Of a stretch of 64,000 nt of DNA, positions 1 through 64,000 are shown piece after piece; position 1 is the stretch's first letter; every line of letters begins with the position of its first letter. The notes under the pieces were generated by a model, which saw only the letters and a program-made list of their open reading frames with translations, had not been told where the DNA came from and did no database searches. This DNA is from Acidobacteriota bacterium (GTDB taxonomy: Bacteria; Acidobacteriota; Thermoanaerobaculia; Gp7-AA8), in assembly GCA_019244185.1 (NCBI GenBank), contig JAFATB010000006.1:448001-512000 (forward strand), read 5' to 3'. Both the position numbers and the translations under genes were made by a program.

Positions 1-73
1 TCTCGATCGAACTTCCGTCCCCTACCTCCCCCAACACGGCCGTCCGCGATGCGTTCGCGGGCGGCAGTCAACT

Positions 74-226
74 TCAGCGAAACAGCGTGGACGCCACGCG
101 CGGCGAGGGGGTCTGAGGCACGGTCGACTTGACCTTCACCGTCACCTGGTAATCGCGAATCTGCAGCGATACCGAACGGACGGGGGAGTGGTTCCCAGGA
201 CGAGTCGTATGCTTCAAATCCTTCAT
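74..226 (-). CDS. Small hypothetical protein (50 aa, MKDLKHTTRPGNHS...)
   Basis: Read manually. ATG at 226 follows a strong SD (GAGGGAGG), stop TGA at 74-76, and a sigma70-like promoter lies upstream. Confidence 0.45.
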   Translation of the reverse strand: MKDLKHTTRPGNHSPVRSVSLQIRDYQVTVKVKSTVPQTPSPRVASTLFR

Positions 227-264
227 CGATCCTCCCTCACTTCGCGTTGTTTTGATGTGCCCTC

Positions 265-293
265 AAGCTACGCCCGCACCTTCGGGATGTCAA
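265..293 (-). promoter_or_regulatory. sigma70-type promoter TTGACA-N17-TAGCTT
   Basis: -35 at 293-288, -10 at 270-265, 17-nt spacer. Confidence 0.55.
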
Positions 294-301
294 GCATCAG
301 A

Positions 302-317
302 CCACAACATATTGTGG
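302..317. promoter_or_regulatory. NrdR-box-like palindrome CCACAACATATTGTGG
   Basis: Fits the NrdR box consensus acaCwAtATaTwGtg. It sits just upstream of the -35 above. Confidence 0.55.
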
Positions 318-436
318 TCGCGTTTGCTTCCGCGCCTATATCGTGTAGATAGAGCGACTTACGCGAGAGGTCGCAGAATGTCTCTAAGCTTCATTTCCGC
401 CGCCGTTCCACCGGAATTCCGCGAGTTCCCGACAGC

Positions 437-641
437 TTTTCCGCAGGCTTTTGCACAGCGATTCTGCGCGGATTTCCTCACGAAATCAGGCTCTTCTCCG
501 CATGCTTTGCACGCGTTCTTCACGCACTTTTTCACCATGCGCGGAGGCGCCGGTTTTCAGCAGGATTCCCGCAGCCGGTCAGCGGGCGCGGCTGCAGAAA
601 AAAGGGCGAAAAGCAAGCGGCAGCCACGCATCTGCGGAAAA
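437..641. promoter_or_regulatory. Cluster of degenerate DnaA-box-like 9-mers
   Basis: TTTTCCGCA 437, TTTTGCACA 449 (fits TTWTNCACA), TTCTCCGCA 494, TTCTTCACG 516, TTTTTCACC 528. Reverse copies TGCAGAAAA 593 and TGCGGAAAA 633. Confidence 0.35.
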
Positions 642-701
642 CCGGAAGGACGGGCGGAAGGCCACTACTAATGGGGGTCGGAGGCGGGGGTGCACACAGA
701 A

Positions 702-717
702 TGTGGCACGTGGAACA
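702..717. promoter_or_regulatory. parS-like site TGTGGCACGTGGAACA
   Basis: 14/16 match to the palindromic parS TGTTCCACGTGGAACA. Confidence 0.35.
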
Positions 718-729
718 CTTTTCCTCCTG

Positions 730-1767
730 TCAATAGCTTTCTGTGGCTCCGCCGCCTCCGAAGCCGCCGCCGTCCTGCGGACGCACCGGCGCCGAGCTAC
801 CGTCCGCCGGCGCCGGCTGCGCCTGATGCGCGTGCTCCGCGGCGGCCAGCGCGCTGGCGACTTCGATCAGCTCGTCCGCGCCGGTGAGCTTCGCCGGCGT
901 CACGACGAACCCGCGCGTGCGGCCGTGCAGCGCGCGCGACACCAAGTACGAGGCGAGGAGCAGAAAGGCGCCGCTCACCGCGAGCTTCAGCTCGAGCGGC
1001 GCGGGAAACTCGGGCGAGAGCTTGATGCCGGCGATCACGAAGCCGATGCCGCTCGCGACGAACATCGCGTGATGCCGCTTCACCAGTGCCGCAGCGAGGC
1101 AAATCACGGCGAACGCGCCGTACAGCAGGATCGTCACGCGACGCCACTCCTCGCCCGCGTTGAACACGCCCACCACCGGCATCGCCACGAGGATGAAGAT
1201 CCAGAGCCACTCCGTCGACGGCCGTTGCCACGTGCGCATCAACAACGCGAGCGCCGCGAGCGCGAGCACGAGCGCGCAGACGACGCCGAGATCGAAACGC
1301 TTTTCACCGTACTGCGCGACGAAACCCGCCGCGAGCGCGCCGAACAGCGGATTGCGCAGGCGCGCGCCCACCACCGCCGCTCCCGCCGCGAGCACGAGCA
1401 TCGCCTCGGGTGTCCCGCTGTGCGGCAGCGTCGAGATGAGCGCGCCGACACCGCCGAGCCACAGCGCCGCCTCGACGCCGGTCCGCCACCAACGCGGTCC
1501 GCGGATGAGCAGCTCCGCGAGCGTCAGCGCGCCGGCGCCGACCACGAACCCGGCAGGCCGCTCGCCGCCGAACAGAAAGTACAGAGCGAGGAGTCCGATC
1601 GCGGTGAGCACGAAGAACACCGCCTGCACGAGAACGTTGTAGCTGCGCCACGGTGTCGCGAGCTCGGCGCGCAACGCCTGTGCGGTCGCCGCGTCGACGC
1701 GCTTCTCGTCCTGCCACGCGAGAAGGCTCGCGCGCAGCGACTCGTTGCGTTCTTCGCGCGCGTTCAT
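730..1767 (-). CDS. Polytopic membrane protein (partner of the DUF2157-like gene)
   Basis: Many TM helices. Start MNAREERN at 1767 overlaps the upstream stop (ATGA). Confidence 0.75.
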   Translation of the reverse strand: MNAREERNESLRASLLAWQDEKRVDAATAQALRAELATPWRSYNVLVQAVFFVLTAIGLLALYFLFGGERPAGFVVGAGALTLAELLIRGPRWWRTGVEAALWLGGVGALISTLPHSGTPEAMLVLAAGAAVVGARLRNPLFGALAAGFVAQYGEKRFDLGVVCALVLALAALALLMRTWQRPSTEWLWIFILVAMPVVGVFNAGEEWRRVTILLYGAFAVICLAAALVKRHHAMFVASGIGFVIAGIKLSPEFPAPLELKLAVSGAFLLLASYLVSRALHGRTRGFVVTPAKLTGADELIEVASALAAAEHAHQAQPAPADGSSAPVRPQDGGGFGGGGATESY

Positions 1768-2690
1768 GCGAAGCGCTCCCGGAATCGCGCGTGAATCACG
1801 AAGAGCGCGACGATGGACGCGATCGTCGAGACCACGATGACGAAGAAGATGGAGGTCTCGTCGTGAAGGTTCGACACGAGCAGCACGTCGGCCGCGACGA
1901 CGGCGTAGAGGAACGCGTAGAGCACGAACGACTCGCGTTGCGCGCGAATGCCCCACGCGATCACCGCGGCCGCGCAGCCGAGCGTCAGCAGACAACCGAG
2001 CGTGCGCGTGTCGTTTTCGAACACGAGCGAGAACGCGCCCGAGAGCGCGACCAGCGCCGCGGCGTGTTCGAAGATCCGTGAGAACTCGGGCGGCTGTTTA
2101 TGCCAGCGGCGATCGAGCGCGCGCCAGACGAGCAGCGCCAACGCGCAGATGAACGCGTGCACGGCGAGGCCGCCGCTCGTGAAGTCGAGGTCGAACATGC
2201 GCGGCTGACGCACGCCGAGCCACGCCGCGAACGCGCTCACGGAAAGCGACAACACCATGCGCGAGCCGTACGCGTACGCGACGATGCCGTGCACGATCGC
2301 GAGCAGGAGGAAGTAGAAGGCGCGCCGTTCGCCGAGGAGATGGAACTGCGACTCGATAAACGCGACGTCGGCGCTGACGATGAGCGCGCCGAGGAGCAGG
2401 ACGTAGTCGTCGACGAGCGAGGCGCGCGCGCGGCGCGACCACACCCACGCGTAACACACCAGCGCGGCCACGGCCATCAGCGACACCAGCGCCACAGGGC
2501 CGATGCGATCGAGGTTGTCCTTGAGGACGATGCCGGCGGCGGTCGCGAGGAGCGTTGCGCCTGCCCACGCGCAGATCCGCAATTCCGGATAAATCGAGAA
2601 AATCTCGCGCCGCTCGCGCGCGATCAGCAGGTCCGTGACGGCGCCGAGCCGCGGACGCAGCGCCTCGAGCTCCGGTTCGAAGGAAAGCAT
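1764..2690 (-). CDS. DUF2157-like membrane protein
   Basis: 308 aa, hydrophobic. The FSIYPELR..W.G..LLATA.GI segment is typical of DUF2157 proteins. Confidence 0.7.
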   Translation of the reverse strand: MLSFEPELEALRPRLGAVTDLLIARERREIFSIYPELRICAWAGATLLATAAGIVLKDNLDRIGPVALVSLMAVAALVCYAWVWSRRARASLVDDYVLLLGALIVSADVAFIESQFHLLGERRAFYFLLLAIVHGIVAYAYGSRMVLSLSVSAFAAWLGVRQPRMFDLDFTSGGLAVHAFICALALLVWRALDRRWHKQPPEFSRIFEHAAALVALSGAFSLVFENDTRTLGCLLTLGCAAAVIAWGIRAQRESFVLYAFLYAVVAADVLLVSNLHDETSIFFVIVVSTIASIVALFVIHARFRERFA

Positions 2691-2745
2691 GCGTCATGGT
2701 GCGCGCACGAGCTCGGCAGCGCAAGGATGCGTCAGAATCCGCGGC

Positions 2746-4176
2746 GTGCCACGCCACGTTGTCGAACGAGCGATCCTCGCCGCGCTCCTCGCGCTGCTCG
2801 CGTTCCTGCTGCTTTTCCGCATGGGCACGCTCGGCTTTACGTGGGATGAAGGCGGCGATCTCACGACGGTGCAGTGCCTGAAAGACACGCGCAATCCGTT
2901 CGCGTGCACGGGCGACATCTCGCAGACGCGGCTTCCCTTCTATGTGCATGCGCTGGCCGGCTCGTTGATGTCCGGCACGCGTCCGCACTTTCTGGTGAGC
3001 TTCCTCTTCAGCGCATTGACGCTGACCTGCGTCTATCAATTCGCGCTGCGCCGCTTCGGCCTCGGCATCGCGACGCTCGCCGGCGCGCTCTACGTCACGT
3101 CACCGCAGCTACTCGCGTCGGGACGGATGGTCGTGTCGCACTCGAACATCCTCTGCACGTTCTTCACGACCGTCGCGTTCCTCGCGGTCGTGCAGCTCAC
3201 GGAAACGCGACGCGTCCGCTGGCTCGTCGTCTGCGCGCTCGCGTGCGGCGCGGCCGCGGCGTGTTCGATCGTGGCGGTGTTCAACGCGCCGGCATTGCTC
3301 GCGATCTACCTCGCCGGCCGGCGCACGTCGTGGAAAGACCTGCTCTTCTTCCCTGTCGCCGCCGCGACCTTCTTCGCGACGACGATCGTCTATCTGCAGC
3401 CGTCGCTTTTTCGCGCCCTCATCGACGCCTGCCGCGAGCCAAACTTCTACAAATTCTGGAACTACCTCGGCATGGGTCCATACGCGCCGTGGTACTTCCC
3501 GCTGGTCATCCTCGTGATCAAGGTGGGCACGTGGTGGTTGCTGCTCGCCGCGCTCTGCGGACGCCACGTCCCGCGCTGGCTCCTCGCACTTGGCATCGCG
3601 TTCCTCGGCACGCTCGTGCTCAAAGGCGCGCTGTTCCACTACGACGCGCCGCACCATCAGGTGCAGTTCTATCCGCTGCTGTATCTCTTCATCGCCGTAG
3701 CCATCGGCGACACACTGCGACGCCGGCCGCGCGTCGCGGGCATCGCGGTCGCCGCCGCGTTCGTCGTGCAGCTCTACGGCGTCATCCAATTCTTTCCGAA
3801 TTACCTCTTCTACGGCGCGCAGTACGGCGACCGTTTCATCGGAGAGTTCTACGGACCGGCGGTGATCCACGGTCAGGACCGCGACCATACGTGGCAGACG
3901 ATCGACGCGATCCTCGCGCGCGAGCCGGACGCGAAGTTCCTCGTCGCCGACAACAACATCTTCGAGCGCAGCGGTCCGTCGTACGTGCCGTTCACCCAAC
4001 GCGATCCGCACGCGCGGTACGAGTACGCGCTCGTCGACCGGCTGTACGCGAAGCACTTCGACGCGTTTCCGGAGCGCGACGCATACAACGCGTATCTCGC
4101 CGCGCACTACGCGCCGATCGACACGCGCGTCTGGCCGCCGGGCGTCTGGATGTATCGCGTGTTGAAGCTCAGATGA
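2746..4176 (+). CDS. GT-C membrane glycosyltransferase (ArnT/PMT-like, GT39/83)
   Basis: N-terminal TM helix followed by the TWDE motif, multiple TM helices and a soluble C-terminal domain. GTG start is inferred. Confidence 0.7.
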   Translation: MPRHVVERAILAALLALLAFLLLFRMGTLGFTWDEGGDLTTVQCLKDTRNPFACTGDISQTRLPFYVHALAGSLMSGTRPHFLVSFLFSALTLTCVYQFALRRFGLGIATLAGALYVTSPQLLASGRMVVSHSNILCTFFTTVAFLAVVQLTETRRVRWLVVCALACGAAAACSIVAVFNAPALLAIYLAGRRTSWKDLLFFPVAAATFFATTIVYLQPSLFRALIDACREPNFYKFWNYLGMGPYAPWYFPLVILVIKVGTWWLLLAALCGRHVPRWLLALGIAFLGTLVLKGALFHYDAPHHQVQFYPLLYLFIAVAIGDTLRRRPRVAGIAVAAAFVVQLYGVIQFFPNYLFYGAQYGDRFIGEFYGPAVIHGQDRDHTWQTIDAILAREPDAKFLVADNNIFERSGPSYVPFTQRDPHARYEYALVDRLYAKHFDAFPERDAYNAYLAAHYAPIDTRVWPPGVWMYRVLKLR

Positions 4177-5122
4177 GATACGCGGCGGCGAAGCCGATCT
4201 GCGCGGCCATCATCATCAGGTACATGTGCCGCCACGACGGATGGTTCTCCGTCGACGTGAGCTCGTCGGGATTCCGCACGATCAGCCAGACCGTGTAGGC
4301 GCCCCAGAGCGCGAGCACGATGCCCAGCACCGAAAGGAACGTCGCGTTGCCGGTGAGCACGCCCGTGCGCGCGCCGATCGGCATGAGCAGCCACGGGAAG
4401 ATGAAGAACGGCGCGATCATCCACGCGGCACGCTTCACGCCGAACGCGATCGGCAGCGTGCGGCAGCCGCCGGCGCGATCGCCTTCGATGTCGCTGAAGT
4501 CTTTCGTCGAGGCGGCGCCGAGGAGGAAGAGCATGAAGATCGAGCCGATGTACCAGGGCTCGGCGAACGTCGCGCGGGCAACCATCGTCCAGCCGGCGAC
4601 TTTCAGCAGGCAGCCGCGCGGAATGGCGATCGTCAGATTCGCGCCGAGCGGATGCGCCTTCGTGCGGCCGAGCGCGGGCACCGAATAGACGAACGTCGAC
4701 ACGAGCGCGATCAGATAGATGAAGAAGCATTCGTGATAGCGCAGCGGCGCGAAGAGCTTCTGCGTCCACGTGGTGAACGGATGCACGACCACGAGCCACG
4801 TCGGGATCGTGCCGAGCGCGTAGAAGATCCAGGTGTAGATCCACGCCTCACGGATCGACACCTCGCCCGTCACGATCGGACGGCTCGGCTTGTTGATGCG
4901 ATCGATCTCGAGGTCGTAGATCTGGTTGAGCGTGTTGTTCGCGGCGTTCAAAAACGCGGCGCAGATGGAGCCCAGCGCGACGGTGAGAATGACGGAGCTC
5001 GTCAGCGTGCGCGTCGGATCGGGGTTGTGCGCGGAGCCCCACGCGCAGATCGCGCCCGAGATGATGCCGAGGAGCGGCGGGAGGAGGGTGAACGGCCGGG
5101 CGAGGGTGACGAAGCGTTTCAC
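4169..5122 (-). CDS. UbiA-superfamily prenyltransferase (DGGGPS/ChlG/HPT-like motifs)
   Basis: Asp-rich motifs NQIYDLEIDRINKPSRP and KDFSDIEGD, with multiple TM helices. Confidence 0.85.
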   Translation of the reverse strand: MKRFVTLARPFTLLPPLLGIISGAICAWGSAHNPDPTRTLTSSVILTVALGSICAAFLNAANNTLNQIYDLEIDRINKPSRPIVTGEVSIREAWIYTWIFYALGTIPTWLVVVHPFTTWTQKLFAPLRYHECFFIYLIALVSTFVYSVPALGRTKAHPLGANLTIAIPRGCLLKVAGWTMVARATFAEPWYIGSIFMLFLLGAASTKDFSDIEGDRAGGCRTLPIAFGVKRAAWMIAPFFIFPWLLMPIGARTGVLTGNATFLSVLGIVLALWGAYTVWLIVRNPDELTSTENHPSWRHMYLMMMAAQIGFAAAYLI

Positions 5123-5213
5123 GCGCGCGTAGTGTCGCGGTTCGGGCCGCCTGACGCAACCGGCCGGCGCAGCCGGGCGCGCGCAAACGCGCGGGCCGTA
5201 TTAGACTGCCGCC

Positions 5214-6029
5214 GTGTCACGGAAGCCTCTCTTTGAAAACGAGGACGCCGACTACGGCGACTCATCCCGCAACATGAGCGAAAGCAAAATTGCCCTGTTC
5301 GTCGACTTCGAGAACATCGCCATCGGTGTGATGGACGCGAAGTACAAGAAGTTCGAGGCCAGCCTTCTCCTCGAGCGCCTGCTCGAGAAAGGGAAGATCG
5401 TGGTCAAGCGCGCGTACTGCGACTGGGACAAGTTCCCGGACTACAAACGCGAGCTCCACGAGGCGGCCATCGAGCTGATCGAGATCCCGGGACGCGGCTA
5501 CTCGGGCAAGAACTCCGCCGACATCCGCATGGCCGTCGATGCGATGGACATGTGCTGGTCGAAGGAGCACATCGATCTCTTCGTGATCGCTTCGGGCGAC
5601 TCGGACTTTTCGCCGCTGGTGTCGAAGCTGAAAGAGAACGACAAGTACGTCATCGGCTGCGGCGTGAAGAATTCGTCGAGCGATCTGCTGATCGACAACT
5701 GCGACGAGTTCATCTTCTACGAGGATCTCGTGCGCGGCGTGCAGAAGGCGCCCGCGGTGGCGTTTCAGGACAAGAAGAAGGCCGAGGTGTTCAAGCTGCT
5801 CATCGACTCCATCAAGGCGCTCATGCGCGAGAACAAGGAGATTCTCTGGGGCTCGATGGTGAAGCAGACGATGCAGCGCAAGAAGCCGACGTTCAACGAG
5901 GAGTACTACGGGTACAACACGTTCAGCGATCTGCTCGAGGACGCGCAGACGAACAACATCATCAAGATCAAGAAGGATCTGAAGTCGGGGTCGTATGTGA
6001 TCACGGGCTTTGCGCAGCCCGCGGCCTGA
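5214..6029 (+). CDS. NYN (LabA/DUF88) PIN-like nuclease with C-terminal OST-HTH/LOTUS domain
   Basis: LFVDFEN, GKNSADIRMAVD and SGDSDF motifs, C-terminal YYGYNTFSDLL. Alternative ATG start at 5274. Confidence 0.9.
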   Translation: MSRKPLFENEDADYGDSSRNMSESKIALFVDFENIAIGVMDAKYKKFEASLLLERLLEKGKIVVKRAYCDWDKFPDYKRELHEAAIELIEIPGRGYSGKNSADIRMAVDAMDMCWSKEHIDLFVIASGDSDFSPLVSKLKENDKYVIGCGVKNSSSDLLIDNCDEFIFYEDLVRGVQKAPAVAFQDKKKAEVFKLLIDSIKALMRENKEILWGSMVKQTMQRKKPTFNEEYYGYNTFSDLLEDAQTNNIIKIKKDLKSGSYVITGFAQPAA

Positions 6030-6037
6030 AGAGACGT

Positions 6038-6116
6038 GACCGGGAGCGCCTCCGGCGGGCCGGCGCGGCCGGCTGCGCTTAGGGCCTAGCCTATTCGCAC
6101 GTGCGGTTGGCCTGAA
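6038..6116 (+). repeat. 79-bp intergenic element, copy 1 (upstream of nadB)
   Basis: 76/79 identical to 39647-39725. Confidence 0.9.
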
Positions 6117-6143
6117 CGTCGTAGAATGCGCGCCGCGCGTTTA

Positions 6144-7799
6144 ATGACGACTCTTCCGCATCGCGGGCACGTTCCTGTTCTCGTCATCGGCACCGGCATC
6201 GCGGGGCTCACGGCGGCGTTCACGCTCGCGAGCGCGGGCATCAAGGTGCTACTCGTCACGAAAGCGGCGGATCCGGCGGACTGCAATACCGCGTGGGCGC
6301 AGGGCGGGATCATCTATCAGGGTGAGAACGACTCCGCGGAGAAGCTCGTCAGCGACGTCATTCGCGCGGGCGCGGGCATCTCGAATCTCGAGGCGGTGCA
6401 CTTTCTGGCGGAGGAAGGCCCGCGCGTCGTCGAGAAGGTGCTGCTCAATGAGATGCACGTGCCGTTCTCCACGACGCACGAGGGAGAGCTCGACCTCACG
6501 CAGGAAGGCGCGCATTCGGTCTCGCGCATCATCCACGCGGGCGATGCGACGGGACGCGCGATCGAGACTTCGCTGCTGAATCGCGTGAAGGGCGAGCCGA
6601 ACATCACGCTCGCCACGGAAGTCACGGCGATCGATCTCCTCACGACGCAGCACCATCCGCAGGACATCCAGGTGCGCTACCGGCTGACGAACGAATGCGT
6701 CGGCGCGTACCTGCTCGACAACCGCACGAACGACGTCTACACCGTCTTCGCCGATTACACGATCCTCGCGACGGGCGGCGTCGGCCAGATCTATCTGCAC
6801 ACGACGAACACGCGCAGCTCGCTGGGCGACGGCGTCGTGATGGCGAGCCGCGCGGGCGCGAAGATCTTCAACGCGGAGTACGTGCAGTTCCATCCGACCG
6901 CGCTCGCGGACAAGAAGGCCAATCACTTTCTCATCTCCGAGGCGTTGCGCGGGGAGGGAGCGAGGCTGCGGAATCAGCGGGGCGAGTACTTCATGGAGCG
7001 GTACGCGCCGGAGCTGAAGGACCTCGCGCCGCGCGACGTCGTGGCGCGCGCGATCGTCGAGGAGATGACGCACAACAAAGAGGAGTTCGTGTGGCTCGAC
7101 CTCGCGAACTTCTACAACGGACGCGAGCCGATCGCCGAGCGCTTCCCGAACATCCGCGCCGCGTGCGCGGAGATGGGCGTCGACATCGAGCGCGATCCGA
7201 TTCCGGTCGTGCCGGCGGCGCATTACTTCTGCGGCGGCGTGCTCGTGAACACGCGCGGCGAGACGACGCTCAGCCGGCTGTACGCGATCGGCGAGACCTC
7301 GTGCTCGGGGTTGCACGGCGCGAACCGTCTCGCCTCGACGTCGCTCCTCGAAGGCGTGACGTGGGGCTACTTCGCGGCGGAGTCGATTCGCGAGAAGCTG
7401 ACATCTCCCGCGGCGACGGCTTCGCCCGCGGTGCGGCGCGCGTTCTCGTCGCTGCCGCCGGGCACGGGCTCCGTGCACGACAGCATCTTCGCGTCGATTC
7501 CGGACTGGCTGCCGCCGGGCAAAGAGAACCTCGAGGATCCCGCGCTGATCCTGCAGGACTGGACGACGATCCAGCACACGATGTGGAACTACGTCGGCAT
7601 CGTGCGCACATACGAGCGGCTCAAGCGCGCGGTGGCCGACATGCGCCAGCTCGGCAACCGCCTCACGAAGTACTACCACGAGTCGACGATCAGCAAATCG
7701 ATCGTCGAGCTCTTTCACGGCCAGCAGATGGCGGCCATCGTCGCGTCGGCGGCGATCCGCAATCCGCGCTCGATCGGCGCGCACTTCCGCGCGGACTGA
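6144..7799 (+). CDS. nadB: L-aspartate oxidase
   Basis: GTGIAGL FAD motif, WAQGGI, EGAHS, QFHPT, APRDVVAR, AHYFCGG, GLHGANRLASTSLLEG. Confidence 0.95.
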   Translation: MTTLPHRGHVPVLVIGTGIAGLTAAFTLASAGIKVLLVTKAADPADCNTAWAQGGIIYQGENDSAEKLVSDVIRAGAGISNLEAVHFLAEEGPRVVEKVLLNEMHVPFSTTHEGELDLTQEGAHSVSRIIHAGDATGRAIETSLLNRVKGEPNITLATEVTAIDLLTTQHHPQDIQVRYRLTNECVGAYLLDNRTNDVYTVFADYTILATGGVGQIYLHTTNTRSSLGDGVVMASRAGAKIFNAEYVQFHPTALADKKANHFLISEALRGEGARLRNQRGEYFMERYAPELKDLAPRDVVARAIVEEMTHNKEEFVWLDLANFYNGREPIAERFPNIRAACAEMGVDIERDPIPVVPAAHYFCGGVLVNTRGETTLSRLYAIGETSCSGLHGANRLASTSLLEGVTWGYFAAESIREKLTSPAATASPAVRRAFSSLPPGTGSVHDSIFASIPDWLPPGKENLEDPALILQDWTTIQHTMWNYVGIVRTYERLKRAVADMRQLGNRLTKYYHESTISKSIVELFHGQQMAAIVASAAIRNPRSIGAHFRAD

Positions 7800-7816
7800 A
7801 CGGAGCGCGCGCGTCG

Positions 7817-8410
7817 ATGAAACTGCAACTCGGCTGCGGCCCGCTCGCGTTGCCGGGGTGGATCAACATCGACAACCAGCCGTACGACGGCGTCGACCGC
7901 GTGCTCGACGTCACGCAGGAGCTGCCGTACGACGATGTGCGCTTCATCTTCGCCGAGCACTTCATCGAGCATCTCGCGCTCGACGATGCGACCGCGTTGC
8001 TGCGCGACTGCCGCCGCGCGCTCGCGCACGACGGCGTGCTGCGGCTGTCGACGCCGAACCTCGACTGGGTCTGGGCGTCGCACTACAAACGCGTGATGAC
8101 GCCGCAGGAGGCGGTGCTCGCGTGCTTCGCCATCAACCGCGCGTTCCGCGGCTGGGGACATCAGTTCCTCTACAACGAGACGACGCTCACGTCGCTCTTG
8201 CGCGACGCAGGGTTCGCGCGCGTCGTGCGTTGCGAGTACGGCGCGAGCGAGCACGAGGAACTGCGCGGACTCGAGCGGCATGAATGGCAGCCCGATTTCG
8301 ACGGCCTGCCGCACATCCTGATCCTCGAGGCGTCGGGACGCGGCGGCTCCGCACCGGAGTATCTCGAAGAGCCGCGGGCGATGTTCCGCCGCGATGCGGC
8401 CGCGAAATGA
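7817..8410 (+). CDS. Class I SAM-dependent methyltransferase (paralog A)
   Basis: LQLGCG, GWINID, AEHFIEHL, L..DGVLRLSTP. Confidence 0.85.
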   Translation: MKLQLGCGPLALPGWINIDNQPYDGVDRVLDVTQELPYDDVRFIFAEHFIEHLALDDATALLRDCRRALAHDGVLRLSTPNLDWVWASHYKRVMTPQEAVLACFAINRAFRGWGHQFLYNETTLTSLLRDAGFARVVRCEYGASEHEELRGLERHEWQPDFDGLPHILILEASGRGGSAPEYLEEPRAMFRRDAAAK

Positions 8411-8453
8411 TCCCGCCCAGGGGTCATTGGCGCGCTGAGGCCGCGGATCGTCG

Positions 8454-8936
8454 CTATCGGTCCGCGAACGACACTTCGACGAAGCTGTCGATCGGGACAA
8501 CGCTCGCCTCGCCCTTCGCGAGACGCGTCGAGACCTGTTTGTCGTCGACGCCCGTCGCGAGCAGCGTGCAGTCCGCGCGCAGACACCGCACCCTGAGAGT
8601 CCGTTCGTCGACCACGGTCAAGCCGACGTCGGCAGTCTGCCCGGAGGCCGCGACTCCTTTGGTGTCGAGTTTGTGCTCCGCATCCGGCTTGTCGCCGACC
8701 TGGCTGAGCATCAGCCACGTCCAGTGCGTGCCGCTGGTCTGATCGAGGAGCAGCACGCGATCGTTCGCGGCGCGGCGAAGCTGCTCGTCGGTGAGTTTCA
8801 TTTCGTCGAATTTCGGATTGGCGAGGAGCGCGGTGCGGCCGTCGGTGAGCTTGACGTGAAAACGAATCACGCTCTGGGCGCTGGCCGAGCCGACGAGCAT
8901 CAGCAACGCGAGAAGGGTCGAAAGCCGATTGCGCAT
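8454..8936 (-). CDS. Secreted hypothetical protein
   Basis: Signal peptide MRNRLSTLLALLMLVGSASAQ. Confidence 0.65.
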   Translation of the reverse strand: MRNRLSTLLALLMLVGSASAQSVIRFHVKLTDGRTALLANPKFDEMKLTDEQLRRAANDRVLLLDQTSGTHWTWLMLSQVGDKPDAEHKLDTKGVAASGQTADVGLTVVDERTLRVRCLRADCTLLATGVDDKQVSTRLAKGEASVVPIDSFVEVSFADR

Positions 8937-9140
8937 GAATCTCTCCAGCCTTTCGGACGAGCGCCTTCGCCACTCGCCCCTCGAAATCTCATCGTTGGGA
9001 CGGCCGCGCGTCACGTTGGTTTCGGCCGATCCGGATGGAAAGACTCGTCACGTCGACGAGCGGCCGCAAAATAACTCTTGTCGGATCCCGCCTCGTACCT
9101 TATGGTGTAACACCATAAAACCAAGCTGGAGGTCTGTTAG

Positions 9141-9953
9141 ATGGCTCGCTTGCGAATTTCATTCGCGCTCATCGTGATCCTCGCCGCATCGTCTCTCGCA
9201 GCACAAAACGATCCCACGACGAATCCCCAGCTGTTCGATCGCTACCTCGTTCCTGTTTTTACGAACGCCGTGCACGGATCGTTTGGGTCGGAGTTCTATT
9301 CGTCGCTTTCGCTCTGGAACAAGTCGGATACGCAGCCGCTGCGCGTGTGGGGGCTGCAGGAGGTCTGCGTCCTCAGCGCGTGCCCGCCGCCGCCCGACTT
9401 CCTCGACGTGCCGGCGCCGACGATCGAGGCGCCGCTGCTGCAGCCGAACGGCAATCCGGGACGCTTCGTCTTCGTCGAGAAGGCGCAATCCAACCGACTC
9501 GCGGCGAACCTCCGCGTTTACGACGCGAGCCGCGACGCGACGAACTTCGGCACCGAGCTGCCGGTCGTCCGCCAGAGTGATTTCGCGGAGCGCATCGTGC
9601 TGCCGGGCGTTCCGATGACGCCGCGGTTCCGCAACGTGCTGCGGATCTACTCCGCGGTCGCGACCGACGTCACGATCTCGTTCGGCGGCCCGGACGTCAT
9701 CGGCTCGCCGACGATCACGCCTCCGCCGCAACAGACGATCACGCTGCGCGAAGGCGAAAACGTCTTCGACCCGGCGTACGCGTCGTTCGCGAACTTTCCG
9801 TCGTACCCATACCCGCTGACGATCGTCGTCGACTCCGTCTCGGGCTGCCCGGTCTGTCTCTCGCCGCCCGTTCCACCGGCGCCGATCTGGGCTTTCGTCA
9901 GCGTCACGAACAACGAGACCCAGCACATCACCACGATCACGCCACAGCCGTGA
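9141..9953 (+). CDS. Secreted protein, paralog 1 (no IPT domain)
   Basis: Signal peptide, shared G.FGSEF and FGTE.P.VR motifs, C-terminal WAFVSVTNNETQHITTITPQP. Confidence 0.85.
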   Translation: MARLRISFALIVILAASSLAAQNDPTTNPQLFDRYLVPVFTNAVHGSFGSEFYSSLSLWNKSDTQPLRVWGLQEVCVLSACPPPPDFLDVPAPTIEAPLLQPNGNPGRFVFVEKAQSNRLAANLRVYDASRDATNFGTELPVVRQSDFAERIVLPGVPMTPRFRNVLRIYSAVATDVTISFGGPDVIGSPTITPPPQQTITLREGENVFDPAYASFANFPSYPYPLTIVVDSVSGCPVCLSPPVPPAPIWAFVSVTNNETQHITTITPQP

Positions 9954-9979
9954 GCAATTTTTGAGGGAGGTTTGTCTTG

Positions 9980-10996
9980 ATGCGATTCCGGATCCCCCTT
10001 CTGCTATCGTTGTTTCTCTCCGCCTTTGCGCTCCTCGCCCAGGAAAGCACGCCGTACAGCATCACTCCGAATTCGGGCCCGGTCACCGGCGGCACGCAGG
10101 TGACGATCAAGGGCGACTTCGGCACGTGGCCCTATGGCGTCATCTTCGGCACGGCCGGTGTCGTGGCCACGCGGGTCGACGAACACACGCTCGTCGCCAC
10201 GACGCCTCCGCATCCCGCGGGTACCGTGAGCGTGTCGATCTTCGAGTACGACATCTTCCTCGCCACCGATCTCACGTTCACGTTCACCGGTGAATCGGAC
10301 GAGCGGTTCGAGCGCGTGCTGCTGCCGATCTTCACGCCGCCCGTGCATGGCGCGTTCGGGTCGGAGTTCCACACCGATCTCGACGTGTGGAATCCGGATC
10401 CGTCGAAGACGGTGACGCTCTTCGGCGCCGAGTACGACTACGACCAGCCCGACCCCGACCCGAGTGTCACCGTGATTCCGGGCGGGAAGGTGACGCTCGG
10501 CCGCGTGCCGGAGAGCTTCGACGGCAACCCGGGACGGTTCGTGTATGTCGCCAAAGACGATTTCGATCTTCTCGGCGCGACGCTGCGCGTTCACGACGTG
10601 ACCCGCGAGGCGGCGAGCTTCGGTACGGAGATCCCCATCGTCCGCGAGCACGAGTTCAGCAGCGAGAAGCGCATCGCATTTCCGCACGTGCCGATCGATC
10701 CGCGCTTCCGCAACACGCTGCGCATCTACAGCACCGCTGCGACCACGGTCACCGTGACCGTCGGCCAGCAGGCATTCGCCGTCGAGCTGCAGGCGGGCAG
10801 CAACACCTACGAGCCGGCGTACGCCGCGTTCACGAACTTCCCTTCGGACGGCGTCGGCGCGACGACGGTGACGATCGACGCCGAGCGCATCGGCGTCGAT
10901 CCGCCCTCGCCGTTGCTCGGCCCTCCCATCTGGGCCTTCATCAGCGTGACGAACAACGACACGCAGCAGATCACCACCATCACCCCGCAACGCTGA
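9980..10996 (+). CDS. Secreted IPT/TIG-domain protein, paralog 2
   Basis: Signal peptide, IPT motif SITPNSGPVTGGTQVTIKG, same C-terminal motif, SD GAGGGAGG. Confidence 0.9.
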   Translation: MRFRIPLLLSLFLSAFALLAQESTPYSITPNSGPVTGGTQVTIKGDFGTWPYGVIFGTAGVVATRVDEHTLVATTPPHPAGTVSVSIFEYDIFLATDLTFTFTGESDERFERVLLPIFTPPVHGAFGSEFHTDLDVWNPDPSKTVTLFGAEYDYDQPDPDPSVTVIPGGKVTLGRVPESFDGNPGRFVYVAKDDFDLLGATLRVHDVTREAASFGTEIPIVREHEFSSEKRIAFPHVPIDPRFRNTLRIYSTAATTVTVTVGQQAFAVELQAGSNTYEPAYAAFTNFPSDGVGATTVTIDAERIGVDPPSPLLGPPIWAFISVTNNDTQQITTITPQR

Positions 10997-11074
10997 TTCC
11001 GCGAAATCCACGGCATGCGCGCGTCATCGCACGCGCGCATGCCCACAACCTCGAGCATTCGACGGAGGTCCTTC

Positions 11075-12088
11075 ATGCGATTCCGGATCCCCATTCTGCT
11101 GTCGTTGTTTCTCTCCGCAGTTGCGGTCTTCGCCCAGGAAAGCACGCCGTACTCGATCACTCCGAATTCCGGGCCGGTCGCCGGCGGCACGCAGGTGACG
11201 ATCAAGGGCGACTTCGGCTTCTGGCCGTACGCGATTCTCTTCGGCACTGCCGGCGTGCCCGCGACGCGCGTCGACGACCACACGCTCGTCGCCACGACGC
11301 CTGCGCATCCCGCGGGCACCGTGCCGGTCACGATCTTCGAGTACGACATCGGTCTCGCCACCGATCTCACGTTCACGTTCACCGGGCCCTCGGGCACGCG
11401 ATTCGAGCGCGTGCTGCTGCCGATCTTCACGCCGCCGGTGCAGGGCGCGTTCGGCTCGGAGTTCCACACCGAGGTCGAGGTGTGGAATCCGCAGTCGACG
11501 GGCGTGGTGACGCTGTTCGGAGCGGAAACCGACTCCAGCGTCGACATCGATCCGAGCGTCGCGCTGATTCCGGACGGGAAAACGACACTCAGCCGCGCGC
11601 CGCAGCACTTCAACGGCAACCCGGGGCATTTCCTCTACGTCGCCGAAGGAGACTTCGATCTCATCGGCGCCACGCTGCGCGTGCACGACGTAACGCGCGA
11701 GGCGACGAGCTTCGGCACGGAGATTCCCATCGTGCGCGAGCGCGAGTTCAGCCCATCGCAGACGATCGCGTTTCCGCATGTGCCGATCGATCCCCGCTTC
11801 CGCAACACGCTGCGCATCTACAGCACGGAGGCGACGACGGTGACAGTGAAGGTCGGGGCGCAGACGTTCGGGGTCACACTGCAACCCGGACGCGACATGT
11901 ACGAGCCCGCCTACGCGGCGTTCACGAACTTCCCCAACGACGGCATCGGCGCCACGACGGTGACGGTCGAACCGACCTTCATCCCGGTCGATCCGCCGTT
12001 GCCCGGCACAAACGTGCCCGTCTGGGCCTTCATCAGCGTGACGAACAACGACACGCAGCAGATCACCACCATCACCCCGCAACGCTAG
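11075..12088 (+). CDS. Secreted IPT/TIG-domain protein, paralog 3
   Basis: Close duplicate of 9980-10996, including the downstream flank. SD GGAGG. Confidence 0.9.
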   Translation: MRFRIPILLSLFLSAVAVFAQESTPYSITPNSGPVAGGTQVTIKGDFGFWPYAILFGTAGVPATRVDDHTLVATTPAHPAGTVPVTIFEYDIGLATDLTFTFTGPSGTRFERVLLPIFTPPVQGAFGSEFHTEVEVWNPQSTGVVTLFGAETDSSVDIDPSVALIPDGKTTLSRAPQHFNGNPGHFLYVAEGDFDLIGATLRVHDVTREATSFGTEIPIVREREFSPSQTIAFPHVPIDPRFRNTLRIYSTEATTVTVKVGAQTFGVTLQPGRDMYEPAYAAFTNFPNDGIGATTVTVEPTFIPVDPPLPGTNVPVWAFISVTNNDTQQITTITPQR

Positions 12089-12168
12089 TCCCGCGGAATC
12101 CGACGGCATGCGCGCGTCGTTGAAGCGCGCGCATGCCGTCGCTCTACCACTACGCCAGCCGCGCGCCG

Positions 12169-12798
12169 ATGAAGATCCGCAAGGTCTTCTTTCCCGCGCG
12201 CGCGGAGCGGCTGCACATCGGCTCCGGACCGCAGCGGCTCGATGGCTGGATCAACATCGACAACGTGAAGTATCCCGGCGTCGACCGCGTGCTCGACGTC
12301 ACGCACGGTCTGCCGTACCGCGACGTGCGCTTCATCTTCGCCGAGCATTTCATCGAGCATCTCAGCCTCAACGAGGTGATGTACCTCCTCCGCGAGTGCC
12401 GCCGCGTGCTCACCGACGACGGCGTGCTGCGCCTCTCGACGCCGAACCTCGACTGGGTCTGGGCATCGCACTACGAGCTCGGCTCCGAAGGCGACGACGC
12501 GGCGCGGACGTGCTTTCTGCTCAATCGCGCGTTCCGCGGCTGGGGACATCAGTTCCTCTACAACATCGAAGTGCTGCGCGGTCTGCTGCTCGACGCCGGC
12601 TTCGCGGACGTCGTCGTGTGCGCGTATGGCGAGAGCACGCATCCCGAGCTGCGCAATCTCGAGCGTCACGAGCGTTCCGAGGATTTCGAAGGACTGGCCG
12701 ACATCCTCGTCGTCGAGGCGTCCGGCCGCGGCGCCGGCGCTCCTCCCTATTTCTCGCGCTGGCGTCACGAGTTCCTCCACGCCCTCGGCGCGAAGTAA
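12169..12798 (+). CDS. Class I SAM-dependent methyltransferase (paralog B)
   Basis: Paralog of 7817-8410 (LHIGSG, AEHFIEHL, STPNLDWVWASHY). Confidence 0.85.
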   Translation: MKIRKVFFPARAERLHIGSGPQRLDGWINIDNVKYPGVDRVLDVTHGLPYRDVRFIFAEHFIEHLSLNEVMYLLRECRRVLTDDGVLRLSTPNLDWVWASHYELGSEGDDAARTCFLLNRAFRGWGHQFLYNIEVLRGLLLDAGFADVVVCAYGESTHPELRNLERHERSEDFEGLADILVVEASGRGAGAPPYFSRWRHEFLHALGAK

Positions 12799-13821
12799 TC
12801 AGAACAAGTCGCGCTGGTGTCGCGCGGCGGAGAGCGGGTATCCGAGGTGCTCGTAGGCAGTGCGGCTCGCGACGCGGCCGCGCGGCGTGCGCTGCATGAA
12901 GCCGATCTGGATGAGATACGGCTCGTACAAGTCTTCGATGGTTCCGCGGTCTTCGCCGATCGACGACGCGAGCGCGTTCACGCCGACGGGCCCGCCGCCG
13001 AAGCGCTCGATGATCGTCGTGAGCAGCTTGCGATCGATCTCGTCGAGGCCGTACTCATCGACTTCGAGCATGCCCAGCGCCTCGCGGGCGATATGGACGT
13101 CGATCTTGCCCTCGTGCCGCACTTCCGCAAAGTCGCGCACGCGGCGCAGGAGGCGGTTCGCGATGCGCGGCGTGCCGCGCGAGCGGCGCGCGATCTCGGA
13201 CGCGGCCTCGCGCTCGGTGGGGATGCCGAGGATCTCGGAGGAGCGGCGGACGATCACGGTGAGCGAGTCGACGTCGTAGAAGTCGAGTCGATGGACGATG
13301 CCGAAGCGCGCGCGCAGTGGCGCGGTGATGAGGCCAGCGCGCGTCGTCGCGCCGACAAGCGTGAAGCGCGGCAGCTCGAACTTCATCGTGCGCGCCGCGG
13401 GGCCCTGGCCGATCACGACGTCGACGTGAAAGTCTTCCATCGCAGAGTAGAGGATCTCCTCGACCTGCGCGGGCATGCGATGGATCTCGTCGATGAACAG
13501 CACCTCGCCGGCCTCGAGGTTCGTGACGATGCCGACGAGATCGCCCGGCTTCTCCAGCGCGGGACCCGACGTCGAGCGGAGACTCGCGTTCATTTCATTC
13601 GCGATGATGTTCGCGAGCGTCGTCTTGCCGAGTCCGGGCGGACCGAAGAGCAGCACGTGATCGAGTGGCTCGTGCCGTTTGCGCGCGGCCTCGAGCGAGA
13701 TCTCGAGGTTCGCTTTCACCTTCTGCTGCCCGATGTACTCGCGCAGCATTTTCGGGCGCAGCGAGAGCTCGGTCTGGAGATCGTCCTGATCGGGAGCCGG
13801 TGAGAGGATGCGGTCGTCCAC
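12799..13821 (-). CDS. ruvB: Holliday junction branch migration helicase RuvB
   Basis: [43 protein letters not shown]. Confidence 0.98.
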
Positions 13822-13831
13822 CGCGCGCAGT

Positions 13832-15448
13832 TTACCTTGGCAGCGTGACGGTGATCGCGGTGCCGGCGCCTTCGCGCGAGCTCACGTCGATGCGTCCGCC
13901 GTGCTCCTGCACGATGCGATACGAGATGGCCATGCCCAGTCCCGTGCCGGAGGGGAAGTTCGTGCGGAACGGCTGGAAAAGCCGCTGCAGGTCCGCCTGC
14001 GACATCCCGCGTCCGCTGTCGGCGAAGACGATGTTGTACGAGCCGTTCTCGATGGACGTGCTGACGGTCAGCACGCCGCCTTTCGGCATCGCCTGCACCG
14101 CGTTGCGCGCGAGGTTCCAGAACACCTGGCGGATCTGATCGCCGTCGCCGACGAGCGTAAACGACGGCGGCGCGATCGCGCGGCGAATCTCGTGCGCCGG
14201 CTGCAGCTCCGGCGAGTTCTCGAGCAGATCGAGCGTCTCGGAGAGACTGGCCGCGACGTCGAACTCCGCGGGGTGTTTCTCCTGCGGCCGCACGAAGCGG
14301 AGAAAGTCGGAGATCGATTTGTTCAGCCGCTCCGACTCTTTCAGCACGATCGACATCAGCCGCTGTTCCTGCGTCGACAGTGAGCTCGAGCTCTTGAGCA
14401 CCTGCACCGAGCCGGCGATCGCGGCGAGCGGATTCCGGATCTCGTGCGCGATGCCGGCGGAGAGCTCGCCTACCGCGGCCATCCTGTCCTTCAGCCGCAC
14501 CTCTGCCTCGAGCTTTTTCATCTCGGTGAGGTCCTGAAAGATCAGCGTGTAGCCGGCGTCGACGCCGTCGAGCGTCGTCAGCGGACTGACCGCGAAGCCG
14601 AGGCTCTGCGCGGCGCCGGCGAAGTCATCGAGCTCGCGGCGCACGACGTCGCCCGCGGCGAGCCGCTCGCGCGCGTCGTCCCAGCCATTGGGCGTGAAGA
14701 AGCCGAGCTCCGTCACGTGACGCCCGAGCACCGCCGCCGGTTGCATCTGCAGGATGTTCGCGCCGGCGGGGTTGATGAACGATGCGATGCCCGACGTCGC
14801 GAGCGTGATCAGTCCCGAGGGGATCGACTCGACGACGTTCTGATTGAGCGCGCGCAACTCCGCGAGGTTCTGCCGGTTGACATCGAGCTCCTCGGATGTT
14901 CGCTGCAGTTTCTCGGACAGATACGACGTGAGCAGCGCGGTCGCGTAGAAACCGGCGAAGTTCGCGGCCATGTTGAAGTAGAGCCGCGACGAGGTCCACG
15001 CGATCGGCAGAAAGAGCGACTGCTCCGGCATCGGAAAGACGCCGTAGTACATGAGATCGACGAGAGCGCCGTAGAGGATCGCCGCGCCGGACGCGGTGAG
15101 CAATCCGCCGCGGCGGTAGAGCAGCATCGACGCGGCGATGACCGAGACGAGATAGAGAAACGAGAACGGCGAGTCGAGACCGCCGGTGAAGTAGACGAGC
15201 AGCGTCTCGACGCAGAGATCGCCGAGCGTCTGGATCATGAGGTTGACCGAGCGCGACGGCACCGTGAGCGCGAGCGCGATGTACGCGAGCGTCAGCGCGT
15301 ACGTGAGGCCGGTGGCGATGTAGAGATAGTTGAGCGGCAGGACCTCGCGGACGGTGTACTGGATGATCAGCGCCGCGAGGAGCAGCGTCGTGACGACGAC
15401 GACCCGGACGGCGATCAGCATCCGGGTATCGGAAGACATGGTGGACAT
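13832..15448 (-). CDS. pilS: PilS-type sensor histidine kinase (TM, PAS, HisKA, HATPase)
   Basis: [22 protein letters not shown]-terminal TM region with TGG..SPF. Follows pilC. Confidence 0.85.
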
Positions 15449-15485
15449 GAGACTGCGGCGAGGCGGGCCCCAGGCCCGCCTCGGC

Positions 15486-16688
15486 TTATCCGATCTGTCC
15501 GATGAGCGAGAACATCGGCATGTACATCGCGATGACGATGCCGCCGATGGCCACGCCGAGGAAGGCGATGAGAATCGGCTCGAGGAGCTTCATCAGACCG
15601 GCCACGGCGACGTCGACTTCGTCTTCGTAGAAGTCGGCGATCTTGGTGAGCATCGTGTCGAGCGCACCGGTCTGTTCGCCGACGCCGATCATCTGCACGA
15701 CCATCGACGGGAAGACGTCGGTGTCGCCGAGCGGCTCGCTGATGGTCTTGCCTTCTTCGACCGACTTGCGCGTGGCCATGATCGCGTCTTCGACGATCGA
15801 GTTGCCGGCGGTGCGCGCGGTGATCTGCAGGCCGTCGAGAATGGGCACGCCGGACGAAGTCAGCGTGGCGAGCGTGCGGCAGAAACGCGCGACGGCGATC
15901 TTGCGCAGCAGCATGCCGAGGACCGGCATCTTGAGCAGCAGGCCGTCGATGACGCGCTTGCCTTTGTACGTGCCGTGATAGCGGCGGACCGAGACGATGA
16001 GCGCGATGACGACGATGGTGACGAGCCACCAGAAGTCGGCGATGAAGTTCGAGAGCGCGATGACGACGCGCGTCGGGAGCGGCAGCTGCGCGCCGAGGCT
16101 TTCGAAGAGGGAGGCGAAGACCGGGATGACCTTCCAGAGAATGACCGCGACGACGATGCAGGCGATGCTGATGACGGCGACCGGATAGATCATCGCCGAC
16201 TTGACCTGCGAGTTGAGCTTGACCGCTTTCTCGATGTAGGTCGCGAGACGCTGGAGGATCGTGTCGAGAATACCGCCCGCCTCACCCGCGGCGACCATGT
16301 TCGTGAAGAGGTCGTTGAAGACCTTGGGATGCTTGCGCATCGCGTCGGCGAGGTTCGAGCCCGACTCGACGTCCTGCCGCACCTGCACGAGCGTGCGCTT
16401 GAAGGTCTTGTGGTCCTGCTGCGAGCCGAGGATCTCGAGGCACTGCACGAGCGGCAGGCCGGCGTCGATCATGACGGAGAACTGCCGCGTGAAGATCGCG
16501 ATCTGCTGGGGCGGGACGCGTCCGCCGAACTTCGGCAGCGCGATCTCTTTGCCCTTTTCCTTGACCGCGGTGACGACGATCTGCTGCCGCCGCATCACGG
16601 TGATGACGGCGTCCTTCGAGTCGGCGACCAGCACACCCGACTGCGTCTGCCCGTTCCTGGCCGTTCCCTTCCACTCGAATGTCGGCAT
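15486..16688 (-). CDS. pilC: Type IV pilus inner-membrane platform protein
   Basis: FTRQFSVMIDAGLPL, AGEAGG.LD, GEQTGALD, two T2SSF repeats. Confidence 0.97.
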   Translation of the reverse strand: MPTFEWKGTARNGQTQSGVLVADSKDAVITVMRRQQIVVTAVKEKGKEIALPKFGGRVPPQQIAIFTRQFSVMIDAGLPLVQCLEILGSQQDHKTFKRTLVQVRQDVESGSNLADAMRKHPKVFNDLFTNMVAAGEAGGILDTILQRLATYIEKAVKLNSQVKSAMIYPVAVISIACIVVAVILWKVIPVFASLFESLGAQLPLPTRVVIALSNFIADFWWLVTIVVIALIVSVRRYHGTYKGKRVIDGLLLKMPVLGMLLRKIAVARFCRTLATLTSSGVPILDGLQITARTAGNSIVEDAIMATRKSVEEGKTISEPLGDTDVFPSMVVQMIGVGEQTGALDTMLTKIADFYEDEVDVAVAGLMKLLEPILIAFLGVAIGGIVIAMYMPMFSLIGQIG

Positions 16689-16711
16689 GTTCCCCCTCCG
16701 GTCTCCCTAAC

Positions 16712-17842
16712 TCACGCGGAACGCGGGCGCACCGCACCGGCCGCCGCGGGCGGCCCCTGCGGGAACAGCGCGCCGGCGCCGCGCGAGATCATCTCCTGCA
16801 GCTCGTCGGGATTCGACGAGCGTGACAACGCGGTCTGCAGCGTGATCAGCTTCTTGAAGTACAGCGTCGCCAACGACTGGTTGAAAGTCTGCATTCCGTA
16901 TTTCGTCTGACCAGTTTGCATCATCGAGTAGATCTGATGCACCTTGTCTTCGCGGATGAGGTTCCGGATCGCGGCGTTCGGAACGAGGATTTCCATCGCC
17001 ATCACGCGTCCCTTGCCGTTCGCTTTCGGGAGCAGCGCCTGGCAGAGGATGCCCTCCAGCACGAACGACAGCTGCGCGCGGATCTGCGGCTGCTGGTGCG
17101 CGGGGAAGACGTCGACGATGCGGTTGATGGTCTGCGCGGCCGAGTTCGTGTGCAGCGTGCCGAACGTGAGGTGGCCGGTCTCGGCGATGCGCAGCGCGGA
17201 CTCGATGGTCTCGAGGTCGCGCATCTCGCCGATGAGGACGACGTCGGGATCCTGGCGCAGCGCGGACTTCAACGAGTTCGCGAAAGAGTGCGTGTCGGCG
17301 TGCAGCTCGCGCTGATTGACGACGCAGTTCTTGTGCTGGTGGAGGAACTCGACGGGATCTTCGATGGTGATGATGTGCTCGTGGCGCTCGCGGTTGATCT
17401 TGTCGATCATCGCGGCGAGCGTGGTCGACTTGCCGGAGCCGGTGGGGCCGGTGACGAGCACGAGGCCGCGCGGTTTGTTGCAGATCTCCTCGACGACGGC
17501 GGGAAGGCCGAGCTCGCGGAAGCCGAGGATCTCGTACGGGATCTGCCGGTAGACGGCGGCCGTGGCGCCGCGCTGGTTGAAGATGTTCGCGCGGAAGCGC
17601 GCCAGTCCTTTGATGCCGAACGAAATGTCGAGCTCGAGGTTCTCTTCGAAGCGGTGCTTCTGCGCGTCGGTGAGCACTGAGTACGCGAGCTGCTTGGTCT
17701 CCGGCGCGGTGAGCGGCGGCATGTCCAGCGGCACGAGCTTGCCGTCGATGCGGATCTGGGGCGGCGAGTTGGTGGTGACGTGCAGGTCCGAGCCGCCGCG
17801 CTCGACCATCGTCTTCAGCAGCTGATGCAGTGTGACGGGCAT
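16712..17842 (-). CDS. pilT: Type IV pilus retraction ATPase
   Basis: GPTGSGKSTT, ITIEDP, LRQDPD and the PilT signature AIRNLIRE. Confidence 0.98.
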   Translation of the reverse strand: MPVTLHQLLKTMVERGGSDLHVTTNSPPQIRIDGKLVPLDMPPLTAPETKQLAYSVLTDAQKHRFEENLELDISFGIKGLARFRANIFNQRGATAAVYRQIPYEILGFRELGLPAVVEEICNKPRGLVLVTGPTGSGKSTTLAAMIDKINRERHEHIITIEDPVEFLHQHKNCVVNQRELHADTHSFANSLKSALRQDPDVVLIGEMRDLETIESALRIAETGHLTFGTLHTNSAAQTINRIVDVFPAHQQPQIRAQLSFVLEGILCQALLPKANGKGRVMAMEILVPNAAIRNLIREDKVHQIYSMMQTGQTKYGMQTFNQSLATLYFKKLITLQTALSRSSNPDELQEMISRGAGALFPQGPPAAAGAVRPRSA

Positions 17843-17868
17843 TCGGTTCTCCGACGTCCGCGCGGCCG

Positions 17869-19584
17869 CTACAGCACCGTCTCGCGGACGACTTCCTCCA
17901 CGGTGGTGACGCCTTCCTTGATTTTAAACAGTCCGGACCGCCGCAGCGTGATCATCCCGTTCTCCATCGCCCGGCGCTTGATGTCGATGGCCGTGCCGCC
18001 GGAGAGGATGAGGTCGCGGATGTCGTCGTCGATCTGCATGACTTCGATGAGCGCCACGCGGCCTTTGTAGCCGGTGTTGTTGCACTTCTCGCAGCCGCGG
18101 CCCTTGTAGACGGTGAAGGTGCCGACTTCCTCTTTCTTGTAGCCGAGGTTGAGGAGCGCCTGCGGGGTCATGTCCACCGGCTCCTTGCAGAGCGAGCAGA
18201 TGCGGCGCGTGAGGCGCTGCGCGGCGATGAGCTGCGTCGCCGTCGCCACGAGGAACGGCTCGATGCCCATGTTCATGAGGCGGTTGATCGTCGACGGCGC
18301 GTCGTTCGTGTGCAGCGTCGAGAGCACGAGGTGTCCCGTGAGCGCGGCCTTGATCGCGATCTCCGCGGTCTCGAAGTCGCGGATCTCGCCGACGAGGATG
18401 ATGTTCGGATCCTGCCGCAGGAACGAGCGCAGCGTGGCCGCGAAGTTGAGGCCGATGCCCTCTTTCATCTGCACCTGGTTGATGCCGGGGAGGTTGAACT
18501 CGACCGGATCTTCCGCGGTCATGATGTTGACTTCCGGCGAGTTGACCTTCGAGAGCGCCGAGTAGAGCGTGTTCGTCTTGCCCGAGCCGGTGGGACCGGT
18601 GACGAGCACCATGCCCCACGGCTTGAAGATCGCCTCCTCGAAGCGCGCCAGCGACTCCGGCTCGAAGCCGAGCTTGGTCATGTCGAGGCGGAGGTTGTCC
18701 TTGTCGAGGAGACGCAGAACCATCTTCTCGCCGAAGAGCGTCGGCAGGCAGGAGACGCGGAAGTCGAGCTCCTTGTTCTTGTCCTCGAGCTTGATCTTCA
18801 GCTTGATGCGTCCGTCCTGCGGGAGGCGCTTCTCCGAGATGTCGAGCTTCGCCAGGATCTTCATGCGCGAGGTCATGGCGTCCTTGAGCTTCAAGGGCGG
18901 GTTCATGATCTCGTAGAGGATGCCGTCGATGCGGAAGCGGACGCGGAACTCTTTCTCGTACGGCTCGATGTGGATGTCCGACGCGCCGCGCTTGATGGCG
19001 TCGGTCAGAATCAGGTTGCACAACTTCACGACCGGCGCTTCCTCGGCCGAATCGGCGAGGGCGCTGACGTCGAGCTCTTCGTCCTCCTCGAGGACTTCGA
19101 GGTCCGCCGTCTCCGCCTGCTGAAGGTCTTCCATGACCTTCTTCAGCTCGAGCGAAGACGTCGTGCCGTAGTAGTTGTCGATGGCCGCCTTGATCCCCAG
19201 CTCGGAGGCCACGACCGGCTCGACGTTGTAGCCGGTCATGAACTTGATGTCGTCCATGGCGAAGACGTTCGTCGGATCGGCCATGGCGATGGTGATCGTG
19301 GCGCCGGTCTTGTTGACCGGGAGGATGTTGTACTTGCGCGCGACGTCGCCGGGGATCAGCTTGATCACCGAGCCGTCGATCTCGAAGTGCTGGAGGTTGA
19401 TGGAGGGGACGCCGAACTGCTGGGAGAGGCACTCCGTGATGTCTTCTTCCGAGACGAAGCCGAGCTTGATCAGCGTTTCGCCGAGCTTGCCGCCTGTCTC
19501 TTTCTGAACGCGAAGGGCTTCTTTGAGCTGATCCTGCGTGATCAGACTCGCTTTGGTGAGCAACTCACCGAGACGAACGCTCAT
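17869..19584 (-). CDS. pilB: Type IV pilus assembly ATPase
   Basis: N-terminal MshEN-like RLGELL..., GPTGSGKT, LRQDP, tetracysteine Zn motif. Confidence 0.97.
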   Translation of the reverse strand: MSVRLGELLTKASLITQDQLKEALRVQKETGGKLGETLIKLGFVSEEDITECLSQQFGVPSINLQHFEIDGSVIKLIPGDVARKYNILPVNKTGATITIAMADPTNVFAMDDIKFMTGYNVEPVVASELGIKAAIDNYYGTTSSLELKKVMEDLQQAETADLEVLEEDEELDVSALADSAEEAPVVKLCNLILTDAIKRGASDIHIEPYEKEFRVRFRIDGILYEIMNPPLKLKDAMTSRMKILAKLDISEKRLPQDGRIKLKIKLEDKNKELDFRVSCLPTLFGEKMVLRLLDKDNLRLDMTKLGFEPESLARFEEAIFKPWGMVLVTGPTGSGKTNTLYSALSKVNSPEVNIMTAEDPVEFNLPGINQVQMKEGIGLNFAATLRSFLRQDPNIILVGEIRDFETAEIAIKAALTGHLVLSTLHTNDAPSTINRLMNMGIEPFLVATATQLIAAQRLTRRICSLCKEPVDMTPQALLNLGYKKEEVGTFTVYKGRGCEKCNNTGYKGRVALIEVMQIDDDIRDLILSGGTAIDIKRRAMENGMITLRRSGLFKIKEGVTTVEEVVRETVL

Positions 19585-19704
19585 AGGTGCTTTCTGTCGA
19601 CTCCTGGGACGGTTGAGGCTCGACCGGAGACGCCACGCAACTCAGGCCGGCCGAGTGTATCACCCGCGTGAAACGCGGATTGCGAGCTAAGTTATTCAGC
19701 GCCG

Positions 19705-20448
19705 CTAACGTTTGAGCGGCGGCGGCTCGACGGACGTGACGCCCGCCTGCACGCCGCGGAGGCTGGCGATGATGCTGCCGAACTTCACGTCCGTGCGGAT
19801 GCGCACCGGGATGCGCCGCTCGTCGTCGCTGTACCAGATGAAGAGCTTCTCTTCGCGCTCGACGCCGTCGCTCGTCATCCGCGGCTCCACGACCACGGTC
19901 GCGAACGTGCCCGCGGGGGTGTCGATCGTCTCGCGCCGTACGACGCGCGCCTGGACGTCGTAGACCTTGCCGTCGGCGATGAGCGTGAGCGCGTACGACT
20001 TGCCGGGGCTGAGATCGACCAGGCGCAGATAGAACATGACCGACATCGGATCGAAGACCGGCCGCGGCACGCGCGTCTTCTTCACCTTCCGCCGTGTGCG
20101 CGTGGCGACGCCGTCGTCGACGGTCGTTACTTCCTCGATCTTGTCGTCTTTCTCGTCGAGGCGTTTCACGTAGCGCAGCGTCGAGAAGTCCTTGCGCGCG
20201 ACCGTCGACTCGATCTCGTCGCGCACGCGGAAGATGCGTGAGAAGCCGGGCGTCGAATGCGCGACGGAGGTGATGCGGTAGCTGTCCTCGCCCGACGGAC
20301 CGATCGTGAGACGTCCGGTGCCGCCGGTGATCTTGAGCCAGCTGAGGTTGTAGTCGAGCGTCTCGCCGCGGGCGAACGCTTGTTCGACCGGCGTCGTGGC
20401 CGGCACCGACGCGGCGAAGAGCAACGCAACGGCGAGGATGAGGTTCAC
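19705..20448 (-). CDS. DUF3108-family exported protein
   Basis: Signal peptide, GETL.Y..SW, TPAGTF, WYSDDERRIPVR. Confidence 0.8.
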   Translation of the reverse strand: MNLILAVALLFAASVPATTPVEQAFARGETLDYNLSWLKITGGTGRLTIGPSGEDSYRITSVAHSTPGFSRIFRVRDEIESTVARKDFSTLRYVKRLDEKDDKIEEVTTVDDGVATRTRRKVKKTRVPRPVFDPMSVMFYLRLVDLSPGKSYALTLIADGKVYDVQARVVRRETIDTPAGTFATVVVEPRMTSDGVEREEKLFIWYSDDERRIPVRIRTDVKFGSIIASLRGVQAGVTSVEPPPLKR

Positions 20449-21359
20449 TCCGCGGCCACCCTTTCCACCAGCTGCATCACCTCTTCAACAGCAATCGCGT
20501 CCATGGATTTCGTCGAGCCGAAATGATCGACGCAATGGCCGAGCTGGCCATACGGCCCGTTGCGACGCGGATCGGTGGGACCGTAGAGGCCGATGACCTT
20601 CGTGCCGAGGGCGGCGGCGAGGTGGAGCGGACCGGTGTCGCCGCCGATGACGAGACGCGCGTGCTGCAGCAGCCACGCGAGCTCGCGCAGGCCGGTCGGC
20701 GGCGCGAGCCGCGCGCCGATCGCTTCCGCGCGCTCGCGCTCGCCGGGTCCCCACACCACGAGCACGCGCTCGCCGAGACGGCGCGCGAGCTCGCGGAAAC
20801 GCTCGACCGGCCACAGCTTCGATGGCTTGCCGGCGCCCGGCAGCAGCACGATCGCATCGGCGAACGCGTCGAGGTTGTCATTGCGCGGAAACGCGTCCCA
20901 GGACGGCACGGCCTTGCCGGCCGGCGCGAGCGCGGCGGCGAGGGCGCGGTTCTGCTCGATGACGTGACGCGTCGTGTCGACGGCGACCTTGCGATTCGTG
21001 AAGAGCAGCGCCGGCTTCTCGCGGATCGCATTCGCCGCGAAGCCGTAGCGTTCGCGCGCGCCGGCGAAGCGGCCGAGCATGGCCGACTTCACCAGGCCCT
21101 GAAAGTCGATCGACGCGTCCGCGCCTCGCAGCGTGCGCCACGCGTCGCGCATGGCCGCGCGCGAGGCGAGCGGCGCGCGTCCCCACGCTTTCATGCGCAT
21201 GGGGATCGTCTCCACGCCAGCCACCAATTCGACGAGCTCGCGATACGGCGCCTCCACGACCCACTGGATGCGATACGCATCGCGCAGTGCGACGACGGCT
21301 GGAATGGTGTGGATGACGTCGCCGAGCGCGGAGAGCCGCAGCACCAGCAGGCGTTTCAT
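20445..21359 (-). CDS. waaC: LPS heptosyltransferase I (GT9)
   Basis: [36 protein letters not shown]. Confidence 0.9.
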
Positions 21360-21829
21360 CGCCCGCGCAGCTTCTGCAAAACCGCGGTGGTGGAGTGGTC
21401 TTTCGGATCGCCGACGATGACGACGCGCCCGCCGTACGCGTTCACGACCTCCGCCTCCGGCACGGAGTCGGGCGTGTAGTCGGTCCCTTTCGCCTGCACG
21501 TCGGGCTTCAGGACCTGCAGAAGGTGGGCAGGACTTTTCTCGTGAAAGACGGTGACGTAGCCGACGCCCTGAATCGCGGCGATGATCTCCGCGCGTTCCT
21601 GCTCCGGCATCACAGGCCGGCCTTCGCCCTTGAGCGTGCGCACGGACTCGTCGCCGTTCACGCCGACCACCAGCACGTCCGCGACGTCCGCCGCGCCCTG
21701 GAGATAGCGGATGTGACCGACGTGCAGCACGTCGAAGCAGCCGTTCGCGAATGCGATCGTCTTTCCCGCCGCGCGCTCGCGTTCGACCGCCTCGGCCAAC
21801 GCGCCCTCGTCGAGAATCGGCGCGTTCAC
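21356..21829 (-). CDS. hldC: D-glycero-beta-D-manno-heptose 1-phosphate adenylyltransferase (RfaE domain II)
   Basis: [25 protein letters not shown] start overlaps the upstream stop. Confidence 0.9.
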
Positions 21830-22842
21830 GAGCGGAGCTCCTCGTCGCGCTCGATCGCGTAGCGCAGCTCGTCGTTCGACACCGTCGCGGTGCCCATCTT
21901 CATGACCACGATGCCGCCCGCGTAGTTGGCGAGCTTCGCCGCTTCCGCGTACGACGCGCCCGCTGCGAGCGCGAGCGTGAAGGTCGCGATGACGGTGTCG
22001 CCGGCGCCGGTGACGTCCGCGACCTGGTCGGTGCCATACACCGGGATCAGCAGCGGCTCGGTCGCGTCGCGCTCGAGGAGCGCCATGCCGCGGCTGCCGC
22101 GCGTGATCAGCACCGCTTCCGCGTCGAGTCCCTGCTGCAGCGTCTGCGCGACTTCGCCGATCTTGGCGTCGTCGCCGTTCCAGAGCGACGTCCCCGCGGC
22201 GGCGGCGGCTTCTTCCTCGTTCGGCGTCGCGGCGGTAACGCCGGGATAGCTGAGCAGCTCGTAGCGCGAGTCGAGCGTCACTGCCTTGCCGTGCGCGTAG
22301 CGTGTGAGGCTCGCCACGAGCGACGGCGCGACGACGCCGTAACCGTAATCGCTCACCAGCGCGGCGTGGCACATGCCGATCGCCTCGCGCAGCAGATCGG
22401 CGAAGCGCAGCGACTCGAGCTCGGTCATGCGGAACTCGTCCTCGATGTCGTAGCGCACGATCTGCTGCCGGCTCGCGTGCGGCATGCCACCGAGGATGCG
22501 CACCTTCGTCGGCGTGGCGTAGCGGCTCGTGCGCAGAATCCCGCTGCAGTCGATGCCGGCGGTCACGAGCGAGTCGACGAGCGTCTGCGCCGCGCCGTCG
22601 GTGCCGAGAACGGACACGGGCACCGGCAGGCCGCCGAGGGCGAAGATGTTGTTGATGGCGTTGCCGGCGCCGCCGAGGAGCACGTCTTCGCGGTACTGGC
22701 GAAGGATGAGCACGGGCGCCTCGCGGGAGATGCGTTTCGGCGTGCCGTAGATGAAGCGGTCCGCTACGATGTCGCCGTAGACGACCACCAGCTTCCCCTT
22801 CATCGCATCGCTCAGCTGCAGCAGGCGGGAACGGCTGAACAC
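21826..22842 (-). CDS. hldA: D-glycero-beta-D-manno-heptose-7-phosphate kinase (RfaE domain I)
   Basis: [34 protein letters not shown]. Confidence 0.92.
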
Positions 22843-22876
22843 GCGCGGACTATAAACCAACGATGCAGGTTGAACG

Positions 22877-23062
22877 ATGAGCGGCGAACGCGGGAAGCTG
22901 ATCGAGGGCGTCGACTTTTACTACGAGGGCCGCTACCTCGTCTTCACCGAGAAGTTCCTGCGCGACCGCGGCTACTGCTGCGAGTCCGGCTGCCGCCACT
23001 GCCCGTACGGCTTCCGCAAGGATCAGCGCACCGACGTGCCGTCTAACGACGAGACCGATTGA
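22877..23062 (+). CDS. Small Cys-rich protein (DUF5522-like)
   Basis: VFTE.FL..RGYCCESGCRHCPYG. Confidence 0.8.
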   Translation: MSGERGKLIEGVDFYYEGRYLVFTEKFLRDRGYCCESGCRHCPYGFRKDQRTDVPSNDETD

Positions 23063-23075
23063 TATCCATCGATCA

Positions 23076-23576
23076 TCATTCAGCGTTCAGCGCAGCAGCC
23101 GCGTCCTCCAGCTCCGCCTCGCGCAGTTCCTGCTTCTCGCCGCCGCTCAGCACGTTCTCGACGTCGATCAGGAGATAGACCTCGTCGCCGTGCGGCACGA
23201 CCGCGATGAGCAGCTCGCCGCGGATGCCGCGCACGAGCGGCGGCGGCGGCAGGAACGCGTCCGTCGACACCGTGACGATGCGGCGAACCTCGTCGACTTT
23301 GAGTCCGATCACGCCCGCGCTCGTGTGCGTGATGAGCACGAGCGGCTGCGGCGCACGTTCTGCGAGCTTCGGATAGAGCCGGTCGCGCAGGTCGATGATC
23401 GGCACGACCTCGTTGCGCAGCACCACGATGCCTTCGACGAACGCCGGCGCGGTCGGCACCGACGTCGAGCCGGTGTACGGCACGAGCTGACGCACCGCCA
23501 TGATGTCCATGACGAACGTCTCCGGCCCCACGCGAAACGTGATGAGCCGCAGCTCGTCGGATGTCGACGCGGCCAT
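23076..23576 (-). CDS. cheW: Chemotaxis coupling protein CheW
   Basis: F.VG.E.F, VP.AP.FVEGI..LR..VVPIIDLR, GL.VDEV. Confidence 0.9.
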   Translation of the reverse strand: MAASTSDELRLITFRVGPETFVMDIMAVRQLVPYTGSTSVPTAPAFVEGIVVLRNEVVPIIDLRDRLYPKLAERAPQPLVLITHTSAGVIGLKVDEVRRIVTVSTDAFLPPPPLVRGIRGELLIAVVPHGDEVYLLIDVENVLSGGEKQELREAELEDAAAALNAE

Positions 23577-23580
23577 GCCG

Positions 23581-25665
23581 TCAGCCCCGCACGCGGAACT
23601 TCCGCGTCTCCTCGTCGAGGCTGCGGATCGCGTCGTTGAGGAGCGTGATGGCCTCGCCCATGTCGTTGGCGGTGGCGCGGTTGCCGTCCGAGATCGCGCG
23701 CACCTGCTGCATCGTGCCGACGATCTTCTCGCTCTCGGCCGCCTGATTCGCGGCGACCTGGAAGATCTCGTGGATCATGTCGATCATCCGCTCGGCCGCC
23801 GCGGAGATCATCGTCGAGCCGGACTTCTGCTCGATCATCGCCTGGCGCACGTACTTCGTGACCTCGCGCATCGACTCGACCGCGCGCATGATGTGATCCG
23901 AGCCTTGCGCCTGCTGCCGCGTGGCCCCGTTGATCTGCCCGACCATCGACTGCAGACGATCGACCGCGCGCGTCACGGTCTCGCTGCCGGTCGCCTGCTC
24001 GCGCGTCGCGCCGGCGATCTCTTTCCCCATGTTCGACGCTTTCGCGGACGACTCGAGGATGTTGTTGAGCGCCTTGCCCGCCTGATGCGAGAGCGACACG
24101 CCGGTCTCGACGAGCGTCGAGCCGGACGCCATCGCTTTGAGCGCGTTGTCCACTTCGTCCTGCACCGCGCGGATGAGGTTCGCGATGTCGCGCGTCGACG
24201 ACGCCGTGCGCTCCGACAGCTGGCGGATTTCCGCGGCGACGACGGAGAAGCCTTTGCCGTACTCGCCCGCCTGCGCCGCGAGGATGGCCGCGTTCAGCGC
24301 GAGGAGGTTCGTCTGCTCGGCGACGTCTTCGATGACGTTGAGGATCTTCCCGATCGCGACGGAGCGGTCGCCGAGCCGCGCCACGACGGAGTTCGCCTCG
24401 TGCACGGAGCGGCGGATCTGTTCCATTCCGTCGATCGTTTCGCGCACCGCACGCATCCCCGACTCCGCGGCATCCGCGACCGCGAGCGCGAGATCGTACG
24501 AACGCGCGGCGTTGCCTTCGACCTGCGCGATCGACGCTGACATCTCGACCATCGACGACGACGTCTCGGTCACGAAGTTCGTGAGATAGACGACGTTCGT
24601 GTCGACCTCGTTGATCGACGACACCATCTCGTGCGTCGCCGACGCCGTCTCTTCCACCGACGACCAGAGCGTGTCGGTGTGGCGGCTCACCTCTTCCATC
24701 GACGCGACCATCTCCAGCATCGACGACGACGTCTCTTCCGACGACGCGGAGAGCGCCTCGACGTTGTCGGTGATCTTGCGCACGCCGCCGTTGAGTTGGT
24801 CGATGGAGCGGTAGGTGTCGTCGATGATTGCGCGCTCGTCGTCGACGCGGCGCATGACGCTGTCGGACCGCGTCTGCACCGTTTCGACCACGGACTTCAG
24901 TTTCTGCTGCGACTGCACGAGGCTGTTGATGGTCCGCTCGAGGTTCGCCGCCATCCCGTTGAACGCCTCGGCGAGACTGCCGATCTCGTCGCTCGAATGC
25001 ACCTGCACGCGTTGCGTGAGATCGCCTTTCGCGATGAGCCGCGCCGTATCGACCAGCGACAGGATCGGCCGCACGATGACGCGCGAGGCGAACCACGCCA
25101 GGAGACTCGCCGCGATGAGGATCAGCACCGTGATGCCGGCGTTCCAGCCCCGCAGTGAGCGCACCGCCGCCTGCGCCTGGTCCTCGTTCATGAGGAGGCG
25201 GAAGTAGCCTTTCGGCTTCGCGGCGGGATTCGATGCGTCGGCTTTCGACTCGTAGAACGGCACCGTGTACGCGTGCAGCCCGTCGCCAACGTCGACGCCG
25301 TCCTCGCGCCGCAGCTTGCGCTTCGCGAGCTCCGCCGGAACCGCGTTCGCGGACGCCGCGAGGACTTTGCCGTTCGCATCGAGAAATTCGGCGTACTGCA
25401 CCGACGTGCCGCGCGCGAGATCGCCGACGATGTTCTTGAGGTCGTCGGTGAGGCCGAAGATGACGTAGTAGCCGGCGGTCGACTCGATCGTCTTCGCGAT
25501 CGCCTCGCCGTGCTCGACGGTCTGCCGGATCATGGCGCGGCGGACGAGCAGCTGCTGGATGCCGAGGAGAAGCAGCGCGACGAGAATCGTCTGCAGCGCG
25601 AATGCTCCGACGAACTTTGCGCGCAGCCCCGTGCGGACGTTTTCGGTTTGATTGCCGGCGAGCAT
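23581..25665 (-). CDS. Methyl-accepting chemotaxis protein (2 TM, HAMP)
   Basis: DEIGSLA.AFN HAMP motif, QTNLLALNAAI.AAQAGEYGKGFSVVA.EIR. Confidence 0.95.
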   Translation of the reverse strand: MLAGNQTENVRTGLRAKFVGAFALQTILVALLLLGIQQLLVRRAMIRQTVEHGEAIAKTIESTAGYYVIFGLTDDLKNIVGDLARGTSVQYAEFLDANGKVLAASANAVPAELAKRKLRREDGVDVGDGLHAYTVPFYESKADASNPAAKPKGYFRLLMNEDQAQAAVRSLRGWNAGITVLILIAASLLAWFASRVIVRPILSLVDTARLIAKGDLTQRVQVHSSDEIGSLAEAFNGMAANLERTINSLVQSQQKLKSVVETVQTRSDSVMRRVDDERAIIDDTYRSIDQLNGGVRKITDNVEALSASSEETSSSMLEMVASMEEVSRHTDTLWSSVEETASATHEMVSSINEVDTNVVYLTNFVTETSSSMVEMSASIAQVEGNAARSYDLALAVADAAESGMRAVRETIDGMEQIRRSVHEANSVVARLGDRSVAIGKILNVIEDVAEQTNLLALNAAILAAQAGEYGKGFSVVAAEIRQLSERTASSTRDIANLIRAVQDEVDNALKAMASGSTLVETGVSLSHQAGKALNNILESSAKASNMGKEIAGATREQATGSETVTRAVDRLQSMVGQINGATRQQAQGSDHIMRAVESMREVTKYVRQAMIEQKSGSTMISAAAERMIDMIHEIFQVAANQAAESEKIVGTMQQVRAISDGNRATANDMGEAITLLNDAIRSLDEETRKFRVRG

Positions 25666-25721
25666 AGGACCGCGGAGAGTGTAGTGGCAGAACGCGCGAC
25701 TCTGCCACTATCATCGTTCGC

Positions 25722-26663
25722 ATGCCGCTCATCCGCTGCGCCAAGTGCGATCAGGCGTACGACATCCCCGGCGTCGTCGCGGTGCGGCTCGCGAGCTCGA
25801 TCGCCACGTGCGATTGCGGCGAATGGCTCTCCGGCAGCAAGGCCGCCGTGCTCGCGCGCATCATCGACGCGAGCGAGATCCGCGAGCTCGACGTGCAGCC
25901 GTATCGCGTCGACGCCGCGGCCGCCGCTCCCGCCGCGCCGCGCATCGAAACGGCGCCGCCCGCGCGTAAGCGTTCGTTGCGCGTCTTCGCCCGCGGCGCC
26001 AACCAATCCATCGATACGATCTTCACCATCGGCGAGCATCCGCTCTGGATCGGCCGCAAAGCCTGTCACGTGGAGCTCGCCGACGCGGAGCTGTCGATCC
26101 GCCACTGCTCGATCTCCGTGCGCGGCGAGGAGCTCGTCGTCCGCGATGCCGACTCGCACATGGGCACCTTCCTCGACGGCCACGAGATCACCGAAGCAGT
26201 CCTCGGCGACGGCGTGCACGTGCTGCGCGTCGGCTCCGCGCTCGTCACCGTCGAGCCGGTGAACGAGAGCGGGACCGCCGTCGAGCCGATCGCACTCGAT
26301 GATCTCTCGACCGTCGACGAAGCGCAGCTCGCGCACAAGCTGCGGACGTCGCGCTCGACGAATCCGGTCGCCACCCGCGCGGTGCTCGTCTGCGTCGAAG
26401 GTCCGCTCGTCGGCCAGGAGTTCGAAATCCCCGACTCCGGCCTCGTCATCGGCCGCGAAGGACACGTGCGCGTCCCCGACGAGTTCCTCTCCCGCCGCCA
26501 CTTCGAAGTCCTTCGCGACGGTGACGGCACGGTCCGCGTCCGCGACCTCGGCAGCCGCAACGGCACCTTCCTCAACACGCTCCCGGCGCGCAACACGAAG
26601 GTCCGCAGCGGCGACGAGATCCGCGCCGGCGTGAATCGCTTCCGCATCGAACAGCGCGCCTGA
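25722..26663 (+). CDS. Zinc-ribbon plus double FHA-domain protein
   Basis: CAKC...CDCG, then two FHA domains (IGR..S..H..DADS.MGT and IGR..SRRH..DLGSRNGT). Confidence 0.85.
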   Translation: MPLIRCAKCDQAYDIPGVVAVRLASSIATCDCGEWLSGSKAAVLARIIDASEIRELDVQPYRVDAAAAAPAAPRIETAPPARKRSLRVFARGANQSIDTIFTIGEHPLWIGRKACHVELADAELSIRHCSISVRGEELVVRDADSHMGTFLDGHEITEAVLGDGVHVLRVGSALVTVEPVNESGTAVEPIALDDLSTVDEAQLAHKLRTSRSTNPVATRAVLVCVEGPLVGQEFEIPDSGLVIGREGHVRVPDEFLSRRHFEVLRDGDGTVRVRDLGSRNGTFLNTLPARNTKVRSGDEIRAGVNRFRIEQRA

Positions 26664-26743
26664 CCCTTCCACGATTGAGCGTTGGCTCGCCGCGCGCGCT
26701 CGACCTATACTTCGCGGCACTCTCTCAGAGCAGGTGTTGTTGC

Positions 26744-27610
26744 ATGACCACGTTCGAATCCGCGGCGGCCCGGATTCTCGCGCCCTTGTCCGAGCTGCTG
26801 CACAAGCCTCTCTACCTCACCGACGCGCGCTCGCCCGAGGCGAGCAACGCGTTCGCCGTGCGCCTCGCGTTGCCGCGGGTGGCGGTGGTTTCCGCCGACG
26901 GCAAGCCGTTCTCCGACGACGAGCGGCGGCTGGTCAACGAGCTCTTCGAGGTCGTGCGCGTCGCGGAAGAAAGTGAAGCGCGCTACGCGGAGCTCGAGCA
27001 GCGGATGCTTCTGCTGCAGCGCGAGAACCTCGATCTCGTGGTGAAGAACCGCGCGCTTTCCGAGGTGTCGTCGCGCGACACGCTGACGGGGCTGTACAAC
27101 CGCTGGTACGTGATCGAGAAGATCGACAGCGAGATCAATCGCGCCGTGAGACATGGCTCGCCGATGTCGCTGCTGATGCTCGACATCGATCACTTCAAGC
27201 GCATCAACGACACGTGGGGCCACACGGCGGGCGACCAGGTGCTGCAGTCGATCGGCAAGCTGCTGCGCGACAGCTGCCGCGTGTACGACGTGCCGGGACG
27301 CTATGGCGGCGAGGAGTTCTGCATCGTGCTGCCGGAGACGCGCGTCGGCAACACCGGCGCCGTTGCGGAGCGCATCCGGCAGCGGCTCGCACAGACGGCG
27401 GTGCCGTGCGGCGACTCGTCGGTCGTCGTCACCGCATCGATCGGAATCGCGGGCATGGACGCGCCGGAAGCAATCGAGGTGCTCAGTCCCGCGGCGCTGA
27501 TCGACCGCGCCGACCGCGCGCTATACTCGGCGAAAACCCGCGGCAGAAATCGCGTCGAATTGTGGGACAGGGCGCTCCTTTGCGAAGACGACGGAGCGAT
27601 CGAGCACTGA
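26744..27610 (+). CDS. Diguanylate cyclase (coiled coil + GGDEF)
   Basis: D.LTGLYNR, DIDHFK.IND..GH, RYGGEEF with RxxD I-site (RVYD). Confidence 0.95.
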   Translation: MTTFESAAARILAPLSELLHKPLYLTDARSPEASNAFAVRLALPRVAVVSADGKPFSDDERRLVNELFEVVRVAEESEARYAELEQRMLLLQRENLDLVVKNRALSEVSSRDTLTGLYNRWYVIEKIDSEINRAVRHGSPMSLLMLDIDHFKRINDTWGHTAGDQVLQSIGKLLRDSCRVYDVPGRYGGEEFCIVLPETRVGNTGAVAERIRQRLAQTAVPCGDSSVVVTASIGIAGMDAPEAIEVLSPAALIDRADRALYSAKTRGRNRVELWDRALLCEDDGAIEH

Positions 27611-27697
27611 AGTTTCGCCGTTCGTGAGCCGCATCACGCCGCGTGTCCCGCGGCGGACTTAGATTGACGCCGCAAATCGGTTCTGAGGGAAAAATCA

Positions 27698-28405
27698 ATG
27701 CGAAAGAGTCTTGTGGTCTCGGTGTTTGCTTTGTTGTTGGTCACCGCGTCGGCGTTTGCGGGAGAGAAGCCGGCGATCGGCGTCGCTGAATTCAAGAACG
27801 AAACCTCCGCCTCCTGGTGGTATTCGGACGCGGCGAGCGATCTCGCCGGCATGCTGACGAACGAGCTCGCGAGCACGGGCAAGTTCAAGATCGTCGAGCG
27901 CGCGAAGCTCGGCCCCGTCCTCGACGAGCAGGATCTCGCCGAGTCCGGCCGCATCAAGAAGTCGACCGGCGCGAAGATCGGCAAGCTCACGGGCGCGAAG
28001 TACCTCGTGTTTGCGACGGTCAGCGCGTTCGACACGAAGAGCCGCGGCACCGGCGGCGCGCTGAGCTTCCGCGGCATCAGCGTCGGCGGCAAGAAAGAGG
28101 ACGCGTACATCGCCGTCGATCTCCGCGTCGTGGATACGACGACGGGCGAAGTCGAATACACGCGCACGGTCGAAGGCCGCGCGGCGAGCTACGGCATGTC
28201 GGGCGGCGTCTACCGCGGCGGCTTCGGCGGCGAGCTCGGAAAGTACGAGAACACGCCGACCGGCAAGGCGATCCGCGCCGTCATCGTCGAGATCAGCGAC
28301 TACCTCGCCTGCGCGATGGTCGAGCAGGGCAGCTGCATGGACGAGTACAACGCGAAGGAATCGAGCCGTCGCGAGAAGACCAAGAAAGCGATCAAGCTGG
28401 ACTAG
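27698..28405 (+). CDS. CsgG/HfaB-family exported protein
   Basis: Signal peptide, F.IVER..L..VL.EQ.L, VDLRVVD.TTGE. Confidence 0.85.
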   Translation: MRKSLVVSVFALLLVTASAFAGEKPAIGVAEFKNETSASWWYSDAASDLAGMLTNELASTGKFKIVERAKLGPVLDEQDLAESGRIKKSTGAKIGKLTGAKYLVFATVSAFDTKSRGTGGALSFRGISVGGKKEDAYIAVDLRVVDTTTGEVEYTRTVEGRAASYGMSGGVYRGGFGGELGKYENTPTGKAIRAVIVEISDYLACAMVEQGSCMDEYNAKESSRREKTKKAIKLD

Positions 28406-28435
28406 CTTCAGGAAGGCGCTTCAGCAACGCGGTAG

Positions 28436-28467
28436 CGAAAAAGCCGGCCGGAAGGCCGGCTTTTTCG
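28436..28467 (+). terminator. Intrinsic, probably bidirectional, terminator
   Basis: CGAAAAAGCCGGCC-GGAA-GGCCGGCTTTTTCG. Confidence 0.9.
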
Positions 28468-28661
28468 TCGAATACTTCCGGTGGTGGTCTAGTTTGAACG
28501 CTGAGTCGTAACAGGCGGCACCGTGGCGGCGATGTCTGTCACGTTGAGGACTGCAAGGCACTCCGTTCGGCAAGCCGTTTTGCAGACGACTCCCTCCGTC
28601 AAAGCCTTCCTCTCCCCGCGAAGTTTCCGCCACATCGCTGCCGAAGCGCACAGTATCGCCG

Positions 28662-29538
28662 CTACGCAACTGCGGCAAGCGTCCACAAATCGAGCGCGAG
28701 AAGGTCACTCGCCTTCCAAACATAGTCCGTCAGGCCAGCGGCCATCGCCGGAGTCTTCCCACCGAGCGACTTGTGCTTGCGGCAGAAGTTGTAGAAGACG
28801 ACGGTGATGGCGAGCATGAAGACGTGGTTGTCGAGCTTCTTCGAGAAGCCATTCGTGAGGCGCGTGAAGCGGCGGTTCTGCATCCGCAGCGTGAGGTTCC
28901 ACCGCTCCATGAACGACGTGGATATGTGCTTCGTGATCGGCATCCCGAACGTCGGTCGCTTCTCTACGGCCAGCAGGCGGCCGGGCGAGTATCTACTGGC
29001 CGCACTCCTCGGACTTGTTCCGGTGACCGGCTTACTGTTCGCGTACGTCTTCACCACCTCGGCATGATCGGCCTCGCCGTAGCGGAAGTTCTTCACGATG
29101 GCTTCGAGGTACACGGATAGGCCGTCGGTCGAAATCTGAAGGCGCATCGTCGTGCGGCATCTTCAGATCGCGAATCAGAGCGTCGGCCGCTTCCTGATTC
29201 CGGTCACTCACCATCCACGAGATGAGGAGCTTCGAGTCGGCGTCAAGCGCCGTCCACGTCCAGAGCGAGCCGTAACCTTCCTTGCCCTTCAGATCGGCCG
29301 GAACGTTCTTCTCCTTCGCGTAGCAGAACGACCAGACCTCATCACACTGCACGCGCAGCGTCGGCAGGTAGCGCACCTGAGCGTCATGGAAGCGAAGGCA
29401 CGCTTGACCAATCTCGCGGATGAGACTCAGCACCGTCATCTTCGCGGCGCCGGTCATGCGGCAGGTCGAGGCAATGGAGTTGCCTTCGATGAGGGCGGTC
29501 AGGATCTGCGCGCGCTTCGCAGGTGACAGCTTGTTCAT
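28662..29538 (-). pseudogene. IS1-family DDE transposase with a single-base frameshift near 29156
   Basis: N-terminal part has an HTH, QCDEVWSF and WTWTALD. C-terminal part has STDG, TSFMERWN and RFTRLTNGFSKK. Removing one C from atgCcgc restores DLKMRTTMRLQISTDG. Confidence 0.85.
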
Positions 29539-29544
29539 AACTAC

Positions 29545-29587
29545 AATATATGCTTGAGGGGTCAAGCTGTCAATGCTTGAGGGGTCA
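29545..29587 (-). promoter_or_regulatory. Transposase promoter TTGACA-N17-TATATT with a palindromic operator, leaderless
   Basis: -35 at 29573-29568, -10 at 29550-29545, ATG 6 nt downstream. Spacer contains GCTTGA-GGGG-TCAAGC, and TGCTTGAGGGGTCA repeats at 29574. Confidence 0.75.
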
Positions 29588-29642
29588 CGCTACGCTATGT
29601 AACATGCCGGTCGGACGCGGATTACCGAAAGTAAGTTTGGTG

Positions 29643-29671
29643 TTGACCTGACGCGTAGACGGACCTACATT
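29643..29671 (+). promoter_or_regulatory. sigma70-type promoter TTGACC-N17-TACATT, antisense to the tRNA-like genes
   Basis: Hexamers and 17-nt spacer read directly. Followed by hairpin GATAGCA-CCA-TGCTATC. Confidence 0.5.
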
Positions 29672-29719
29672 GTTACTGATAGCACCATGCTATCGGAGTC
29701 TTTTCTCAGTATCAAAAAG

Positions 29720-29793
29720 TGGCCCCGGCGGGGATCCAACCCGCGACATCCGCGTTAGCAGCGCGGCGTTCTGTGCACCTGAACTACGGGGCC
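29720..29793 (-). tRNA. Non-canonical tRNA, anticodon GCT, short variable loop
   Basis: Fully Watson-Crick cloverleaf GGCCCCG-TA-GTTC(AGGTGCACA)GAAC-G-CCGCG(CTGCTAA)CGCGG-ATGTC-GCGGG(TTGGATC)CCCGC-CGGGGCC-A. CCA is not encoded. Confidence 0.8.
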
Positions 29794-29805
29794 ATAGGTG
29801 GTAAA

Positions 29806-29878
29806 GGTGGAGGTAGAGGGAATCGAACCCTCGGCCAGGGGTCCAAAGTCCGTAGCCGGGAAACCATCCACTACCCCC
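29806..29878 (-). tRNA. tRNA-like RNA with Ala-type acceptor (G3:U70, A73) and TTG loop
   Basis: Acceptor GGGGGTA/TACCTCC-A-CC, T-arm GAGGG(TTCGATT)CCCTC, 3-bp D-stem, irregular long anticodon arm with loop CTTTGGA. Confidence 0.6.
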
Positions 29879-29899
29879 ACGTTAGGGTTATCTGGCGCC

Positions 29900-30472
29900 T
29901 CACTCGTTAGCAGCGGGTGAGGCGTTTTCTTCTTCGTGCTCTTCATCATCATTGGCGGGGTCGTTGACTGCGCTAACGACTTCCGCTGCACCGCCCGCGG
30001 CACGCTTCTTCGTGCCCTTGCCACGCTTCAGGTGCGGGTAGAACTCGACCAAGCCGTAGTGTTCGTCAGGAAGTACCGCGACCTCGTACGTTGATCGCGC
30101 CATACGGACCTTCAGTTCACTCTCGTTGTCCACCTTGCAACCACCGCGACGAATGGCTTCCACAATCTCGCGGAACGGGCGCGCTTGCCCCCGTCGCTTC
30201 AGGTATCGCTTGGCGGCGTCGAGCCCGTCGAGGCCGTAATACTCGTCGGGCCGGATCGAGTAGCCTGACGCCCCGCTATCGGCAGTCGGCGCGTCCAAAC
30301 CGAAGAGTTGCGCGAGCGTACTCTTCGGTTGACCGACGATCTCCTCCAGTGCGTTAAGACCCTGCTGAAGCCGGAGCACTTCTGCCATGCTGGGGTCGGC
30401 TTTCATAGCCATAACTTTCTCGTCGATCTTCCTCTTTAGCTCCTCAGCGGCAGCCAAAATTGCATCACTCAT
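29900..30472 (-). CDS. Coiled-coil + winged-helix (HARE-HTH / RNAP delta-like) protein with Lys tract and acidic tail
   Basis: AAKRYLKRRGQARPFREIVEAI...HYGLVEFYP, then KRGKGTKKR, then DDEEHEEE. SD GAGGA. Confidence 0.75.
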   Translation of the reverse strand: MSDAILAAAEELKRKIDEKVMAMKADPSMAEVLRLQQGLNALEEIVGQPKSTLAQLFGLDAPTADSGASGYSIRPDEYYGLDGLDAAKRYLKRRGQARPFREIVEAIRRGGCKVDNESELKVRMARSTYEVAVLPDEHYGLVEFYPHLKRGKGTKKRAAGGAAEVVSAVNDPANDDEEHEEENASPAANE

Positions 30473-30491
30473 TTGATGTTCCTCATGTCAG

Positions 30492-30526
30492 AACCCAAAT
30501 GTAGGCTCGCGATTTTGGGTTGTCAA
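30492..30526 (-). promoter_or_regulatory. Promoter TTGACA-N17-TACATT overlapped by inverted repeat AACCCAAAT...ATTTTGGGTT
   Basis: -35 at 30526-30521, -10 at 30503-30498. Confidence 0.7.
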
Positions 30527-30637
30527 TATCCGATCTCAAACAAAACTTCGCAAGTTTGAGGCGATTGTCGCGAGAGGAATCATGCGAGGAGGGCGTATTT
30601 AGGACGCTGCCGGATAGTTTATTGCAGTTTAGTTTTC

Positions 30638-30803
30638 CAGACGAGCGCGGTGTACTCGCCCGATGACCGCAAGACATGACAAGCGGCTGAAATTGGCCGC
30701 GCGCTGAAGTCGCGCTGACGGAGGCATTTGCGACTTCGTTTCTGCGAAGTTCAGGCGCTTGTCATTTCTTGCGGTCATCGGGCGAGTACACCGCGCCTGT
30801 CTG
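30638..30803. repeat. Long inverted repeat (60-bp arms, 46-bp spacer with an inner hairpin)
   Basis: 30638-30697 versus the reverse complement of 30744-30803: 54/60 identical. Inner GAAGTCGC/GCGACTTC stem. Confidence 0.9.
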
Positions 30804-30821
30804 AAGGTGTTTTGACGAGTG

Positions 30822-31088
30822 TTATTTCCGACGCTTTTGCCAACGGGCGGTAGCGGCTTTCTTTGCAATCTCGGAGCGTTTTTTCGCGCTCAACGCAACG
30901 GCCCGAGCCGGCCCGCCGATCCTCCCGCCGATACGCCCGAACGCGGCGGCGGCAGCCCGCATCTCGTCCGTGATCTCGACCGGCGGCTCTTCCTCGGATT
31001 TCTCCGCGATCGTCTCCATGATACGGACGGCAGCCTGCGCCTCATCCTCGCGCTTCTTCCTCGGCTTCGTCCTTGACCCCTTAGGCAT
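30822..31088 (-). CDS. Small basic protein of the type often found beside IS1-family transposases (KGG/'histone H1'-like)
   Basis: AAAAFGRIGGRIGGPARA..LS..KRSEIAKKAA.ARW. Confidence 0.8.
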   Translation of the reverse strand: MPKGSRTKPRKKREDEAQAAVRIMETIAEKSEEEPPVEITDEMRAAAAAFGRIGGRIGGPARAVALSAKKRSEIAKKAATARWQKRRK

Positions 31089-31106
31089 AACCTAAGTATA
31101 GGTTCA

Positions 31107-31337
31107 CTACCCGAGCTTGTCGAACGGCCGGAACAACTCCGACGGCGGAACGTCGAGCGCATCCGCCAGCTTGAGGATGTTGTCGAGACAAGGGTTCCGG
31201 TAGCCGCGCTCCACATCACTCACGTAGTTGCGATTCAGTCCGGCGAGTTCCGCGAGCCGCGTCTGTGAGAGTGAACGCTTCGCGCGCAGCTCGCGCAGGT
31301 GCGCGGCGAACCTCTCTCGCGGCGAAGCGGCGATCAT
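31107..31337 (-). CDS. XRE-family HTH regulator (controller-protein-like)
   Basis: LRELR..RSLSQ..LAELAGLNRNYVSDVERG.RNP.L.NI.KLA.AL. Confidence 0.9.
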   Translation of the reverse strand: MIAASPRERFAAHLRELRAKRSLSQTRLAELAGLNRNYVSDVERGYRNPCLDNILKLADALDVPPSELFRPFDKLG

Positions 31338-31402
31338 GCTTTGAGTGTGACGCTTTCGCGCGCTTAACCAACCAGCTATGAGTGTCACATGCTATGCGTG
31401 TT

Positions 31403-31645
31403 ATGGCGCGACGACGAAAGCTCTCCCGTCTCGGTCAGTTTCTGGCCACGAATGGCATCGTCCCGAACGAACTCGCCGATTCCTCAGGCATCAGCAGACA
31501 GCATCTGTGCCGCCTCCGTTATGGCCGCGCCGAGCCGACGCGACCGACGATGATCTGGTTGACGATTGCTTGCCGTCGCCTCCTCGGCGGACGACGACGC
31601 GTTCGGATCACGGAGTTGTTTGACCTCGGCGATGGTCAGCAATGA
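31403..31645 (+). CDS. Cro-like HTH protein
   Basis: ELADSSGISRQHLCRLRYGRAEPT...ELFDL. Confidence 0.75.
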   Translation: MARRRKLSRLGQFLATNGIVPNELADSSGISRQHLCRLRYGRAEPTRPTMIWLTIACRRLLGGRRRVRITELFDLGDGQQ

Positions 31646-31908
31646 AGCGGCGGCGCGCCTACGACACGCCGCTCGGCCACTTCATGCAGGCGCATCGAAT
31701 CGGAACCGCCACGCTCGCCCGAATCGCTGGCATCAGCAGCAGCCACCTTCGCGACCTTCAACGCGGCGGCTCGGAGCCGACGCGGCTCGTGATGATCTGG
31801 CTCGCTGAAGCCGTGTCATATGAGGTCGGTTGGAAGGTCGAAGTCGCCGAGCTGTTCGACCTCATCTTCCACTTCGACCGACGCAGGTTGGTGAGGTGGA
31901 GCCGGTGA
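31642..31908 (+). CDS. Cro-like HTH protein, paralog of the preceding gene
   Basis: LARIAGISSSHLRDLQRGGSEPTR..MIWL...ELFDL. ATGA overlap. Confidence 0.75.
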   Translation: MKRRRAYDTPLGHFMQAHRIGTATLARIAGISSSHLRDLQRGGSEPTRLVMIWLAEAVSYEVGWKVEVAELFDLIFHFDRRRLVRWSR

Positions 31909-32174
31909 TCTCATTCGTAGCCGTCTACGTAGAACGAGACGAAGGGATCGTTGCCTACATCGAGGAACTGCCGGGCGTCGAGGCTACCGGCCTGACGGTC
32001 GAGGAGGCGCGGCGGAACCTGAGATCGGCTCTGGAACTGGTGATCGCGGCGAACCGCCGCTGGACGTGGGAGGCATTCCGCAGAGCACGCATGATGCATC
32101 GGGAAACGCTGTTGCTACCCGGCGATCTCCGGCCTTACCCGGCCAACACTGTTACAACTGCGCGCTCAAACTAG
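31905..32174 (+). CDS. HicB-like antitoxin N-terminal domain protein
   Basis: AYIEELPGVEATG.T.EEARRNL..AL. Stop codon lies inside the right TIR. Confidence 0.8.
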   Translation: MISFVAVYVERDEGIVAYIEELPGVEATGLTVEEARRNLRSALELVIAANRRWTWEAFRRARMMHRETLLLPGDLRPYPANTVTTARSN

Positions 32175-32213
32175 ACCACCACCATACTTCCGCCTGTTTC
32201 GCCAGATTTACGC

Positions 32214-32242
32214 TTGACTTTCGCCCTGTTACCGCCTACATT
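32214..32242 (+). promoter_or_regulatory. lexA promoter TTGACT-N17-TACATT
   Basis: Hexamers read directly. SD GAGGA precedes ATG 32261. Confidence 0.7.
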
Positions 32243-32260
32243 GCGTAGTGCGAGGACGGA

Positions 32261-32902
32261 ATGCGATATCTCACGGAACGGCAGCGGGACATCCTGAACT
32301 TCATCCGCGATTTCCAGAAAGAACGCGGAGTCGCGCCCACCCATCGCGAGATTTGCGACCACTTCGGCTTCTCCTCCTACGGCACGGTCTACAAGCATCT
32401 CTCGCTCCTGCAGAAGAAGGGGCTCATCCGCCGCGACTGGAACCAGAAGCGCGGCGTGGAGCTCGTCGAGCAGGAGCCCGCGGCGCAGGAAGCGCCGCGT
32501 GGCGCGCGCGATGCCGAACGCGAAGGCGTCCGCGAGTTGCCGCTCTTCGGCTACATCGCTGCCGGTCGTCCACTGGCGGTGGAGATCTCGGACGAGACCA
32601 TTCCGGTGCCGCTCCATCTCACCTCGCGCGGCGACAACTACGTGCTGAAGGTGCGCGGCGACTCGATGATCGACGACGGCATCCTCGACGGGGACTTCGT
32701 GATCATCGCCCGGCGCGAGCGCGCCGACAACGGCGAGATGGTTGTCGCGAACGTGAATGGAGAAGTGACGCTCAAACGGCTCTACCAAGAGGGAGATCGC
32801 GTCCGGCTGCAGCCCGCGAACTCGATGATGTCTCCGATCTTTGCCTCTGCTCGTGACGTCGCGGTGCAGGGAGTGGTGGTCGGTCTTATGAGGCGGTTCT
32901 GA
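32261..32902 (+). CDS. lexA: SOS repressor LexA
   Basis: LTERQ..IL, PT.REI, IAAG.P cleavage site, GDSM (catalytic Ser), TLKR (catalytic Lys). Confidence 0.96.
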   Translation: MRYLTERQRDILNFIRDFQKERGVAPTHREICDHFGFSSYGTVYKHLSLLQKKGLIRRDWNQKRGVELVEQEPAAQEAPRGARDAEREGVRELPLFGYIAAGRPLAVEISDETIPVPLHLTSRGDNYVLKVRGDSMIDDGILDGDFVIIARRERADNGEMVVANVNGEVTLKRLYQEGDRVRLQPANSMMSPIFASARDVAVQGVVVGLMRRF

Positions 32903-32931
32903 TCGCAGTGACGAACAGAGGTGAGGAAACC

Positions 32932-33357
32932 ATGGATCTGGTGCTGAAACTTCGGGAAATCCGACGGCTTCGCGGGCTGAGCCAGAAAGACGTCGCCCGC
33001 CTCTCCGGCGTCGGAGAGAAGACCATCAGCTCGTTCGAGACGGGGCAGCGCATCGGCTCCCTCAAGCTCGATCAGCTGCAGAAAATGCTCGCCGTCTACG
33101 GCATGACGGAAGCGGAGTTTTTCGGCGGCAGCGTCGAACGGCAGATCGCGCCGTGGGAGCTGGACGAAGACGAATGCGCGGCACAGCGCGTCTTCGACCA
33201 CCTGCGCACGCTGCCGAAGCCCGTGCAGAAAGCGCTCGTGGCCAAGTTCCAGCTGATGCTGGAGACCGCGGCGGAGGTCAACCACACCATTCAGGAAAAG
33301 CGGCCGTCGTACGTCCGCGACAACCCTGACTGGAACATGTTGAACTCCCGAAACTGA
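32932..33357 (+). CDS. XRE-family HTH regulator
   Basis: LREIRRLRGLSQKDVA..SGV...TISSFETG. SD GAGG. Confidence 0.85.
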   Translation: MDLVLKLREIRRLRGLSQKDVARLSGVGEKTISSFETGQRIGSLKLDQLQKMLAVYGMTEAEFFGGSVERQIAPWELDEDECAAQRVFDHLRTLPKPVQKALVAKFQLMLETAAEVNHTIQEKRPSYVRDNPDWNMLNSRN

Positions 33358-33562
33358 CCGGCTCCCCGAGACCGCCGGCTCCTGCGCGAAGCGCGACGGA
33401 AGCGTGCAAACGCGGGAGCCGGCGGCGGTGAGGGGACGAGCGCGGGTTGAAATTTACGTCTGGTGGGTGGCGCGCGTCGGAAGCACGCGCCACCCGCCGG
33501 CCGGGGCGGGCGGAGGGCTCATCACACTCACGCGTGTGCGCCGCACGTTTAGACCCGCTACA

Positions 33563-34100
33563 ACATCTGCGCGAACGCCCGCCCGTGACTCCGCCGCGCA
33601 TGGCCCCGCCGGTCTTACGCGCCACTATCCGCGCCTGCGCCGCGTCGAGCGACGCATGCTTCAACGTAGGCGCTTCACGCGTGGCGCGAGCGTACGCAGC
33701 AACCAGACACGCTCGCGACGCAACGCAGGCCTCGCCGCCGAAGCACAACGTGCGCTTACACGCAACGCGGACACGCTACATCGCACGAGCGAACGCTCAT
33801 CACTCCGCCGCGCACGCGTTCCGCCGGTCTCGGGCGACAGCATCCGCGCGACCGCCGCGCCGAGCGGCGCATGCTCCAACGTAGGCGCTTTGCGCGCGGC
33901 GCGGGCGCACGCCACAACCATGCACGCCCGCGACGCAACGCAGGTTTCGCCGCCGAAGCACGACGCGCGATTGCCAGCAAAGCGGGCTTGACGCATCGCG
34001 CGAGCGAACGCACATCACTCCGCCATGCATGCGCGCCTGCGACCTCGCGTTACAGCATGCGCGCGAGCGCCGCGTCGAGCGACGCGTGTTCGAACGCAAA
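33563..34100. repeat. Degenerate tandem repeat, about 214-215 bp period, 2.5 copies
   Basis: ACTCCGCC anchors at 33588, 33802 and 34017. The last copy overlaps the 3' end of the TIGR01777 gene. Confidence 0.75.
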
Positions 34101-34943
34101 CCCTTCGCGCAACGCATGCGCCGGGAGCACGCGCTGTCCCGCGAGCAGCGCCTCGTCCGCCATCTGGCCGAATGCGAGTCGCAGCGCGAACGCCGGCGTG
34201 GGCACGAGGGCGGGGCGGTGGAGCGCCCGTCCGAGTGCGCGCGCGAAGTCGCGATTGCGCACCGGCTCCGACGCGGTCGCGTTGTAGACGCCGCGCGCCA
34301 CCGGCGTATCGACTGCCCAGACGATCAGCCGCACGGCGTCGTCGCGGTCGACCCACGACATCCACTGGTTGCCGCTGCCGATCGGACCTCCGGCGCCGAG
34401 CTTGAACGGGATCAGCAGCTTCTGCAGCGCGCCACCGTCGGGGGCGAGCACCACGCCGAAGCGCACGAGCACGACGCGCGCGAGCGGCTCGGCCTCGCGC
34501 GCGGCCGCTTCCCATTGCTCGACGAGCTGCGCGAGAAAGCCGTCGCCGCGCGAGGCGCGCTCATCGAGCTCCTCGTCCCCGCGGTCGCCGTAGAAGCCGA
34601 TTGCCGATGCGTTCACGTACACGCGCGAACGCTGCGGCGCGCGGCGCAGCGCCTCCACCAGCGCGCGCGTCGCATCGAGCCGGCTCGCGACGAGACGGCG
34701 TTTGCGCTCGTCCGTCCACCGTCCATCCGCGATGTTCTCGCCGGCGAGGTTGATCACCGCATCCGCCGTTGCGACTTCGTCCGCCCACCCGCCCTGCGTC
34801 TTGCCGTCCCACGCGACGCCGCGGCCGGCGCGGACCTTCGCCGGGTTGCGCGACAACACCGCGACGTCGTCGCCGCGCGCGAGCAGCCGCCGCACGAGCG
34901 GTTCGCCGATGAAACCGGAGCCGCCCGCGATCGCGATCTTCAT
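34050..34943 (-). CDS. TIGR01777/YfcH-like NAD-dependent epimerase (SDR)
   Basis: GGSGFIG, VINLAGE, SAIGFYG, G.G.QWMSW. Confidence 0.93.
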   Translation of the reverse strand: MKIAIAGGSGFIGEPLVRRLLARGDDVAVLSRNPAKVRAGRGVAWDGKTQGGWADEVATADAVINLAGENIADGRWTDERKRRLVASRLDATRALVEALRRAPQRSRVYVNASAIGFYGDRGDEELDERASRGDGFLAQLVEQWEAAAREAEPLARVVLVRFGVVLAPDGGALQKLLIPFKLGAGGPIGSGNQWMSWVDRDDAVRLIVWAVDTPVARGVYNATASEPVRNRDFARALGRALHRPALVPTPAFALRLAFGQMADEALLAGQRVLPAHALREGFAFEHASLDAALARML

Positions 34944-35015
34944 GTCCGCGAGTCTAGAGACGCCCGCGCGGCACGTCCATGGGCGAAACGCTGAAGCCTT
35001 CGCGCCATTCGCCCC

Positions 35016-35051
35016 AAAACGCAACCGCCGGCCCGTCGGCCGGCGGTTGCG
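35016..35051 (-). terminator. Intrinsic terminator
   Basis: 14-bp stem CGCAACCGCCGGCC/GGCCGGCGGTTGCG followed by TTTT on the minus strand. Confidence 0.75.
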
Positions 35052-35126
35052 CTTCGTTCAGGAGGGAGAGAGAAGTTAGGAGACTCGGGGGTTCGTATCG
35101 TCCAGTTACGTGCCCTTCACCGAGTC
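35016..35126 (-). ncRNA. Candidate sRNA with an anti-SD tract
   Basis: ECF-like promoter GAAAC-N16-CGTC (35152-35128), tract CTTCTCTCTCCCTCC, and a terminator. Confidence 0.4.
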
Positions 35127-35153
35127 AGACGCGGGCGCCGCGAAAAGGTTTCG

Positions 35154-36173
35154 TCAGCCGACGCGCGAACGCACCGCCACGCGCCGCGGATCGCCAGGTT
35201 GACCTTTTTGTAACCCGGCGAACGCGATCATCCCCGCGTTGTCCGTGCAGTAGCGCTTCTCCGGCAGCCGCACCAGCAGGCCGCGCTCTTCGCCCCACTT
35301 CGCGATCCTCTCGCGCAGCACGCCGTTCGCGGCGACGCCGCCCGCCATCGCCAGCTCCGCAGGCTTCTTTCCTTCGAGCCGCGACCTTACCGCCTCGAGC
35401 CGGTCGAAGAGCTGCGCGAAGAGCGCATCCTGAAACGTCGCGCAGAACGACGCCAGCGCGTCTGGATCTCCCTCGACGCGAATTCCATGTTCTCGCGCGA
35501 GCCGGATCGCGCCGGCCTTGATCCCCGAGTACGAGAAATCGAGCGACTCGTCCTTGAACTGCGGCACCGGAAACGGGAACCGCTTCGGGTCCGCCGCGCC
35601 CGCGCGCGCGTGCTTTTCGATCTGCGGCCCGCCGGGATACGGCAGCCCCACGAACTTCGCCACCTTGTCGAACGTCTCGCCGATCGCGTCGTCGCGCGTG
35701 CGATTGATCTGCCGCACGTCGGAGCGGCGCACGTCGTAGATCGCGGAATGCCCGCCGGAAATCACGAGAGATAGAAAGCGGTCCGGCAGCGGAGCGGCGG
35801 GTCCTTCCTTCTGGAGGTAGGGGGAGTAGATGTGGCCCTCCAGATGGTTCACCGGCACGAGCGGAATGCCGAGACCGTAGGCGAGACCCTGCGCGCCGGC
35901 GACGCCGACGAGCAGCGCGCCGATGAGACCGGGCGCCGTCGTCACCGCGACCGACTCGAGGTCGGACCACGACGCGCCCGCATCGCCGAGCGCGCGCTCG
36001 ACCAGCGGAAAGAGATGCTGCAGGTGCTCGCGCGAGGCGATCTCCGGTACCACGCCGCCGAAGGGCTGATGCCGTTCGATCTGCGAGGCGATCAGGTTCA
36101 CGCGCACGCGGCCGTCGCGCTCGAGGAGAGCGACCGAGGTCTCATCGCAGGACGTTTCGATTCCGAGGATCAT
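35154..36173 (-). CDS. tsaD: tRNA N6-adenosine threonylcarbamoyltransferase
   Basis: LGIETSCDET, GGVVPEIASR.H, NHLEGH, SGGH, DDAIGE.FDK, TDNAGMIA. Confidence 0.97.
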   Translation of the reverse strand: MILGIETSCDETSVALLERDGRVRVNLIASQIERHQPFGGVVPEIASREHLQHLFPLVERALGDAGASWSDLESVAVTTAPGLIGALLVGVAGAQGLAYGLGIPLVPVNHLEGHIYSPYLQKEGPAAPLPDRFLSLVISGGHSAIYDVRRSDVRQINRTRDDAIGETFDKVAKFVGLPYPGGPQIEKHARAGAADPKRFPFPVPQFKDESLDFSYSGIKAGAIRLAREHGIRVEGDPDALASFCATFQDALFAQLFDRLEAVRSRLEGKKPAELAMAGGVAANGVLRERIAKWGEERGLLVRLPEKRYCTDNAGMIAFAGLQKGQPGDPRRVAVRSRVG

Positions 36174-36217
36174 CGCGTGTGGAACAACGACTCTATAATC
36201 CGCCACTCCATCGCATC

Positions 36218-38857
<2,640 letters not shown>

Positions 38858-38872
38858 AGCGCGAGTGAAGTC

Positions 38873-39643
38873 ATGATTCACCTCGACACGCGACGGATCG
38901 TCCCGCGCCTGAAGACCATCGAGTCGCTCGCGGTCATCCCGCGCGTGGCGTCGACGAATCTCATCGCGCGCCGCATCGTGAACGAGTGCATCGAGAACGA
39001 GCTCTCGCTGCCGCAGGCGATGATCATCGCGGGCGAGCAGTTCGCGGGTCGCGGGCGCAACGAGCGGCACTGGTCGTCTCCCGCGGGCAAAGGCATCTAC
39101 GCGACGACGCTCCTCTCGCGACCCGCGCGCGAGCTGGCGCTCGTGCCGCTGGCGATGGCGAACATCCTGGCCACGTTCCTGCGCGACACGTACGCGATCG
39201 ACGCCCGCATCAAGTGGCCGAACGACATCCTCGTGAACGGCAAGAAAATCGCCGGCATCCTCATCGAGGCGCGGCTGCAGGACGACCGCGTGTTCCTGCT
39301 CATCGGCACCGGCATCAACGTCGAGCCGGTGCACGACGACGAGCGGCCGAATGCGATCGCGATCAGCGAGGCGACGTCGCGGCCGTTCACCGGCATCAAC
39401 GACGCGACGCTCGCGTTCATCGAGCACATCGACGAGCGGCTCGCGCACGCGCTCGAGCACGACGAGGTGCTCGCGCAATGGCGCGCGCTGTCCGTCCACA
39501 AGCCGGGCGATCGCATCCACTGCGTGCTCGCGCAGCGCACCGTGACCGGGACATGGGCGGGCATCGACGAGGACGGGCGCGCGATGCTGCACACGCCGGA
39601 GGGGACGATCAAAGTCAGCGCCGGCGATCTCGTGCTGGCGTAG
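38873..39643 (+). CDS. birA: Biotin-protein ligase (no HTH)
   Basis: STN, Q.AGRGR..R.W.SP, KWPND, KKIAGILIE. Confidence 0.93.
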   Translation: MIHLDTRRIVPRLKTIESLAVIPRVASTNLIARRIVNECIENELSLPQAMIIAGEQFAGRGRNERHWSSPAGKGIYATTLLSRPARELALVPLAMANILATFLRDTYAIDARIKWPNDILVNGKKIAGILIEARLQDDRVFLLIGTGINVEPVHDDERPNAIAISEATSRPFTGINDATLAFIEHIDERLAHALEHDEVLAQWRALSVHKPGDRIHCVLAQRTVTGTWAGIDEDGRAMLHTPEGTIKVSAGDLVLA

Positions 39644-39646
39644 GAC

Positions 39647-39725
39647 GACCGGAAGCGCCTCCGGCGGGCCGGCGCGGCCGGCTGCGCTTAGGGCCTAGCC
39701 TATCCGCACGTGCGGTTGTCCTGAA
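39647..39725 (+). repeat. 79-bp intergenic element, copy 2 (upstream of coaX)
   Basis: 76/79 identical to 6038-6116. Confidence 0.9.
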
Positions 39726-39746
39726 TGACGGTAGACTTTTCGCCGC

Positions 39747-40529
39747 GTGTCGAACCTCCTTGTCGTCGATCTCGGCAACACGAATCTTGTTCTCGGCATC
39801 TATCGCGGCGACGAGCTCGTGAGCTCGTGGCGCCTTGCCACCGCGCGCGAACGCACGGCGGATGAATACGGCATCCTCGCGCGGCAACTCGTCGGCGACG
39901 CGCTGCATCAGTCGCTCGAAGGCGCGATCGTCGCGTCCGTCGTGCCGCCGCTGAACAGCGCCGTGACGTTCATGATCCGCAAGTACTTCGGCATCGAGCC
40001 GCTGTTCGTCGAGCCGGGCGTGAAGACCGGCATCGCCATTCACGTCGACAACCCGCTCGAAGTCGGTGCGGACCGCATCGTCAACTGCGCGGCCGCGCAC
40101 GAGGCGTACGGAGGGCCAGCGGTGATCGTCGACTTCGGCACCGCGACGACGTTCGACGTCGTCACCGCGAACGCGGAGTTCGTCGGCGGCGTCATCGCGC
40201 CCGGCCTCAACATCTCCGCGGAAGCGCTCTTCGCGCGCGCAGCGCGCCTCCCGCGCGTCGACGTCAAACGCCCCGAGCACGTCATCGGCACGAACACCGT
40301 CGTCAACATGCAGTCCGGCATCTACTTCGGCTACCTCGGCCTCGTCGACGGCATCCTCGCCCGCATCAAACGCGAAGTCCCGAATCTCAAAAAGGTGGTC
40401 GCCACCGGCGGCCTTGCGGGACTCTTCGCCGAAGAGAGCGAGCACATTGACGAAGTCGATCCGGAACTGACGATGAAAGGCCTGAAGCTGATCTACGATC
40501 GAAATCGTAGCTCGCGGCGGAAGAAATGA
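39747..40529 (+). CDS. coaX: Type III pantothenate kinase
   Basis: VDLGNTN, GADR, VDFGTATT, GG.I.PG, ATGG. Confidence 0.96.
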   Translation: MSNLLVVDLGNTNLVLGIYRGDELVSSWRLATARERTADEYGILARQLVGDALHQSLEGAIVASVVPPLNSAVTFMIRKYFGIEPLFVEPGVKTGIAIHVDNPLEVGADRIVNCAAAHEAYGGPAVIVDFGTATTFDVVTANAEFVGGVIAPGLNISAEALFARAARLPRVDVKRPEHVIGTNTVVNMQSGIYFGYLGLVDGILARIKREVPNLKKVVATGGLAGLFAEESEHIDEVDPELTMKGLKLIYDRNRSSRRKK

Positions 40530-40602
40530 AGGCGGAAGGCAGAATCAACAAACTCGCGCGTTTCTTCTTCATTCTTCCTTCTGCATTCTGCATTCTGCAT
40601 TC
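40526..40602. repeat. Heptamer-repeat hairpin element (TTCTGCA)n
   Basis: ATGAAGG-CGGAAGG-CAGAAT ... ATTCTTC-CTTCTGC-ATTCTGC-ATTCTGC. Confidence 0.75.
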
Positions 40603-42148
40603 AGCCGCCGCCTATGGCGGCGGCGTCTCGAACTCCCCCCACGCCGCCCTCTCCACCTCCTCCCCGCTCGCCACCAAAGCCGGCCTCTCGATTCTGCAAA
40701 ATGGCGGCAACGCCGCTGATGCCGCGGTGGCAATTGCGTTCGTGTTGTCGGCGGTCGAACCGCAGTCGCAGACGATCGGCGGCGGCGGGTTCGCCGTCTA
40801 CTACGACGCCGCGACGCGCGCCGTGTGGACGCTCGACTTTCGCGAGACCGCGCCGCTCGCGGTGACGCGCGACGCATTCGCCAAGCCCGTGAACGGCGCG
40901 CTCGCCGCGGGCGTCCCCGGCACCGTCGCGGGACTCGACGCGTTGCGCCAGAAGTTCGGCACGAAGTCGTGGAAGGAATTGCTCGCGCCGGCGATCGCGC
41001 TCTCGCGCGAAGGGCTCCACGTCGACGCGCAACTCGCGGCGGACATCGACGCCGCGAAGCGCGACCGCAACCTCGCCGTCCTCGACGGCGCGTCCGCGGG
41101 CAAAACGATCGCGCAGACGGAGCTCGCGACGACGCTGCAGCGGCTCGCTATTCGCGGCGCGCGCGACTTCTACGAAGGCTCGCTCGCGTCGGAGCTCATC
41201 GAAAGCGTGCACGACGCCGGCGGCATCATCGGCTATCGCGACCTCCGCGACTACAAGGCGATCTGGCGCGCGCCGCTGAAACTGCACTTCGGCGCGTACG
41301 ACCTCTACACCGTTCCGCCGCCGTCGGGCGGCGGCGTGGTCATCGGCGAGGTGCTGAACATCCTCGCGAACGACGACCTCGGCGCGCTCGGCTTCCAGAC
41401 GCCGCGCATGCTGCATCTGCTGCTCGAAGCGGAGCGCCGCGCCGTCATCGATCGCGACAAATACCTCGCCGACCCGCTCACCGCGCGCATTCCGTATCGC
41501 GAATTGCTGTCGCGCAAGCGCGGCGACGCGTGGCGCAAGTCCATCGATCCCGCACGCGCGATCGCCACCGCGCAGCTCACCGAGCCGAGCGCGATCTCCG
41601 CCGAAGGCGAGCACACGACGCACTTCACCATCGCTGACGCGCACGGCAACGTCGCCAGCGTCACGATCTCCCTCGGCGATGACTTCGGCGGCGGCTTCGT
41701 CGTCCCGCGCCTCGGCTTCTTTCTCAACGACGCCATGCGCGACTTCAGCGCGAAACCGCCGAATGACGTCGCCGCGTCGAAGCGTCCCGCGTCGTCGCTT
41801 TCGCCCTTGATCGTGCTGCGCGACGACAAGCCGTTCCTCGCGCTCGGCACGCGCGGCGGCTCGACGATTCCGACGACGATTCTCGGCGTGTTCCTCGACG
41901 TCGCCGTCTTCGGCAAGTCATTGCCCGACGCCGTCGAGGCGCCGCGCTGGCACCAGCAGGCGGCCCCCGAGGAGCTCGCGTACGAGCGCGAACGCGCGCC
42001 GAAGGCGACGGTGGATGCGCTGAACGCGATGGGACACGGCGTCAACGCGCGCGACGCGATCGGCGACGTGCACGCGATTTTGTTCGAGAAGGGCCGGCTC
42101 GTCGCCGTCGCGGATTCGCGGCGCGGCGGCGCGGCCGGAGGCTACTGA
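40526..42148 (+). CDS. ggt: Gamma-glutamyltransferase-family protein
   Basis: GGNAADAAVA, DFRE.AP, VPGTVAG, TTHF (N-terminal nucleophile Thr), APRWH.Q. Confidence 0.9.
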   Translation: MKAEGRINKLARFFFILPSAFCILHSAAAYGGGVSNSPHAALSTSSPLATKAGLSILQNGGNAADAAVAIAFVLSAVEPQSQTIGGGGFAVYYDAATRAVWTLDFRETAPLAVTRDAFAKPVNGALAAGVPGTVAGLDALRQKFGTKSWKELLAPAIALSREGLHVDAQLAADIDAAKRDRNLAVLDGASAGKTIAQTELATTLQRLAIRGARDFYEGSLASELIESVHDAGGIIGYRDLRDYKAIWRAPLKLHFGAYDLYTVPPPSGGGVVIGEVLNILANDDLGALGFQTPRMLHLLLEAERRAVIDRDKYLADPLTARIPYRELLSRKRGDAWRKSIDPARAIATAQLTEPSAISAEGEHTTHFTIADAHGNVASVTISLGDDFGGGFVVPRLGFFLNDAMRDFSAKPPNDVAASKRPASSLSPLIVLRDDKPFLALGTRGGSTIPTTILGVFLDVAVFGKSLPDAVEAPRWHQQAAPEELAYERERAPKATVDALNAMGHGVNARDAIGDVHAILFEKGRLVAVADSRRGGAAGGY

Positions 42149-42825
42149 TGACCAACCGCAAAGTCGAAGCCGCGCGCGCGGCGCTCCAGGAAGTGCGCAG
42201 CGGCATGCGACTCGGACTCGGCACCGGCTCGACCGCCGCGGAGTTCGTGAAGCTCCTCGGCGACGCGTTGCGCGACGGCACGCTGCGCGACATCCGCTGC
42301 ACGTGCACGTCCGAACAAACCGAAGCGCAGGCGCGCGAGGCAGGCGTGCCGACGTTCGCGCTGTACGAGGTCGCGCCGCTCGATCTCGCCGTCGACGGCG
42401 CCGATGAAATCGATCGCAACCTGCGGCTGATCAAAGGCCGTGGCGGCGCGCTGCTGCGCGAGAAGATCGTCGAACAACAGGCGCTGCGCTTCATCGTCAT
42501 CGCCGACGACTCGAAAATCGTCGAGCGTTTGGGCGTCGGCGTGTTGCCGGTCGAAGTCACTCCGTTTGCGCGCGAAGTGCTCGAGCGCCGCTTTGCGGAG
42601 ATGGGACTCGCGCCGGTGCTGCGCCTGCGCGATGGCAAGCCGCGCGTCACCGACGAAGGTCATCTCATCCTCGACGTCCGCGTGCCGGAGAACGTCGACG
42701 TCGCCGACTGCGTCGCGCGCATGCGCGAACACGCGGGCGTCGTCGACACCGGCTTCTTTCCGACCGAAGCGACGGAGGCGATCATCGCCGGAGACGACGG
42801 CATCCGGCGCATGACGCGCGGCTGA
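42148..42825 (+). CDS. rpiA: Ribose-5-phosphate isomerase A
   Basis: GLGTGST, DGADE, IKGRGGALLREK, LPVEV. Confidence 0.96.
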   Translation: MTNRKVEAARAALQEVRSGMRLGLGTGSTAAEFVKLLGDALRDGTLRDIRCTCTSEQTEAQAREAGVPTFALYEVAPLDLAVDGADEIDRNLRLIKGRGGALLREKIVEQQALRFIVIADDSKIVERLGVGVLPVEVTPFAREVLERRFAEMGLAPVLRLRDGKPRVTDEGHLILDVRVPENVDVADCVARMREHAGVVDTGFFPTEATEAIIAGDDGIRRMTRG

Positions 42826-43496
42826 TGCAACGTCCGCCGCAACGCGCGCCGGCGAAGTCGTTCGATCGGCGGCTGCTCATTCCCGCGTCGCTGTTCCTCA
42901 TCCTCGCGGTCTGGGTCTTCTGGCCGTCGCGCTACGCGCGCGTGAAGAACCTCGACTCGCGCGGCACGAGCATCATCGCGTACGGCGACTCGCTCACCGC
43001 CGGCTACGGCGCGAACGCGGGCGAGGACTATCCGTCGCAGCTCGCGAAGCGCCTTGGTGTTGACGTCGTGAACGCGGGCGTCAGCGGCGACACCACGGAG
43101 AGCGCGCTCGCGCGCATCGACGCCGACGTGCTCGCGCGCAGTCCGCGCATCGTGATCGTCGGCCTCGGCGGCAACGACTTCCTGCAAAGCGTGCCGATCG
43201 CGCGCACGGAAGCGAACCTGCGCACGATCATCGAGCGCATTCACGGCGCCGGCGCGATGGTCGTGCTCGTCGGCTTCCGCTTCCCGAGTCTCAACGCCGA
43301 CTACGAGGGGATGTACGCGAAGCTCGCGCGCGACGAAGGATGCCTGTTCGTCGGCAACGTGCTCGCCGGCATCCTCACCGATCCCTCGCTGAAGAGCGAC
43401 GAGATCCATCCGAACGCGCGCGGTTACGCGCTGATGGCCGAGCGCATCGCGCCGCCGCTCGCGAAGCTCATCGCCAAAGCCAACGCGAAGCGCTAA
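42825..43496 (+). CDS. SGNH/GDSL arylesterase (TesA-like)
   Basis: GDSLT, NAGVSG, GGND, D.IHPN. Confidence 0.92.
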   Translation: MQRPPQRAPAKSFDRRLLIPASLFLILAVWVFWPSRYARVKNLDSRGTSIIAYGDSLTAGYGANAGEDYPSQLAKRLGVDVVNAGVSGDTTESALARIDADVLARSPRIVIVGLGGNDFLQSVPIARTEANLRTIIERIHGAGAMVVLVGFRFPSLNADYEGMYAKLARDEGCLFVGNVLAGILTDPSLKSDEIHPNARGYALMAERIAPPLAKLIAKANAKR

Positions 43497-43506
43497 CGCC
43501 CAGGCG

Positions 43507-44115
43507 CTAACGCGCGCGAGCCGGCGCCGCGTCGGTCTTCTTCACCATCACCGAGAACTTCCAGTCGCCCTTCTCCCAATGAAAGGCGATCTGCGACGCG
43601 AACGGATGGCGCAGCGGCTTGTCGATCTTCGTCTCGAACAGCGGATACAGCCACGTCGCGTGGTCGTAGTGCCAGATGAGCTCCGCGGAGCCGACGGTCG
43701 GCTCAGTTGGATGGCGCACGAAGTCGCGCAGGCCGTCGTAGACCTTCTCGCAGATCTTCCCGCGGTAGACCGGGCCGCGCAGACTCGGCGCCGTGCCGAG
43801 GATCGGGAAGCCCTTCGCGGTGACCTTGGCGATGTAGGTCGCGGACTGTTCGTCGGGATGCGCCTCGCCCACGACGACGAGTCCCGCGCGCTCGAGGTTG
43901 TGCAGCGTGCGCAGCGCTTTTTCGTCGTAGTCGTCCTTCGGCGACTGCGGCGTCCACCACACTTTCTGCGGCACTTCCGCGTAGACCGGCTCGCGTTGCA
44001 CGGAGCGGTCGCCGATGATTTCCTGCGCCTTCGCGGCGGTCAGCGGCTCCGGTTTGGCGCACGCGAACGCGAGCAGTGCGGCGGCCGCGACCGTGGCGAT
44101 TCCTTGACTCGTCAT
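43507..44115 (-). CDS. Hypothetical lipoprotein
   Basis: Lipobox LAFAC after a hydrophobic stretch. Confidence 0.7.
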   Translation of the reverse strand: MTSQGIATVAAAALLAFACAKPEPLTAAKAQEIIGDRSVQREPVYAEVPQKVWWTPQSPKDDYDEKALRTLHNLERAGLVVVGEAHPDEQSATYIAKVTAKGFPILGTAPSLRGPVYRGKICEKVYDGLRDFVRHPTEPTVGSAELIWHYDHATWLYPLFETKIDKPLRHPFASQIAFHWEKGDWKFSVMVKKTDAAPARAR

Positions 44116-44141
44116 GCTGCGCATGTTATCTGCCCCACCGT

Positions 44142-46661
44142 TTGACCAATCGGATTCTCGACGCGCTCGCCAAGCTCTGCCTCCGGCACAGCAAAGCCAT
44201 CCTGATCGCCGCGGCGCTCCTGGGCCTGCTGGCCGTCGCCGGCGCCTCGCGCCTGCATTTCGATCCCGACCTGCTCAACCTCATCCCGCAGAACAACAAG
44301 CAGGTGAATGATTTTCGCCGCGTGCTCCGCGACCTCGGCACGCTCGACAATCACGTGATCGTGATGCAGATGCCGAAAGGCGTCGACGTCCACACCTACG
44401 ATCCGCTCATCGAATCGATCGCGAACGGCTACCGCCACAGCACGCGCATCGAGGAAGTGCAGTACCACATCCCGAATCCGCTCGACTTCATCGACCTGCT
44501 GCTGCCGCGCGCGCTACTGTTCCTCGCGCCCGAGCAGCTCGACAGCGTGGCGCAGAAGCTCTCCGACGCCGGCATTCACGAAGCCGTCGCGCGCAACCGC
44601 ACGCTGCTGCAGACGCCGCAGTCGATGGCGCTCAAGCAGCTCATCCAGTACGACCCGTTCAACCTCGCCACGATCTTCCTCGAGAAGATCAACAACGCCA
44701 GCGGCGGCTTCCGCATCGACGCGGCCAGCGGCTACTACCTCTCGGCCGATCACACGATGCTGCTGATGCTGATCAAGCCGAAGCGGCCGGCGCAGGACGT
44801 GCCGTTCGCGAAGCAGCTCCTCGCCGAAGGCGCGATCATCGAGGCGCGCGCGCTCAAGGAGTTCGAACAGTCGACCGGCGCGAAAGTGCCGCTGCCGAAG
44901 ATCGAGCACACCGGCGGCTATCAGATCGCGGCAGGCGACGCGGACCTCATCCGCGGCGACATCATCATCAACGTCGTCGGCTCGTTCTTCGGCGTGCTCG
45001 CGCTGTTCCTCTACGCGTTCCGCCGCCCCGCCGCGATCATGTACGGCGCGCTGCCGATGGCCCTCGGCCTTGGCCTCACGTTCGGCGTCGCGGGCGTGGT
45101 GTACGGGCAGCTGTCGTCGGCGAGCGCGGGATTCGCGGCGCTGCTCGCGGGACTCGGCATCGACTTCATCACCGTCATCTACGGCCGCTACGTCGATGAG
45201 CGCAACCGCGGCGCGACGATGCCGCACGGGCTCATCACAGCGATCCGCACGACGCTGCCGGGCGTGTTCGTTGCCGCGATCACGACGGCCGCGACGTTCT
45301 TCGCGTTCCTCGCGACCGACTTCCGCGGGATGACGCAGCTCGGCTTCCTCACCGGCACCGGCATCCTCTTCTTCCTGGCCTGCACGGCGCTGCTGCTGCC
45401 CGCGCTCATCGTGCGCGGCGAACGGCGCGAGGGAAAGCGCGCGCCGAAGCTCTACCTCCATTCGTTCGGCTCCGGCACGCTCATCGACCGCTCGCTCGAA
45501 CGGCCGAAGCTGACGCTCGCGATCTGGCTCGTGTTCATCGCGTTCTGCTGCGTCGCCGCGACGCGCCTGCGCTTCAGCGACAACATCCAGGACCTGCGCG
45601 CGAAGGGCAACGAAGGCGTTCTCAATCAGGAGAAGGTGACGAAGAAGTTCGGCCAGTCCTTCGAGTTCATGATGTACGTGATCGAAGGGAAGTCGCTCGA
45701 CGACGTCCTCGCGCGCACGCACCGCGCGGCCGCGGAGATCAAGCCGCTCGTCGCCGATCACACGATCGCGTCATATCAGTCGATCGCGACGTTCGTCCCG
45801 CCGCGCGATCAGCAGCTGGCCGTCATCCGCACGCTCGAGGCGGGGCGCAACGACCGCTTCAACTTCGCGCGCATCGACGCGACGTTCCGCCGCGAGCTCG
45901 CCGCCGCGGGCTTCCGTCCCGAGGCATATAACGACTACATGAGACTCTTCGCGCAGACGATTGCGCCGAAAGAGCCGATCACGATCGACACGCTGAGCGA
46001 TCCCGATCTGACCGCGTTCACGTCGCGTTTCGTGAAGAAGGTGCCGAACGGCTGGATGTCGGTGACGTATCTCTATCCCGCGGGCGGCAAGTGGCCGCGT
46101 GAGGTGCCGCCGAAACTGCTCGCGCTGACGCAGCGGCATCCCGACGAGATCCTGACCGGTATCAACCTCGTCAGCGGCACGCTGCGCCGCATCGTGAAAG
46201 CGGACGCCATGCGCTCGACGGTCATCGGCTTCGCCGCCGTGATCGTGATCATGGTGCTGGCATTCCGCAAGCCGGTGACGGCGCTGCTGACGTTCGTGCC
46301 GTTCGTCGCAGGCGCGGCGGCGATGGCGGGACTCATGGCCGTCGCCGGACTCGAGTTCAACTTCATGAACATCTTCGTCGGGCTGATGATCATCGGCGTC
46401 GGCACCGACTACGCCGTCTACATCCTGCAGCGTTACCACGAAGACCCCGCGCACTTCCCGCACGCGGTGCACGAGACCGGCAAGGCCGTGGTCATGGCCG
46501 CGCTGACGGCAATCGTCGGCTACGGCTCGTTCGCGCTGTCGCACTATCCGGGACTGCGGTCGATTGGGTATGCTTCGTTCTTTGGAATTTTCTTCGGCGG
46601 GCTGGCCGCGATCACGCTGCTGCCCGCGATTCTGATCCTGCTACGGAGAGAGAGCGCATGA
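44142..46661 (+). CDS. MMPL/RND-superfamily lipid exporter
   Basis: Two repeats of TM + large loop + TM bundle, with GLGIDF and GVGTDY motifs. TTG start is inferred. Confidence 0.9.
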   Translation: MTNRILDALAKLCLRHSKAILIAAALLGLLAVAGASRLHFDPDLLNLIPQNNKQVNDFRRVLRDLGTLDNHVIVMQMPKGVDVHTYDPLIESIANGYRHSTRIEEVQYHIPNPLDFIDLLLPRALLFLAPEQLDSVAQKLSDAGIHEAVARNRTLLQTPQSMALKQLIQYDPFNLATIFLEKINNASGGFRIDAASGYYLSADHTMLLMLIKPKRPAQDVPFAKQLLAEGAIIEARALKEFEQSTGAKVPLPKIEHTGGYQIAAGDADLIRGDIIINVVGSFFGVLALFLYAFRRPAAIMYGALPMALGLGLTFGVAGVVYGQLSSASAGFAALLAGLGIDFITVIYGRYVDERNRGATMPHGLITAIRTTLPGVFVAAITTAATFFAFLATDFRGMTQLGFLTGTGILFFLACTALLLPALIVRGERREGKRAPKLYLHSFGSGTLIDRSLERPKLTLAIWLVFIAFCCVAATRLRFSDNIQDLRAKGNEGVLNQEKVTKKFGQSFEFMMYVIEGKSLDDVLARTHRAAAEIKPLVADHTIASYQSIATFVPPRDQQLAVIRTLEAGRNDRFNFARIDATFRRELAAAGFRPEAYNDYMRLFAQTIAPKEPITIDTLSDPDLTAFTSRFVKKVPNGWMSVTYLYPAGGKWPREVPPKLLALTQRHPDEILTGINLVSGTLRRIVKADAMRSTVIGFAAVIVIMVLAFRKPVTALLTFVPFVAGAAAMAGLMAVAGLEFNFMNIFVGLMIIGVGTDYAVYILQRYHEDPAHFPHAVHETGKAVVMAALTAIVGYGSFALSHYPGLRSIGYASFFGIFFGGLAAITLLPAILILLRRESA

Positions 46662-47236
46662 GCGAGAAAGCGATGACCATCCCCGCCGCCGTCGACGAGC
46701 GGATCCGCGGGCGCGTGGCCGCGAACATGCTGTTGGTGGTAACCGCGAGCGCCCTGATCGCGCTCGCGGCGCAGGTGGCCATTCCGCTGCCGTTCACGCC
46801 CGTGCCGCTGACCTTGCAGCCGCTTGCCGTGATCTTCCTCGGCGCCGCCCTCGGCGCGCGCCGCGGCGCCGCCGCCGCAGCGCTCTATCTGCTCGAAGGC
46901 TTCAGCGGCCTCCCCGTCTTCGCCCAAGGCCACGGCGGCCCGCTCTGGCTCGTCGGCCCGACGGCGGGCTACCTCTATTCGTACCCGTTCGCCGCCTGGC
47001 TCTCCGGCTTCGTCTCCGAGCGCGGCTGGGGCAGCACCATCTCCCGCGCCGTCACCGGCATGCTCCTCGCCCTCGCCGTCATCTACACCGGCGGCTGGTC
47101 CTGGCTGGCGATGCTCACCGGCGCGCGTAATGCGTTCTCAGGCGGCGTCGCGCCGTTCATCGTGGCCGACATCGTCAAGGTGGCCATCGGGGCGGCGCTG
47201 TTGCCGAAGGCGCAGCGGGTGGTGGGGCGGGTGTAA
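46658..47236 (+). CDS. bioY: Biotin transporter S-component
   Basis: PFTPVP.TLQ, GLPVFA, GPTAGYL. Confidence 0.95.
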   Translation: MSEKAMTIPAAVDERIRGRVAANMLLVVTASALIALAAQVAIPLPFTPVPLTLQPLAVIFLGAALGARRGAAAAALYLLEGFSGLPVFAQGHGGPLWLVGPTAGYLYSYPFAAWLSGFVSERGWGSTISRAVTGMLLALAVIYTGGWSWLAMLTGARNAFSGGVAPFIVADIVKVAIGAALLPKAQRVVGRV

Positions 47237-47797
47237 GCGTGCAGCGCGCGGCGTGCGCGCTAGCATGCAACGTCAGTCGTTCTGGTCGTCCGTACATGGA
47301 TAAAAAGTAATCGCAATCGTCGCCGGCCGCATCGGTAAGCTGTCGACTGACGTGAGTGGTATGTCTACCGAAGCTGTTGCATTAGACGTGAACAACGCGA
47401 CATCGAGGTAGACACTGATGCCTTGGGCCGCGAGATTTGAATTGCTGCATTCAAGCCTTGCACTGATTGTCGCTCTGCTGACTTAGGTCGTTGTGTGGCT
47501 CGGCGAACGAAATCAGAAGACGCGACTGGCTAAACACCTTCCGCCCGGACCTTCTTGCAGTGATCAACCAACCCCTTAAACCCCTCACACCCGCGATTCG
47601 TTGTAAGTCCAGCAGACTCAGATCTGAACTTACCAAGTCAAGCGAGACAAGATTACGGAGGCGACCGTCTGCGTCAGTGAGGTGCCAGACGATCGGTGAA
47701 GGTATATCGCGGGCTACGCGACGCGCAGCGTGGGCCGTCGAGTTGGGCGATCGCGCGGCCCTCTTACCAGACGATGTGACAGCGGGCGTCGCGTACG

Positions 47798-48349
47798 CTA
47801 TTTCCACCGAGCCAACGCCGCGCGTGCTTCCGCCCGCACGTGCGGCGAACGGTCGTTCTCTAACGACTGCACACGCGCGCGTGCGCGGGCTTTCAATCGC
47901 GTGTCAGTGGTGCGCCGCGCGAGATTTCTTAACGCATCGGGGAGTACTGCTCTGGCCTGATCGTCAGACGATTCAACAAATCGCTCGAGAGCATCAAGTG
48001 CACCTCCATCAGTGAAGCATTCGGCGAAGAGAACGCCAATCATGAATGACCACATCCAGTGTTCTGACCGCCCGAACTCCCTTTCCGCCGCGACGCGCAC
48101 ATGCTCGCGCGCATCCGTGGATAAGTACTCCCAGTTATCGTCGAAATGTTTCCAGAGCAACCACGACGGCTCCCATGCTCGCGCGGCGTCAGTCGTGAGT
48201 ACCTGCAAAGCCGCTTTCAAGGTCCCGGTATCGTACTCGCCTCTTCTAAGCACGACGCTGCCTAGCTGAAAAAGCGCGCTTTCTAGTCCGTGCTGGTCTG
48301 ACGCAGCGACTGCACTCGCGATTTGGTTCAACAGTACAGTGTCTGTCAT
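47798..48349 (-). CDS. Candidate Rhs immunity protein (helical, HEAT-like C-terminus)
   Basis: Starts 7 bp after the Rhs stop, same strand. Ends L.ND.SP.VR.EA..AL. Confidence 0.7.
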   Translation of the reverse strand: MTDTVLLNQIASAVAASDQHGLESALFQLGSVVLRRGEYDTGTLKAALQVLTTDAARAWEPSWLLWKHFDDNWEYLSTDAREHVRVAAEREFGRSEHWMWSFMIGVLFAECFTDGGALDALERFVESSDDQARAVLPDALRNLARRTTDTRLKARARARVQSLENDRSPHVRAEARAALARWK

Positions 48350-48356
48350 TGATTCG

Positions 48357-51300
48357 TCAGGGAACGGGAACCAGGTTGCGCGGAGGGTACAGCCGACTCA
48401 GTTCTGAGAATACGAGGTAAGCAGCGAGCGCAGCGCCGGTCAAGCCCGTTGCGCGTTCCCAATAGGTACGACTAAAGAACTTTCCGAAGCCGTCGCCTGT
48501 CGGCGCTCCTGATGGAGGATCACAACTGCAGTTTGCGAGATATTCGGCTTTTCGCGCGGCGAGTTGCGCCTTATCAGTGTCAATTAATCGGCGATGACCG
48601 CGCCGGCTCAACCGCGGCAACTTGTCATCCCCCAGAGCCGCCTCCGGTAACCCGAGCGGATCCTCGTCCAACTCTCCGACACGTTCATCAATCTTCTTTT
48701 GCAAGTTCTCAATCGTCCGAAGCAGGCGACGACAATATTCGGAACTCTTCGGAAGAAGTCCGAACGCATCGAATTCGTTCGTGGGATTAGCTTCGACGTA
48801 TGAGTAACTATTGACGCCACCTGCAACTCCAATCGGATCCGCCTGCGTATACCGCCCCCACCCCGCACGATACCACCGGAAGATGTTGTACGACAGCTCT
48901 CCTCCGCCTGCCGGAGTCTCCTCCTGACCGGGGAGCCGCAGGATCTGGGGGTCGGTCATGTCGCCCGTACGATAGGAAAAGATCGCACCATAGGGCTCGT
49001 ACTCGGCGCGCCAAACGATGGCGGCGGTGGGATCGGTCTGCAGGAGCGGCGTGCCGAGGTGATCGGTGAAGGTGTAGCGGAGGGGGACACTCGCGTCGGT
49101 CGACGCCTGCGCAACCGGTTCGCTGCCGAACCAGATGTAGTCGGTCTCAGGAATCGGGTCGCCGAGGTCGAGCATTGGCGGCTCGAGGCGCACCAGAAGG
49201 TGCAGGTCGGGGGAGTAGACGAAGAGACGCGTGGTTTCGGGATCGCCGACACCTGGGGCGGAGGTATCTGTTACGCGTACGCCGCGGCCGTCGTAGGCAA
49301 AATCGGCGTACGGCTGCGGGAACTGTGAAATAACGCGAGGCGTTCCGGCGAAAAGGTTACGCGCACTGTAGTGGCCATGCGAAGTCTCGTTCCCGGCGGC
49401 GTCTACTGAGACGGTCTGGGTGCCCGTGCTCACCACTGACTGCAAACGCGGAGTGCTGCCAGAGTAGAAGAAACTGAGCGAACGGCTACCCAGTTGCGAT
49501 GACGTCATATTACCCATCGCGTCGTACGTGTAGCTGCCGGTTCCCCACAAGGACGCGCCACTGTTCGCAGTGACGAGCCGATTGAGATCGTCGTAGGCGA
49601 AGTCGCGATCGTAAGCCGCATCCGTGGCATCGTGGATCTCGGTGATGTTGCCGACAGCATCTTCGGCGTACGTGTAATCGGCGATCGTGCCTGACGGGCC
49701 GGACAGGCTGTTCTCCTGCGGCTGATAGCGCGCATTGAAGGCGCTGGTTTTCGTTGTCCCGTTGCCGTACACGACTTCAGTCGCGGGGCCGAACGGTAGA
49801 TAGGAGGCGGAGGTCACGACCGGCGTGGTATCCGCGGTCGCGGACACTGGACGCCGCGCAAAGTCGTATGCATACGTCACCGTACGGCCTGCGGGATAGA
49901 CGATCGAACTGCGATTCCCGGCGGCATCGTAGGCATACAGAGTCGAGAAAACCTTGGTCTCGGCGACCGGAAGTCCGCGCCGCTCGTAGCAATACGTCGT
50001 ATCGCCGGTCGGATCGCTCATCGTCGTGAGACGTCCGATTCCGTTGCCAGCGCTACAGAGATCCTGGTCGTACGTGTAGGTCACCGTCTCCGTATCGAGG
50101 CCGGTGCGGCTCGACTCGGCGGTGAGGAGGCGGCCGAGCGCGTCGTACGTCCGTGACGTCGTTGCGCCGTTTGCGTCCGTCGTGGACGTGACATTCCCCG
50201 CCTTGTCGTAAGCGTAGGTGGTGATTCCCGTCACGGGACTGGTCTGCGTGCGCATTTCGCCGAAGTCGTCGTAGGCGTACGACGTCACGTTGCCGTTCGG
50301 ATCGGTGACGCCGCTCAGATTGCCCTGAACGTCGTAACTGTAGCTCGTTTCGATCTCGCCGTTCGGCGCCGTGGCCAGCGTCTGGCGTACCGATGCCAGA
50401 CGACCTGCAGGATCATACGCGTAGAACGTGTTCGGGCTGTTATGGTTTTCGTCCTGAATGCTCACGACGCGGTTGTCCGCGTCATATGCGTACGCGATGG
50501 CGGCCCCGCCCGGATGCGTGATGCTGCTCAGCCGTCCGTCGCCGTCGTAGGCGTAACTCTCACGACGTTTCTCGACCCACGTGCTGTCTTCCGAAGCGAG
50601 ATAGCGTTCGAGGTTCTTCTTGCCGCTGCCGGAATCGTAGGTCGTGAGGATCTCCTCGCGCAGATCATTCTCGGCCGGCCCGCGCGCAACGCTTTCGACG
50701 CGTCCGCGGGAGTCGTATCCGTACACGGTGACGCCTTGTCCCGCGGGCAGCAACGAGTGAAGCGGCCCGTAGCCGTCGAACGCGCGCACGGTCGTCAGGT
50801 CGGTCGCGCAGAGCGGATCGCTCGTCGTGGAGCAACCGCTGACGCCCTCGAGCGTCGAGGTGATGACGCGCCCGATTTCGTCGGCCGTGGCGGTCGTGAC
50901 GACGCCGTTCGGATCGACCATCCGCAGCACGTTGCCGAAGTCGTCGTAGCTCTCGAGTCGCGTGATGTGTCCTGCAGCGTCACGAACCGCGGCGAGCCGT
51001 CCGCGCAGCTCCGACGGAACCGCGGAGTCGTTCGGGTAATACACGAACGTCGTCGTATCGTCGACGTCGGTCCGCGGTCCATTGACGCTCTTCCGCAACC
51101 GCGGCTGCGGCAGCCCGAGCCACGCCGACGCGAACGTGCCGCCGGGATTGAACACCGCGCCCTCGGTGACCGCGTCATACAACGTCGTCGTGGTGGTGCG
51201 CGTCTCCTCTCCCGCCGCCGTACGACCGGTGACCGCGTGCTCCAGCACCGCACCGGACAGGCTGTCATACGTAAAGGTCTCGCGTCGCAATGCGCCCGAG

Positions 51301-53381
51301 GCGACGACGCTCGCCACGGCGATTTCCGTCGCTTTGTCGGGCCACGCCGGATCGGCGTATTGGTAGGTCGTCTCTGCCGTGGCGCTGGTGGACGTGAGCG
51401 TGGCGTCGGCCAATTCGGCCGAGGTCATGCGACAGTGGGTTTGACTGCTCGCCGGATCGCAGCCTGACGGACGAAGGAAACTCGTCGTCGCGGTGAGATG
51501 CGTTGCGTCGAAGGTGCTCGCGGTGACGTATCCGCTCGCGTCCTGACGGCGAATTGCGTGGCCATTGCGGTCATAGACCGCGACCTCGTCACGCGAACCG
51601 CAACTGCTGCAACCGCCGTTTCGTTCGACTGCACGATAGGCGCCGCCAACCGGACGGAGCGTGGTTTCGGTGACGCCACCGCCCGCCGTCGTGACGCGCG
51701 TCATGCTCTCGCCCGGCGTGTCGGTGGAGAGATCGTATTCGATCGTCGCGATCTCGTCGGAAGGTCCGATCGACGAGATGCCGCGGCCGGCGGTGTCGTA
51801 ACTGTGCTGCTCGATGACATGGCCGACGGCGTCGCGCGCAACCGTCATCAGACCGTCCGTGTACTCGTACGTCCGCCACAGGTGCGCCGGACCATCGACT
51901 TGCGTGAGGAGCCCGTTTTCATCGTATTGATACGTCCAGGTGCCGCTCGGGCTCACAATGGACTGCACGGTGCCGTTTTCAATCGCGAGCGTCCAGGTCT
52001 GGCCCGTCCACGTATCCGTGGCGGTCATGCCGACGAGGTCGAACGTCTCCTCATCCCATTGGCGTTCGATGTGGATTGCGCGGCCCGTCGTGATGTCGCG
52101 AATTCCGCTCACATACAGTCCAGTGAAGGACGTCTCGTAATTGCTGCCCGCCGGACGATAGGCGACGTTCCCGTCCTCGTCGATGCGGTAGCTGTCGGGC
52201 ATGCTTCTCCCCTGCGGCCAGATCTGCGCCCCATCCGGCCCGAATGCAACCTGTTCATTGTCAACCGTCGTGAGGTGCAGCACGGACGCGTCGGAGGACA
52301 GCTCCTCGTAGTTCAATACCTGGTCGAACATCGACGTCCAGCCGCGCCCGAAGAAACCGACATCGCCTTCCCCACTGTCGTAAGTACGAGCCAGCGCTCG
52401 TTCCATCAACGGCGGCAGTGGGTCGACCTCGGAAAGCCGTACGTTGCCGTCAGCCAGCGTGACGGGATCTCCGGCCGACGCGGCTTTGCAGTCGCAGTCC
52501 ACCGCGCCGTATCCGCGCTGAACGACATTGCACGCGATGTCGGGTGACCACGACGCCGCTTCGACCAGGATCTGCACCTGCCGCGCGTTCGACGGCGTCT
52601 CGAAATTCTCCACGACGAAGGGCCCGCCATCCTCGAGCTCGGGATCGTCGCCGGACCATTCCTTGATGACCTGCTGGGGGGTCGCGCGCCCATGACCATC
52701 GATCCACGCAAGCGCAAAAATCGTCAGGGATCGGTCGACCGACTCGGTCGCAAAGTGGAAATCGACGGTCACCGTCGCATGACCGGCACCGTTCTTCCTC
52801 ACTGTAACGACGGGGTCGGCGAAGTGACCCGGTGTGCAGACGGAAAGCCACGTCGTTACGCCGAACGTGGGCTCATGGATCACAGGATTGTCCCAGTACC
52901 CGAAATCGCATGCATGTTCCGTGGAGCTCACGACGGTGCTTTGCCCGCCGGTAGGCGTCATGGTGACGTGCAGCGACTGCGCCTGCGTCGTGGCGAGCCC
53001 GTGCAGATCGACCTCTTCGCCGGCGATCGGTACGTATGCGGCGTCCGGATCATCCGCCGCGACAAAGCCTTCACCGCACGCCGGCAGTTGGTGCACGACG
53101 GGCGCCGAGACGTGTGTGTAGGTGTGACCCGCCAGCGACGCCAGCCAGGTGGTCGGCTCGTGCGACCAGACCGTCTCAGTCCCCAACGTCGACCACGTTT
53201 TGTCGGCGTAGACGCCTTGTTTACCGAGGTACGTCACGCCGACCCGCTTGACTCCGCGCGGAACGACGAAACTGGGTCCACAGTCCTGCTGCGGCGACAG
53301 ATCACAGGCGAGGAGCGGCTGCGTCAAAAGAGACCAGACGAGACACGTCGCCACAAAACACCGCTCTGCCGAAGCGCGCAT
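48357..53381 (-). CDS. Rhs/YD-repeat polymorphic toxin with Sec signal peptide
   Basis: DUF6531-like GDPV...GFFGRGW, many Y.YD repeats, core end GRYTQADPIG..GG.N.Y.Y...NP....D.FGL, C-terminal domain of about 130 aa. Confidence 0.93.
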   Translation of the reverse strand: MRASAERCFVATCLVWSLLTQPLLACDLSPQQDCGPSFVVPRGVKRVGVTYLGKQGVYADKTWSTLGTETVWSHEPTTWLASLAGHTYTHVSAPVVHQLPACGEGFVAADDPDAAYVPIAGEEVDLHGLATTQAQSLHVTMTPTGGQSTVVSSTEHACDFGYWDNPVIHEPTFGVTTWLSVCTPGHFADPVVTVRKNGAGHATVTVDFHFATESVDRSLTIFALAWIDGHGRATPQQVIKEWSGDDPELEDGGPFVVENFETPSNARQVQILVEAASWSPDIACNVVQRGYGAVDCDCKAASAGDPVTLADGNVRLSEVDPLPPLMERALARTYDSGEGDVGFFGRGWTSMFDQVLNYEELSSDASVLHLTTVDNEQVAFGPDGAQIWPQGRSMPDSYRIDEDGNVAYRPAGSNYETSFTGLYVSGIRDITTGRAIHIERQWDEETFDLVGMTATDTWTGQTWTLAIENGTVQSIVSPSGTWTYQYDENGLLTQVDGPAHLWRTYEYTDGLMTVARDAVGHVIEQHSYDTAGRGISSIGPSDEIATIEYDLSTDTPGESMTRVTTAGGGVTETTLRPVGGAYRAVERNGGCSSCGSRDEVAVYDRNGHAIRRQDASGYVTASTFDATHLTATTSFLRPSGCDPASSQTHCRMTSAELADATLTSTSATAETTYQYADPAWPDKATEIAVASVVASGALRRETFTYDSLSGAVLEHAVTGRTAAGEETRTTTTTLYDAVTEGAVFNPGGTFASAWLGLPQPRLRKSVNGPRTDVDDTTTFVYYPNDSAVPSELRGRLAAVRDAAGHITRLESYDDFGNVLRMVDPNGVVTTATADEIGRVITSTLEGVSGCSTTSDPLCATDLTTVRAFDGYGPLHSLLPAGQGVTVYGYDSRGRVESVARGPAENDLREEILTTYDSGSGKKNLERYLASEDSTWVEKRRESYAYDGDGRLSSITHPGGAAIAYAYDADNRVVSIQDENHNSPNTFYAYDPAGRLASVRQTLATAPNGEIETSYSYDVQGNLSGVTDPNGNVTSYAYDDFGEMRTQTSPVTGITTYAYDKAGNVTSTTDANGATTSRTYDALGRLLTAESSRTGLDTETVTYTYDQDLCSAGNGIGRLTTMSDPTGDTTYCYERRGLPVAETKVFSTLYAYDAAGNRSSIVYPAGRTVTYAYDFARRPVSATADTTPVVTSASYLPFGPATEVVYGNGTTKTSAFNARYQPQENSLSGPSGTIADYTYAEDAVGNITEIHDATDAAYDRDFAYDDLNRLVTANSGASLWGTGSYTYDAMGNMTSSQLGSRSLSFFYSGSTPRLQSVVSTGTQTVSVDAAGNETSHGHYSARNLFAGTPRVISQFPQPYADFAYDGRGVRVTDTSAPGVGDPETTRLFVYSPDLHLLVRLEPPMLDLGDPIPETDYIWFGSEPVAQASTDASVPLRYTFTDHLGTPLLQTDPTAAIVWRAEYEPYGAIFSYRTGDMTDPQILRLPGQEETPAGGGELSYNIFRWYRAGWGRYTQADPIGVAGGVNSYSYVEANPTNEFDAFGLLPKSSEYCRRLLRTIENLQKKIDERVGELDEDPLGLPEAALGDDKLPRLSRRGHRRLIDTDKAQLAARKAEYLANCSCDPPSGAPTGDGFGKFFSRTYWERATGLTGAALAAYLVFSELSRLYPPRNLVPVP

Positions 53382-53443
53382 AGCAGCTCCTCGTTTTTAA
53401 ATTTTCGATCTGACGGTGACGGCTACTATAGCATGCACATTCG

Positions 53444-55672
53444 ATGAAGCGGCTCGTTGGACTCAGTATTGTTACAGCGGCGGGATTGCTGGTACTCCTG
53501 CCGCTGCTGTATCCGCTCATTACAGGGCAGGAATTATTTCTTCGCGATATCGGGACGACGCACCGCCCTGCGTGGAGTGCGTTTCGTGGAATTGGCTTCG
53601 CGAAAATCAACCCCGCTGCTTCTTTCGGTCAGCCATATAGAGGAAATCCCAATCTGCTGATCTGGTATCCGTTTCCGAAAAGCCGGAACAGCATTGAAGC
53701 CCATGTCGGCGTTCACCTCGCACTGCTTTTCATTGGAGTGTTCGCGTGGCTATTGGAGCGCACAAAACGGCCGACGGCAGCCATCGCGGGCGCACTATGT
53801 TTCACGCTGTCCGGATACGTGCTGTCCATGACATCGTCGATCAATGCGCTCACTTCCATTGCATGGATTCCGTGGATTCTCCTGATTGCAGAACATGCGG
53901 CTGTGACCATGACTGCGCGCATGGCCGCTGTTCGTACTACGGTGCTCGCATTGTTTTCGTTGTCGGGCGAGCCGGTATTCATTGTGGCGACGCTCCTCCT
54001 CGCGCTCGGGCTTGCATGGAGGCGCGGGCGATTGCGAGGAATCGGTGGACTGGTGATCCCCGGCTCGCTTGCGTTGGCGATCACATTCCCCTTGCATCGC
54101 GAGACGTTACTAGCCGCGCTCGAATCGAGCCGGGTCGTACACGGATTCTCGTTCGCTCAGGCGGCGAGCTATTCACTGCATCCCGTGCGGCTGATCGAGG
54201 AGCTCGTTCCCGGCTTTTTCGGAAATCCCTCGCACCTGCTCGTGGGAACGTGGTGGGGGTACGCGGTCTCCCGCAACGCGCTCCCTTCCGTCTGGTCGAT
54301 CACGACCGGTGTCGTCGCGCTGGCGATTCTCTGCGCATACGGCGCGCTCACGCGATTCCGCGAGCACCGTCCATGGTGGATCCTGCTGGTCGTGACGGCC
54401 ATCGTCTCCTTCGGCGGATATTTGCCGGGCAGCGAGCGACTGTGGCCGCTTTTGCCTCTCCTGCACGTCGTCCGATTTCCGATCAAAGCGTTTCTGTTCG
54501 CAACTTTGTGCGTGAGCGTGCTCGTCGCGCACGGTTTCGCGTATCTCAATGGCCTGCCCGCACGCTCACCCGCGCGTGGCCACGTGGCGTTTTCCATGGC
54601 CAGTGCCGCGTTGGTTTCGCTCGCTGGCGCTCTCGCCGCCGGCTTGCATGGCGATGCGATCACACGCTGGATCGAGCGCGCGTTTTCGGATCCACGCTGG
54701 CGCGAGCCGCCGGCAGTGGTTCTGGCGCCGCTGCAGACACTCGTCGTCACAAGATTGTCGGAGGCCGCCGTGCTGTGCTCGCTTCTTTTCTTCTGGATCG
54801 TGCGCAGGCGAACCATCGTGTTTGACGCAGTCATTGCAGCGGCTATTGCGCTCGAATTGATTGTGGCCGGCGCAGACCTGATGCCGAAGATTACGCGCTC
54901 GCGACAAACGGATGTTTCGCCGCTCCTCAATGCGGCCCGTTCCGTTCATGGACGCGTGTTCGAGCGAGCGGCGAAGGATCTCGACGCGCCGGTCGATGGC
55001 CTCATGGGACATTACGGCGCGGACGATTCATCGCAACTCGCCATTGCCCAATCGCGGCAGGCGTGGGCGCTCTATGGCTCGATCTACGGCGTGCAATACG
55101 CGTACGACCGCTCGCCCGACGGCAGCTACACGTGGCGCAATCAACTCGTCGAGGAGTGGCTCGAAGGAATGCCGTGGCCGCAGCGCATTCGGTGGCTTCG
55201 CGGTGTCGCCGTGGCAGCGGTCATTGCGTCCGATGTCCCTGCGGGAATGCCGGGATTACGCACGGTCGCGCAGGAAGCGTCGATTGGAATCCCAGCCACG
55301 CTTTCTCTCATCGAGCCGCGTCTTTCGGAACTGCGGGTGCCGCCGAAGATCGTCTGGGTGCGGACGCCCGAAGCAGCATTCGCGAGCTTCACCAGCGGCG
55401 CGTTCGACGAGCAGTCGACCGTGATGGTCGAAGGAAGCGGACGCATCGCGCAGAACGGCGCTGCTGTCGTGGAGATGATCCGCAACGAGGCGGATCGCGT
55501 CATCTTCCGCAGTACGGCGAGCAGCGCTGCGTTCGTGTTCCTCGCCCGCTCGTACACGCGTCAGGTACGCGCAAGTACCGCGCAACGCGACCTGCGCGTG
55601 TATCCCGCCAACGTGCACCTCTGTGCGATCGAGGTACCTGCCGGAACGAACGAGATCGCCGTCAGCTTCTGA
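53444..55672 (+). CDS. YfhO-like GT-C membrane glycosyltransferase
   Basis: LFLRD, NP..SFG.P...NPN, many TM helices, VRFP.K, C-terminal PAN....I.VPAG...I. Confidence 0.75.
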   Translation: MKRLVGLSIVTAAGLLVLLPLLYPLITGQELFLRDIGTTHRPAWSAFRGIGFAKINPAASFGQPYRGNPNLLIWYPFPKSRNSIEAHVGVHLALLFIGVFAWLLERTKRPTAAIAGALCFTLSGYVLSMTSSINALTSIAWIPWILLIAEHAAVTMTARMAAVRTTVLALFSLSGEPVFIVATLLLALGLAWRRGRLRGIGGLVIPGSLALAITFPLHRETLLAALESSRVVHGFSFAQAASYSLHPVRLIEELVPGFFGNPSHLLVGTWWGYAVSRNALPSVWSITTGVVALAILCAYGALTRFREHRPWWILLVVTAIVSFGGYLPGSERLWPLLPLLHVVRFPIKAFLFATLCVSVLVAHGFAYLNGLPARSPARGHVAFSMASAALVSLAGALAAGLHGDAITRWIERAFSDPRWREPPAVVLAPLQTLVVTRLSEAAVLCSLLFFWIVRRRTIVFDAVIAAAIALELIVAGADLMPKITRSRQTDVSPLLNAARSVHGRVFERAAKDLDAPVDGLMGHYGADDSSQLAIAQSRQAWALYGSIYGVQYAYDRSPDGSYTWRNQLVEEWLEGMPWPQRIRWLRGVAVAAVIASDVPAGMPGLRTVAQEASIGIPATLSLIEPRLSELRVPPKIVWVRTPEAAFASFTSGAFDEQSTVMVEGSGRIAQNGAAVVEMIRNEADRVIFRSTASSAAFVFLARSYTRQVRASTAQRDLRVYPANVHLCAIEVPAGTNEIAVSF

Positions 55673-55689
55673 CGGCGATCTCGTGATCC

Positions 55690-58152
<2,463 letters not shown>

Positions 58153-58209
58153 CTCAGCCTCTCGATCGGGGAGAACCAGCGGCGGTTCCGTGCAATGGCT
58201 GTTCCCGCC

Positions 58210-58656
58210 TCATTTCAGACGGTGCAGCTCCTTCACAAACGCATCGACATCTTCGAAGCGGCGGTACACGGACGCGAACCGGACGTAAGCGACCGGATCG
58301 AGTCCGCGCAGGCGATCCATGACCATGGTGCCGAGGGCCTGCGAGGAGATCTCGCGCTCGCCGGCGTCGGCCATCACCGACTCGATGGAGTCGGCGATGC
58401 GTTCGAGCTGCGCCTGCGGCACGGGACGTTTGCGACAGGCGATCTGCAGGCCGCGCATCAACTTGCCGCGGTCGTACGCCTCACGGCGCTCGTCGCGTTT
58501 GACGACCTGGAACGTCGGCAGCTCGATTTTCTCGTAGGACGTGAAGCGCCGCTCGCACGCGGCGCACTCGCGGCGCCTGCGGATCACATCGCCCTCCCGG
58601 CTCTCGCGCGAGTCGACGACGCGATCCTCGAGATTGCTGCAATACGGGCAGCGCAT
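58210..58656 (-). CDS. nrdR: Transcriptional repressor NrdR
   Basis: CPYC..VVDSR..RRRREC..C..RFTSYE, ATP cone, AYVRFASVY. Confidence 0.97.
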   Translation of the reverse strand: MRCPYCSNLEDRVVDSRESREGDVIRRRRECAACERRFTSYEKIELPTFQVVKRDERREAYDRGKLMRGLQIACRKRPVPQAQLERIADSIESVMADAGEREISSQALGTMVMDRLRGLDPVAYVRFASVYRRFEDVDAFVKELHRLK

Positions 58657-58693
58657 GGTGCGGCCCGTATATCACAACCGTCAAAAGCTGAAA

Positions 58694-58793
58694 GAAGAAC
58701 GCAGAACGCAGAATGAAGAACGTAGAAAGCGCGGCCGCGCAGCGGCCCACCTCACTTCTTCATTCTTCATTCTGCGTTCTGCATTCTTCATTC
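58694..58793. repeat. Heptamer-repeat hairpin element
   Basis: (GAACGCA/GAATGAA)n ... (TTCTTCA/TTCTGCG/TTCTGCA)n. Begins at the stop codon of the minus-strand gene. Confidence 0.8.
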
Positions 58794-59795
58794 GCTTTTT
58801 CTAAAGTCCCCCGGCCGCAGCCCCGCTCTCGCAAACAAAAATAGTCCCGTCACCAGCACGGGAAGCGTGCTGACGAGATGGAAGAGCACGGCGATGGCGA
58901 TGGAGAGGTCGATGTCGAAGCCGTAGAAGTGCGTCAGCACGAGCTGACATGCTTTGTGAAAGCCTCCGACGCCGCCGGGCGTCGGAATCGCGAGCCCGAC
59001 CGTGGTCACGCCGATGACGAAGAAGCTGGAGTCGAACGGCAGCGGATGATGCGCGGCGAGCGTGGAGAACCAGAACTGCGAGCTGAGACACATCCAGACG
59101 CCGGCGGTGCACAGCACGACCTTGATGAACGCCGTGCGATGCCGCGCGATCGTCAGCGTGGCCGCGAACGAGTCGAAGAAGTGCATCCACGCGTCGCGGA
59201 TGCGGCGCGGCAGGATGCGTCCGATCGCCGCGTGCATCCGCCGCACGGACGACCCGAAGAAGTAGATCGCGAACATGAGCGTGAAGAGCGCGACGAGGAT
59301 CGCCGCCGCCGCGATCGCACCGATGCGCACGATGTAGAACCAGCCCGCGACGGCGGGATTGTGCGAGAGCTCGCGCCAGCGGCGCGCGGCGAAGTAGACG
59401 AACATGCCGAGGATGCTGATGAGATCGAGCACGCGCTCGGTGAGGACGGTGCCGAGGGCGCCGGAGAAACGGTGGGATGTACGGCGCGCGAGCATGGCCG
59501 GACGGGCGAGGTCGGCCGCGCGGATCGGCAGCACGATGGACAGCATGTAGCCGACGGCGTTGGCGAAGAAGGTCGCGCCGAACGGCGGCGGATCGTCGGG
59601 ATCGAGGATCGTGCGCCAGCGGACCGTGCGCAAGAGAATCGCGCAGATGTTCACGAGCAGTCCCACGACGATCCAGCCGGGCGTCGTCGTGCGCAGGATG
59701 GCGCCGACGTCGGCGAAATTCGCGTTGTGCAGGAAAAGCCAGAGAAAAAAGACGGTGAGCGCGACGATCGCCGCCAGCTGGAGAATGCGCTTCAA
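58788..59795 (-). CDS. UPF0104 / lysylphosphatidylglycerol synthase TM-domain flippase-like protein
   Basis: R..RW..IL, LP.RA.D..R, ERVLD, PTPGGVG. Confidence 0.88.
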   Translation of the reverse strand: MKRILQLAAIVALTVFFLWLFLHNANFADVGAILRTTTPGWIVVGLLVNICAILLRTVRWRTILDPDDPPPFGATFFANAVGYMLSIVLPIRAADLARPAMLARRTSHRFSGALGTVLTERVLDLISILGMFVYFAARRWRELSHNPAVAGWFYIVRIGAIAAAAILVALFTLMFAIYFFGSSVRRMHAAIGRILPRRIRDAWMHFFDSFAATLTIARHRTAFIKVVLCTAGVWMCLSSQFWFSTLAAHHPLPFDSSFFVIGVTTVGLAIPTPGGVGGFHKACQLVLTHFYGFDIDLSIAIAVLFHLVSTLPVLVTGLFLFARAGLRPGDFRKSE

Positions 59796-59824
59796 GGCGC
59801 CGGACGTTGTACCACGGGTCGCTG

Positions 59825-60796
59825 ATGTTGAAGATCTACACGAGCTCCGTTTTCCATCGACACGACACCGGTCCGGGCCATCCCGAGCGCGCCTCGCGGC
59901 TCGATGCGGCCATTGAAGGAGTCACGCGCGCGGGCGTCCGCGAGCAGTTGATCGTCGATCCGGATTTGCATCCGGAGACCAGCCGCATCATCGCCAAAGT
60001 GCATTCGGCGCAGTACGAGCGGGACCTCGACGACGCCACGCGCGCCGGCTTCCGCTACTTCCATTCGGTCGACAATCCGATCTCGTCGGCGAGCTTCAGC
60101 GCCGCGCGCGCGGCGGTCGGGATTTCGCTGGCGGCCGCGGCGGAGGCGTACGGAAGCGGCGACGCGCGGCGCGCGTTCGTGATCGCGCGTCCGCCGGGAC
60201 ATCACGCCGAGCGCGCGCAGGCGATGGGCTTCTGCTTCTTCAACACGATCGCGTGCGTGGCGGAGTTTCTGCGCGAGCAGCCGGGCATCGAGCGCGTGTT
60301 CATCTACGACTTCGACGTCCATCACGGCAACGGCACGCAGCATCTCTTCGAAGAGCGCGGCGACGTGTACTACGCGTCGATCCATCGCTATCCGTTTTAT
60401 CCGGGCACCGGCGCGCGCGAGGAGATCGGCACCGGCGCAGGGCGCGGCTTCACCAAGAACGTGCCGCTCGAAGCGGGCGAGGGCGACGCCGCGTTTCTGC
60501 GCGCGACCGAAGACGAGATCGTGCGCGCCATCGACGAGTTCCGTCCGAACGCGATCCTGCTCTCGGCGGGCTTCGACGCGCATCGCCGCGATCCGCTCGG
60601 CGGCATGCGCGTGACGGAGGGCGCGTACGGCGAGCTCACGCGGCGCATCGTCGAATCGGCCGAACGCTGGTGCGGCGGGCGGCTGTTCTCGCTGCTCGAA
60701 GGTGGCTACGACCTCGAAGGATTAGCGGCGAGCGTCGCCGAGCACGTCAACGTTTTGAGCGCAGGATCGACGCGTACAGCTCCTCCAGCCGATTGA
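59825..60796 (+). CDS. Histone deacetylase-family (Zn) amidohydrolase
   Basis: HPE, RPPGHHA, GFC.FN, DFDVHHGNGT, SAGFDAH, LEGGY. Confidence 0.96.
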   Translation: MLKIYTSSVFHRHDTGPGHPERASRLDAAIEGVTRAGVREQLIVDPDLHPETSRIIAKVHSAQYERDLDDATRAGFRYFHSVDNPISSASFSAARAAVGISLAAAAEAYGSGDARRAFVIARPPGHHAERAQAMGFCFFNTIACVAEFLREQPGIERVFIYDFDVHHGNGTQHLFEERGDVYYASIHRYPFYPGTGAREEIGTGAGRGFTKNVPLEAGEGDAAFLRATEDEIVRAIDEFRPNAILLSAGFDAHRRDPLGGMRVTEGAYGELTRRIVESAERWCGGRLFSLLEGGYDLEGLAASVAEHVNVLSAGSTRTAPPAD

Positions 60797-61856
60797 TCCG
60801 CAGTTCCTTCGAGAACCCCTTCACGACGTGCTGCCGGGCGGCATTCCCGATCTCCGCCGCGCGCGCGGGATTCGCGATCACCGCGCGCAGCGCCTTCGTC
60901 AGCGCCGCGCGGTCCTTCATCGGCACGAGCCAGCCGACATCGGATGTCGACACAAGCTCCTGGTTGCCGCCGGCGTCGGTCGCGATCACCGGCTTGCCCA
61001 TCGCCATCGCCTCGCGGATCGTGCCGGTGATGCCGGTGCCGGCCCACGATGCGTCGACCACGACGTCGCACGACGCGAAGACGTTCGGCATGTCGGTGCG
61101 GTATTCGACCGCGCTCACGCGTTCCTCGACGCCGACTTCGCGCGCGTACCGCAGCACTTCGTCTTTCTCCTGCGCATTGCGGCAGCCGATGAGCAGCAGG
61201 TGGACGTTCGGATGCGCGGGGGCGACGTCGGAGACCGAATCGATCAGCTCCTTCCACCCTTTCCAGTCGCGCACGCCGACCTGCGCGACGACGAAGCGAT
61301 CGTCCGCGATCGACTTTTCGCGGCGGAACGCGCGGGCGTCCCAACGCACGGGATCGAACAGCATCACATCCGTGCCCGCATAAATGACTTGCACCTTCTC
61401 CTCGGGCAAGCGTCCCGACGTCCCGATCACGTCCTTGATCTGCCGGCAGACGGTGACGACGCGGTCGACGCGGCTCGTGCGGTATTTGCCGCGGTTCCAG
61501 AGGTCGAGCGGAAACGACACGCCGCGATTGACGACGAACGCGCCGGCCGGCCGGCGCCACGTCGCCGCGAGCGCGAGCGCGTGCGAGATGCCCTTGTGCA
61601 CGTGAATGACGTCCGGCGGCGCGTTGCGGAACAAGCGCCGCAGCGCGCGAACCGTCGCGAAGTCGAACTGATGGCGAAAGGGAAGGCCGTGGAAATGGAT
61701 GTCCTGCTCGGCGGCTTTGGCGGCGAGGATCGCGTCCGGTTTACTGACGATGGTCACGTCGTGGCCGCGCTGGCGCAGGCCCGACGCCGCCTGAAACATC
61801 TGATGGACCGACCCGGTATTGAACTGATTGAACTCGAGAATCTGGTAGATCTTCAT
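60747..61856 (-). CDS. GT4-family glycosyltransferase
   Basis: PDVIHVH, KG, EAMAMGKPVIATD.GG..E. Confidence 0.9.
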   Translation of the reverse strand: MKIYQILEFNQFNTGSVHQMFQAASGLRQRGHDVTIVSKPDAILAAKAAEQDIHFHGLPFRHQFDFATVRALRRLFRNAPPDVIHVHKGISHALALAATWRRPAGAFVVNRGVSFPLDLWNRGKYRTSRVDRVVTVCRQIKDVIGTSGRLPEEKVQVIYAGTDVMLFDPVRWDARAFRREKSIADDRFVVAQVGVRDWKGWKELIDSVSDVAPAHPNVHLLLIGCRNAQEKDEVLRYAREVGVEERVSAVEYRTDMPNVFASCDVVVDASWAGTGITGTIREAMAMGKPVIATDAGGNQELVSTSDVGWLVPMKDRAALTKALRAVIANPARAAEIGNAARQHVVKGFSKELRINRLEELYASILRSKR

Positions 61857-61906
61857 CGTTGCCGGTTGCCTCTGCCGGCAACGGCGCCATGATATCGTTC
61901 TGCACC

Positions 61907-62761
61907 ATGCGTCGAAGCAGCCTCTTCACGCTCGCTCTCTTTCTCACGCTCGTCTCCTGCAACCGCAACAACACCGCGCCCGCGGCCGCGCCGCCTCCGT
62001 CGGCGACCGCGACGACCGCGTCTTCGCCGCCGCCGGCTGCAGCACCCGCGTCCGCCGCGATTCCGCGCATCAGCTATCCGTCGCTCGCGGGGAACGCCAG
62101 CGCGTATCTGGCGACGCCGCCCGCCGCGTCCGGACGCAAGCCGGCCATCATCGTCATTCACGAGTGGTGGGGGCTCAACGACTGGGTGAAGCAGCAGGCG
62201 GATCGCTTTGCGTCGCAGGGCTATGTCGCGCTCGCGGTCGATCTCTATCGCGGCCAGGTCGCGAACGATCAGGAGACCGCACACGAGCTCTCGCGCGCGC
62301 TGCCGGAAGATCGCGCGCTCGCCGATCTCAAAGGCGCCTTCGAGTACCTCGCGAAGCGCGACGACGTCGATCCCGCGCGCATCGGCGTCATCGGCTGGTG
62401 CATGGGCGGCGGCTACTCGCTCGGCCTCACAACGAACGAGCCGCGCCTCGCGGCGAGCGTCATCAACTACGGCCGGCTCGTCACCGATCCCGCGACGATC
62501 GCGAAGATCAAGACGCCGATCCTCGGCAACTTCGGTGCGCTCGACAAAGGCATTCCGCCGGCCGACGTGCAGGCGTTCGACAAGGCGCTGCACGCCGCCG
62601 GCAAAACGGCCGATCTCAAGATCTATCCCGACGCCGGCCACGCCTTCATCAATCCGAACAACAAGGCCGGCTACGTCGCCGCGGACGCGGCCGACGCGAA
62701 CGCGCGCATCGACCGCTTTTTCATGCAAACATTGAAGCCGGGAGGCGGCCTTGCCAAGTGA
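61907..62761 (+). CDS. Dienelactone hydrolase-family lipoprotein
   Basis: Lipobox LVSC, HEWWGL, GWCMGG, YPDAGHAF. Confidence 0.92.
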   Translation: MRRSSLFTLALFLTLVSCNRNNTAPAAAPPPSATATTASSPPPAAAPASAAIPRISYPSLAGNASAYLATPPAASGRKPAIIVIHEWWGLNDWVKQQADRFASQGYVALAVDLYRGQVANDQETAHELSRALPEDRALADLKGAFEYLAKRDDVDPARIGVIGWCMGGGYSLGLTTNEPRLAASVINYGRLVTDPATIAKIKTPILGNFGALDKGIPPADVQAFDKALHAAGKTADLKIYPDAGHAFINPNNKAGYVAADAADANARIDRFFMQTLKPGGGLAK

Positions 62762-63269
62762 CAAGCCGGCGCCGAAGGAGTTGAAGGTCACCGACAAACG
62801 GATCTTCACCGCCGACGGCGAAATCCGCGACGAGTTCAAGAAGGAGATTCAGCCGAGCGACGCGCCACCGCCGCGCGCCGCCGAGCCTCCGCCTCCGCCG
62901 CCTCCGCAAGAAACGCCGAACGAAACGCCGAAGCAGGCTGGCGCCACCGCAGCGAAGCAGCCGCCGAAACAGGATCGGCGCGAGCAAGCCGGCCGCAGCG
63001 TCGCCGACCGCGCCGCGAATCCCGACACGCCGTTCACGCACTTTCTCGAAGGCCTCATCATGCAGGCCTACATGCTCCTCGGCATGCTGCGCGATCCGTA
63101 TCGCCCGCAGAGCGCGGCCGATCCCGCCGCCGCGCGGCAGCTCATCGACATCCTCGCGCTGCTGCAGGAGAAGACCGCCGGCAACCTCACCGAGGAGGAG
63201 ACGGAGTTCCTCGAGACGCACCTCGGTGAACTGAAGCTCGCCTACGTCCAGCGCACGAAGAGCCTCTGA
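62751..63269 (+). CDS. DUF1844-family protein
   Basis: A..LG...P, AR..IDIL..L.EKT.GNL..EE..FL...L.EL.L.YV. Confidence 0.85.
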   Translation: MPSDKPAPKELKVTDKRIFTADGEIRDEFKKEIQPSDAPPPRAAEPPPPPPPQETPNETPKQAGATAAKQPPKQDRREQAGRSVADRAANPDTPFTHFLEGLIMQAYMLLGMLRDPYRPQSAADPAAARQLIDILALLQEKTAGNLTEEETEFLETHLGELKLAYVQRTKSL

Positions 63270-64000
63270 TGAGACGCCGCCTCGCCGCCGCCATCATCGC
63301 CGCCGCCGCGCTCGCCGCCGCGCACCCGCTGCGCGCCGAGCAGGCGTCGCCGCGCGATCTGTGGCCGCAGGCGCTGGCTTCCGCGCGCGACGGCGACTAT
63401 GCCGACGCCGCGAAAAAAACGTCCGACCTCCTCACCGCCGGCCACGCGTACGGCGTGAAGACGTATCCGGTTTACGCCACGGCCGCCGCGGGACTCGCGC
63501 GCGAGTCGGCGAAAGCAACCCCGGAGCTGAGCGCGTGGGCCGCGAAGGCCGCGCACGATCTCGATCCCGCGTCGCCGTCCGTTGCCTTCAGTGAAGCCGA
63601 TCGCGCCGCGGCGCACGGCGAGTGGGGCAAGGCGCTGCCGCTCGTCGCGCAGGGTTTCGCGCGCGTCTTCGGCAACTATCGCGCGCGGACGCTCGGCCAC
63701 GCGGATTTGCTGCTCGTCGTCGCGCTGGCGATCGCGCTCACCACGGTCGTCTTCGCGATCGCGCTCTTCTTCCGCTACGGCCGCTCGGCCGCGCACGACT
63801 TCCGCGAGCTGCTCGGCACGCGCGTGCACGGCGGCTCGGTGACCGTGCTCGCGTTCGCGATGCTGTTCCTGCCGCTGTTCCTCTGGCTCGGTCCGATGTG
63901 GCTGATCTTCTACTGGCTGGCGATCTTCTTCGGCTACGCCGCGCCGGCCGAGCGCGTCGTCGCGATCGTGCTGCTGCTCCTCGTCGCGCTCGTGCCGATC
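63269..64000 (+). CDS. Exported/membrane protein, truncated at the window edge
   Basis: ATG overlaps the upstream stop (TGATG). Signal-like N-terminus, helical region, then TM helices. Frame stays open to the end. Confidence 0.7.
   Translation, partial: MRRRLAAAIIAAAALAAAHPLRAEQASPRDLWPQALASARDGDYADAAKKTSDLLTAGHAYGVKTYPVYATAAAGLARESAKATPELSAWAAKAAHDLDPASPSVAFSEADRAAAHGEWGKALPLVAQGFARVFGNYRARTLGHADLLLVVALAIALTTVVFAIALFFRYGRSAAHDFRELLGTRVHGGSVTVLAFAMLFLPLFLWLGPMWLIFYWLAIFFGYAAPAERVVAIVLLLLVALVPI

What the first reader, a model, noticed from the sequence alone, without database searches (positions are those of the whole stretch)
29720..29793. Class-I-shaped tRNA with a Ser anticodon (GCT) and a swapped elbow pair (C19:G56)
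Seen: all four stems are fully Watson-Crick and the anticodon loop is CT-GCT-AA, but the variable loop is only 5 nt and the discriminator is A. The T-loop is TTGGATC and the D-loop is AGGTGCACA, so the near-invariant G19:C56 pair appears inverted to C19:G56 under my numbering. Knowledge: SerRS needs a long variable arm, and bacterial tRNA-Ser has G73. Inference: the compensatory swap argues for selection on the 3D fold rather than decay. The body is one anticodon change away from tRNA-Ile(GAT). The RNA may stay uncharged, be mischarged so that it recodes AGC/AGT, or evade elbow-reading factors.
Basis: partly seen in the sequence, partly recalled or inferred. Interest (0 to 1): 0.85.

Follow-up and report, generated by a model that had tools for sequence, protein, structure and literature searches.

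The report
Arginine-type tRNA carrying a serine anticodon
This is a real, well-folded tRNA gene built like an arginine tRNA but carrying a serine anticodon, and it sits beside a transposase-like gene that unusually conserves the matching rare codon AGT, so the two may form a small natural codon-recoding unit.

Summary
Window 29720-29793 (minus strand) is a 74-nt cloverleaf with anticodon GCU, a 5-nt variable loop, A73 and a C19:G56 elbow pair. The Ile-like reading does not hold: the body is arginine-type (A20, C35, U36, A73, G2:C71, C3:G70). A model built from its relatives next scores the canonical tRNA-Arg(UCU) genes.

Three same-genus genomes carry a homologue with anticodon ACU at the same locus. 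Eleven such tRNAs from several phyla show 16 of 23 pairs with compensatory changes. Only the window copy has C19:G56; it is a compensated variant, and phage tRNAs show compensated A:U and U:A at the same pair.

New point: each genus copy lies about 100 nt upstream of an IS1-like transposase gene. That gene keeps AGT at six serine columns (35 AGT, 1 AGC), against 9.4% AGT genome-wide.

Best reading (about 0.5): an ArgRS-charged tRNA that decodes AGY and is coupled to that gene. Neither charging nor expression has been shown. In this window the partner gene is frameshifted and the tRNA lacks an encoded CCA, so this copy may be an orphan.

The parts
29720..29793 (-). Class-I tRNA. Anticodon GCU, A20, A73, C19:G56, and no encoded CCA.
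   Evidence: ARAGORN. Rfam 60.7 bits. Fold. Family alignment and pair counts. Family model 87.1 bits.
28671..29538 (-). IS1-like DDE transposase gene, AGT-rich (AGT 7, AGC 0). It is broken by a one-base insertion, so the frame changes near 29156-29163.
   Evidence: The 292-aa homologue of L003 matches in two frames, 70-73% identity. The alignment shows the single-base gap. Codon counts. There is no indel variation in three runs' contigs. NCBIfam transpos_IS1 scores 54.3 bits, below the cut-off of 100, for the intact homologue.
29545..29591 (-). Promoter-like TTGACA-17-TATATT with two 19-nt direct repeats (29550-29568 and 29573-29591), directly upstream of the transposase start.
   Evidence: The element is conserved in five lineage copies (W, L003, L179, L180, L181); L182 lacks it.
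29805..29878 (-). tRNA-like element 11 nt upstream of the tRNA. It has an acceptor stem with G3:U70 and A73 and a canonical T arm, but irregular D and anticodon regions.
   Evidence: It matches only the two ends of the Rfam tmRNA model, 39.6 bits, below the gathering score of 47. Fold. It differs from the host tmRNA ends. It was not seen upstream of the tRNA in relatives.
29895..29924 (-). Hairpin whose 7-nt loop, CUGCUAA, equals the tRNA's anticodon loop. An 11-mer is shared with the anticodon arm.
   Evidence: -16.2 kcal/mol, z -4.4, and 0 of 200 shuffles fold as well. The 11-mer occurs twice in the window against an expected 0.04.
29900..30472 (-). ORF of 190 aa with no family match. A promoter-like site lies at 30526-30498, so the ORF may be co-transcribed with the two RNAs.
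30822..31388 (-). ORF88a (30822-31088) and an HTH regulator (31107-31388). These are conserved members of the same module in relatives.
   Evidence: Pfam HTH_3. tblastn finds homologues in all five relatives (G012, G006, G004, G436 and, for neighbouring island genes only, G433) inside the same interval.
27698..28405 (+). CsgG-like gene, the left border of the variable interval.
   Evidence: Pfam. Synteny in six genomes.
32261..32902 (+). lexA-like gene, the right border of the variable interval.
   Evidence: Pfam LexA_DNA_bind plus Peptidase_S24. Synteny in six genomes.

Best explanation
The locus encodes a genuine, structurally constrained tRNA that descends from the tRNA-Arg(UCU) type but carries an AGY-reading anticodon: GCU here and ACU in its three closest relatives. 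Because it has all listed bacterial arginine determinants and lacks the long variable arm that SerRS needs, it is most likely charged by the single host ArgRS. It would then insert Arg at AGC/AGU; the relatives would do so at AGU, the host's rarest Ser codon.

The tRNA is tied to the IS1-like transposase gene about 100 nt downstream on the same strand. That gene has kept AGT codons against the genome's strong GC3 bias, so its translation speed or product would depend on this tRNA. C19:G56 is a pair-preserving variant of the elbow pair, not a special device.

Shown: gene, fold, covariation, arginine-type body, synteny and the codon bias. Inferred: charging with Arg, decoding on the ribosome, and the coupling.

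In this window the partner gene is frameshifted. The tRNA also differs from its relatives in G34, A73 and the missing CCA, so this copy may be a late or orphaned form.
For: 1. It is a real tRNA: 60.7 bits, E 1e-10.
2. Arginine set. A20, C35, U36, A73, G2:C71 and C3:G70 are read and compared with Table 1 passages of PMC9976931. In the host, A20 occurs in 5 of 5 tRNA-Arg and in 2 of 50 other ARAGORN calls, both doubtful calls.
3. The only phage matches are 4 records of tRNA-Arg genes, 77.6% identity.
4. Family model R1 over 35 genus genomes. The top 4 hits are the family (93.7-86.5 bits). The next 26 loci returned are all tRNA-Arg(tct), about 84 bits.
5. Covariation in 11 tRNAs: 99.2% of cells paired, 16 of 23 pairs with changes on both sides, 0 of 500 shuffles as high. 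Window versus G012: 5 compensatory stem pairs plus 19:56 and no broken pair.
6. Same locus in six genomes of the genus. An intact tRNA(ACU) lies 97-99 nt upstream of the gene in G012, G006 and G004.
7. AGT/AGC in the six lineage genes is 7/0, 9/1, 8/3, 10/0, 9/1 and 8/0. The 29 phylum homologues have 0-4 AGT and 1-11 AGC each, and the 7 same-genus non-lineage copies 0-3 and 3-10.
8. Six conserved AGY columns hold AGT 35, AGC 1. The 31 conserved NNY columns hold T 39, C 141, and none is all-T.
9. Genome-wide, AGT is 4316 against AGC 41474.
10. At one column AGT (3 copies) alternates with CGT/CGC (2 copies), where outgroups have K 23, R 5, S 3 of 34.
11. The genome has one ArgRS, one SerRS and three CCA-adding/poly(A) polymerase homologues.
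Against: - There are no data on expression or charging.
- The amino acid at AGT is unresolved. The invariant AGT columns align with G (33 of 34), with E, with a mix of R, T, V and K, or with lineage-specific insertions in outgroups.
- At 16 Arg-conserved columns the lineage uses CGN/AGR in 79 cells and AGT in none. AGT is therefore not used as a full Arg synonym.
- An Arg-charged GCU tRNA would also misread the common codon AGC (41474 codons), which should be costly.
- The adjacency could come from insertion preference. 3 of 36 other IS1-like loci also have a tRNA or tRNA-like gene within 300 nt.
- The AGT bias was not seen in the IS1595 genes next to other RCU tRNAs.
- Here the transposase gene is frameshifted and the tRNA has no CCA.
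- Part of the covariation set was found with a pattern that fixed the D stem, and it passed a pairing filter.
Confidence: 0.5

Rival explanations
1. Orphaned relic. The family may once have worked, but this window's copy is a decaying remnant that no longer functions in translation. It has a mutated wobble base, a changed discriminator, a lost CCA and an altered elbow.
For: The partner gene is frameshifted. The copy alone has G34, A73, no CCA and C19:G56 among the four genus copies. An extra stretch of about 85 nt separates it from the transposase promoter. In G436 the tRNA has visibly decayed, and in G433 it is deleted.
Against: All 21 stem pairs are intact and the 19:56 change is compensated. 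It scores 87.1 bits on the family model, second of all hits. Unrelated GCU members with A73 and without CCA exist (L130, L139), so these traits are not in themselves signs of decay.
Confidence: 0.17
2. Codon-supply or gating tRNA in which the inserted amino acid matters little, or is Ser by an unknown route. On this reading the tRNA exists to speed or permit decoding of the rare AGU codons clustered in the transposase mRNA.
For: AGT codons sit at positions that vary in outgroups or in a lineage-specific insertion, four to five of them within 15 codons. They are absent from strictly conserved Ser (TCN 41 of 41 cells) and Arg columns. AGT is the rarest Ser codon in the genome.
Against: The host tRNA-Ser(GCU) can already read AGU by wobble (established knowledge). 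There is no long variable arm for SerRS and only one SerRS gene. The TCN and AGY codon sets rarely interchange, so the Ser-column result discriminates little.
Confidence: 0.15
3. Non-translational role or mere neighbourhood. The tRNA could be an insertion target or landmark for this IS1-like family, an RNA-processing signal, or a ligand or decoy for a protein that binds the CUGCUAA loop. The AGT bias would then have another cause.
For: 3 of 36 other IS1-like loci lie within 300 nt of a tRNA or tRNA-like gene. Five of eight independent Arg-like RCU tRNA loci lie within about 300 nt of an IS1-like or IS1595-family gene. A nearby hairpin repeats the anticodon loop.
Against: Target preference does not explain the match between a rare anticodon and a rare conserved codon. 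It also does not explain the long-term conservation of the anticodon loop and the A20 set.
Confidence: 0.13
4. One reading: an Ile-like body with a Ser anticodon, whose swapped elbow lets it evade elbow-reading factors.
For: A73, C4:G69 and U12:A23 are shared with the bacterial Ile set.
Against: A35, U20, U21 and C29:G41 are not met, and A20 and C35 point to Arg. The nearest genes are tRNA-Arg. Compensated non-G:C 19:56 pairs occur in 10 of 533 parsed tRNAs, so the pair is simply maintained.
Confidence: 0.03

Closest known systems
Bacterial tRNA-Arg(UCU/CCU), including phage-borne copies
   Same: Class-I shape with A20, C35, U36, A/G73, G2:C71 and C3:G70. The host tRNA-Arg(CCU) has the same acceptor stem and discriminator. 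The canonical tRNA-Arg(tct) genes score about 84 bits on the family model, just below the family itself.
   Different: Position 34 is G (A in relatives), so the anticodon pairs with Ser codons AGY and not with AGR. The copy has C19:G56, no encoded CCA, and lies next to a transposase-like gene.
Natural hybrid-identity (mistranslating) bacterial tRNAs: the tRNAProX family and allo-tRNAs. I read sections 17-18 of the review PMC11415595.
   Same: Identity elements for one amino acid are combined with an anticodon for another. Distribution is rare and patchy. A34 occurs in the relatives, as in tRNAProX.
   Different: The pairing here is Arg identity with a Ser anticodon. There is no dedicated synthetase paralogue: one ArgRS and one SerRS. 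It is linked to a single neighbouring gene with conserved cognate codons. The review's section on other bacterial cases does not list such a tRNA.
Bacterial tRNA-Ser(GCU)
   Same: The anticodon and the anticodon loop.
   Different: There is no long variable arm (5 nt here; the host's own gene is 94 nt). It has A73 rather than G73, and the body is unrelated.
Phage and mobile-element tRNAs matched to the element's own codon usage (recalled knowledge)
   Same: An accessory tRNA sits next to a mobile-type gene that is rich in the cognate, host-rare codon.
   Different: The amino-acid identity and the anticodon disagree. The element is a single-copy, syntenic IS1-like gene and not a phage.

Membership tests
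tRNA (Rfam RF00005) | Cloverleaf scoring above the gathering score | tested here: met
   60.7 bits against 29, with 21 of 21 stem pairs standard.
tRNA (Rfam RF00005) | Structure kept by compensatory change in homologues | tested here: met
   16 of 23 pairs covary, 99.2% of cells pair, and 0 of 500 shuffles reach that level. Caveat: the sequences were partly selected by pattern and by a pairing filter.
Bacterial tRNA-Ser | Long variable arm (class II) | tested here: not met
   The variable loop is 5 nt. The host tRNA-Ser(gct) is 94 nt.
Bacterial tRNA-Ser | G73 discriminator | tested here: not met
   A73 here. Relatives have G73 in 5 of 11 and A73 in 6 of 11.
Bacterial tRNA-Arg | A20 in the D loop | tested here: met
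   Invariant in 11 of 11 family members. Present in 5 of 5 host tRNA-Arg. The determinant list comes from passages of PMC9976931.
Bacterial tRNA-Arg | C35, U/G36 and A/G73, with G2:C71 and C3:G70 | tested here: met
   All are present in the window copy. The relatives have C2:G71.
Bacterial tRNA-Arg | Anticodon that reads an Arg codon | tested here: not met
   The anticodon is GCU, or ACU in relatives, and it pairs with AGY.
Bacterial tRNA-Arg | Charged by ArgRS | not testable with these tools
   This needs in vitro or in vivo aminoacylation.
Bacterial tRNA-Ile(GAU) | A35, U36, C29:G41, U20/U21, A73, C4:G69 and U12:A23 | tested here: not met
   C35, G29:C41, A20 and A21 are found instead. Only A73, C4:G69, U12:A23 and U36 agree.
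IS1 family transposase (the neighbouring gene) | Score above the curated family cut-offs | tested here: not met
   NCBIfam transpos_IS1 scores 54.3 bits against 100. Pfam DDE_Tnp_IS1 scores 23.5 against 24.1. I therefore call it 'IS1-like'.
tmRNA (the neighbouring tRNA-like element) | Gathering score and an mRNA-like tag region | tested here: not met
   39.6 bits against 47. Only the two ends of the model match, with 26 nt in place of 328.
Hybrid-identity tRNA with a dedicated synthetase (tRNAProX type) | A co-encoded synthetase paralogue | tested here: not met
   There is one Seryl_tRNA_N match and one tRNA-synt_1d match in the genome.

The most novel reading that the evidence does not exclude
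A resident IS1-like (possibly domesticated) transposase gene carries its own private decoder. An arginine-charged tRNA(ACU/GCU) reads AGU, the host's rarest serine codon. The gene keeps a fixed set of AGU codons, so the make-up or yield of its protein is set by that tRNA. This would be sense-codon recoding confined to one mobile-type gene.
Probability: 0.3. Interest if true: 0.9.

Novelty: new variant of a known kind. Interest (0 to 1): 0.72.

Why it matters
Natural tRNAs whose charging identity and anticodon disagree are rare. Those described so far involve Pro, Sec/Cys or Ser bodies. An Arg-type body with a Ser anticodon has now turned up in several phyla. In one genus it has been conserved for a long time next to a gene that preserves the cognate rare codon.

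This would give a directly testable case of local sense-codon recoding, or of codon-gated expression of a transposase. It also matters for annotation: pipelines will call these genes tRNA-Ser. Finally, it shows that the G19:C56 elbow pair can be replaced by other Watson-Crick pairs in working tRNAs.

Tried and rejected
Leads that gave nothing or were set aside:
- No RNA holder was listed for window 28600-30600. The reads laid were DNA contigs only, so there is nothing on expression.
- The Ile-like body was rejected.
- An att-type copy of a host tRNA was rejected. The best host identity is 0.74, to tRNA-Asp, then 0.70 and 0.69 to tRNA-Arg.
- The tRNA as regular cargo of the IS1-like family was rejected. 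25 of 29 phylum loci have no tRNA within about 1.5 kb.
- Ends of the element could not be defined. Searches for inverted repeats gave only weak pairs, and each genome holds one lineage copy. A motif shared by L135 and L138 downstream of their tRNAs has no inverted partner.
- AGT bias as a general trait of genes next to RCU tRNAs was not found for the IS1595 genes of L130, L135 and L138 or for the L136 gene. It was also not found for the other genes of the island.
- I tried to decide Ser against Arg at AGT from alignments, and the result is inconclusive.
- The tRNA-like element as a deletion copy of the host tmRNA or of tRNA-Ser was not supported; only the T arm is alike.
- Literature searches found no description of a tRNA linked to an insertion sequence, nor of a tRNA with Arg identity and a Ser anticodon. 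Supplements were not seen. About 1.7 million PMC articles are not searched by the tool.

Unpublished genomes:
- G002 and G024 are among the 35 genus genomes tallied.
- G185 gave L149, one of the 29 outgroup transposases.
- No key claim rests on them alone.

Rows left out:
- L132 and L141 were treated as duplicates of L003 and L139 (100% identical ORFs).
- The decayed L179 tRNA remnant and the three Asn-like tRNAs were left out of alignment A2.

Full report
THE OBJECT

ARAGORN finds one tRNA in the window, at 29719-29793 on the minus strand, with anticodon gct. Rfam's tRNA model scores 29720-29793 (-) at 60.7 bits (gathering 29, E 1.1e-10). This is the only hit above gathering score in the 64 kb.

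The model alignment and the free-energy fold agree on the structure:
- 7, 4, 5 and 5 standard pairs in the four stems, with no mismatch.
- Anticodon loop CUGCUAA and a 5-nt variable loop.
- D-loop AGGUGCACA and T-loop UUGGAUC.
- Discriminator A.

After A73 the DNA reads C and then a run of T, so no CCA is encoded. The host's other tRNA genes shown do encode CCA.

The genome is 5.3 Mb in 26 contigs, with 55 ARAGORN tRNA calls and 47 Rfam tRNA matches. It holds a normal 94-nt tRNA-Ser(gct) elsewhere. Contigs of three public DNA runs carry 28600-30600 with no difference and no gap. Those runs may be the assembly's own source.

WHAT KIND OF BODY IT IS

The evidence points to arginine instead.
- The bacterial arginine determinants listed in Table 1 of PMC9976931 (passages seen) are A20, C35, U/G36 and A/G73, with G2:C71 and C3:G70. 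All are present here.
- In the host, the base after G18G19 is A in 5 of 5 tRNA-Arg genes. It is A in only 2 of 50 other ARAGORN calls, both doubtful calls.
- The only phage matches to the region are tRNA-Arg genes of two Caulobacter phages (4 records, 77.6% identity).
- In a capped scan of viral contigs for tRNAs with the same D stem and A37A38, the anticodons were GTT 46, TCT 42, CAT 9 and others. None was RCT. The phage TCT genes have the D-loop ending GGACA, which fixes the numbering here as G18 C19 A20.
- I built a covariance model from 11 family members and searched it over the 35 genomes of the genus. The four family members come first (93.7, 87.1, 87.0 and 86.5 bits). The next 26 loci returned are canonical tRNA-Arg(tct) genes in 26 of 26 cases, at about 84 bits.
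- The Ile set fails at A35, U20/U21 and C29:G41.
- The genome has one SerRS-type and one ArgRS-type gene, and three homologues of CCA-adding/poly(A) polymerases.

RELATIVES

A degenerate pattern for this body with an RCU anticodon gave these results:
- 0 hits in viral contigs.
- 8 loci in one genome per species of 185,579 species.
- 4 metagenome contigs.

After removing two duplicates, the hits fall into two groups:
- Arg-like members (A20, A or G73) from Acidobacteriota, Chloroflexota and Actinomycetota records.
- A second, Asn-like group (U1:A72, C73) in three Proteobacteria.

Within the genus, a protein search with the neighbouring gene and the model search found intact homologues in three more genomes: G012, G006 and G004. 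All three have anticodon ACU, G73 and an encoded CCA.

Eleven Arg-like sequences align without trouble. Counting the cloverleaf plus 18:55 and 19:56 on that alignment gives:
- 99.2% of 253 cells paired.
- 16 of 23 pairs with changes on both sides.
- 0 of 500 shuffles as high, and clearly lower values for slid partners.

There is a caveat. The pattern fixed the D stem and part of the T stem, and my extraction script asked for mostly paired stems (all 13 loci passed). The acceptor and anticodon stems were not fixed by the pattern, and they carry 11 of the 16 covarying pairs.

Between the window copy and G012 there are five compensatory stem changes, plus the 19:56 change, and no broken pair. This is a selected fold and not a decaying pseudogene, at least for most of its history.

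THE ELBOW PAIR

In the family, G18 and A20 are invariant. Position 19 is G in 10 of 11 and position 56 is C in 10 of 11. Only the window copy has C19 and G56. The swap is therefore real and pair-preserving, but it is a private trait. Co-variation across homologues cannot be shown. Three relatives instead have C55.

I parsed 533 distinct tRNAs from the genome and all held loci, using a heuristic parse. The 19:56 pair was G:C in 522, A:U in 5, U:A in 4, C:G in 1 (this one) and unpaired C/C in 1. Nearly all the variants come from viral contigs. The elbow pair is thus sometimes replaced by another Watson-Crick pair. The swap speaks for a maintained fold, and nothing suggests a special function.

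THE NEIGHBOUR

On the same strand, about 180 nt downstream of the tRNA (about 100 nt in the relatives), lies a promoter-like site with two 19-nt direct repeats. An IS1-like DDE transposase gene follows. Its matches to the curated families fall below the cut-offs.

In the window the gene is broken by a one-base insertion near 29156-29163. In G012, G006, G004 and G436 it is intact, and in G433 it is truncated.

In all six genomes the gene lies in the same interval, between a CsgG-like gene and lexA. The flanks are the same conserved genes: cheW, an MCP gene, FHA and GGDEF on one side, and an HTH gene, an epimerase gene, tsaD and valS on the other. The order of the module is HTH regulator, small ORF, variable genes, tRNA, transposase gene. 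The module is inverted in the window and G004 relative to G012, G006 and G436.

The spacer between the tRNA and the promoter is alignable in G012, G006 and G004. Upstream of the tRNA nothing aligns. G436 holds a visibly decayed tRNA remnant.

The wider IS1-like family occurs in 77 of 401 genomes sampled in the phylum. 25 of 29 loci there have no tRNA within about 1.5 kb, so the tRNA is not general cargo. Still, 3 of 36 non-lineage loci have a tRNA or an irregular tRNA-like gene within 300 nt. Five of eight independent Arg-like RCU tRNA loci lie within about 300 nt of an IS1-like or IS1595-family gene. Some insertion preference for tRNA flanks is therefore possible.

THE CODON BIAS

AGT/AGC counts in the six lineage genes are:

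| Copy | AGT | AGC |
|---|---|---|
| Window | 7 | 0 |
| G012 | 9 | 1 |
| G436 | 8 | 3 |
| G006 | 10 | 0 |
| G004 | 9 | 1 |
| G433 | 8 | 0 |

GC3 in these genes is 0.73-0.86. For comparison:
- The 29 phylum homologues have 0-4 AGT and 1-11 AGC each.
- The seven same-genus copies of other lineages have 0-3 AGT and 3-10 AGC.
- Genome-wide, the ORFs hold 4316 AGT and 41474 AGC, so AGT is 9.4%.
- The C-terminal piece of the window gene ranks second of all ORFs for AGT excess.

In the six-way codon alignment, six columns are AGY in every copy, and they hold 35 AGT and 1 AGC. The single AGC is in G436, the copy with the decayed tRNA. By contrast, 31 columns with conserved N, D, H, Y, F or C hold 39 T-ending and 141 C-ending codons, and none is all-T. 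The cells are not independent, but 5 of 6 against 0 of 31 all-T columns is clear. The other genes of the island are not AGT-biased.

A rare anticodon therefore sits next to the one gene that conserves its rare cognate codon.

WHICH AMINO ACID

This stays open.

Points for Arg:
- The identity set points to Arg.
- One column in the HTH region has AGT in three copies and CGT/CGC in two, where outgroups have K 23, R 5, S 3 of 34.

Points against a full Arg meaning:
- The invariant AGT columns align with G (33 of 34), with E, with a mix of R, T, V and K, or fall in a lineage-specific insertion.
- At 16 Arg-conserved columns the lineage uses CGN/AGR in 79 cells and AGT in none.
- At 7 Ser-conserved columns it uses TCN in 41 of 41 cells. 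This says little, because TCN and AGY rarely interchange.

Four or five AGT codons cluster within 15 codons just before a conserved RYSP motif. The pattern fits codons placed where either residue is tolerated. In that case the dependence on the tRNA itself would be what is conserved.

VERDICT

The gene is real and its fold is selected. It is an arginine-type tRNA with a serine anticodon. In this genus it has long been tied to an IS1-like gene with conserved AGT codons.

The most likely mechanism is charging by ArgRS and decoding of AGY, coupled to that gene (about 0.5). Charging and decoding are inferred and have not been shown.

The window copy differs from its relatives in G34, A73, the missing CCA, C19:G56, an extra spacer and a broken partner gene. 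It may be an orphan (about 0.17).

My literature searches found no description of such a tRNA or of a tRNA linked to an insertion sequence. [quoted passage not shown] I did not read the paper it cites there.

Noticed in passing
window 29805-29878 (-): A tRNA-like element lies 11 nt upstream of the tRNA. It has an acceptor stem with G3:U70 and A73 (the alanine signature, recalled) and a canonical T arm, but irregular D and anticodon regions. It matches only the two ends of the tmRNA model, at 39.6 bits, below the gathering score. It is not a copy of the host tmRNA ends, and it was not seen in relatives.
   Followed up: partly
window 29895-29924 (-): A stable hairpin sits in the last codons of ORF190. 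Its 7-nt loop equals the tRNA's anticodon loop, and an 11-mer is shared with the anticodon arm (2 copies in the window, 0.04 expected). On the plus strand it scores as a terminator.
   Followed up: partly
L131:2827-2899, L133:4019-4090, L134:3572-3643: A second kind of class-I tRNA(GCU), with U1:A72 and C73, occurs in Ideonella, Pseudomonas and Lysobacter records. Each lies directly upstream of a conserved protein of about 770-790 aa with no Pfam or NCBIfam match.
   Followed up: partly
L148, L184, L164 (IS1-like loci of other lineages): Three of the other IS1-like loci have a tRNA or tRNA-like gene close by. L148 has a tRNA-Leu(tag) 97 nt upstream of the transposase gene on the same strand. 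L184 has an irregular 75-nt 'Ala(tgc)' gene about 136 nt upstream. L164 has an irregular 75-nt class-I 'Ser(gga)' gene about 270 nt beyond the 3' end. This hints that the IS1-like family tends to sit beside tRNA genes.
   Followed up: partly
viral loci L009, L020, L031, L035, L059, L066, L067, L071, L090: These phage tRNAs have A19:U56 or U19:A56 in place of G19:C56, with both sides changed together (heuristic parse).
   Followed up: partly
window 48357-53381 (-): This 1674-aa ORF, in a region of lower GC, has the strongest AGT excess of any ORF in the genome (AGT 19, AGC 40).
   Followed up: no
window 28400-32260 and L177 7500-13900: The interval between the CsgG-like gene and lexA is a variable island in the genus, with HTH regulators and unknown ORFs. 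G012 has an HTH plus Peptidase_M78 gene just before the tRNA. The module is inverted between genomes.
   Followed up: partly
L003 and L180 (T-loop), L140: Three family members have C at position 55, where U (pseudouridine) is near-universal. This gives a possible G18:C55 pair.
   Followed up: no
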